From the NCBI GenBank assembly GCA_048882505.1, contig JBHLRO010000023.1, positions 11,130 to 43,129 on the forward strand: a stretch of 32,000 nucleotides of DNA, given 5' to 3'. Below, in pieces: positions 1 to 32,000 of the stretch; the first letter of the stretch is position 1, and each line of letters begins with the position of its first letter. Source of the DNA: Candidatus Thorarchaeota archaeon. Its GTDB lineage: Archaea > Asgardarchaeota > Heimdallarchaeia > Hodarchaeales > Hodarchaeaceae. The notes beneath the pieces were generated by a model. It made no database searches and was not told where the DNA came from. It saw only the letters and a program-made list of their open reading frames with translations. Position numbers and translations under genes: made by a program.

Positions 1-1239
1 TGTCGTACCCGTCTCAAGGTCAACAATCTTTACTGAGGTATCAGGTATCGGAAAACCTACTGTTCCAAACTTTCGTAGGGCTTTGTCGGTGGGATTAGCA
101 TGGGTTTGAGGGGAAGTTTCCGTTAATCCATATCCTTCAAACACCACACACCCCGTTACTTCTTCGAATCGTTTAGCCAATTCGGGGGGAAGGGGGGCGG
201 CACCCGACCCCACTGCCATTAACGAAGTCAAATCGTATTTGTCAATAAATGGGTGGCTGACCATCCCAGCCAGCAAAGTCGGTACCGCATGTAAAACTGT
301 GGCTTTATGTTTTTGAATAGCAGCCAGCAAATCTGATAAGGGGGGGTCTCCTGTCCGGGGATCTGGGATTACAATAACTGATGCAGCATGTTGAACTGCC
401 ACCAACATAGTAAGGGTCAAACCATATGAGTGAAACCAAGGGAGAGCCCCAACGAGAACCTCTTCTCTATATCGATATCTCTGAGGTTCATCATTTTCTT
501 CTGTTTGAATTTGGACGTACTCTGAGTGTTGCATAACGTTTGCGTATAGATTGTAATGTGATAACATTGCTCCCTTTGGGGTTCCAGTAGTACCGCCCGT
601 ATAAAGTATAAGGGCAAGATCATCTTTGGGAACGATGTCCACTAATGGAAGGTCTGGTTCCGTCATTTTAATGACATCATCGTAAAAAATCGTGATATCC
701 TCTTGATAAGTGGAACTTTGGGGAATCATCCCTAGAGAGGAACCCAAAACTTTCTTCATTTTAGGCAGAAAGCGCCTCACGCTGCAAACAACTACCTTTT
801 CGACCTGTGTATCTTTTGCAGCCTTATAAGCCGTGGGAGTGTATTCCTTGTGATCCATACAGAAGACCATTCTTGCTCCTGAATCCCTTAATTGGAAGTT
901 GAGTTCCGAGGCCGTATATTGAGGGTTGCAAGTTACCGCAACCGCGCCAGTTTGTAGAATACCGAAGAAAATCGCGGGGTAATGAGGTAGATTCGGCAGG
1001 AAAATAGCGATTCGATCCCCCTTTTTTATTCCCTGCTTATGAAGGAATGTAGCAATTCGATCGGCATGATCTTTCGTTTCTGCAAAAGTGGTGACGCTGC
1101 CTTCAAACAGGAGGTAAGGGAAGTTGCCAGAAGCTGACGCAGTTTTATCAAGTAGACGGAAAAGCGGCTCATTTGGATATTCTAGACTCTTTTTCACGGT
1201 TTTTGGCCATTTAAACAGATGCCATAGCTGATCTTCCAT
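1..1239 (-). CDS. fadD: Long-chain-fatty-acid--CoA ligase (AMP-binding/ANL family); 3' end runs off the left edge of the window
   Basis: Not in the supplied ORF track. Manual translation from the ATG at 1239 gives MEDQLWHLFKWPKTVKKSLEYPNEPLF..., GIKKGDRIAIFLPN, the AMP-binding motif LYTGGTTGTPKGAMLSHYN, then EGYGLTETSP and FGTVGFPIPDT. The conserved motifs all fall in one frame. Confidence 0.9.
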   Translation of the reverse strand, partial: MEDQLWHLFKWPKTVKKSLEYPNEPLFRLLDKTASASGNFPYLLFEGSVTTFAETKDHADRIATFLHKQGIKKGDRIAIFLPNLPHYPAIFFGILQTGAVAVTCNPQYTASELNFQLRDSGARMVFCMDHKEYTPTAYKAAKDTQVEKVVVCSVRRFLPKMKKVLGSSLGMIPQSSTYQEDITIFYDDVIKMTEPDLPLVDIVPKDDLALILYTGGTTGTPKGAMLSHYNLYANVMQHSEYVQIQTEENDEPQRYRYREEVLVGALPWFHSYGLTLTMLVAVQHAASVIVIPDPRTGDPPLSDLLAAIQKHKATVLHAVPTLLAGMVSHPFIDKYDLTSLMAVGSGAAPLPPELAKRFEEVTGCVVFEGYGLTETSPQTHANPTDKALRKFGTVGFPIPDTSVKIVDLETGTT

Positions 1240-1444
1240 AATTACCAAAACCTAAAACAAATGAAAGGTTACCGCCCGTAATTTATGGCCCTTAAAAACA
1301 GTGGGTAAGAGAATGAAATGCTTCTAGATAGGTATATATCGTGGGTATTTGGCTAACTATCTATTGGGCAGATATGGTTCTGAGGATTTAGATTTTTATT
1401 AAATCATTTGATAACTAACTTGAAGAATAGAATTCAAAAAACTC

Positions 1445-2398
1445 TTGCCTGAGCGGAAATTTATGCTTGGTATTTCCTTTATTTCAACTGGCACAACTGC
1501 AACACAGACACCAGTGTTTGCGTCCATTGCATATGAAATGATAAAATATTGGATTAAAAACGAAGAGGATGCACAACCAGACTTCCCTATTGCTTGTGTT
1601 TTTGATTTTTCAAGCATGTACTCCACTCTGGAGTTTTTTGCGTCAGATAAAATACTAATGCGGATGGGGGAACTCACCTCCCTGACGGAGGAAATGAGCG
1701 CTTCAGGTGAGCCTGATTGGTCCAAGTGTAGTTTTCCATCTAAGTTTGCTCATAAAGATACGAAATCACCGTTATTTTTTATAATCCCTCTTTTTCCGAG
1801 GGGAACCACAACATTATTGACGAAATCTGATGTTGTTGGACTAAACAGGCTTATATGGGAAATTTCCAGATTAATTGAAAAGGAGGGGTGTAGATACCTT
1901 CTATACGATCTTCCGCCACTGGAAGTAACTATGAAAGTCCAAAGTAATTCATTTATTCCCGCATTATTGAATTCCAACCTCGTTATTGGTGTTATTGACT
2001 GTAATAAGCCAAAATACGCAGAAGTAGCTCAGGAAATTCGGACTCTGCAAGGTTTTCTTCCCAAACTGGATGTTGTGGCGAACCCTGGTTTAAAACTCAA
2101 TGGTTTAATCCTTAACCAGGTATCCGAGAAGATTCTTTATGACCAATGGTTTGATCAAATTGAAGATGAATTCTCAATACCCATTCTAGGGAAAATTAGC
2201 GAAGATCCACAATTCAGTAAGATTGCGAGCCAATTCCAACTCCCCACTATTGATTCGTTATTTAATCAGATGAAATGCGCAAAAGATTTCCAATCTGCGG
2301 CCGAGACAATCATCCACACTTTGAACGAGCCTGCAAACATTCGGGAGGTTAACGAAAAACAACAGCAATATCTAGAGAGTAATATCATCAATCTCTAG
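1445..2398 (+). CDS. Divergent ParA/MinD-like (SIMIBI) protein with a degenerate P-loop
   Basis: Family-like elements occur in the expected order: N-terminal strand ISFIS, YLLYDLPP (Walker B-like), LNGLILNQV, and PILGKISEDP. The KGGxGKT/S position reads STGTTATQT. The start may be the TTG at 1445 or the ATG of MLGISF. Confidence 0.55.
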   Translation: MPERKFMLGISFISTGTTATQTPVFASIAYEMIKYWIKNEEDAQPDFPIACVFDFSSMYSTLEFFASDKILMRMGELTSLTEEMSASGEPDWSKCSFPSKFAHKDTKSPLFFIIPLFPRGTTTLLTKSDVVGLNRLIWEISRLIEKEGCRYLLYDLPPLEVTMKVQSNSFIPALLNSNLVIGVIDCNKPKYAEVAQEIRTLQGFLPKLDVVANPGLKLNGLILNQVSEKILYDQWFDQIEDEFSIPILGKISEDPQFSKIASQFQLPTIDSLFNQMKCAKDFQSAAETIIHTLNEPANIREVNEKQQQYLESNIINL

Positions 2399-2409
2399 AG
2401 GAGTTTATA

Positions 2410-4806
2410 TCATTTGGGACGATAGGTCTTTTTGAGTCGTGATCGAAACTTGGATACATCTAAATCTTCATTTGTTATTATGCCGGAACTTACTCGTAGC
2501 TTAGGGACGATCAGTCCCTTGACTTTGCTTTGAAAGTCCACGACATCTTCATCGCGAGCAATGATGTCCAGAAAGCGTTCTTTATCTAGGTTTAATTGCT
2601 GAATTAGCTCATCGATACTCTGAGCTTCATGTAATTGGTTTAAAACCTCTTCTGCTGAAATACCTGTTGTAAAACTTATTCTCTGTGCGATTTTTTCCAC
2701 GTTAGTCCCGGATGCTATTCGTATTAACTCATCAGTTGCCAAGCGCTTTCCTGTTAAATTATATATGGCTTCTCTGAGGCGATCTAGATCTCCCGCTTCA
2801 ACCATAATGGTATCCATCTGAGCGGGTGAAACTACAATACCTTCACGTTGAAGGGCTTCAGACAAAACTGATTGGTCAGGAAACAATCGAGATCTGAACT
2901 TAACGGCAATGTTCCGAATCCGAACTTGTTGTGCTTTTATGTATACTCCTGAAAAGGATACCAATATTATCAAGGTTATGATCAAGCCAATCCATTTGAG
3001 TGTATTGAATTCTTCGGTCAGTGGTACATATTCCAAGACTTTACTAGTCTCTACAATCTGTGTTGTTATAAACGTTGATTCATATCTGGTTTCCTCACTA
3101 AAACCAAAGGCCGCGGGCTGTTTATAGGCATCAAAATACCCTTCGTCACAGTCGACTCGGAAATTTAAGTCTCCTTCAAATAACACGGGATTAAGAAGTG
3201 TAATATTAAGAACGAACGAAACCGTTTGTTTAATCGATAAATTCTCCACCACCGATGGCGTCCAGGAATAGGTGACGTTTTCGTGGACAAGTCCAATTAA
3301 ACTTGGAGTGATATTATGAAAAGAAAACAATGGATTCTTATTAGTTACATTCAGTTCAAAGTAAACAGAATTGTTTGCAGAATTTGTTTCGTTCTTAACG
3401 TTGTCTATGGTATAAAGGATCTTGGCCTCTCCAGGCAATTCTCCTTTCTTTAATTCAGTAACTGATTCGATAAAGATAGGTGGATTGTAGGAAGAAATTC
3501 GTGCTTTTATGAGCTCTCCTGATGGTGGTACCCCCGCGGCTGTGACATTAAATTGCCATGTACCGTTCGCTGGGAAATCAATGACCATTGATTTTGGAAA
3601 TTTATCTGAAATAATTATGACATTTTTCGGGATTTGCCCCCCGTTTGAGGGGACGCTGAATATGGAACCATTTGGCTGCCTGATAGAAAGATTAAAGCTA
3701 ACTGATGTATCATTCCAATTTAGGTCATACTTCAATTTTCTTATACTACTGTTAACATTTGGGGAAAAGATCTCTTGGGAGCCGTTTGCTGTGATAACCG
3801 TATTATTCTGATAATCGAGTTCAACCCAGCCTGAGGCCCCATCTTTGGCCTTCAAGAAACTTTCTGAAAGACTTAAAGTATCGTTTCCCCAAAAAAAGTC
3901 ACCATTCGTTCCAAAGGTCTCATTAAGAGAAATCCCCCTTAGAAACTCCTCGTCATACAATAATGTTGTCCCTCTAACACCAACACTATAGATTTTTACC
4001 CCGTTTTCCCTCGCTACCTTGATCGGGCTTTGCGAGTAGATGAATAACGGGTTATCATCAGTTGAATCGTTTTGGCTAAACAATTCAAGGTAATTTGGCA
4101 ATCCATCCGCATCCGCCCATGGTCCAGATTGATGCTCACCGTCTGTTAGAAGGATAATGGATTTTAATGTAGGGACATTTCTTTGCGTATTTTCATTAAG
4201 AAGCACTTCGAGCGATTTATTTAGACCGGCCCATATGTCTGTGCCACCACCGGTCCCAAGAGATTGAACTTCAAGAGAAATGTTTTCAAGATGAGATGAA
4301 TTGCTAACAAAATTTAAATCGGTATCAATTTCAGCGTCATCCAGCCAGTTATAGTCGTAAGTAGCAGTTTGAAACGATGTAAGGGCCACACGGTCTTTCA
4401 CTAAATATTCCCCGTTAGATAGGACAATCCGATTCGTTTGGTTTAGCAGGTCAAGTAGTCTTAGAATTGCTGCCCTTGTAATGTCCATCTTCCCCCCGCT
4501 CCCCATGCTTCCTGATTCATCTACACATATCACAATGTCCGAATCTATAAGGGAAGGTGGAGGTTGAGACGCAAGAAAGATAGGATCACCTGCAGAAAGG
4601 TTTACCTGAACGGGCGTTTCAACAATAATGGGGGTTGTTATCTCAACTTCGGATTCTCGTTCAATCTCAGTTTCAATCTCTATCGGAGGTAAAGCTGTAA
4701 ACACGAATAGAGGGACTGTTATTGAGGCTGCTATTAGTAGTGCAACCACCCTCCGATTATTCTTAATCGCTTCCCTGTAATAATTTAGATTATGGAAGGA
4801 TTTCAT
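2410..4806 (-). CDS. Membrane-anchored vWA-domain protein (N-terminal signal/TM, MIDAS vWA, beta-rich extracellular domains, TM, 175-aa tail)
   Basis: DIVICVDESGSM (DxSxS), GGGTDIW (T) and LLTDG (D) form a complete MIDAS. Hydrophobic segments are VVALLIAASITVPLFVF and WIGLIITLIILVSFSGVYI. Many NxS/T sequons lie between them. Confidence 0.85.
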   Translation of the reverse strand: MKSFHNLNYYREAIKNNRRVVALLIAASITVPLFVFTALPPIEIETEIERESEVEITTPIIVETPVQVNLSAGDPIFLASQPPPSLIDSDIVICVDESGSMGSGGKMDITRAAILRLLDLLNQTNRIVLSNGEYLVKDRVALTSFQTATYDYNWLDDAEIDTDLNFVSNSSHLENISLEVQSLGTGGGTDIWAGLNKSLEVLLNENTQRNVPTLKSIILLTDGEHQSGPWADADGLPNYLELFSQNDSTDDNPLFIYSQSPIKVARENGVKIYSVGVRGTTLLYDEEFLRGISLNETFGTNGDFFWGNDTLSLSESFLKAKDGASGWVELDYQNNTVITANGSQEIFSPNVNSSIRKLKYDLNWNDTSVSFNLSIRQPNGSIFSVPSNGGQIPKNVIIISDKFPKSMVIDFPANGTWQFNVTAAGVPPSGELIKARISSYNPPIFIESVTELKKGELPGEAKILYTIDNVKNETNSANNSVYFELNVTNKNPLFSFHNITPSLIGLVHENVTYSWTPSVVENLSIKQTVSFVLNITLLNPVLFEGDLNFRVDCDEGYFDAYKQPAAFGFSEETRYESTFITTQIVETSKVLEYVPLTEEFNTLKWIGLIITLIILVSFSGVYIKAQQVRIRNIAVKFRSRLFPDQSVLSEALQREGIVVSPAQMDTIMVEAGDLDRLREAIYNLTGKRLATDELIRIASGTNVEKIAQRISFTTGISAEEVLNQLHEAQSIDELIQQLNLDKERFLDIIARDEDVVDFQSKVKGLIVPKLRVSSGIITNEDLDVSKFRSRLKKTYRPK

Positions 4807-5023
4807 CCTAGTAAGGTAGCTCCACGATCTTTACACTATGAAATTCATCGACCCCTACTATAAAAGTTCCCTAATCCCGATGGTGAAGTTCCAGATTAAT
4901 TAACCATTTGTGCGATTTCGATAGATGAGCAATATACGGGAATCGGCAATTTAAATGATGAATCGCCTTCGAGTATTCTAACGATCAAAGTTCTAATGAA
5001 TACAAAATCGAGGCCGTAAATGG

Positions 5024-6898
5024 TTATGTTGAAAGGTTGGCCCATTCTAGATCGAGTTCTTGGAGTTTCTCGATGGTAGGAATCCCATTATTATTCCATC
5101 CACGATATTCATAGTACGCATCCAGTAGCGGTTCGAGGTTAACCACCTGACCTCGAGCCGGGCCATCAGATAGGGGTTCTTCAAGCAGGCGCGGAGGGAG
5201 TGTATCTTCAGTTCGAGTCAGGCCTTCCCTGTTGTTCCATAATCGTTCCAAATTGTAAATCCTTTCACCCGTTCTTCTGAAATCCTCTTCTGAAAACTCT
5301 TCCCCAAGAAGAGCGGCAATTAAAACGGCCCAATCATGCCCCGTGAGCACCATTCCCATGAATTTGCAACCAGATAACGCATCAAATACTTGAAAAGCGT
5401 CCTCGAATTGTTTTAGTACCAAAGCATCGTTAGTATTCTCTGTTAGGTCATCTCCTAGTTCGGCTTCCTCGACAATAAGAAATGGCAAGGAAAGGAAAGC
5501 TGGACCCTCAATAAAGGCGGTCATGTGATCGCCACCTCTATTAGCGACAGCATATGCCAATCCTGTAACTTTTGAAGCTCTAGGATCATAGGCAGGGAGT
5601 TCAAGACCCTTAACATTCATGGCAAACTTTTCCGCTCCGTTACCTAATTCCAAGGCGCATAATCGCGATCCTTCAGCAAGGAAATCTCCTATCCCTTCAC
5701 GCTTAGCAATCTTGTGAAGCAGATCTAGAACCAACCCGCCGTCTCCAAATCTTATTTCGAGGTCACCGGTTTTTTCTTTGGATAAAATCCCTCTCTCAAA
5801 AGCTTCCATGGCAAATGCAATTGTCCCTCCTGCAGAGATAATGTCGAGACCATACTCGTTGCAAAGGAATTGAGCTTTCGTGATGACTTCAAGGTCATGA
5901 ACCATACACATAGACCCCAGAGCGCCCAGAGCCTCATATTCTGGGCTTTCACCGCGTTCCTTTTTCCCCATTCCCTCTAGTTGTATGTCTGAAATTCTTC
6001 CGCAAGCAATGGGGCATGCGTAACATGCCTTACGTTCCACCAGGATATTTTCATTAATGGCCTCTCCATTGATTTCCTCGGAATGTTCATTGACCCCAAG
6101 TTGCCAATTTCGAGTTGGAAATCCGCCCCGTTGGTTCACTAAATCGAGAACTCCCGCGGTTCCATACACTTCCAAGGTCATTTTGAGTAAGGACTGGTTT
6201 ACCCAGTCTACTCGCTTCTTGGCTTCTTTTCGATAATGTTCCTGTTCGGCCACGTCAATTTTTATTTTTCCTCTACAGGCTATCGCCTTTACTCGTTTAG
6301 CCCCCATGACCGTTCCTACTCCGCATCGACCTGCTGCGCGACCCCAGTTGGCATCTTTGACGTCATTCATAATCGCTGCATACTTAACTAGATTTTCACC
6401 TGCGGGACCAATGCAGGCCACGTTGAAATCTTCACCCAATTCCTTGTGAATGGTTTTTGTTGTCTCGGATGTTATTTTTCCCCAAAGATGCGAAGCATCT
6501 CTCAATTCGGCATTTCCTTCATCCAAAACAAGCATGACCGGTTTTGCTGATATACCCTCAAAGATTATCCCATCGAATCCTGCACGTTTCAGATCTCGTC
6601 CCCAGAAACCGCCGCTATTTGCCTGTCCCCATAAACCGGTTAACGGGGATTTCGTTACCACTGAAAACCTACCTGTACTTGGACTCGGTGTTCCAGTAAG
6701 CGGGCCCGTCATGAAGATTAATTTGTTATCAGGGCCAAGAGGATCGGTATTTGGAGCTACCTCGTCATATAGGTATTTGGTCGCTAGTCCTGCGCCCCCT
6801 AAGAAGTTACGTAACGTTTGTTTGTTGGGAAATTCTTCAGTGATAGTTCCTAATGTCAAATTCACTCGCAGGATTTTACCCATGTATCCGTACATCAT
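5024..6898 (-). CDS. aor: Aldehyde:ferredoxin oxidoreductase (tungstopterin family)
   Basis: MYGYMGKILRVNLT start, KSPLTG, AAGRCGVGTVMGAKRVKAI, Fe-S motif CYACPIAC, EYE, CNEYGLDIIS and C-terminal YYEYRGW..NGIPT. The ATG at 6898/6895 is preferred over the GTG at 6907. Confidence 0.93.
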   Translation of the reverse strand: MMYGYMGKILRVNLTLGTITEEFPNKQTLRNFLGGAGLATKYLYDEVAPNTDPLGPDNKLIFMTGPLTGTPSPSTGRFSVVTKSPLTGLWGQANSGGFWGRDLKRAGFDGIIFEGISAKPVMLVLDEGNAELRDASHLWGKITSETTKTIHKELGEDFNVACIGPAGENLVKYAAIMNDVKDANWGRAAGRCGVGTVMGAKRVKAIACRGKIKIDVAEQEHYRKEAKKRVDWVNQSLLKMTLEVYGTAGVLDLVNQRGGFPTRNWQLGVNEHSEEINGEAINENILVERKACYACPIACGRISDIQLEGMGKKERGESPEYEALGALGSMCMVHDLEVITKAQFLCNEYGLDIISAGGTIAFAMEAFERGILSKEKTGDLEIRFGDGGLVLDLLHKIAKREGIGDFLAEGSRLCALELGNGAEKFAMNVKGLELPAYDPRASKVTGLAYAVANRGGDHMTAFIEGPAFLSLPFLIVEEAELGDDLTENTNDALVLKQFEDAFQVFDALSGCKFMGMVLTGHDWAVLIAALLGEEFSEEDFRRTGERIYNLERLWNNREGLTRTEDTLPPRLLEEPLSDGPARGQVVNLEPLLDAYYEYRGWNNNGIPTIEKLQELDLEWANLST

Positions 6899-7042
6899 AT
6901 TTTTCACCGATCTTGAAATATAAATAAATCAGGGTGTTGTAAGCCAAGTGATCAATGCATTAATCTTAATTGCGGTTGATGATAAGGAAAGGCCTTATTT
7001 AAAACAATTACGAGGCGCTTTTCAATCCTTGATGAGTAACTT

Positions 7043-7486
7043 ATGCTTTTGAATCTAATGGAATTGATCCAAATGGTTATGTTTCCAAGTGAAGAGTGGG
7101 TAAAACTGTGGGTAAAGACCCTCAACGAGTATGAAGCCTATCAACGAGCGGCCGAAACGTGGGAAGGTGATTTTTTATTTATCCTTGAAGCAGATGCAGG
7201 ATTGGAGGAAACCATTGTGCTATATTGCGATCTATGGCACGGCAAATGCCGACGAGCCTGGATGGTAACGCCAGAAAATCCCGCTCCGGATAATGTGGAG
7301 TTCGAATATAGGGGACCTTACGGAAATTGGGTGAAATTGCTACAAGGTGAGATTGGACCAATCAAAGGTCTATTGCAACAGAAGTTCAAGCTTAAAGGCA
7401 ATATGGCAAAGGTTATGAAAGCCACAAAGGCAGCATTGGAATTAGTTAAATCTACCACCTTGGTTGAAAATACAGAGTTTTTTTAG
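7043..7486 (+). CDS. SCP2 sterol-carrier/lipid-binding domain protein
   Basis: FPSEEW..W...LN, then G.Y.NWVKLLQGEIGPIKGLLQQKFKLKGNMAKVMK, which is the typical archaeal/bacterial SCP2 pattern. The true start may be ~10 codons downstream. Confidence 0.8.
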   Translation: MLLNLMELIQMVMFPSEEWVKLWVKTLNEYEAYQRAAETWEGDFLFILEADAGLEETIVLYCDLWHGKCRRAWMVTPENPAPDNVEFEYRGPYGNWVKLLQGEIGPIKGLLQQKFKLKGNMAKVMKATKAALELVKSTTLVENTEFF

Positions 7487-7504
7487 GATAGAAGAGAGAC
7501 GAAT

Positions 7505-8686
7505 ATGTGGAGTTTTACGAGTCCTAGACACATCATTCTGGGAGAGGACGCTCTTGAATATTTATCACTTAGGCGTTTCGAACATGCTTTCGTGGTTACT
7601 GATCCCATCATGAGAGAATTGCATCTTGATACCCTTACTAATCGACTAAATGGAACCAAGATAACTGTGTTTGATAAACTACCTAAGGGCGAGACGACTA
7701 TTCATACAGTTCGGAATGGAGCCAAAAAACTTGCAGAAGCGGAACCTGATGTCATTATTGCACTAGGAGGCGGATCGGTGATGGATGCAGCCAAAGGAAT
7801 GTGGGTCATGTGGGCAGACCCTGGCACAGATATCGGAGCATTAAATCCTCTTGAACCTATTCATTTACGAAAAAAAACTAAGGCAGAACTGATAAACATA
7901 CCCACAACCTCTGGAACAGGTTCCGATGTGACCTGGGCCGTTGTGTTACAAGATACCGACGAAAAATTGAAAATATCCCTTGCTAATCGTGAGCTGGTGG
8001 CGGATATTTCTATTCTCGATCCAGGTCTCGCCGCGACAATGCCCCCGCATATGATAGCGGGAACGGGATTTGACGCGCTGTGTCACAGCATCGACGGATA
8101 TTTGTCAACTTGGCAGAACGACTTCAGTGACGCTCTCCTACGTCACGCCTTCAAGTTAGTATGGGAAAACTTGACTGAGGTTTATGAGCGAGCAGCACGA
8201 GGGGATCCAATCGATCCAAAAGCGAGGGAAAAGTTACACCATGCGGCGACTATGGCTGGTTGGGGTATGAGTAATTCACAGATCATTTTAACTCACTCAT
8301 TGGCTCATGCTTTGGGGGGGGTTTTTAGACTCCCTCATGCGTTATTGGTAGGGGCCTCTGGTTGGTATTCACTGATGTTCAATCGAGAAGTGGCTGCGAG
8401 ACGAATTGTTGAATTAGCAGAAATTGTTAAAACACATGCTTCCAATCAAGAAGAGACTGTTATAGATTTTATAGGCGATTTCAAGGCAAAATTGATCCAA
8501 TGTCACCTTCCGATCTCTTTAAAAGAGATGTCAATTTCACGTGAATCTTTTGAGCAGAATTTGGAAATACTGGTCATGAATGCACTTAATGACACTGGAT
8601 CTTTATCTAATCCCCGTGAAATTCAGTATCAAGATGTGGAAAGGATTTTCCACTGTATGTGGGATGGAAATCCCGTTGAATTCTAG
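7505..8686 (+). CDS. Iron-containing alcohol dehydrogenase
   Basis: GGGSVMDAAK, PTTSGTGSD and metal ligands DALCH ... HSLAH ... LPH. Confidence 0.92.
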   Translation: MWSFTSPRHIILGEDALEYLSLRRFEHAFVVTDPIMRELHLDTLTNRLNGTKITVFDKLPKGETTIHTVRNGAKKLAEAEPDVIIALGGGSVMDAAKGMWVMWADPGTDIGALNPLEPIHLRKKTKAELINIPTTSGTGSDVTWAVVLQDTDEKLKISLANRELVADISILDPGLAATMPPHMIAGTGFDALCHSIDGYLSTWQNDFSDALLRHAFKLVWENLTEVYERAARGDPIDPKAREKLHHAATMAGWGMSNSQIILTHSLAHALGGVFRLPHALLVGASGWYSLMFNREVAARRIVELAEIVKTHASNQEETVIDFIGDFKAKLIQCHLPISLKEMSISRESFEQNLEILVMNALNDTGSLSNPREIQYQDVERIFHCMWDGNPVEF

Positions 8687-8809
8687 ATTGAACACGATCG
8701 ATTCTTATCCTTTACTTCAAATGGGCAGCGCTTGTCGGCACCTTTACGATCATGAGATTAACCCAATGATAATTTAATCACTTGCTTCGATAGTAAATAA
8801 ATTCCTAAT

Positions 8810-9991
8810 TCAATAAGCTGTCTCGAGAATTCTGAATAGCGCTTTTTGGTCTAGCTCAATTGGATTATACCTCATACTTGAGGTTCTTTTAGCTTTTTCA
8901 ACGAGACTGGGGAAATCAGAGGTGTCAATTCCTAATTGAGACAACGTTGGGATATTCAGGTCGCGTCCCATGTCTTTAATAAAACTGACAAGGCCCATTA
9001 AGAGATCCGCTTCAGATGCAGAAAATTCAGGGAGGAGGGCCTTGGCCAGGAGTAGATACTTGGTTAATAGGGTATTACTATTTGGAATGCTGCTGCGTGT
9101 TATTTCCTGTAAATTTGTTTCGATCACTGGCCCGAGAAGAGAAGCACAAATCATGCCGTGAGGGATATCGAATCCTCCCATCGGGGAGGCGAATCCATGA
9201 ACCGCGCCAAGCCCCGCATTGGCTAGGCATATGCCACTGAGGAGTGAAGCATATAACATATCAGAACGTGCTTGAAGATCTTTGCCATCCGTATAGGATC
9301 TTACCAATGATTTGCGAACCTTCTCTATCCCAGCTAACGCGAGCGTATCTGTCAAGGGATGGGCATGTTTCGAGGTAAAGGCTTCCACCAATTGCGTAAA
9401 CGCATCCATTCCGCAAGATGCCGTTACTGAAGGCGGAACAGACGTCAAGATGATTGGATCGAGAACCGCCAATTTTGGTATAAGTAAAGGGCTGCGTATA
9501 CTTGCCTTAAGTTCTTCATCTCTAGCGTGGATTACTGCGTTCTTTGTAACCTCACTCCCAGTTCCAGCAGTTGTCGGGATAGCTATAAACGGTAATGGTG
9601 ATTTTTCTACTTTGGAACCTTTTCCAATGACTTCCATATAATCGCGAGCAGATCCCCCATTGGTGGATATCCCTGCGACAGCTTTTCCTGTGTCTATGGC
9701 ACTACCTCCTCCCATCGCGATGACGCCGTCTGTACCGAGTTCCCTTACTTTAGTGACACAATCATCGATGAATTGAACAGTGGGTTCCCCTTTCACGATT
9801 TGAGTTTCCAAAACCATTCCCTTGTCAATCACATCGTCAAAAAACGAACAATTCTCCCTTGCCGCCTGAATGGCACTTGTGCTTCCAACCAGAAGGAATT
9901 TGGTTCCGTAATCAGGAAGGATATTACTCATGTCGTTTAAACGATGTACTCCAAAGATAATTTGAGGGAGAGACAGGAGTTCAAACTGCAT
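8810..9991 (-). CDS. Iron-containing alcohol dehydrogenase-like protein (DAxxQ subtype)
   Basis: GGGSAIDTGK, PTTAGTGSE, DAFTQ (Gln in place of the first His ligand), GAVHGFA and IPHG. The ATG at 9991 (MQFELL) is preferred over the TTG at 10003. Confidence 0.9.
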   Translation of the reverse strand: MQFELLSLPQIIFGVHRLNDMSNILPDYGTKFLLVGSTSAIQAARENCSFFDDVIDKGMVLETQIVKGEPTVQFIDDCVTKVRELGTDGVIAMGGGSAIDTGKAVAGISTNGGSARDYMEVIGKGSKVEKSPLPFIAIPTTAGTGSEVTKNAVIHARDEELKASIRSPLLIPKLAVLDPIILTSVPPSVTASCGMDAFTQLVEAFTSKHAHPLTDTLALAGIEKVRKSLVRSYTDGKDLQARSDMLYASLLSGICLANAGLGAVHGFASPMGGFDIPHGMICASLLGPVIETNLQEITRSSIPNSNTLLTKYLLLAKALLPEFSASEADLLMGLVSFIKDMGRDLNIPTLSQLGIDTSDFPSLVEKAKRTSSMRYNPIELDQKALFRILETAY

Positions 9992-10008
9992 AAAAAATCC
10001 CAATGATA

Positions 10009-10329
10009 TTATCTGGCTTGAAATGCGTCGTTTTTCTTTGGAAATATCGGGGAATGAATGACTCCTTCACGACTTCTTGCCATCATCGTCTCTACCTTCT
10101 CTCGCCACTTCAAATAGTGGGTGGTAGTTTTATGTTCTGCACTTGCGTCTTCGTCAGTGAAGACCTCATATAGGAAAAAACGGTTTGGATCAGTGTCACA
10201 CTCTAAGAAATCAAACCTAAGATTGTTCGGTTCCTCCGTACGTGTACTCTGGGCATTTTCTATTGTGGCAGTAATGAACTTGTCCCTATACTCTGGTTTG
10301 ATGTAAATAGTAACACAAGCAATAAACAT
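10009..10329 (-). CDS. ABM-family (antibiotic biosynthesis monooxygenase-like) protein, LsrG-like
   Basis: NLRFDFL...RFFLYEVF.DEDA..EHKTT.HY matches the LsrG/YgiN pattern. An AGGTGA ribosome-binding site lies just upstream of the ATG at 10329. Confidence 0.85.
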   Translation of the reverse strand: MFIACVTIYIKPEYRDKFITATIENAQSTRTEEPNNLRFDFLECDTDPNRFFLYEVFTDEDASAEHKTTTHYLKWREKVETMMARSREGVIHSPIFPKKNDAFQAR

Positions 10330-10455
10330 GAAATCACCTGGGATTTGATTGCTTCGTAAAGGCAAAATTGCAGATGTTCGGAGGGGTTTTAAAATTTTAA
10401 CCCATATAACAACTAGCCGACTGTTTAATCTATAGAAAGTTCAGGTGAAACCCAT

Positions 10456-10839
10456 ATGGTAAATGAGGACCTACTTCGCCAACTCTTCGTCAAGAAATCC
10501 CTTAAAAACAATCCAGATGGCTTTGAATGTCAGATGAAGAATTCCTTGAGCGATGCTACAATAGTGGCACCCCTCAAAATCGTTTTGAGTAGTGAGACAA
10601 TCGGTAAGGAGACGTACAAAGACTTTACGATTGAATTGGGAGAATCAACGATTCATAATCAAGAGATTTCTGAACAGAGGCCCGCTCCCTTTGTCGTTGG
10701 TAGTTTGGCGACCCTAAAATTCAAGCGTACAACCTCTTTGCCATCAGATAAGTATAAAATCAGATTTGTGAGACTTTTGACTGAAGAATACGGTGATATC
10801 CCCTTCACAATGAAGGAAAGAATCCGAGACAAGATCTAG
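10456..10839 (+). CDS. Hypothetical beta-rich protein, first gene of the PLP/kinase operon
   Basis: AGGTGA at 10443-10448 precedes the ATG, and the ORF is co-oriented with the next two genes. No confident family assignment. Confidence 0.75.
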   Translation: MVNEDLLRQLFVKKSLKNNPDGFECQMKNSLSDATIVAPLKIVLSSETIGKETYKDFTIELGESTIHNQEISEQRPAPFVVGSLATLKFKRTTSLPSDKYKIRFVRLLTEEYGDIPFTMKERIRDKI

Positions 10840-10879
10840 GGATTATCCATTCATTATTCAATGAGATAGGCGAGAATAG

Positions 10880-12247
10880 ATGCCCGATCAAGACCGACTC
10901 TTCTCAGACCAGGAAATCCTTTCCTGGATTAGTGATATATCAGAAAAGGAAATCAATAACGCTGCGAAACACAGTCTGGTCCCCTTTTATCCACAATTGC
11001 TAGTTTCTGGAACGGGGCCTTATCTAGAGGATAGAAGTGGAAAAGAATACCTTGACTGTACTTCCCAAGCTTGGACATGTAATATAGGATTTTCAAATCC
11101 TGATGTGGCGTTTGCAGTTAGTACGCAGTTAAAGAGGTTGATTCACGTCCGTTATGGTTTCCCGACGATCCCTAGACTTAAATTTATGGAGAAGTTCATT
11201 GAAATCACTCCTGAAAATCTCAATAAGATTGCGGTGAATGCTATGGGCGGGGGCGCATCCATCGAAGCCGCCTTGCGACTAGCCATGATTAATAAGCCAG
11301 GAACAGACCATTTTTACACCTATACTAGAGGTTATCATGGTGCATCGCTGGCCACCATGACTCTATCTACCCGTTTCTCAGGGGTAACAAGATTTAGACC
11401 ATGGGGATTTGATCGGGTTTCCAAGCTACCATATCCCTATTGTTATCGATGTCCTATGGGGCAGGAGGAGGAAAAGAAATGCCATTTAGAATGTCTCGAA
11501 ATGGCTAAGCATCTCATAGAGTATGGATCCAAAGATAGGGTATGCGGAATCCTTATGGAGCCTATGCAGGCCCCTGGAGGGCATATACCAACCCCAAAAA
11601 GGTATATGCAGGAACTCCGGAAATGGACAGAAAAACATGATATTCTTCTGATATGGGATGAAAGCCAGTTATTCACACGTATTGGCCATTGGTTCTCATC
11701 GGAATGGTATCAAGTTGTTCCTGACATTACCTGTATAACAAAAGCAATCGGTGGTGGCCTTCCTATGGGAGTGACAATAGCCCGAGACGATTTGAAAGGA
11801 TTTAATGCGGCCGAGGAACATAGTACCTTTGGAGGAAACCCTCTAATGTTTGCTTCCAGTTTGGTATTTCTCCATTACGTAGAAAAAGCTAATCTTCTTG
11901 AGAACGCTCGAAAACAAGGCGAATACATAACCTCGCGTCTTAAGGAATTACAGGAGAAATATGACGTGATCGGTGATGTTCGTTGTCCTGGATTATTTAT
12001 TGGAGTTGAATTAGTTAATGATCCTCAAACTAGGGAACCTGGGAATGGGCTGGCAACCGATCTAATAGAGGAAGCCATGACCCAAGGAGTGATATTTGGA
12101 CATATGGCTCCAATCAGTACTGATACTGGCAAATTATTCCGTAATGTTGTGAAAATCAAGCCCCCCTTAATTATCAACCGAGAGGAATCCGACCGGATTT
12201 TGGAAGTTTTTGAGAGTTCCTTAGAGGAAGCGATTGACTATATGTAG
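10880..12247 (+). CDS. Class-III PLP-dependent enzyme (GabT/AGXT2-like aminotransferase or phospho-lyase)
   Basis: G.YL.D..GKEYLD, GYHG, ILMEPMQ..GG, IWDESQ, PLP-lysine motif DITCITKAIGGGLPMG, STFGGNP, GDVRCPGLFIGVELV and KIKPPL. Confidence 0.9.
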   Translation: MPDQDRLFSDQEILSWISDISEKEINNAAKHSLVPFYPQLLVSGTGPYLEDRSGKEYLDCTSQAWTCNIGFSNPDVAFAVSTQLKRLIHVRYGFPTIPRLKFMEKFIEITPENLNKIAVNAMGGGASIEAALRLAMINKPGTDHFYTYTRGYHGASLATMTLSTRFSGVTRFRPWGFDRVSKLPYPYCYRCPMGQEEEKKCHLECLEMAKHLIEYGSKDRVCGILMEPMQAPGGHIPTPKRYMQELRKWTEKHDILLIWDESQLFTRIGHWFSSEWYQVVPDITCITKAIGGGLPMGVTIARDDLKGFNAAEEHSTFGGNPLMFASSLVFLHYVEKANLLENARKQGEYITSRLKELQEKYDVIGDVRCPGLFIGVELVNDPQTREPGNGLATDLIEEAMTQGVIFGHMAPISTDTGKLFRNVVKIKPPLIINREESDRILEVFESSLEEAIDYM

Positions 12248-12252
12248 GTTCG

Positions 12253-13872
12253 GTGAGCAATTGTATGAACGAAAATGGTGTTTTTCTAGCTTATGATTTA
12301 GGAACGACCGCAACGAAGTCCGTACTGGTTTCTAATGAGGGAAGATTTCTCCAATCGGAGGTCGAACAATATGAAACCTATTATCCGATGAAAGGATACG
12401 CAGAACATAATCCCGAGGACTGGATGCGGACTATAACTGCTACAACGAGACGTTTATTAGAAGATTCGGGAATAGGGCCCGAAAAAATTAAGGCGGTGAC
12501 ATTCTCAGCACAAATGCAAGGATTGCTCCCTATCAATCAAGATGGAATGCCGCTAACGAATTGTATGATCTGGCTAGATGCTAGGGGTGCTGAATTTATT
12601 AAAAAAATATGGCCCTGGCCAAGGATTATGGGCTATAATCCATATCGGTTATTTAGAAAATTCCTGAAGATAACTGGAGGGGCTCCTGGATTGTCAGGTA
12701 AGGATCAGATTCCAAAAATCATTTGGTTAAAAGAAAAGCACCCCGATATATATGAACAGACCTACAAGTTTCTTGATGTAAAGGACTATGTGATATACAG
12801 GCTAACTGGAGAAATTGCAATAAGTACTGACTGCGCATATGTTTGGTGGTTGATGGATACGCGTAAGGACAGATCAGGCAAGCCCAGAAATGAATGGTCC
12901 GAAACGTTGTGCAAGATGTATGGGATCGATACAGCAAAGCTGCCTGATATTCGAAGGCCCTCTGATCGGATTAGTGATAAAATACTCTCAAACGTTGCAG
13001 CTGATCTGGGATTATTGGAAAAAACACCTGTAATATGTGGAGCGGGCGATATGACGACAGCTGCCGTGAGCTCCGGGGCAGTTATGGATGGTGAGCTACA
13101 TTGTCAAATCGGGACTAGCGGTTGGGTCGCTGGACACGTTTCTAAACGTAAAGTGGATATCTCCCACTACACAGGGTGTGCAGGAAGCGCTTTTCCTGAT
13201 GATTATTATCTTGTGACCGGCCATCAGGAGATTGCGGGAGCCGCCCTTGAGTGGGTAAAGAACAAGATTCTATATTCAACCGATGAGCTTCGTCGAAGGG
13301 AATCTAAGGCAATCTACGAAATTTTTGATGAATTGGTTCAGGATTGCGAACCTGGGGCAAAAGGAGGCGGAGGAACGTATCTCATGTTCGTTCCCTGGCT
13401 TGCGGGGGAACGTAGTCCTCTGGATGATGAAAACGTTCGAGGCGGGCTTATTAATCTTTCTTTAGATCATGATCGAAGGCATATATTACGTGCCGTGTTT
13501 GAGGGGGTCGCCATGAACACCCGATGGGCATTAGAAACTGTCGAAAGCCTCTATAATCCTGTAACTTCGCTATCCATAATTGGAGGTGGAGCTAAGTCAA
13601 CAGTCTGGTGTCAGATATTCGCTGATGTCCTGAATCGAACGATCCATCGTGTCGAGGAACCTCAAGAAGCTGGTGCCATCGGTGCGGCTTTACTAGCAAA
13701 GATGGCCTTGGGAGATATTAAAGAAATCGCTGAAATCAAACAGTACTGCCATTACAAGGACAGTTTTACATCTAATCCGAAACATAGGGAGTTATATGAT
13801 AGACTCTTTGCCGAGTTCAAAAACCTGTATAAAAAAACCCGATCGTGGTTTGCTGGGATGAATGGGCATTAA
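12253..13872 (+). CDS. FGGY-family carbohydrate kinase (xylulokinase-like; substrate unknown)
   Basis: LAYDLGTTATK, WLDARG, KIIWLKE, GTSGW, PWLAGERSP, AVFEGVA and IIGGGAKS..WCQIFADVL. Confidence 0.92.
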   Translation: MSNCMNENGVFLAYDLGTTATKSVLVSNEGRFLQSEVEQYETYYPMKGYAEHNPEDWMRTITATTRRLLEDSGIGPEKIKAVTFSAQMQGLLPINQDGMPLTNCMIWLDARGAEFIKKIWPWPRIMGYNPYRLFRKFLKITGGAPGLSGKDQIPKIIWLKEKHPDIYEQTYKFLDVKDYVIYRLTGEIAISTDCAYVWWLMDTRKDRSGKPRNEWSETLCKMYGIDTAKLPDIRRPSDRISDKILSNVAADLGLLEKTPVICGAGDMTTAAVSSGAVMDGELHCQIGTSGWVAGHVSKRKVDISHYTGCAGSAFPDDYYLVTGHQEIAGAALEWVKNKILYSTDELRRRESKAIYEIFDELVQDCEPGAKGGGGTYLMFVPWLAGERSPLDDENVRGGLINLSLDHDRRHILRAVFEGVAMNTRWALETVESLYNPVTSLSIIGGGAKSTVWCQIFADVLNRTIHRVEEPQEAGAIGAALLAKMALGDIKEIAEIKQYCHYKDSFTSNPKHRELYDRLFAEFKNLYKKTRSWFAGMNGH

Positions 13873-13883
13873 ATTCAAAGTTG

Positions 13884-14936
13884 CTAATAACTTGAGGGAG
13901 TGGTTACAATACCAAAATCAGAAGGATATTTTAAGGTTAGATAGGTCTTTATTTCACTCTCGTCGATAAGTTCCATAACTTGAGAAGGAGAGGGGATTCT
14001 TACTCGAATCCAGTTCAGAAGGTCCTTCCCAATCTTAACACTCTTCCTGATGGAATCTGACTCATCGACAATCAATATCACAGAAAAGTCTGATTCTTCT
14101 ACTCTTACAAGTTTTAGATTATCAGATACTTCATTAGATCCTGCAATTTCGCTTTTTTTCATCAAAATTTCGCGTATTCCTGCTCCTAGTGACGCTTGCG
14201 CAAACATATTCACGGCCGAAAACATGCTTGTCAAGAGAGACGGGTCATAATCCGTTTTACCTTCAAGGGAGGCGCTACTGCCTACCATCAATCCTGAATC
14301 TGTCTGATAGACAACCACATTATGAATATTGACATTAGGAAGAATTATCTCTCCTGTTAACGTCTCGATTAGCCAATCGAAGGCCTGATATACATTCGAG
14401 CCCGTCTTGGCTGACATATGAAAAATGTTGACTGCTCTGAATCTTCCCTTGTTCTGAATCTCATATAAATCAAAATTATCAAGTAAAGTAACGTATGGAT
14501 CGACCCCGCTTAGGTCGGCCTTGTTTGCAGCAATGAGTAACACTGCGTTTTCCTTAATATAATCAAGGGCATCATACAAGGCTTCTTTGCTAGAATAGAA
14601 ACTTGCCGGATTGGATGTATCAATAACAAAAACGACCGCATCAGATAGTCGTAAATAATTTTCCCAGATCACACGAAAAGACTCTTGGCCTGCGAGATCG
14701 AATGCCTGAAAACGAACATCCCTATATGTGAAGCTGTCTACATTCAAGCCAAGGGTACGATGCTGGTTTGCGAAAAATTCGCCTGTCCGTAATCGATGTA
14801 GGATGGTGGTCTTCCCTGCAAACGCTTCGCCCACAAAAGTAATAGTAATCTGTTCTTCACGGGGAGTTTTTTCTTCTACTTCCGCCCCTTTCTTTTCTTT
14901 CTTATGCCTGCCTAGAAGTCTCTTTATGATAGACAT
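13884..14936 (-). CDS. Arf-like small GTPase with a C-terminal longin/roadblock-like domain
   Basis: G1 GEAFAGKTT, G2 RTLG, G3 DLAGQ followed by Arf-like FRVIWENY, G4 NKAD and G5 SAK. The ~150-aa C-terminal region has a beta-beta-alpha pattern (VVVYQTDSGLMVG...DPSLLTSMFSAVNMFA...FSVILIVD). An AGGAG RBS lies upstream. Confidence 0.88.
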   Translation of the reverse strand: MSIIKRLLGRHKKEKKGAEVEEKTPREEQITITFVGEAFAGKTTILHRLRTGEFFANQHRTLGLNVDSFTYRDVRFQAFDLAGQESFRVIWENYLRLSDAVVFVIDTSNPASFYSSKEALYDALDYIKENAVLLIAANKADLSGVDPYVTLLDNFDLYEIQNKGRFRAVNIFHMSAKTGSNVYQAFDWLIETLTGEIILPNVNIHNVVVYQTDSGLMVGSSASLEGKTDYDPSLLTSMFSAVNMFAQASLGAGIREILMKKSEIAGSNEVSDNLKLVRVEESDFSVILIVDESDSIRKSVKIGKDLLNWIRVRIPSPSQVMELIDESEIKTYLTLKYPSDFGIVTTPSSY

Positions 14937-15419
14937 ACATGAGTCTCCTTACATTAATCTAACGAACTACGGATTTCCGGCAACATTCAGGAGCGGAGAG
15001 AATTATTTCTTGTTGTGAAAGCGGTCGCCCGTTACGATATTCCCAGTTTTATAATAAAAGGCTATCTCGAGAATCCGTCCCATAGTTCGAAAAACTGATG
15101 GGAATAATCATTCAAAGGCTGGACAGAACATTAATGAGGATGAGGAATTAGATTAGGCTACTTGAGAAGAGAAAAATAGGATAGATTAGTTTTTATAACG
15201 GCCCTATAGAACGGTCAATGGCTGTTTTATTATTTCAATTAATTAAGTTTAATCTTACTATACCTGTAAATCTAGTAAGTGAGAAAAATATCTAGGGCAA
15301 AATAGAACTAGTAGTTCGACCAATGCCATTACTGGTCTGGATAAAGAATAACGAAGATAAATCCATAGGTTTTCTATGCGGAAAATCTTTCGATTGCTGA
15401 CTCACAAAGATTCCTGGAG

Positions 15420-16631
15420 TTAATAGGTCATCCACCACCCGATATTCAAGATCAGTCCAAACAATCCTGCCAAGATCATTGATATCACCCAAACAATCGG
15501 CTTTAGCTCGTGTTTTGCGATTGTAAACGCCAGAATAGGATACGTTGGAAAGGAGAAGGTGAGAAACCTTGCTAGATTTCTACCTGATGCGACGATACCT
15601 ACGCCAAGAAAACCACTGAAAAACAAAACGGCAAGGGATAGAAGGTTTTCCATTTCTGAAATCGAACTCATTTTGAATCGCTGATAAAACAAAATTAAAG
15701 AGGCAATTCCCAATCCAAGCGAAACCAGAACAGTACCAAACAATAAAAATTCAAACCATACATTTGAAGTCAACAACCAAGACAAATAGTCTGGAAACCA
15801 GGCAAATGGAAATGTTATGACCCCATTGGATGCATAGGGTTCCCAACCCTGGTATACAGAAATTTCACGCGTAAGAGGTAACCAGAAATTCCCAGAATAA
15901 AGCCAGGCGGCTATATAGGAGATGAACCCTATAACAAACATTGCACTTGTCACTATTATTCCCCAAAAGACTCCTCGCAGTGATAACAAGTCCTTCTTGA
16001 CATAATATAGAATTAGGATCAAGGTACCTAATACGAAAAAGGCCCCGTTATAACGTAAGGCGAATGTCATCGAGGCGCTAATTCCGGCAAAACCGAATTT
16101 TCCCCGATCCAAGAAATGCCAGGTTAATGATTGATAGAACAAAAAAAGTATTTCGGGAGCAGGTATAAGCAAATATGGGCTATAAAGAACCAAATCCGTT
16201 ATCAATATGAGGAGTATAGCTTGATCAAAATTAAGGTTCAACTTTTTTACATAGAGAGAGTATAAAAGGCAGAGACTAAAAAAAGAAGCGAAAAACTGTA
16301 CGATCAAGACCGAAATAGTCAAGGCATCTGCTATGGGTAAAAAAATCGACAGTAGCGCTAGTCCAGGGATGTAATGAAGACTCGTACCTAGCAATACGTG
16401 TGGGAACCAGGGAGGGTAATTTAGCGTGTTTGAAATATACAATTTAGAATCATTGTGAGACCCTGGGGCCCAAAATGAGGAAAGTAAATCTGTTTTGAAG
16501 AAAACAAGCGCCAAAAGATAAAGAAAAAGAAAGAAGAATGCATGAGAAAAAAAAATCACCCAATATGGCTTGGCTTCTAGAAATTGGATCCTATCGCGAA
16601 TTCTACCTGGTGTTTCGGTAAATTTTGACAC
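15420..16631 (-). CDS. Polytopic GT-C-superfamily glycosyltransferase (PIG-V/mannosyltransferase-like)
   Basis: About 10 hydrophobic segments, YPPWFP, PEILFLF (like the E-S/x-LF motif), ALRYNG (like the RxNG motif) and a late ARF motif. The assignment is by motif recall only. Confidence 0.6.
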   Translation of the reverse strand: MSKFTETPGRIRDRIQFLEAKPYWVIFFSHAFFFLFLYLLALVFFKTDLLSSFWAPGSHNDSKLYISNTLNYPPWFPHVLLGTSLHYIPGLALLSIFLPIADALTISVLIVQFFASFFSLCLLYSLYVKKLNLNFDQAILLILITDLVLYSPYLLIPAPEILFLFYQSLTWHFLDRGKFGFAGISASMTFALRYNGAFFVLGTLILILYYVKKDLLSLRGVFWGIIVTSAMFVIGFISYIAAWLYSGNFWLPLTREISVYQGWEPYASNGVITFPFAWFPDYLSWLLTSNVWFEFLLFGTVLVSLGLGIASLILFYQRFKMSSISEMENLLSLAVLFFSGFLGVGIVASGRNLARFLTFSFPTYPILAFTIAKHELKPIVWVISMILAGLFGLILNIGWWMTY

Positions 16632-16659
16632 TTTAAATCCCCCAATCAGCGTTTAATTC

Positions 16660-17721
16660 CTAGTGACTATCCAAGAAGTACGGAAGGTTTCGTGATCTCT
16701 GCTGTTCTTGCAAAGACAGTGTTTTTTTGTAATATTCTATCAAAGGAAGGTTAAGGCGTAAATCTCGAACGACAGATTCCAATACTTCCATGTTTTGCTT
16801 TTCCCTTTTTGAGAACTTAAAACCGCTTTTCTTATACAACTCCTCGGGAGGGGTCATATCAGTTAATTCCGCCAAAATTTTAACCGCTAATTCTAAGTGT
16901 GGTAACATAATGACTCGCGAAGGAACATACTTAGAACTAAGGATCTTTTCTGCCATCAGATTCTTCCGAGGAAACCTCTCATAACCATATCCTATTTTTC
17001 CCAAAATCCTTGCCGCAGCCAAGGTTGTTCCTGATCCCAAAAAGGGATCCAGAACTGTCACCCCTCCTGAAAGCATCATACACTTTATTGGAACTTCCAA
17101 AGGGAAGGGAGCATCATGTCCTTTCTTTATAGTTGCTCCCGTGGTTCGAGAATACGGGATAAACCATACGTTGCCAGCATCACGAAGATCCTCGTCACCA
17201 TAACGTCCAATATTCGATTTGTCGGCATATGGAATGCCAATTACTTTGGGATTTAACGTGTACTTCTTCCTATCTTTCACTAGGACGTAGATGTTCTCAA
17301 AAACGTTATTTAACCTTTTATTACCTCCTGAAGGAGTATAGTGCCCTTTCCCGAAAATAGATTTTATCCAAATAATGGTTTGAATCCGAATAAATCCAGA
17401 TTTAACTGCGAGCTCTACAACTCTTTCGCTAAGGCCTTGCGTTGAAGCTGAGTCCCCGATATTCAGGAAAAATACTCCAGATGATGAACAGACTCTGAAA
17501 CATTCATTCCACACATTGGTTAAAAACCCGAAATACTCATCCATAGGTCGATCATCATTGTAAGCGTGTCCCTTGTCATCTGAATAGATTTTAGAAAGAT
17601 TGTAAGGAGGAGAGGTTATGATCGTGGAAATTGAGTCCGATTTGATCTCGTTCATATTCTCTGAACTTTTGTAGTATACTGTTTGGCTATCAAACTTGTC
17701 AAACTCGGTCATCCAGACCAC
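16660..17721 (-). CDS. Beta-class amino (N4C/N6A) DNA methyltransferase, apparently orphan
   Basis: Catalytic TSPPY precedes SAM-binding VLDPFLGSGTT (beta order), with IIWIK and H.APFP also present. There is a ~90-aa C-terminal extension. The start may be the ATG at 17712. Confidence 0.9.
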   Translation of the reverse strand: MVWMTEFDKFDSQTVYYKSSENMNEIKSDSISTIITSPPYNLSKIYSDDKGHAYNDDRPMDEYFGFLTNVWNECFRVCSSSGVFFLNIGDSASTQGLSERVVELAVKSGFIRIQTIIWIKSIFGKGHYTPSGGNKRLNNVFENIYVLVKDRKKYTLNPKVIGIPYADKSNIGRYGDEDLRDAGNVWFIPYSRTTGATIKKGHDAPFPLEVPIKCMMLSGGVTVLDPFLGSGTTLAAARILGKIGYGYERFPRKNLMAEKILSSKYVPSRVIMLPHLELAVKILAELTDMTPPEELYKKSGFKFSKREKQNMEVLESVVRDLRLNLPLIEYYKKTLSLQEQQRSRNLPYFLDSH

Positions 17722-17847
17722 TGACTCTCAGATCATCGTTTGTGGTTTTATAGTTTTCTCATTCCTAAATTAAGGACTCGTCTCTGATCCTAGAAGTAAC
17801 GTCCCCCTCCCCTCGCTTTATCCCTTGATTTACTTCATGATGGCATC

Positions 17848-18279
17848 CTAAAACTTGTCTCTAATCATGATGAAATAGATGATAAGGAGAAATGTTACTA
17901 TTGGACCAACAAGGAAATCCCAGGCACCCACCTGAGCAGCGGTTAGGAGGAAATTAATGTCTAGAAGGTAACTGATACCATTCAGTACATAAAGCACCAA
18001 ATCGACCGCCCAGGCCCATTGTTTCATCATCCAAAGTCCCCTACCTATTAGAAATATCAGTAAACCAACAATGATAAAAACGATTCCAACGAATTGTATA
18101 ATGGCCCCGATAACAGTGAAGAAAGGTTCCCAGGCCGGAGGAAGATTGTCGAGGATTGCTTGGCCTACTGTAAAGATAAGGATGGTATATAGAACTCCAG
18201 CCAAAATTGCTAATGCACCAAACAGCATTTGGAGTACACTGATGATCGAAACTAGTAGTGGACGATCTTTCTTGGCCAT
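17848..18279 (-). CDS. Small four-TM membrane protein of unknown function
   Basis: Four hydrophobic helices, an RPLLV start and GRGLWMMKQWAW; a GAGGT RBS lies upstream. Confidence 0.8.
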   Translation of the reverse strand: MAKKDRPLLVSIISVLQMLFGALAILAGVLYTILIFTVGQAILDNLPPAWEPFFTVIGAIIQFVGIVFIIVGLLIFLIGRGLWMMKQWAWAVDLVLYVLNGISYLLDINFLLTAAQVGAWDFLVGPIVTFLLIIYFIMIRDKF

Positions 18280-18440
18280 CTTTATAGGACCTCACATGAT
18301 AACGGTTCAAAAGAACGCGAAAAATAACCAACTTCCTTTTACACTTAAGATTTTTCTTCCGTTTGTGTTATTACCTCCCACGTGGTTTTTTACCCTTTCT
18401 CGGAAAAAACCTTACTCCTGACCAAAATGATGGTGGAAGA

Positions 18441-19766
18441 ATGGCAAACCTAATCGGTATCAGACGAGAAGATAAAAACAAGTGGGAAAGAAGAACACCC
18501 ATTGTCCCAAATGACGTGAAAACACTAATAGAAGAGCAAGATTTGGATTTCGTAATCCAGTCATCCACAATAAGGGCATACACTGATGATGATTATAGAA
18601 GAACAGGCGGCCGAATTTCATCCTCTATGGATGATGCAAATGTCATCTTTGCGATCAAGGAAATCCCAATCCCTCTTTTGGAACCTGAGAAAACCTATAT
18701 CTTCTTTTCACACACGATTAAGGGCCAAAAAGGCAACATGCCTATGTTACGGCACATTCTCGACACGAAGGCCACTTTGATTGACTATGAGAAGATTGTA
18801 GATGAAAGAGGGTTTCGTCTTATTTATTTTGGAAATTATGCAGGGTACGCAGGGATGATCGAAACATTATGGGGATTTGGACAACGTATCAAGGTAAAAA
18901 AGGGGCTCGAAACTCCTTTTCTGAAGTTACGCCATACCTACGAGTATGGGGGTCTTGAAATCGCAAAGGAAGCGGTTTCTAGGCTTGCTAACCAGATTAA
19001 GGAAGAAGGGATAGATGCCGACCTAATTCCTTTGGTCATTGGATTTGCAGGATATGGAAATGTGTCCCAAGGCGCACAAGCTATTTTGGATCTCTTTCCC
19101 GTTATTGAAATCCAACCTATCGAACTGCAGGATTTCTTCTTAAAGGGTGAGTTCTCATCAAATCACTTGTACAAGGTTGTTTTCAAGGAAGAACACATGG
19201 TTACACCTAGGGGCGATTTTCCCTTTAATCTCCAGGATTATTATACCTACGGACGGGAGAAATATCAAGGAATGTTTCACGAATATTTCCCCTATCTATC
19301 AATTCTGATTAATGGCATTTATTGGTCCGATAAATACCCCAGATTATTAACAAGAAACTTTCTAAAGGATCTGTTTTCCTCCAAGCGGGATATAAGATTA
19401 CAAGTAATCGGTGATATTTCTTGTGACATCGAGGGAGGGATAGAGGCAACCGTAACAACAACAAAGCCAGATAATCCGTTTTTTGTGTACAATCCAATTA
19501 CCGGTGAAGCCAAATTGGGTTTGGAGGGAGACGGGATACCCATCATGGCAGTCGATAATCTTCCATGTGAGCTCCCTCATGAATCTTCCACCAATTTTTC
19601 CAAAACTCTAAAACCATTTATCCCCATTATCTCTTCTGCGGATTACACCAAACCATTTGATGCCTTGGATTTACCCCCAGTAATCAAGGATGCGATTATT
19701 GTTCACCAGGGTCGTTTAACTCCAAGGTATGCCTATTTGGAAGAAAACCTCTCTCAAATAAAGTAA
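18441..19766 (+). CDS. Lysine-ketoglutarate reductase / saccharopine dehydrogenase (lysine-forming) domain protein, AASS N-terminal-like (AlaDH/PNT family)
   Basis: IGIRREDKNKWERRTP, FFSHTIKGQ..NMPML, LIDYEKI, FG.YAG.AG, GYGNVSQGA, NGIYW...YPRL, GDISCD..G and MAVDNLPCELP. A GGTGG RBS precedes the ATG at 18441, so the 26 upstream codons in the track are probably not translated. Confidence 0.88.
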   Translation: MANLIGIRREDKNKWERRTPIVPNDVKTLIEEQDLDFVIQSSTIRAYTDDDYRRTGGRISSSMDDANVIFAIKEIPIPLLEPEKTYIFFSHTIKGQKGNMPMLRHILDTKATLIDYEKIVDERGFRLIYFGNYAGYAGMIETLWGFGQRIKVKKGLETPFLKLRHTYEYGGLEIAKEAVSRLANQIKEEGIDADLIPLVIGFAGYGNVSQGAQAILDLFPVIEIQPIELQDFFLKGEFSSNHLYKVVFKEEHMVTPRGDFPFNLQDYYTYGREKYQGMFHEYFPYLSILINGIYWSDKYPRLLTRNFLKDLFSSKRDIRLQVIGDISCDIEGGIEATVTTTKPDNPFFVYNPITGEAKLGLEGDGIPIMAVDNLPCELPHESSTNFSKTLKPFIPIISSADYTKPFDALDLPPVIKDAIIVHQGRLTPRYAYLEENLSQIK

Positions 19767-19900
19767 GGTTACTATAATAGTTATGATGTAGTGAAAAAAA
19801 CTTCTTTTACTTGTTGGAAAGTTCGATTTTCGTAAATAGCAGTAAATTGACTATACGAGATTTGGTATTTGTTTCAGATGTGTTTTAATATAAGATATAG

Positions 19901-21244
19901 GTGAAGAAGATGAAACATGTATTAGTTTTAGGAGCAGGAATGGTAGCTGGCCCACATATTCGCTACCTTTTAGACCATGGATTACACGTTACAGTTGCGA
20001 GTCGAACATTGACAAAAGCGGAAGCTCTGGTAGGTGATCATCCCAATGGGGTTGCTAAAAAGTTTGATATCACGAAGGATGCTGATAAATTAGACCCCCT
20101 AGTTCAGGAATGCGATCTCGCTGTATCTCTTTTGCCTTATATTTATCATGTACAGGTAGCAAAAGTTTGTCTCAAATATAAGAAACACATGGTAACCACC
20201 TCATATGTATCGCCCGAGATGAAAGCATTAGATTCTGAAGCCCGTGCGGCAGGGGTGATATTATTGAATGAGATCGGAGTCGATCCAGGTATCGATCATA
20301 TGAGTGCTCAACAAATTATTGACCGGGTTCACGATCAAGGGGGGAAAATCCTCTCATTCAAATCCTATTGTGGCGGTCTGCCCGCTCCCGAGGCCAATAC
20401 GAATCCGTGGGGTTATAAATTGAGCTGGAGTCCTCGCGGGGTTATCCTCGCAGGTAGAAATGCCGCAAAGTACAAAGAGGACAGCAACATTGTTGATATT
20501 CCTGGAGAGGATCTCTTTGACCAGAATTTTCCCTATCCTGTTGATGGAGTTGAAGGGGAGTATGAAGCATATCCTAATAGAGATTCTACACCATATCTAA
20601 ACATCTATCAGATTCCAGAGGCCGAAACGATTTTTCGAGGTACAATTCGAAACGCGGGTTGGTCGAGAGCCCTTAAGAAGGTGGCTGAAATCGGGTACAT
20701 GGATATAGAGGAACGAGAATATCCCCCTGGATTCACTTATGCTGATTTGACTGCACGCCTGCTAGGTAGTCAGGATCTTTCACAGGTAAAGTCAGATTTT
20801 ATTCAATATTTCGATCTAGATGAAGAAGATGATATAGTAAAACGATTTGAATGGATGGGTCTGTTCAATGGTGATATTCCTCTCCCAGTATCCAAAATAT
20901 CCCCTCTCGACGCGTTATGTGCACAATGGGAAAAACATCTCCAGTATGAGGAGGATGAACGAGACATGTTGCTACTTATCCATGAATTCGAATACGAATT
21001 ACCTTCAGGGAAAGAGCGGCTAACTGCAACAATGGTAGACTTTGGGCAACAGGATAAGGGAGGTGATAGCTCAATGAGCCGCACTGTTGGCTATCCAGCC
21101 GCAATAGCGGTTCGATTAATATTAGAGGGCAAAATCACTGATACTGGTGTTCTAATACCCGTTAAACGTAGTATCTATGAACCTGTTCTCGCTGAGCTCC
21201 ATGAAATGGGTATCGGATTTAGTGAAAAAAGTGAAAAAATGTGA
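19901..21244 (+). CDS. Saccharopine dehydrogenase (glutamate-forming; Lys9/AASS C-terminal-like)
   Basis: VLVLGAGMV, VSLLPY..H, TTSYVSPEM, NEIGVDPGIDHM, SYCGGLPAPE, YKLSWSPRG, EAYPNRDS, RGTIR and MSRTVGYP. Confidence 0.92.
   Translation: MKKMKHVLVLGAGMVAGPHIRYLLDHGLHVTVASRTLTKAEALVGDHPNGVAKKFDITKDADKLDPLVQECDLAVSLLPYIYHVQVAKVCLKYKKHMVTTSYVSPEMKALDSEARAAGVILLNEIGVDPGIDHMSAQQIIDRVHDQGGKILSFKSYCGGLPAPEANTNPWGYKLSWSPRGVILAGRNAAKYKEDSNIVDIPGEDLFDQNFPYPVDGVEGEYEAYPNRDSTPYLNIYQIPEAETIFRGTIRNAGWSRALKKVAEIGYMDIEEREYPPGFTYADLTARLLGSQDLSQVKSDFIQYFDLDEEDDIVKRFEWMGLFNGDIPLPVSKISPLDALCAQWEKHLQYEEDERDMLLLIHEFEYELPSGKERLTATMVDFGQQDKGGDSSMSRTVGYPAAIAVRLILEGKITDTGVLIPVKRSIYEPVLAELHEMGIGFSEKSEKM
20196..20226 (+). 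repeat. 31-bp direct repeat, copy 1 (inside the SDH gene)
   Basis: CCACCTCATATGTATCGCCCGAGATGAAAGC is identical to 31970-32000. Confidence 0.95.
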
Positions 21245-21254
21245 TGCCCTCCAT

Positions 21255-21276
21255 TCAACCAGGTTGATTTCTTTTT
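21255..21276 (+). terminator. Possible terminator after SDH (short palindrome plus T-tract)
   Basis: TCAACC-A-GGTTGA followed by TTTCTTTTT, starting 10 nt after the SDH stop. Confidence 0.3.
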
Positions 21277-21398
21277 GGCTCACGATAAGTTGCAAACAGT
21301 TCTCCAACCCTCGTATTACATTGAGGGATCAACAGCTAATGATCTTGGATTGGCAGAGTGGCGAGCTTTACTGCTGGGTACATATATAATGTGTTTTC

Positions 21399-21683
21399 TC
21401 ATTGAACTAGCAGGTTTAGACAGGGGAGAAGACACGAGGTACTATCTGCAATGCAAACTTTTAAGAGGGGAATCTTACCCATTCCTAGGTCATATATTAC
21501 CACAGATTGGAGCAAGTGAATAGATTGGGTAAGAGTACCCATTCCTAGATCATATATTACCGCCAGATCGATTTCGCGTAGATCCGCTTCGATCTGTCTC
21601 CAGGCGGCCGTTGGAGTCTTGGCAGTCGTCACGATGTAAATGTGACAGTGTGACGTTTCAATCTCGAGTTTCCAGTCTTTCAT
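21399..21683 (-). CDS. Orphan ORF C; probably truncated, with only ~41 codons GC-rich before it reads into the repeats
   Basis: Its ATG overlaps the ORF B stop (ATGA). After ...LREIDLA it reads through the two 26-bp repeats, giving VIYDLGMG twice. Confidence 0.35.
   Translation of the reverse strand: MKDWKLEIETSHCHIYIVTTAKTPTAAWRQIEADLREIDLAVIYDLGMGTLTQSIHLLQSVVIYDLGMGKIPLLKVCIADSTSCLLPCLNLLVQ
21476..21561. repeat. Two 26-bp direct repeats, period 60 bp, unique 34-bp spacer
   Basis: TACCCATTCCTAGGTCATATATTACC (21476-21501) and TACCCATTCCTAGATCATATATTACC (21536-21561) differ at one position. Confidence 0.9.
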
Positions 21684-22285
21684 GGTCTGTCATCATCCCC
21701 GTGGGCGAGAAATGCTCGCAAGGACGTTTGGATGGGGGGCAAGGGTCTTCGGCCAAAGGGCGTTTGAGGGGTCTTCCAGTCCTCCTGCTTGAGTTGCTTT
21801 ATGATGGAGCGCAGAATCGCTTCAACGTGTGGTAAGATTGGGCTCCGAGGCAAACAATCGTGAGCCAGACATCGGCGGGTGGCCGTGACAAGCCCTCGCA
21901 GGGCGGTCAAAATCACGGGGTAATCAGGCCGTGGGTGTTGGCGGGGATCTGGGAGGGGGTCGCCCCACACCTCATGGTCGAAAATGCACCTGCCCCACCA
22001 CTTGATATAGCGGATCAGTTTCCCGAATTCCATTAGCGCTGTGAAGAGCGTGTGATCTAGCGTCTGGAATAATCTGAGGAGGGATTGGTCTTGGGGGTGG
22101 TACTGGATGTCCTTCTTCAGGTGGTGTTTCAGGCCCAGAATCGGCGCTTTCACCAGTTCGGCCATGTCCCCGATCCACCACGACCACAGATACCCGAGTT
22201 TTGCGCGCTCCTGCTTGTTCAGGCGGGGAAGGGAGCGCGGGGATGAAGTATCATCAAACTGATGGGATTGGTGTTGGGCGGTCAT
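21680..22285 (-). CDS. Orphan ORF B (201 aa, helical, W/H/P-rich), unknown function
   Basis: It has ATGA overlaps with ORF A (22282-22285) and ORF C (21680-21683). No recognisable motif. Confidence 0.65.
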   Translation of the reverse strand: MTAQHQSHQFDDTSSPRSLPRLNKQERAKLGYLWSWWIGDMAELVKAPILGLKHHLKKDIQYHPQDQSLLRLFQTLDHTLFTALMEFGKLIRYIKWWGRCIFDHEVWGDPLPDPRQHPRPDYPVILTALRGLVTATRRCLAHDCLPRSPILPHVEAILRSIIKQLKQEDWKTPQTPFGRRPLPPIQTSLRAFLAHGDDDRP

Positions 22286-22884
22286 ATGTCTGGCTCCATA
22301 TCCTCTTCCTCTTGGTCTTCCTCCTCCTCATCTCCGTACTTCAGGTGTACCGTCTGGATGGCGACCCAGTAGATCGGGTCTCTCCCAGGGAAAGGGGTGG
22401 CTAGGTACTCCGAGGGGGTTCCCTCGTATTGTGTGAATCGTACCTCGGGGATTTCTCGTTCCGAAACACTAATCATGGGGATTAGGGTTTCTTGGGGGGG
22501 CCACGCGGTAAATTCCCCTATTCCCAGGGACACATAGATACTCGGGGTTTCAATTTTGGGATGGCTTCGCACAATGTTCGTAACAATCGACTGAAACCGT
22601 GCATAATGATCGGGTCTGTGATAGCTCGAGCGGTACACCTCACATACTGCCTGTACCACCTCATGGAGGTAGACGGGTTCATCAGGTGTCCGTCCGTAGT
22701 GAGCCCCCTCGGAGTCGGCCCTCAGGTAGGCCGCACAATAGCGAAACTCGGTCTGGAGGAGGAACCGGATCAACCCCACGATTTGTGCTTCGACGTCGGT
22801 GTACCCCCTTTGCTTCCGCTCGAGTACCTGGAGAAACGTTTCAAACGTGGTCGGGCGCGGTCTCTTCTGTGGGGGGGGTGGCAA
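22282..22884 (-). CDS. Orphan ORF A (200 aa; basic Pro-rich N-terminus, acidic tail), possibly 5'-truncated
   Basis: An open frame from the TTG at 22884 ends in DEEEEDQEEEDMEPDI, and its stop overlaps the ORF B start (ATGA). No ATG occurs in the first ~135 codons. Confidence 0.6.
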   Translation of the reverse strand: MPPPPQKRPRPTTFETFLQVLERKQRGYTDVEAQIVGLIRFLLQTEFRYCAAYLRADSEGAHYGRTPDEPVYLHEVVQAVCEVYRSSYHRPDHYARFQSIVTNIVRSHPKIETPSIYVSLGIGEFTAWPPQETLIPMISVSEREIPEVRFTQYEGTPSEYLATPFPGRDPIYWVAIQTVHLKYGDEEEEDQEEEDMEPDI

Positions 22885-22887
22885 GAC

Positions 22888-25800
22888 TTGAACAGAAAGA
22901 AAGTCTTCCTATTTGCTACCGGATTACTGATTTTGCTGATGGCCTCGATATTAACACCAATTACCCCCCTTTTAACAGGTTTTAAATTTACAACCCATTC
23001 TAACGTTCTGGATTTTTCCCCACGTTTTTCCACAACTAAGGTGGATAATATTAACATAAACCTAATTTCTCCACGGAATAACACCATCCACAAGGGAGGA
23101 ACAGTCATAAATATCGAATTCTTGGACGAAAATGAGAGCGTTATTCAACCAGTTACTGAACTTTATAAATGGGACAATTCCCCTAATTTTGAATCGATTT
23201 TAAGACCTCTCCCTATGAGTGACGGCATTCATCATCTTTATGTGGATGTTGAGGACGTTGGTGGAACATGGTTTGACGCTCATTTTGTATTTTATAGTGA
23301 CAATATTGCTCCGACAATCACTCTGCTTTCACCAGAGAACGGCACTACAAGCATGTCCAATGGAAATAAACAACATTGGGATTCGTCATTTGCTAGTGGC
23401 AGTTTGAACGCGATAATCAGTGAAGACGTCAATGGCGATAAGAATCCTGATGTCTTAGTGGGTGGATCTGCCCGTAGGGTCTATGCTTTTGATGGATTTA
23501 CTGGACAGAACGAGTGGCAAACCGTCGAATTTCCAACTCAAATAAAGCACATGGAGAATCTTGACCCCTCATCATTCCTTATTGGTTTAAGCGCTGGAGA
23601 AGTATATCTCCTATCTACCGATTTCGGCACCACATTAGCAAGCAATTCGTTAAAAACCTCTAACATCGTCGGAATCCGATACGACAGCAATGCTCAGAGA
23701 ATAATTGTACTACATGACACCATTTTGAGATTATTTGACAACTCCCTGAACGAACTCTGGTACGAGAATTTTAGCTCTAGCGAAACTCACAAGATCATTG
23801 TTTTGGGGGATATTAACTCTGATGCAGTCGATGATATCATCATAATTAACCAGAGCTCTTTCGTCCGTATATATAACCAGTCTAATGGTGTTGAACTAAC
23901 TAGTTACATGCTAAGTCCCAATCTTGAAAGCGTCAGTGTCGAATCACCTTGGCTGTTCGGGTCTTTTTCAAACGGTTTTGTGAGAAGATATTCAATAACC
24001 ACTGGTATTATGGACTGGGAAAGCCAGGTGGAGGCGGGACAGGTGATTTGGAAAGTAGAAAAATTTGGAAGTAATTTGATTTGTACCTCGGGATCAGGAA
24101 GAATATCTAAATTGTCTGAAACTGGGACTCTAATACATTCCACCCCAGTTTCTACCTCTTTCATTAAGATGTTTAGTTTGTTTGATTTTGATACTGACAC
24201 AGACGTAGAAATTTATTCCATCGATGGTATCGGGAATGTTGCCAATACCGATCTCCTCACTGGCAATAACTCCTGGAATGGTACAATAGGAGAACCTATT
24301 ACAGATTTCGTTGTTAGCGATATTACCAACGATACATTGCAAGATCTTATCCTTGTATCTAGCGCTGGAACAGTTTTCGCCGTGGATCCGAGAGCTCATA
24401 TACCTAAGCTCGTTCCCACATGGACAAATGTATCTTTATCGTTTAATGATGCTATTACGGGGAATAAAACGCTTTGGGAGAATTATTCTTGGGATAAAAC
24501 CCCAAACTCGAGTACATTGGCAAGTATCCCAGGGCCAAGCGGTATTCACACTCTAGAAGTGTGGGCCTCGGATAATGCAAGCAATATTGCTTACAAGAAA
24601 TACCAATTTTTCTCCGTAATAAACCTACGGCTCAATTCACCCGTTAATGATTCCTATCAACAAGGCAATACCCCAATCAACATTACCCTGAGTGAGGTTC
24701 CTCTCCAACAGACATACTTGTGGGATGGGGGTTCAACCACGGGCAATCCTACTCCGCTGCCTAACTCCGAAACTACTCATACCTTATACATCTATTTAAA
24801 GGATCAATCTCAAAATATCAGAACATTTAGCTTAAGATATATCACAGACAACACCCCGATCTCTTCAATTGCTTTAACTTATCCCGTGAATGATTCCGTT
24901 GTTGAGGGAGGAGAGACCCCAACAATTCAATTTAGCGAAACACCATTTATTCAACTTTATAACTGGAACGGAGGTACGAATTCCACAGTCTTGGCGGATA
25001 TTCCCAGTGATAGTGATACTCATACCCTAAATGTTTTCGTTGCGGATGAAGCCCTTAATTGGAAAACCGCCCTCTATGTTTTTCACACCAAAATTCAAAT
25101 CGAACTAATGTCCCACACGAACAACACAGTAGTCAATCCGAACTCTTTATTCAATTTTACATTCGGAGAAATACCAGATGTTTGCCAATATGAGATAGAT
25201 GGATCAGGTATTAATACTATAGTATTATCTAATACCTCCATAATAATAGTGACTCCTTCTAATAGCATTACTCACACACTAATGATCCGGCTAAACGATA
25301 GCGTGAACGGTAGGTGGAATGTGGAGAATTACACCTTCAAAACTCGAATCTCTGTGAATATGACCTCACATACCAATGGCAGTTTTGCGGAAACAGGGGA
25401 TTCCATCGATATCACTTTCAGTGATCCTCCCGTGACGAAACTCTTCTCATGGGATGGTTTAAAGAATTCGAGTCGTCTTCCCGTTGTTCCCTCTCCTGAC
25501 GGAGCACATTACCTAGATATCTATGTCGGGAATATCGAAGGAGACTTTTGGCACTATCATTTTGAACTCACTGTGGATACGGATCTAATCGATATTATCC
25601 TCATTACCCCTGTCAACAATTCGCGGATCAATTCCTGGTCGAATATTTCCTTCCTTTTTAGTGAGACCCCAGTCCAAACACTCTATCAATGGGATAATGC
25701 CACTCCCACTACTAGTTATACTGATCCCCTTTCCGTTGATGGGACCCACATTCTAAATATTTCTGTATTTGATTCAGCGAGTAACATGAATTCCATGGTT

Positions 25801-26676
25801 TTTTCCTGGATTATAGATGATACTCCCATCGACATAAGTCTTAATCTCCTGAACAACAATAGCATTGTGTACAGCGGGGAACATCTCAACATAACATTTA
25901 GTGAGAACCCTATTCTTTCTTGGTATTCTTGGGATTCCGTTATTTATTCGCCAGACCTCCAGCCTGTACCATGGAAAAATGGCACCCGTCAATTAAATGT
26001 CACAGCTTTTGATGGATTAAATTGGAATACTCAGCTTTTCAATCTCACAATCGTTGACAACCCTCCACTAGTGACCATTATCGATTCTGATAGGCCATAT
26101 TTACCGAATTCACCACTTTTTGTTGAAATTAATGAGAATTACTCTGATAGTTGGCATCAATGGGGGGTTGATCCTCCCATACAAGGCTTAAGTATCCTTA
26201 CTCCACAAAATGAGGGAATTCACAATCTTACTGTCCATGTGGTTGACTTGGGCGAGTCTTTTACAGATCTGTCGGTATCGATTCATGTTGACGCCACTCC
26301 CATTTCCATTCTGAATATCAACCCAATTAATAACTCAAATGTAGAGGGAGGAGAGGCCGTGAATATATCCTTCTCTGAAATACCATTTTCTGTAACTTAT
26401 TCCTGGAATGGAGCGGAGAGATCTGAGAATTTGACCGCTATCCCCACCCTCGTAGGTGAACCGTTGATTTTAAACATAATTGCGTTTGACGAGGCAGGTA
26501 ATGCCATGAACGTTAATGTGTTCTACAAAATCCCCTCAGATTTGGAACGCGGTACCCCTCTCTTATTAGTAGGGGGCTTTATATTTTTTGATCTTGCAAT
26601 TCTTGGGTATATTTTTCGAGGAAGAATATCTAATGACATGAAGAAGGCTTTGAGAATCCCTAGATTACCAGAATAA
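22888..26676 (+). CDS. Large type-I surface glycoprotein: signal peptide, ~10 Ig-like repeats, an FG-GAP/PQQ-like beta-propeller, C-terminal TM
   Basis: The likely start is the TTG at 22888 (MNRKKVFLFATGLLILLM) after a G-rich RBS-like GGGGGTGG. The ~80-aa repeats follow I.L.SP.N.S...FSE.P....Y.WD...P...G.H.L.V...D..N. Ca-loop motifs are DVNGDKNPD, DINSDAVDD, DFDTDTDVE and DITNDTLQD. The TM is LLLVGGFIFFDLAILGYIF. Confidence 0.85.
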   Translation: MNRKKVFLFATGLLILLMASILTPITPLLTGFKFTTHSNVLDFSPRFSTTKVDNININLISPRNNTIHKGGTVINIEFLDENESVIQPVTELYKWDNSPNFESILRPLPMSDGIHHLYVDVEDVGGTWFDAHFVFYSDNIAPTITLLSPENGTTSMSNGNKQHWDSSFASGSLNAIISEDVNGDKNPDVLVGGSARRVYAFDGFTGQNEWQTVEFPTQIKHMENLDPSSFLIGLSAGEVYLLSTDFGTTLASNSLKTSNIVGIRYDSNAQRIIVLHDTILRLFDNSLNELWYENFSSSETHKIIVLGDINSDAVDDIIIINQSSFVRIYNQSNGVELTSYMLSPNLESVSVESPWLFGSFSNGFVRRYSITTGIMDWESQVEAGQVIWKVEKFGSNLICTSGSGRISKLSETGTLIHSTPVSTSFIKMFSLFDFDTDTDVEIYSIDGIGNVANTDLLTGNNSWNGTIGEPITDFVVSDITNDTLQDLILVSSAGTVFAVDPRAHIPKLVPTWTNVSLSFNDAITGNKTLWENYSWDKTPNSSTLASIPGPSGIHTLEVWASDNASNIAYKKYQFFSVINLRLNSPVNDSYQQGNTPINITLSEVPLQQTYLWDGGSTTGNPTPLPNSETTHTLYIYLKDQSQNIRTFSLRYITDNTPISSIALTYPVNDSVVEGGETPTIQFSETPFIQLYNWNGGTNSTVLADIPSDSDTHTLNVFVADEALNWKTALYVFHTKIQIELMSHTNNTVVNPNSLFNFTFGEIPDVCQYEIDGSGINTIVLSNTSIIIVTPSNSITHTLMIRLNDSVNGRWNVENYTFKTRISVNMTSHTNGSFAETGDSIDITFSDPPVTKLFSWDGLKNSSRLPVVPSPDGAHYLDIYVGNIEGDFWHYHFELTVDTDLIDIILITPVNNSRINSWSNISFLFSETPVQTLYQWDNATPTTSYTDPLSVDGTHILNISVFDSASNMNSMVFSWIIDDTPIDISLNLLNNNSIVYSGEHLNITFSENPILSWYSWDSVIYSPDLQPVPWKNGTRQLNVTAFDGLNWNTQLFNLTIVDNPPLVTIIDSDRPYLPNSPLFVEINENYSDSWHQWGVDPPIQGLSILTPQNEGIHNLTVHVVDLGESFTDLSVSIHVDATPISILNINPINNSNVEGGEAVNISFSEIPFSVTYSWNGAERSENLTAIPTLVGEPLILNIIAFDEAGNAMNVNVFYKIPSDLERGTPLLLVGGFIFFDLAILGYIFRGRISNDMKKALRIPRLPE

Positions 26677-26704
26677 TTGACAACCAGCTTAGAATGTGTG
26701 ATGG

Positions 26705-27223
26705 ATGAGTAAAGGCACCAATTTTGGAACCCTAGGCATTTTTCTGATTACGTTCTTCTTGATTTGGGTTTTTTTTATTCAAGGCCCTGAAGGGGACATC
26801 TCAGATTTCTCTATATTATTTGTTGGTCTGTCTAACGACTTGTTCCTCATAGCTTTATTCCTGATTCTTTTGTCCATCCTCATGTTCGTCAATCGTGATT
26901 TCTTTCTCAAGATAACTTTAATTTTTTTGAGTATCTTTCGGGTTCTCAATACCTGTGGCTATTGTGTTCCCTTACGTGGAGAAGAATCGCCGTATCTTGT
27001 TAATGGATCATGCAGCAAATGTAAAACGCATATCTGTTCTGTTTGTTTTAAATTCGTAACCAAGAAAAAACCGAATTCAGTGGGATGCCCAAAGTGTGGC
27101 TCAGTGAAATTTGTCCCAAATGAGTTACTTGCTTATCCCTTTCATGTTCCGAGCTTGATTCAAAGAAACTTTGATAGAATTCAAAAGAGTCAAACTAAAC
27201 AAAAGGATGTCCGAAATGCCTAA
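26705..27223 (+). CDS. Membrane protein with a C4C4 zinc finger (RING-like or FYVE-like)
   Basis: Three hydrophobic segments are followed by C-x2-C-x15-C-x2-C-x4-C-x2-C-x13-C-x2-C (26954-27097). Confidence 0.75.
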   Translation: MSKGTNFGTLGIFLITFFLIWVFFIQGPEGDISDFSILFVGLSNDLFLIALFLILLSILMFVNRDFFLKITLIFLSIFRVLNTCGYCVPLRGEESPYLVNGSCSKCKTHICSVCFKFVTKKKPNSVGCPKCGSVKFVPNELLAYPFHVPSLIQRNFDRIQKSQTKQKDVRNA

Positions 27224-29960
27224 CCCATCACCTTTTACCGCCCTGAGGTTAACTATGATAACTTTGATCCTAGGTTTGGCTCTTCCCTCGTTATACGAAT
27301 TACCTATTGCTTCGTTTCAGTATAAGGATCCAAATATAAGTCGGACATTAGTCCCTATCGACAGAAAAGTGAATTATAATCCGTTATCCGATGAAATCAC
27401 CATAAATTCATTTCCAAGCTCACTTGTATATGATATAAACCTCGTTTTTATAGGTATGAACGAGAGTCACATGAATGTGTCCAGTCTCGTGGATTCTCTG
27501 CCGAGAATCTCGCAAATTAGTAGATACGTGCCTCTATCTTATCTTTTTGAGACTTTTATAAACTATTCTATTAATTATCATGTCTTTTTCATGGAACCTG
27601 CATTGGCAATTGATTTATCTGATGCAATTACGAAGATTGGGGATTACGGATTTACACTTGAAATGGGACTTTATTGGTCAGGTAGAACAAATATCACACA
27701 ATATCGTCGCCTCCAGGTTCCAAGTACCAGGGACTTCTTGTCTAACAACCTAAATACATACCGTACCACATCTGGATATTCTCCCGCGATTCTTTCGACT
27801 TCTCCCACCATTTTTTTTACCAATTTTTTCGTTAATAACTCCATCTTCTGGCAAAATGGGAATCCTGTGCCTCATGTGTTTTACTTAACTAGGGCCGATC
27901 AGGATACGGGCCTAGTTTCTGATCTAAGACTTGATTCTCGATATTCCCCAGGATTTGAATGGCCCGATGCTCGATGGATCTTATTAGACCTTTCCAGCGG
28001 GCCATGTCCTTATGAGGCCGTTGATTTGGAGTATACTAATTTTTTTGAGACATCCGAGGAGACAATCGATTTGAACAGCCGCACAAGCGAAATGACCACC
28101 TTGGTGAGATCGGTCGTCTTAGCTAGGTTCTTACCCACTTACGTTTATGAACCGATTTGGAAACCAACGATAGAGTTAGATTTGTTGGTATACCATGATT
28201 CCAACTTTAGCACGTCGAATGATATTGATTTTAATGTAGTGAAATCCTCCATTCAAGATCTTTTCCCGTTTTCTCCCGTCACCCTGAACTATGATTCATT
28301 TGAAATTGTAGGCGGCGATGAAGTTGACCAATATTTCGACTATATTGGTGGTTATTCAGATTATGCCACTTGGGCGTCTCAATTGATAGATTTTGTAGCT
28401 TCCAAAGAAATACAGGTATTTGGAAATATCGATGAAAACAATGTCTTAAGACTTTTGACAGGGGTTTTCGCTACCTCAAGAGTATCCTCTAATAGATCTT
28501 TAGGGTATACCTATGGTCCGCTGGGTTCAAATCGGGCTTTGGGGAGCGTTGTGACCCTGAGTCCCCTGACATCGGATACAACTAAAGAGGGTTACACCCA
28601 AACGATAATCCACGAATTAGGTCATGGGTTAGGTCTAAGACATCCTCACGACTTTAGGTATAATGGGAATCTGTACAAGATATGGTCTTGGGATATCGCG
28701 GAGACTCCTCTCTCATATTTCCACTCCGTATATCAGTTTAGTCTCCTTGATAAAGACGCCTCATTGAGAGGGAATTATAGGCACGTGTATAACGAAAGTA
28801 TCGGGATGTTTGAAAGAATAAGGACCGTTTTACAGCAGAAGAACTTCCCAATTAACAGTTACCCTTCAAACGTCTCGGCAATGTTGCTGAATGCATCGGA
28901 TCTTATTGCAGGGTCAGTGTTTGAGTTTCAACGACACGACTATAAGCTATCCTTATACGAAATAATCCAGGGATTTCAGCTAATTCTGGACGCCTATGAC
29001 ATTGTCCAGAAATGTTCTGATTATTTCTATCCAATTATTAATTTCGAAAATGTTAACAATACTTCCATGGATTACGGGGAGGAATTTCAACTCAAGGGCG
29101 AAAGCGTGACCTATGAATCTCCTAATATTTCCATCACAAAGAATTATTTAATACGATACGCGATAGTAAACGAAACGATCAACCACTTAAGTCAGCATGA
29201 ATCATCTTTCGTCGTATCCGTTCCCTCAATTCTATTCGGTCAACCTGATACTATTTCCTATTTTCATGTTCAGATCAATGATGGTGTATTCATCCATAAA
29301 TATGTATGGTCGCATTATTATGAGCAGCTTAAGATCTCCATCATTTCTCCTGCAAATAACATGAGGATAAATCTAGGATCCTCCACACAGGTAGGAATTT
29401 ATGGAAATTATAGATCCTCGTCTTCTGACTCTTCAATTTCAATCCTATATGGCTCGTACTGGTATGTTTTAGATAGGGAAGATAATATGTCATTCTGGGA
29501 GTCCGTCAATAAGTCTTCAGGGAATCAATGGTTTTTCGACGCTAATACCAGCAGATTTAGTGATGGTACAAATCTCATTAAAGTGCGAATCTACAATGAG
29601 GAGGTTTTAAATAATGATTCAGTTTCGCTTCAGATTTCTGGTTTGAATATAATCAACCTGAACTCTAGTGAACCCTACCATGACACCTCACACCCTACAC
29701 CACCCTCATCCCCCTCACCAAACCAGATTCCCGAAATCCCTCTTGTGATACAAGCCTTGGTTTTGATTGTACCTCCCCTTATTGTCATTCAGCGAGTTAG
29801 ACAATCTAGGAGGAAAAGACAGATGACAGATATAATGGATCGTGATATAGTTTCCTTACCAGATCATAAAGAGGCTCTCTCAGATCTTAAGGCTTCAATC
29901 AATCGAAGAGCTCCTACAAGGGAAGATAGTCAGGAGTTCAAAATCAAAAGGAAAAGGTAG
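27207..29960 (+). CDS. Membrane-anchored zinc metalloprotease (HExxHxxGxxH, metzincin-like)
   Basis: HELGHGLGLRH at 28611-28643, an N-terminal hydrophobic segment, a Pro/Ser linker HPTPPSSPSP, a C-terminal TM LVIQALVLIVPPLIVI and a basic tail. The start is the ATG at 27207 or 27216. Confidence 0.8.
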   Translation: MSEMPNPSPFTALRLTMITLILGLALPSLYELPIASFQYKDPNISRTLVPIDRKVNYNPLSDEITINSFPSSLVYDINLVFIGMNESHMNVSSLVDSLPRISQISRYVPLSYLFETFINYSINYHVFFMEPALAIDLSDAITKIGDYGFTLEMGLYWSGRTNITQYRRLQVPSTRDFLSNNLNTYRTTSGYSPAILSTSPTIFFTNFFVNNSIFWQNGNPVPHVFYLTRADQDTGLVSDLRLDSRYSPGFEWPDARWILLDLSSGPCPYEAVDLEYTNFFETSEETIDLNSRTSEMTTLVRSVVLARFLPTYVYEPIWKPTIELDLLVYHDSNFSTSNDIDFNVVKSSIQDLFPFSPVTLNYDSFEIVGGDEVDQYFDYIGGYSDYATWASQLIDFVASKEIQVFGNIDENNVLRLLTGVFATSRVSSNRSLGYTYGPLGSNRALGSVVTLSPLTSDTTKEGYTQTIIHELGHGLGLRHPHDFRYNGNLYKIWSWDIAETPLSYFHSVYQFSLLDKDASLRGNYRHVYNESIGMFERIRTVLQQKNFPINSYPSNVSAMLLNASDLIAGSVFEFQRHDYKLSLYEIIQGFQLILDAYDIVQKCSDYFYPIINFENVNNTSMDYGEEFQLKGESVTYESPNISITKNYLIRYAIVNETINHLSQHESSFVVSVPSILFGQPDTISYFHVQINDGVFIHKYVWSHYYEQLKISIISPANNMRINLGSSTQVGIYGNYRSSSSDSSISILYGSYWYVLDREDNMSFWESVNKSSGNQWFFDANTSRFSDGTNLIKVRIYNEEVLNNDSVSLQISGLNIINLNSSEPYHDTSHPTPPSSPSPNQIPEIPLVIQALVLIVPPLIVIQRVRQSRRKRQMTDIMDRDIVSLPDHKEALSDLKASINRRAPTREDSQEFKIKRKR

Positions 29961-29962
29961 AA

Positions 29963-30520
29963 ATGCCATTCAGAAAGACAAAATTATTCGTAATTGTTGC
30001 TGTTTTCTCTTTTATAAATCCATTACTGCATGTCACCGGGAGTCCTTCCTTGAGTGCTGATGAAGTCTGGAATAAATTAAATTCTGAAACTCCTCCTCTA
30101 ATTATTGATGTTAGATCACAGCTTGAGTATATCGAAAGTCATATCCCAACCTCGATAAACATTCCGATTGGCACCAATGGGATCAACCAAAGCCTTATTG
30201 ACATGATACAGGGTTACAATAAAAATGAAATAATTGCAGTCTGTAGCTGTCCCGAAGGATCAAATGCTAAAGTATTTGCTGATGACCTCCTCTCAAATGG
30301 GTTTGACAATGTCTATTATATGATTGATAATTACCGTTTCTGGCCCTATACTGCCGTGTCTGGGAGTTTACCTGGTGAATTAAATATGAATTCAATCTCA
30401 ACTGACGATATAAATCCGTCCTCGCCCCCAGATGACTTATCCCCACTACTATTGATTAACATAATCCTTGTTGGGATTCTGGTATTTCAATATGTCATTA
30501 AACCAAGAATTAAGCAATGA
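29963..30520 (+). CDS. Rhodanese-domain protein with a signal peptide and C-terminal TM anchor
   Basis: LIIDVRSQLEYIESHIPTSINIP, active-site-loop region AVCSCPEGSNA and GFDNVY, with hydrophobic segments at both termini. Confidence 0.85.
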   Translation: MPFRKTKLFVIVAVFSFINPLLHVTGSPSLSADEVWNKLNSETPPLIIDVRSQLEYIESHIPTSINIPIGTNGINQSLIDMIQGYNKNEIIAVCSCPEGSNAKVFADDLLSNGFDNVYYMIDNYRFWPYTAVSGSLPGELNMNSISTDDINPSSPPDDLSPLLLINIILVGILVFQYVIKPRIKQ

Positions 30521-30529
30521 GGGAACAGG

Positions 30530-30751
30530 TTGAAGCAGGAACTAACAGGACGACTCCTAAACCGGGTCGTGTCACAGATCCGAATGGGAGTCCAGCCCGA
30601 TTCACCCCACAGACGGCTCCCCTTCTCTTTCGGTCAAGCCATTCAAATCCACCCAAAATACCAGCTAAGGGGTGTTTGGGAGATTTTAAGACGATATTAC
30701 CTCGATTACACCCACGACAAGCCCTTTAAAGGGGGCAATCAATATGTATAA
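30530..30751 (+). CDS. Small orphan ORF in a second GC-elevated patch
   Basis: TTG start; G+C is 34/60 at 30541-30600. An alternative frame (30517-30729) is also open, so the coding frame is uncertain. Confidence 0.35.
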   Translation: MKQELTGRLLNRVVSQIRMGVQPDSPHRRLPFSFGQAIQIHPKYQLRGVWEILRRYYLDYTHDKPFKGGNQYV

Positions 30752-30803
30752 CCATCACATTATTATGTGAATTCTTATTACGTATTTAATGCGGGAATGA
30801 TCA

Positions 30804-31832
30804 ATGTCAAACCAGTTCTCTTTCTTTGAATATTATCTCGACCCTGATTTGGATACTTTTTCCGATGCTGACCTAGAGACAATCAGGAGAGAATATAAGA
30901 GGCGTGAAGCTGCTGGATGTGACCCGTCTCATTGTTCCGATGTTACAATTAAGACTCCTCGGTACGAAAAAACCGTAAAGCTAGGGGAGGTAATCGATAA
31001 AATAAAGGGTTATGAATATAAAATCAAAGGTATGTACTGGGAATTTATTCAATCAGGTAGAGATATTCCTCCTGATTCATGTCTCCTCGACCTCATCCCT
31101 GGAATCCACTGGATACACCAAACATGGAGTCCTAAGTACGAGGAGTCTAGATTTCGAATTTCATCAACGCCAAATTCGTATGTGATACCAGAAATCATTA
31201 GACCCTATGTCGATTTTGTCAATTCTGTTAAGGAATTGAGCCCCGTTATTCGTGATAATTTTGTTGGAAAAGTCAATTTTCAAATCCTATCTGATTTAGA
31301 AAAACCCCTGTATTGCCATTTAAACTATGGAACTGATGGCAAAATTACCTTAGTTGAGGAAACACACCCGAATCCCACTTTAACTTTAAAAGGGTATTAT
31401 GTACTTCTGTACCGCTTATTTCACTTGGGAGATTTACGTCCTAAGAGGTCTTCAGACACGTTTTCGTATCTACACTGGAAGATGAAAAAATATTTCGAAC
31501 CTAGACGTCGAAACGAACCTTTTATTCATCCATTTTTGTATAACTTCCTACCAACTCCGAATCTCAATGTCTATGACCCCCTGAAACAATGGTTTTATAC
31601 TCTTTTAAAAGTCGAACAGACCTATGCCACCAAGTTTGACCTATTCTATGGTCGTCCCGTAAAACGGTATCGTGTTTCCTTGGATGACAATCACAGACTT
31701 CGGATACAAATTCAGTATCGAGATGTTGAAACCCCTCAGAATTATTACCCTCAATCCTTCTATGAGAGCATCTCCATTTTCGAGTTTCTCCGCTGGAACC
31801 TTTATGGTCAAATTCTTGATATTTACCGGTAA
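30804..31832 (+). CDS. Hypothetical protein (342 aa), possibly with a central SCP2-like segment
   Basis: A long ORF with an ATG start. FVGKVNFQI...LYCHLNYGTDGKITLVEETHPNPTLTLKG...LYRLFHLG resembles the SCP2 strand/helix pattern. Confidence 0.7.
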   Translation: MSNQFSFFEYYLDPDLDTFSDADLETIRREYKRREAAGCDPSHCSDVTIKTPRYEKTVKLGEVIDKIKGYEYKIKGMYWEFIQSGRDIPPDSCLLDLIPGIHWIHQTWSPKYEESRFRISSTPNSYVIPEIIRPYVDFVNSVKELSPVIRDNFVGKVNFQILSDLEKPLYCHLNYGTDGKITLVEETHPNPTLTLKGYYVLLYRLFHLGDLRPKRSSDTFSYLHWKMKKYFEPRRRNEPFIHPFLYNFLPTPNLNVYDPLKQWFYTLLKVEQTYATKFDLFYGRPVKRYRVSLDDNHRLRIQIQYRDVETPQNYYPQSFYESISIFEFLRWNLYGQILDIYR

Positions 31833-31969
31833 TCGTAAATTGATATAATATTCAAGGACTTTATTTTCTAAATTAGAAACTTTAAAAATGGAATTTTTAT
31901 TATACAGATGAGGTCAGAAAGTGTGATGTCCAATATCGCCTTAATCAGACAGTTCGATAGGTGAATCTT

Positions 31970-32000
31970 CCACCTCATATGTATCGCCCGAGATGAAAGC
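31970..32000 (+). repeat. 31-bp direct repeat, copy 2; may extend beyond the window
   Basis: Identical to 20196-20226 and reaches the last base of the window. The sequence upstream of the two copies differs (ATGGTAA vs GAATCTT). Confidence 0.95.

Follow-up and report, generated by a model that had tools for sequence, protein, structure and literature searches.

A GC-rich island of three orphan ORFs within an insertion in an archaeal saccharopine dehydrogenase gene

Genes and features at the locus

The window, i.e., the whole 32,000-nt stretch of DNA analysed here, comes from an Asgard archaeon and ends together with its contig (C23). It carries an 11,554-bp insertion (20416–31969, plus strand) in a gene of the lysine pathway that encodes saccharopine dehydrogenase (SDH; 19901–21244, plus strand) and that is intact but chimeric. 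The insertion comprises a foreign SDH 3′ end, a repeat-bearing spacer, a GC-rich island, a surface operon, a gene for a 342-aa protein, and non-coding DNA.

The surface operon (22888–30520, plus strand), annotated with Pfam and NCBIfam, consists of four genes, which encode a 1,262-aa Ig/beta-propeller protein, a membrane zinc-finger protein, a 929-aa protein with a weak match to a metalloprotease motif, and a rhodanese. The probable start, a TTG, is located 6 nt past the island edge, and the 280 nt upstream of it contain no TATA-like box. The operon has a patchy distribution and was present in only G000 and G012 among 83 genomes of the class. A paralogous operon is located on contig C14 (53639–61484), and the alignment between the two begins at residue 4. 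Both this paralogue and the copies in G012 have ordinary AT-rich DNA upstream and another gene at the position of the island. In G012, divergent genes of 82–87 aa precede the operon, at the position and in the orientation of the island's ORF A (see below); the one compared with ORF A belongs to no Pfam family. The island occupies the place of the upstream control region in relatives of the surface operon. Downstream, the last gene of the insertion (30804–31832, plus strand) encodes the 342-aa protein, which matched no family and has a 53%-identical paralogue on contig C15.

We delimited the GC-rich island (21560–22882, 1,323 bp, no strand assigned) by composition profiles and a two-change-point fit, which returned a GC content of 0.561 between these edges and 0.408 outside them. 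In 200-nt windows, GC runs at 0.51–0.61 over ~21600–22900 and at 0.37–0.47 in the flanks, and the island as a whole lies ~5.5 SD above the genome mean. An earlier note on this DNA, made from the sequence alone, had described 58–65% G+C against 35–38% in the flanks. The contrast holds, but those figures were somewhat too high (56% versus 41% as measured); the edges are just as sharp as that note stated. A comparison of tetranucleotide profiles, which the same note had proposed, gave a correlation between island and host of about 0; the island is nearer to other GC-rich ORFan islands of the genome (r = 0.54–0.67) than to rRNA and tfb (r = 0.27–0.30), which are as GC-rich as the island itself. 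The island is single-copy within its own genome, where neither tblastx nor blastn found a second copy, and tRNA and Rfam scans of the window returned nothing. Its DNA is real and compositionally foreign.

Two 35-nt direct repeats (21467–21501 and 21527–21561, plus strand; span 21467–21561) abut the low-coordinate edge of the island. They are 86% alike and 60 nt apart, their 26-nt core differs at one base, and each holds a TATA-like ATATATTA. The pair was also considered as a possible mini-CRISPR array; its similarity is imperfect over 35 nt or more and resembles that of a diverged 60-nt tandem duplication, and part of the sequence between the repeats is an inverted copy of the repeat flank. 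No copy of the repeat was found at the other island edge or elsewhere in the genome, no further copy of the 26-nt repeat in 83 genomes of the class, and no CRISPR array among the contigs assembled in this bin. Likewise, neither the spacer (21245–21600) nor the end of the insertion (31833–31969) has similar DNA in the relatives' loci that we fetched or elsewhere in the genome.

Coding content of the island

Three minus-strand ORFs joined by two ATGA overlaps (22282–22285 and 21680–21683) are present, as the earlier note had reported. ORF A (22282–22884) spans 200 aa when counted from a TTG at the edge of the island; the frame stays open up to that boundary, and the ORF is probably 5′-truncated. 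Its first in-frame ATG comes only at about residue 137, in agreement with the lack of an early ATG remarked on before. Other gene callers place the start at residue 36 or 118, and none of the candidate starts has an ATG or a ribosome-binding site. ORF B (21680–22285, 201 aa) is intact, starts with an ATG in the overlap with ORF A, and has GGAG 9 nt upstream as a plausible ribosome-binding site. ORF C (21399–21683) has 94 codons from an ATG, the first 41 of which (21562–21683) lie in GC-rich DNA. GC is 0.50 in this first part versus 0.41 in the tail, which crosses the AT-rich flanking repeats; ORF C is a 3′-truncated gene followed by a chance tail. As there is no credible start for ORF A, and as ORF C exits the GC-rich DNA after 41 codons, we conclude that the island is clipped at both ends, and here too the first reading of the sequence proved correct. 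ORFs A and C are incomplete, and only ORF B could still yield a normal product.

ORF A is predicted to have a helical N-terminal half and a disordered C-terminal half with an acidic tail. ESMFold and AF2 modelled it poorly, too poorly for a fold search. The guess that its middle is winged-helix-like was not borne out: there is no Pfam match, the AF2 pLDDT is 42, and ORF A is unlike the small divergent genes of G012. For ORF B, AF2 in single-sequence mode predicts a four-helix bundle (pLDDT 61, pTM 0.49). Against the PDB, BFVD, and the Atlas, this model retrieved only generic helical bundles with E > 0.1 or TM < 0.5, and the BFVD search gave no match with E < 0.1.

We searched widely for homologues. 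Among 15 billion proteins, and likewise in IMG/VR, JGI metagenomes, GTDB genomes, and phages, ORFs A and B are without a relative. Queried at near and shorter lengths against a protein database of 5.8 billion clusters, they returned only themselves or nothing. ORF A recovered only itself from 1.84 billion representatives, the cluster members of ORFs A and B include no relative beyond self, and the ESM Atlas gave no usable lead for either. No Pfam, PHROG, NCBIfam, or PADLOC model matched ORFs A–C, no toxin, antitoxin, or defence family was recognised among them with PADLOC, Pfam, and NCBIfam, and Pfam returned no credible match for ten other open frames within or near the island. ORFs A and B are not conserved syntenic core genes; a six-frame search of 60 relatives, 21 of which belong to the same genus, did not find them. 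Viral hallmarks and relatives in dedicated collections were equally lacking, with no PHROG match and nothing in IMG/VR, phages (searched with the proteins), or plasmids (searched with the island DNA). The databases searched contained neither a longer version of the island nor a donor, and no RNA run was listed as holding the sequence among the sequencing runs searched.

At its present site, the island is probably a passenger. An alternative is that the three ORFs form a working accessory cassette, e.g., two regulators or a module for anti-defence or addiction, which is transcribed divergently from the surface operon, travels with it, and replaces the small divergent gene of the G012 type. We consider this unlikely, even though several observations fit it. 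ORF A matches the 82–87-aa G012 genes in position and orientation, a TATA-like palindrome precedes ORF A by ~100 nt on the minus strand, and ORF B yields a helical bundle at pLDDT 61 without an alignment. Furthermore, another sample, X3, contains a variant of ORF A's region (at least 22368–22818) that is 93% identical, with 32 substitutions and no indel over 451 nt; such a pattern of substitutions without an indel fits continued coding constraint and hence a possible function. However, ORF A has no credible start and a frame that is open to the GC-rich edge, ORF C leaves the GC-rich DNA after 41 codons, and no regulator, toxin-antitoxin, or defence model was matched. ORF A also has no similarity to the small divergent G012 gene, and the three ORFs are absent beside the paralogous C14 operon and the G012 copies examined. 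The intact ORF B with its plausible ribosome-binding site, together with the two ATGA couplings that have been kept, speaks for such a cassette and against the passenger reading.

It is improbable that the GC-rich stretch is non-coding, with chance frames in a structured RNA or in non-coding DNA of another genome. GC-rich DNA is poor in stop codons, and one ORF of at least 200 codons arose in 8.7% of 5,000 shuffles of the island by a first-order Markov model. To a protein language model, ORF B is hardly recognisable (score 1468), and the poor ESMFold and AF2 models of ORF A point the same way. In contrast, a second ORF of at least 195 codons appeared in only 0.46% of shuffles, before a shared strand, adjacency, and ATGA overlaps are required. 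GC at codon positions 1, 2, and 3 is 0.62, 0.41, and 0.63 in ORF A and 0.61, 0.43, and 0.67 in ORF B; the second position is given as 0.20–0.24 under the first and third, which is the usual coding pattern. In addition, no Rfam family reached its gathering score in the window, and the four-helix model of ORF B is coherent. The earlier view that these are real genes is supported, in that the ORFs have the look of true coding sequence.

Structure of the insertion and its support in two assemblies

SDH is native up to 20415 and foreign from 20416, and the reading frame is preserved across the switch. Its aa identity to the closest relative, G016, is 95.9% over codons 1–98 and 84.8% over codons 99–447. 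A 220-bp direct duplication brackets the insertion. Copy 1 (20196–20415, plus strand) is native SDH and equals C70:47–266 except at position 20263. Copy 2 begins at 31970 (31970–32000, plus strand, where the window and contig C23 end) and continues on contig C70, whose first 77 nt are the last 77 nt of C23. The two copies share 152 identical bases (20264–20415). Past the duplication, the SDH copy in the window drops to ~74% DNA identity with the copy on C70. This C70 stub is the stranded native 3′ end of SDH (codons 99–447), is 97.1% identical to G016, and is followed by the downstream gene order of G016. In G016 itself, SDH directly adjoins those genes, and the site is empty and uninterrupted.

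The two joints of the insertion differ in kind. One lies inside homology between donor and recipient, at the native-to-foreign switch (20415/20416) in the SDH frame. The other is without homology: non-coding DNA ending at 31969 meets SDH codon 99, and there is no similarity upstream of the joint. As read from this arrangement, the island is an internal segment of the 11,554-bp insertion and not a separate insertion at the locus. Two proposals of the earlier note were not supported. First, a small element mobilised in trans is disfavoured, as the island has no flanking repeats of its own (repeats are found on one side only) and is internal to the insertion. Second, the island does not qualify as a novel system, being part of a larger insertion whose two joints lie in SDH. 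The reported lack of a mobility gene stands and extends from the island ORFs to the other insert genes tested: we found no integrase, transposase, recombinase, or defence family in the insertion with Pfam, NCBIfam, and PADLOC, and with PHROGs for ORFs A–C, the large surface protein and the rhodanese gene being scanned by Pfam only. A self-mobile element (provirus, integrative plasmid, or transposon) was also considered and rejected, given that there is no recombinase gene, no two-ended repeat, and no hallmark gene.

A single Logan contig (L004, 11,614 nt, run SRR30758835) spans 20386–31999, where it can be placed on the window without a difference; it is 100% identical over 2.2 kb across both island edges. 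Logan depths are 15.6 for the upstream sequence running into the repeat, 16.6 for the second repeat copy, 18.4 for the insert, and 33.4 for the shared repeat, which fits one integrated copy; contig depths are rough (the upstream flank reads 25). We assign little probability to the alternative that the 11,774-bp unit (220-bp repeat plus insert) is a free circle beside an uninterrupted chromosome, or that it switches by recombination across the repeat. The assembly graph (upstream to repeat to insert to repeat to stub) fits both topologies, and the 152 identical repeat bases exceed the 77-nt contig overlap that suggests the assembler's k. However, depths near 1:1:1 with the shared repeat at ~2× are predicted by integration and would be a coincidence for a circle, and no replication or partition gene was found in the unit. 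Finally, it is highly improbable that the island is an assembly chimera, i.e., a fragment of another organism wrongly joined into the contig: the sequence comes from a metagenome bin with 3.7% estimated contamination, its composition switches abruptly, and the independent assembly is probably from the same reads, but two assemblers that used different k (31 in Logan and, judging from the 77-nt overlap of C23 with C70, 77 in the other) agree on the sequence through both edges, which the earlier note wanted verified, the island sits within one unbranched 11.6-kb Logan contig of even depth, and pieces of the island, the surface operon, and the replacement SDH end co-occur in two further samples of the study.

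Origin of the island and mode of entry

We favour, with somewhat better than even confidence, an origin of the island as a clipped fragment of an unsampled, GC-richer element that was caught in a mosaic insertion via homology-anchored illegitimate recombination. The source would be a compact operon of a ~56% G+C genome absent from public sequence data, and the donor would most likely be a virus or plasmid of the same sediment community. The captured piece would have held ORF A minus its start, the whole of ORF B, and the first 41 codons of ORF C. The mosaic DNA of 11,554 bp, with the island inside, would have entered the SDH gene by two dissimilar joints, the first a homologous exchange within SDH (switch at 20415/20416) and the second a joining without homology of 31969 to the position matching 20196. 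Such an event would have duplicated 220 bp, swapped the SDH 3′ end for a congener's version, and left the native 3′ end stranded 11.6 kb downstream. We infer both the mobile-element source and the recombination mechanism; a virus or plasmid is suggested only by the fact that homologues are lacking altogether and that the genes are compact and overlap. A native gene that was kept GC-rich was rejected as a source, as ORFs A and B are absent from the 60 relatives and the G016 site is empty.

The mode of entry that we propose resembles homology-facilitated illegitimate recombination (de Vries & Wackernagel 2002) and the "C-terminal displacement" of bacterial rhs/T6SS effectors (Jackson et al. 2009), to the extent that these are set out in the discussion by Kirchberger et al. 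2017 (PMC5361080). As in these precedents, a homologous anchor within a gene provides one joint, while the other is without homology. Also shared are a diverged 3′ end that arrives together with unrelated cargo, an ancestral 3′ end that persists downstream as an orphan, and the lack of an integrase. The present case differs in its host, an Asgard archaeon, and in the gene concerned, which encodes a housekeeping-type SDH rather than a polymorphic toxin. Moreover, 220 bp of recipient sequence were duplicated here rather than deleted, with the mechanism in our case read from the sequence. The duplication lies upstream of the homologous joint and is not a direct product of classical homology-facilitated illegitimate recombination; a circular intermediate or a replication-based event would be needed.

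Mobile elements that have been described for Asgard archaea (Wu et al. 2022, PMC8813620; Valentin-Alvarado et al. 2024, PMC11529989) measure tens of kb and bear recombinases, giant genes, or viral hallmark genes; they integrate at tRNA genes or beside CRISPR loci. With these elements and with ORFan islets derived from viruses or plasmids, the island shares a sharp compositional contrast, compact overlapping genes, a lack of homologues, and a strain-specific presence, here in a Heimdall-group genome with other foreign islands. Unlike the described Asgard elements, it is only 1.3 kb long, is cut at both ends, and has no recombinase, giant gene, or hallmark gene. As the evidence stands, we see in the three ORFs a dead-end fragment rather than a new system. 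What is new is the context, in that the island sits inside an insertion that split SDH and supplied a replacement end. We regard this as a clean and recent case of DNA entering a conserved metabolic gene without a mobility enzyme, in a close archaeal relative of eukaryotes. The insertion delivered 11.6 kb of cargo and a new end for the gene, along with a small piece of GC-rich DNA of an entirely unknown kind, and the island sequence offers a tag with which the source sediment could be searched for an unsampled mobile element.

A broader proposal, which we put forward tentatively and hold to be possible but doubtful, is that with the island a GC-rich lineage of Hodarchaeales-type Asgard viruses or plasmids has been sampled for the first time, one whose proteins are without relatives among ~15 billion public ones. 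That unsampled gene pool would also be the origin of the other GC-rich ORFan islands of the genome, at C14:71–96 kb and on C62, and Asgard chromosomes would gain such fragments, integrase-free, in homology-anchored insertions that rewrite the ends of conserved genes. A GC-rich ORFan on C14 (309 aa) has no relative in IMG/VR or in genomes of the class.

Composition and authenticity of the GC-rich island

In a sliding profile of 200-nt windows, G+C content rises to 0.51-0.61 at ~21600-22900, compared with 0.37-0.47 in both flanks and ~0.41 across the whole window. A two-change-point likelihood fit placed the limits of this island at 21560-22882 (56.1% G+C vs 40.8%), and the profile and the fit thus bear out the sharp-edged GC-rich stretch described in the earlier note. 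Compared with every 1,320-nt window in the genome (4.3 Mb), the island lies ~5.5 SD over the mean and ranks fifth in G+C; two of the four higher windows are 23S and 16S rRNA genes, and the bin carries archaeal rRNA genes. We found no second copy of the island in its own genome.

We consider an assembly chimera unlikely because an independent assembly agrees with the bin and because pieces of the island are present in other samples. A Logan contig of 11,614 nt (k=31, run SRR30758835, probably the bin's own run) is 100% identical to the window through both island edges, and maps to window 20386-31999 as a single unbranched piece of even depth. Of two further samples from the same study as the source run, one (X2) contains 229 nt of the island, identical, and the other (X3) contains 451 nt at 93% identity (32 substitutions, no gaps), together with pieces of the neighboring surface operon and of the replacement end of the saccharopine dehydrogenase gene (SDH), both considered below.

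Three overlapping ORFs

Three minus-strand ORFs, A (22282-22884), B (21680-22285), and C (21399-21683), are joined by two ATGA overlaps, exactly as the earlier note had read them. G+C at the three codon positions is 0.62/0.41/0.63 in ORF A and 0.61/0.43/0.67 in ORF B, which is a coding pattern, and when the island was shuffled 5,000 times under a Markov model, only 0.46% of the shuffles contained a second ORF of 195 codons or more. Hence, the ORFs exceed chance expectation. An early ATG is missing from ORF A, and none of its candidate starts is preceded by a ribosome-binding site; the frame of ORF A is open as far as the compositional edge, and three gene callers made three different choices of start. 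ORF C is GC-rich in its first 41 codons only. The missing start of ORF A and the short GC-rich portion of ORF C support the previous reading of a clipped foreign fragment.

ORFs A-C have no family match in Pfam, PHROG, NCBIfam, or PADLOC, and tRNA and Rfam scans of the window found no family. ORFs A and B are unmatched in 60 relatives, 21 species of the same genus among them, and large-database searches with their proteins returned self matches only. AlphaFold2, run without an alignment, modeled ORF B as a four-helix bundle (helices 24-62, 67-107, 122-141, and 150-167; pLDDT 61, pTM 0.49), for which fold searches found no specific match. ORF A gave a poor model (pLDDT 42) in which the N-terminal half is helical and the C-terminal half disordered. 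The proposal that the ORFs form a novel system is not supported. ORF B, alone or paired with ORF A, may still have some function, since its frame is intact, GGAG lies upstream of it, and the X3 variant is free of indels.

An insertion in the saccharopine dehydrogenase gene

The window ends where its contig (C23) ends, and the final 77 nt of C23 are the initial 77 nt of another contig, C70. SDH occupies window 19901-21244; a second, partial copy starts at position 47 of C70 and begins at codon 99; downstream of it lie the four genes found 3' of SDH in the closest relative, G016, where the site is uninterrupted. The two copies match over 220 bp bar one base (window 20196-20415 = C70:47-266), past which the window copy falls sharply to ~74% DNA identity. 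Amino acid identity to G016 is 95.9% for the first 98 codons in the window and 97.1% for the stub on C70, but 84.8% for codons 99-447 of the window copy. Given the contig overlap, the SDH duplication, the gene order in G016, and this split in identity, window 20416-31969 (11,554 bp) is an insertion. It comprises a foreign replacement 3' end of SDH, with which the gene remains intact at 447 codons; a 316-nt spacer with two 35-nt repeats at its end; the GC island; the four-gene surface operon; a 342-aa gene; and 137 nt of non-coding DNA. At window 20371 the bin has T, and the Logan contig that covers the shared 220-bp repeat has C at full depth; the population may vary at this site, or the two assemblies may differ in consensus.

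The native 3' end of SDH is stranded downstream as an uninterrupted 349-codon frame (C70:46-1092). Since the frame remains open and matches G016 at 97% identity, the insertion is a recent one. The stranded end is likely to be labeled by gene callers as a second, truncated SDH. From the contigs alone, a free circle of 11,774 bp is possible; however, Logan depths (upstream-repeat junction 15.6, second repeat copy 16.6, insert 18.4, shared repeat 33.4) agree better, roughly, with one integrated copy.

Family scans found no integrase, transposase, or replication gene in the insertion; the lack of a recognizable mobility gene thus stands. An element mobilized in trans is not supported. Entry through one homologous and one illegitimate joint, the simplest account of the insertion, is a pattern familiar from homology-facilitated illegitimate recombination and from rhs and T6SS effector genes that undergo "C-terminal displacement," in which orphaned 3' ends accumulate downstream (PMC5361080). 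Island and insertion fall outside every described Asgard mobile-element class; Aloposons, HeimV/HeimM, and the Atabeyarchaeia elements span tens of kb, are site specific, and carry recombinases (PMC8813620, PMC11529989). The insertion works like gene-end displacement, the displaced end being the 3' end, with the island aboard as a probable passenger, and its architecture is of somewhat greater interest than the ORFs.

A simple linear event would not place the 220-bp duplication on the side where it lies, so the insertion likely involved a circular intermediate or a step based on replication. The flanks of the insertion (window 19400-20415; C70:47-3300) are 91-98% identical to G016, compared with ~85% for the upstream rest of C23. 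The insertion therefore lies within a G016-like recombination patch of ~4.3 kb and may have been imported along with its flanks via ordinary homologous recombination.

Setting and source of the island

The surface operon (window 22888-30520, plus strand) encodes an Ig/beta-propeller protein, a membrane zinc finger, a 929-aa protein with a weak metalloprotease-motif match, and a rhodanese. It is a patchy accessory module, present in only 2 of 83 class genomes, this one and a relative (G012), with multiple diverged copies in both: a second copy here at C14:53639-61484 (38-46% identity by BLAST), and several partial copies in G012 (contigs C482, C79, C234, C114, and C371). The C14 alignment begins at residue 4 of the large surface protein, which supports TTG at 22888 as the operon start; the island thus stops 6 nt short of the start codon. 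The plus-strand frame is open from 22492, and one gene caller consequently lengthened the protein 94 residues into the island; the public annotation of its N terminus may be wrong. On the operon's own strand, the ~280 nt preceding its start (window 22600-22888, plus) are free of TATA-like octamers. At the position of the island, the C14 copy instead has a same-strand 259-aa gene, and G012 has an AT-rich spacer of 230-380 nt with a small gene (82-87 aa, family not known) divergent from the operon.

Outside the island, the insertion is host-like (0.40 G+C; tetranucleotide r to the island ~0), so the island is foreign to its carrier too. The simplest account is that the island would be a scrap of a compact operon, clipped at both ends, from an unsampled GC-richer genome, and one part of a mosaic DNA that would have entered SDH through one homologous and one illegitimate joint. 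The tetranucleotide profile of the island correlates with other ORFan GC-rich islands of the genome at r 0.54-0.67, versus 0.27-0.30 with equally GC-rich rRNA or tfb. From this likeness, the total orphan status, and the tight gene overlaps, we infer a virus or plasmid as the probable source. Several other non-rRNA islands of 50-57% G+C (C14:71000-96000 and C62:2600-4400), which resemble the window island in tetranucleotide profile, contain mostly ORFans, among them a 309-aa protein with a basic N terminus (C14:84584-85510) for which 83 class genomes and IMG/VR yielded no relative, plus HTH proteins, a response regulator, VKOR, and an ERCC4/HhH nuclease.

Repeats near the island lie on one side only. 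Both 35-nt copies (window 21467-21561) are at the island edge, each with a TATA-like ATATATTA, and the 5' flank of the repeat recurs between them in inverted orientation. The repeat is unique to this locus among 83 class genomes, and the region may represent either a promoter that was duplicated or a hairpin element.
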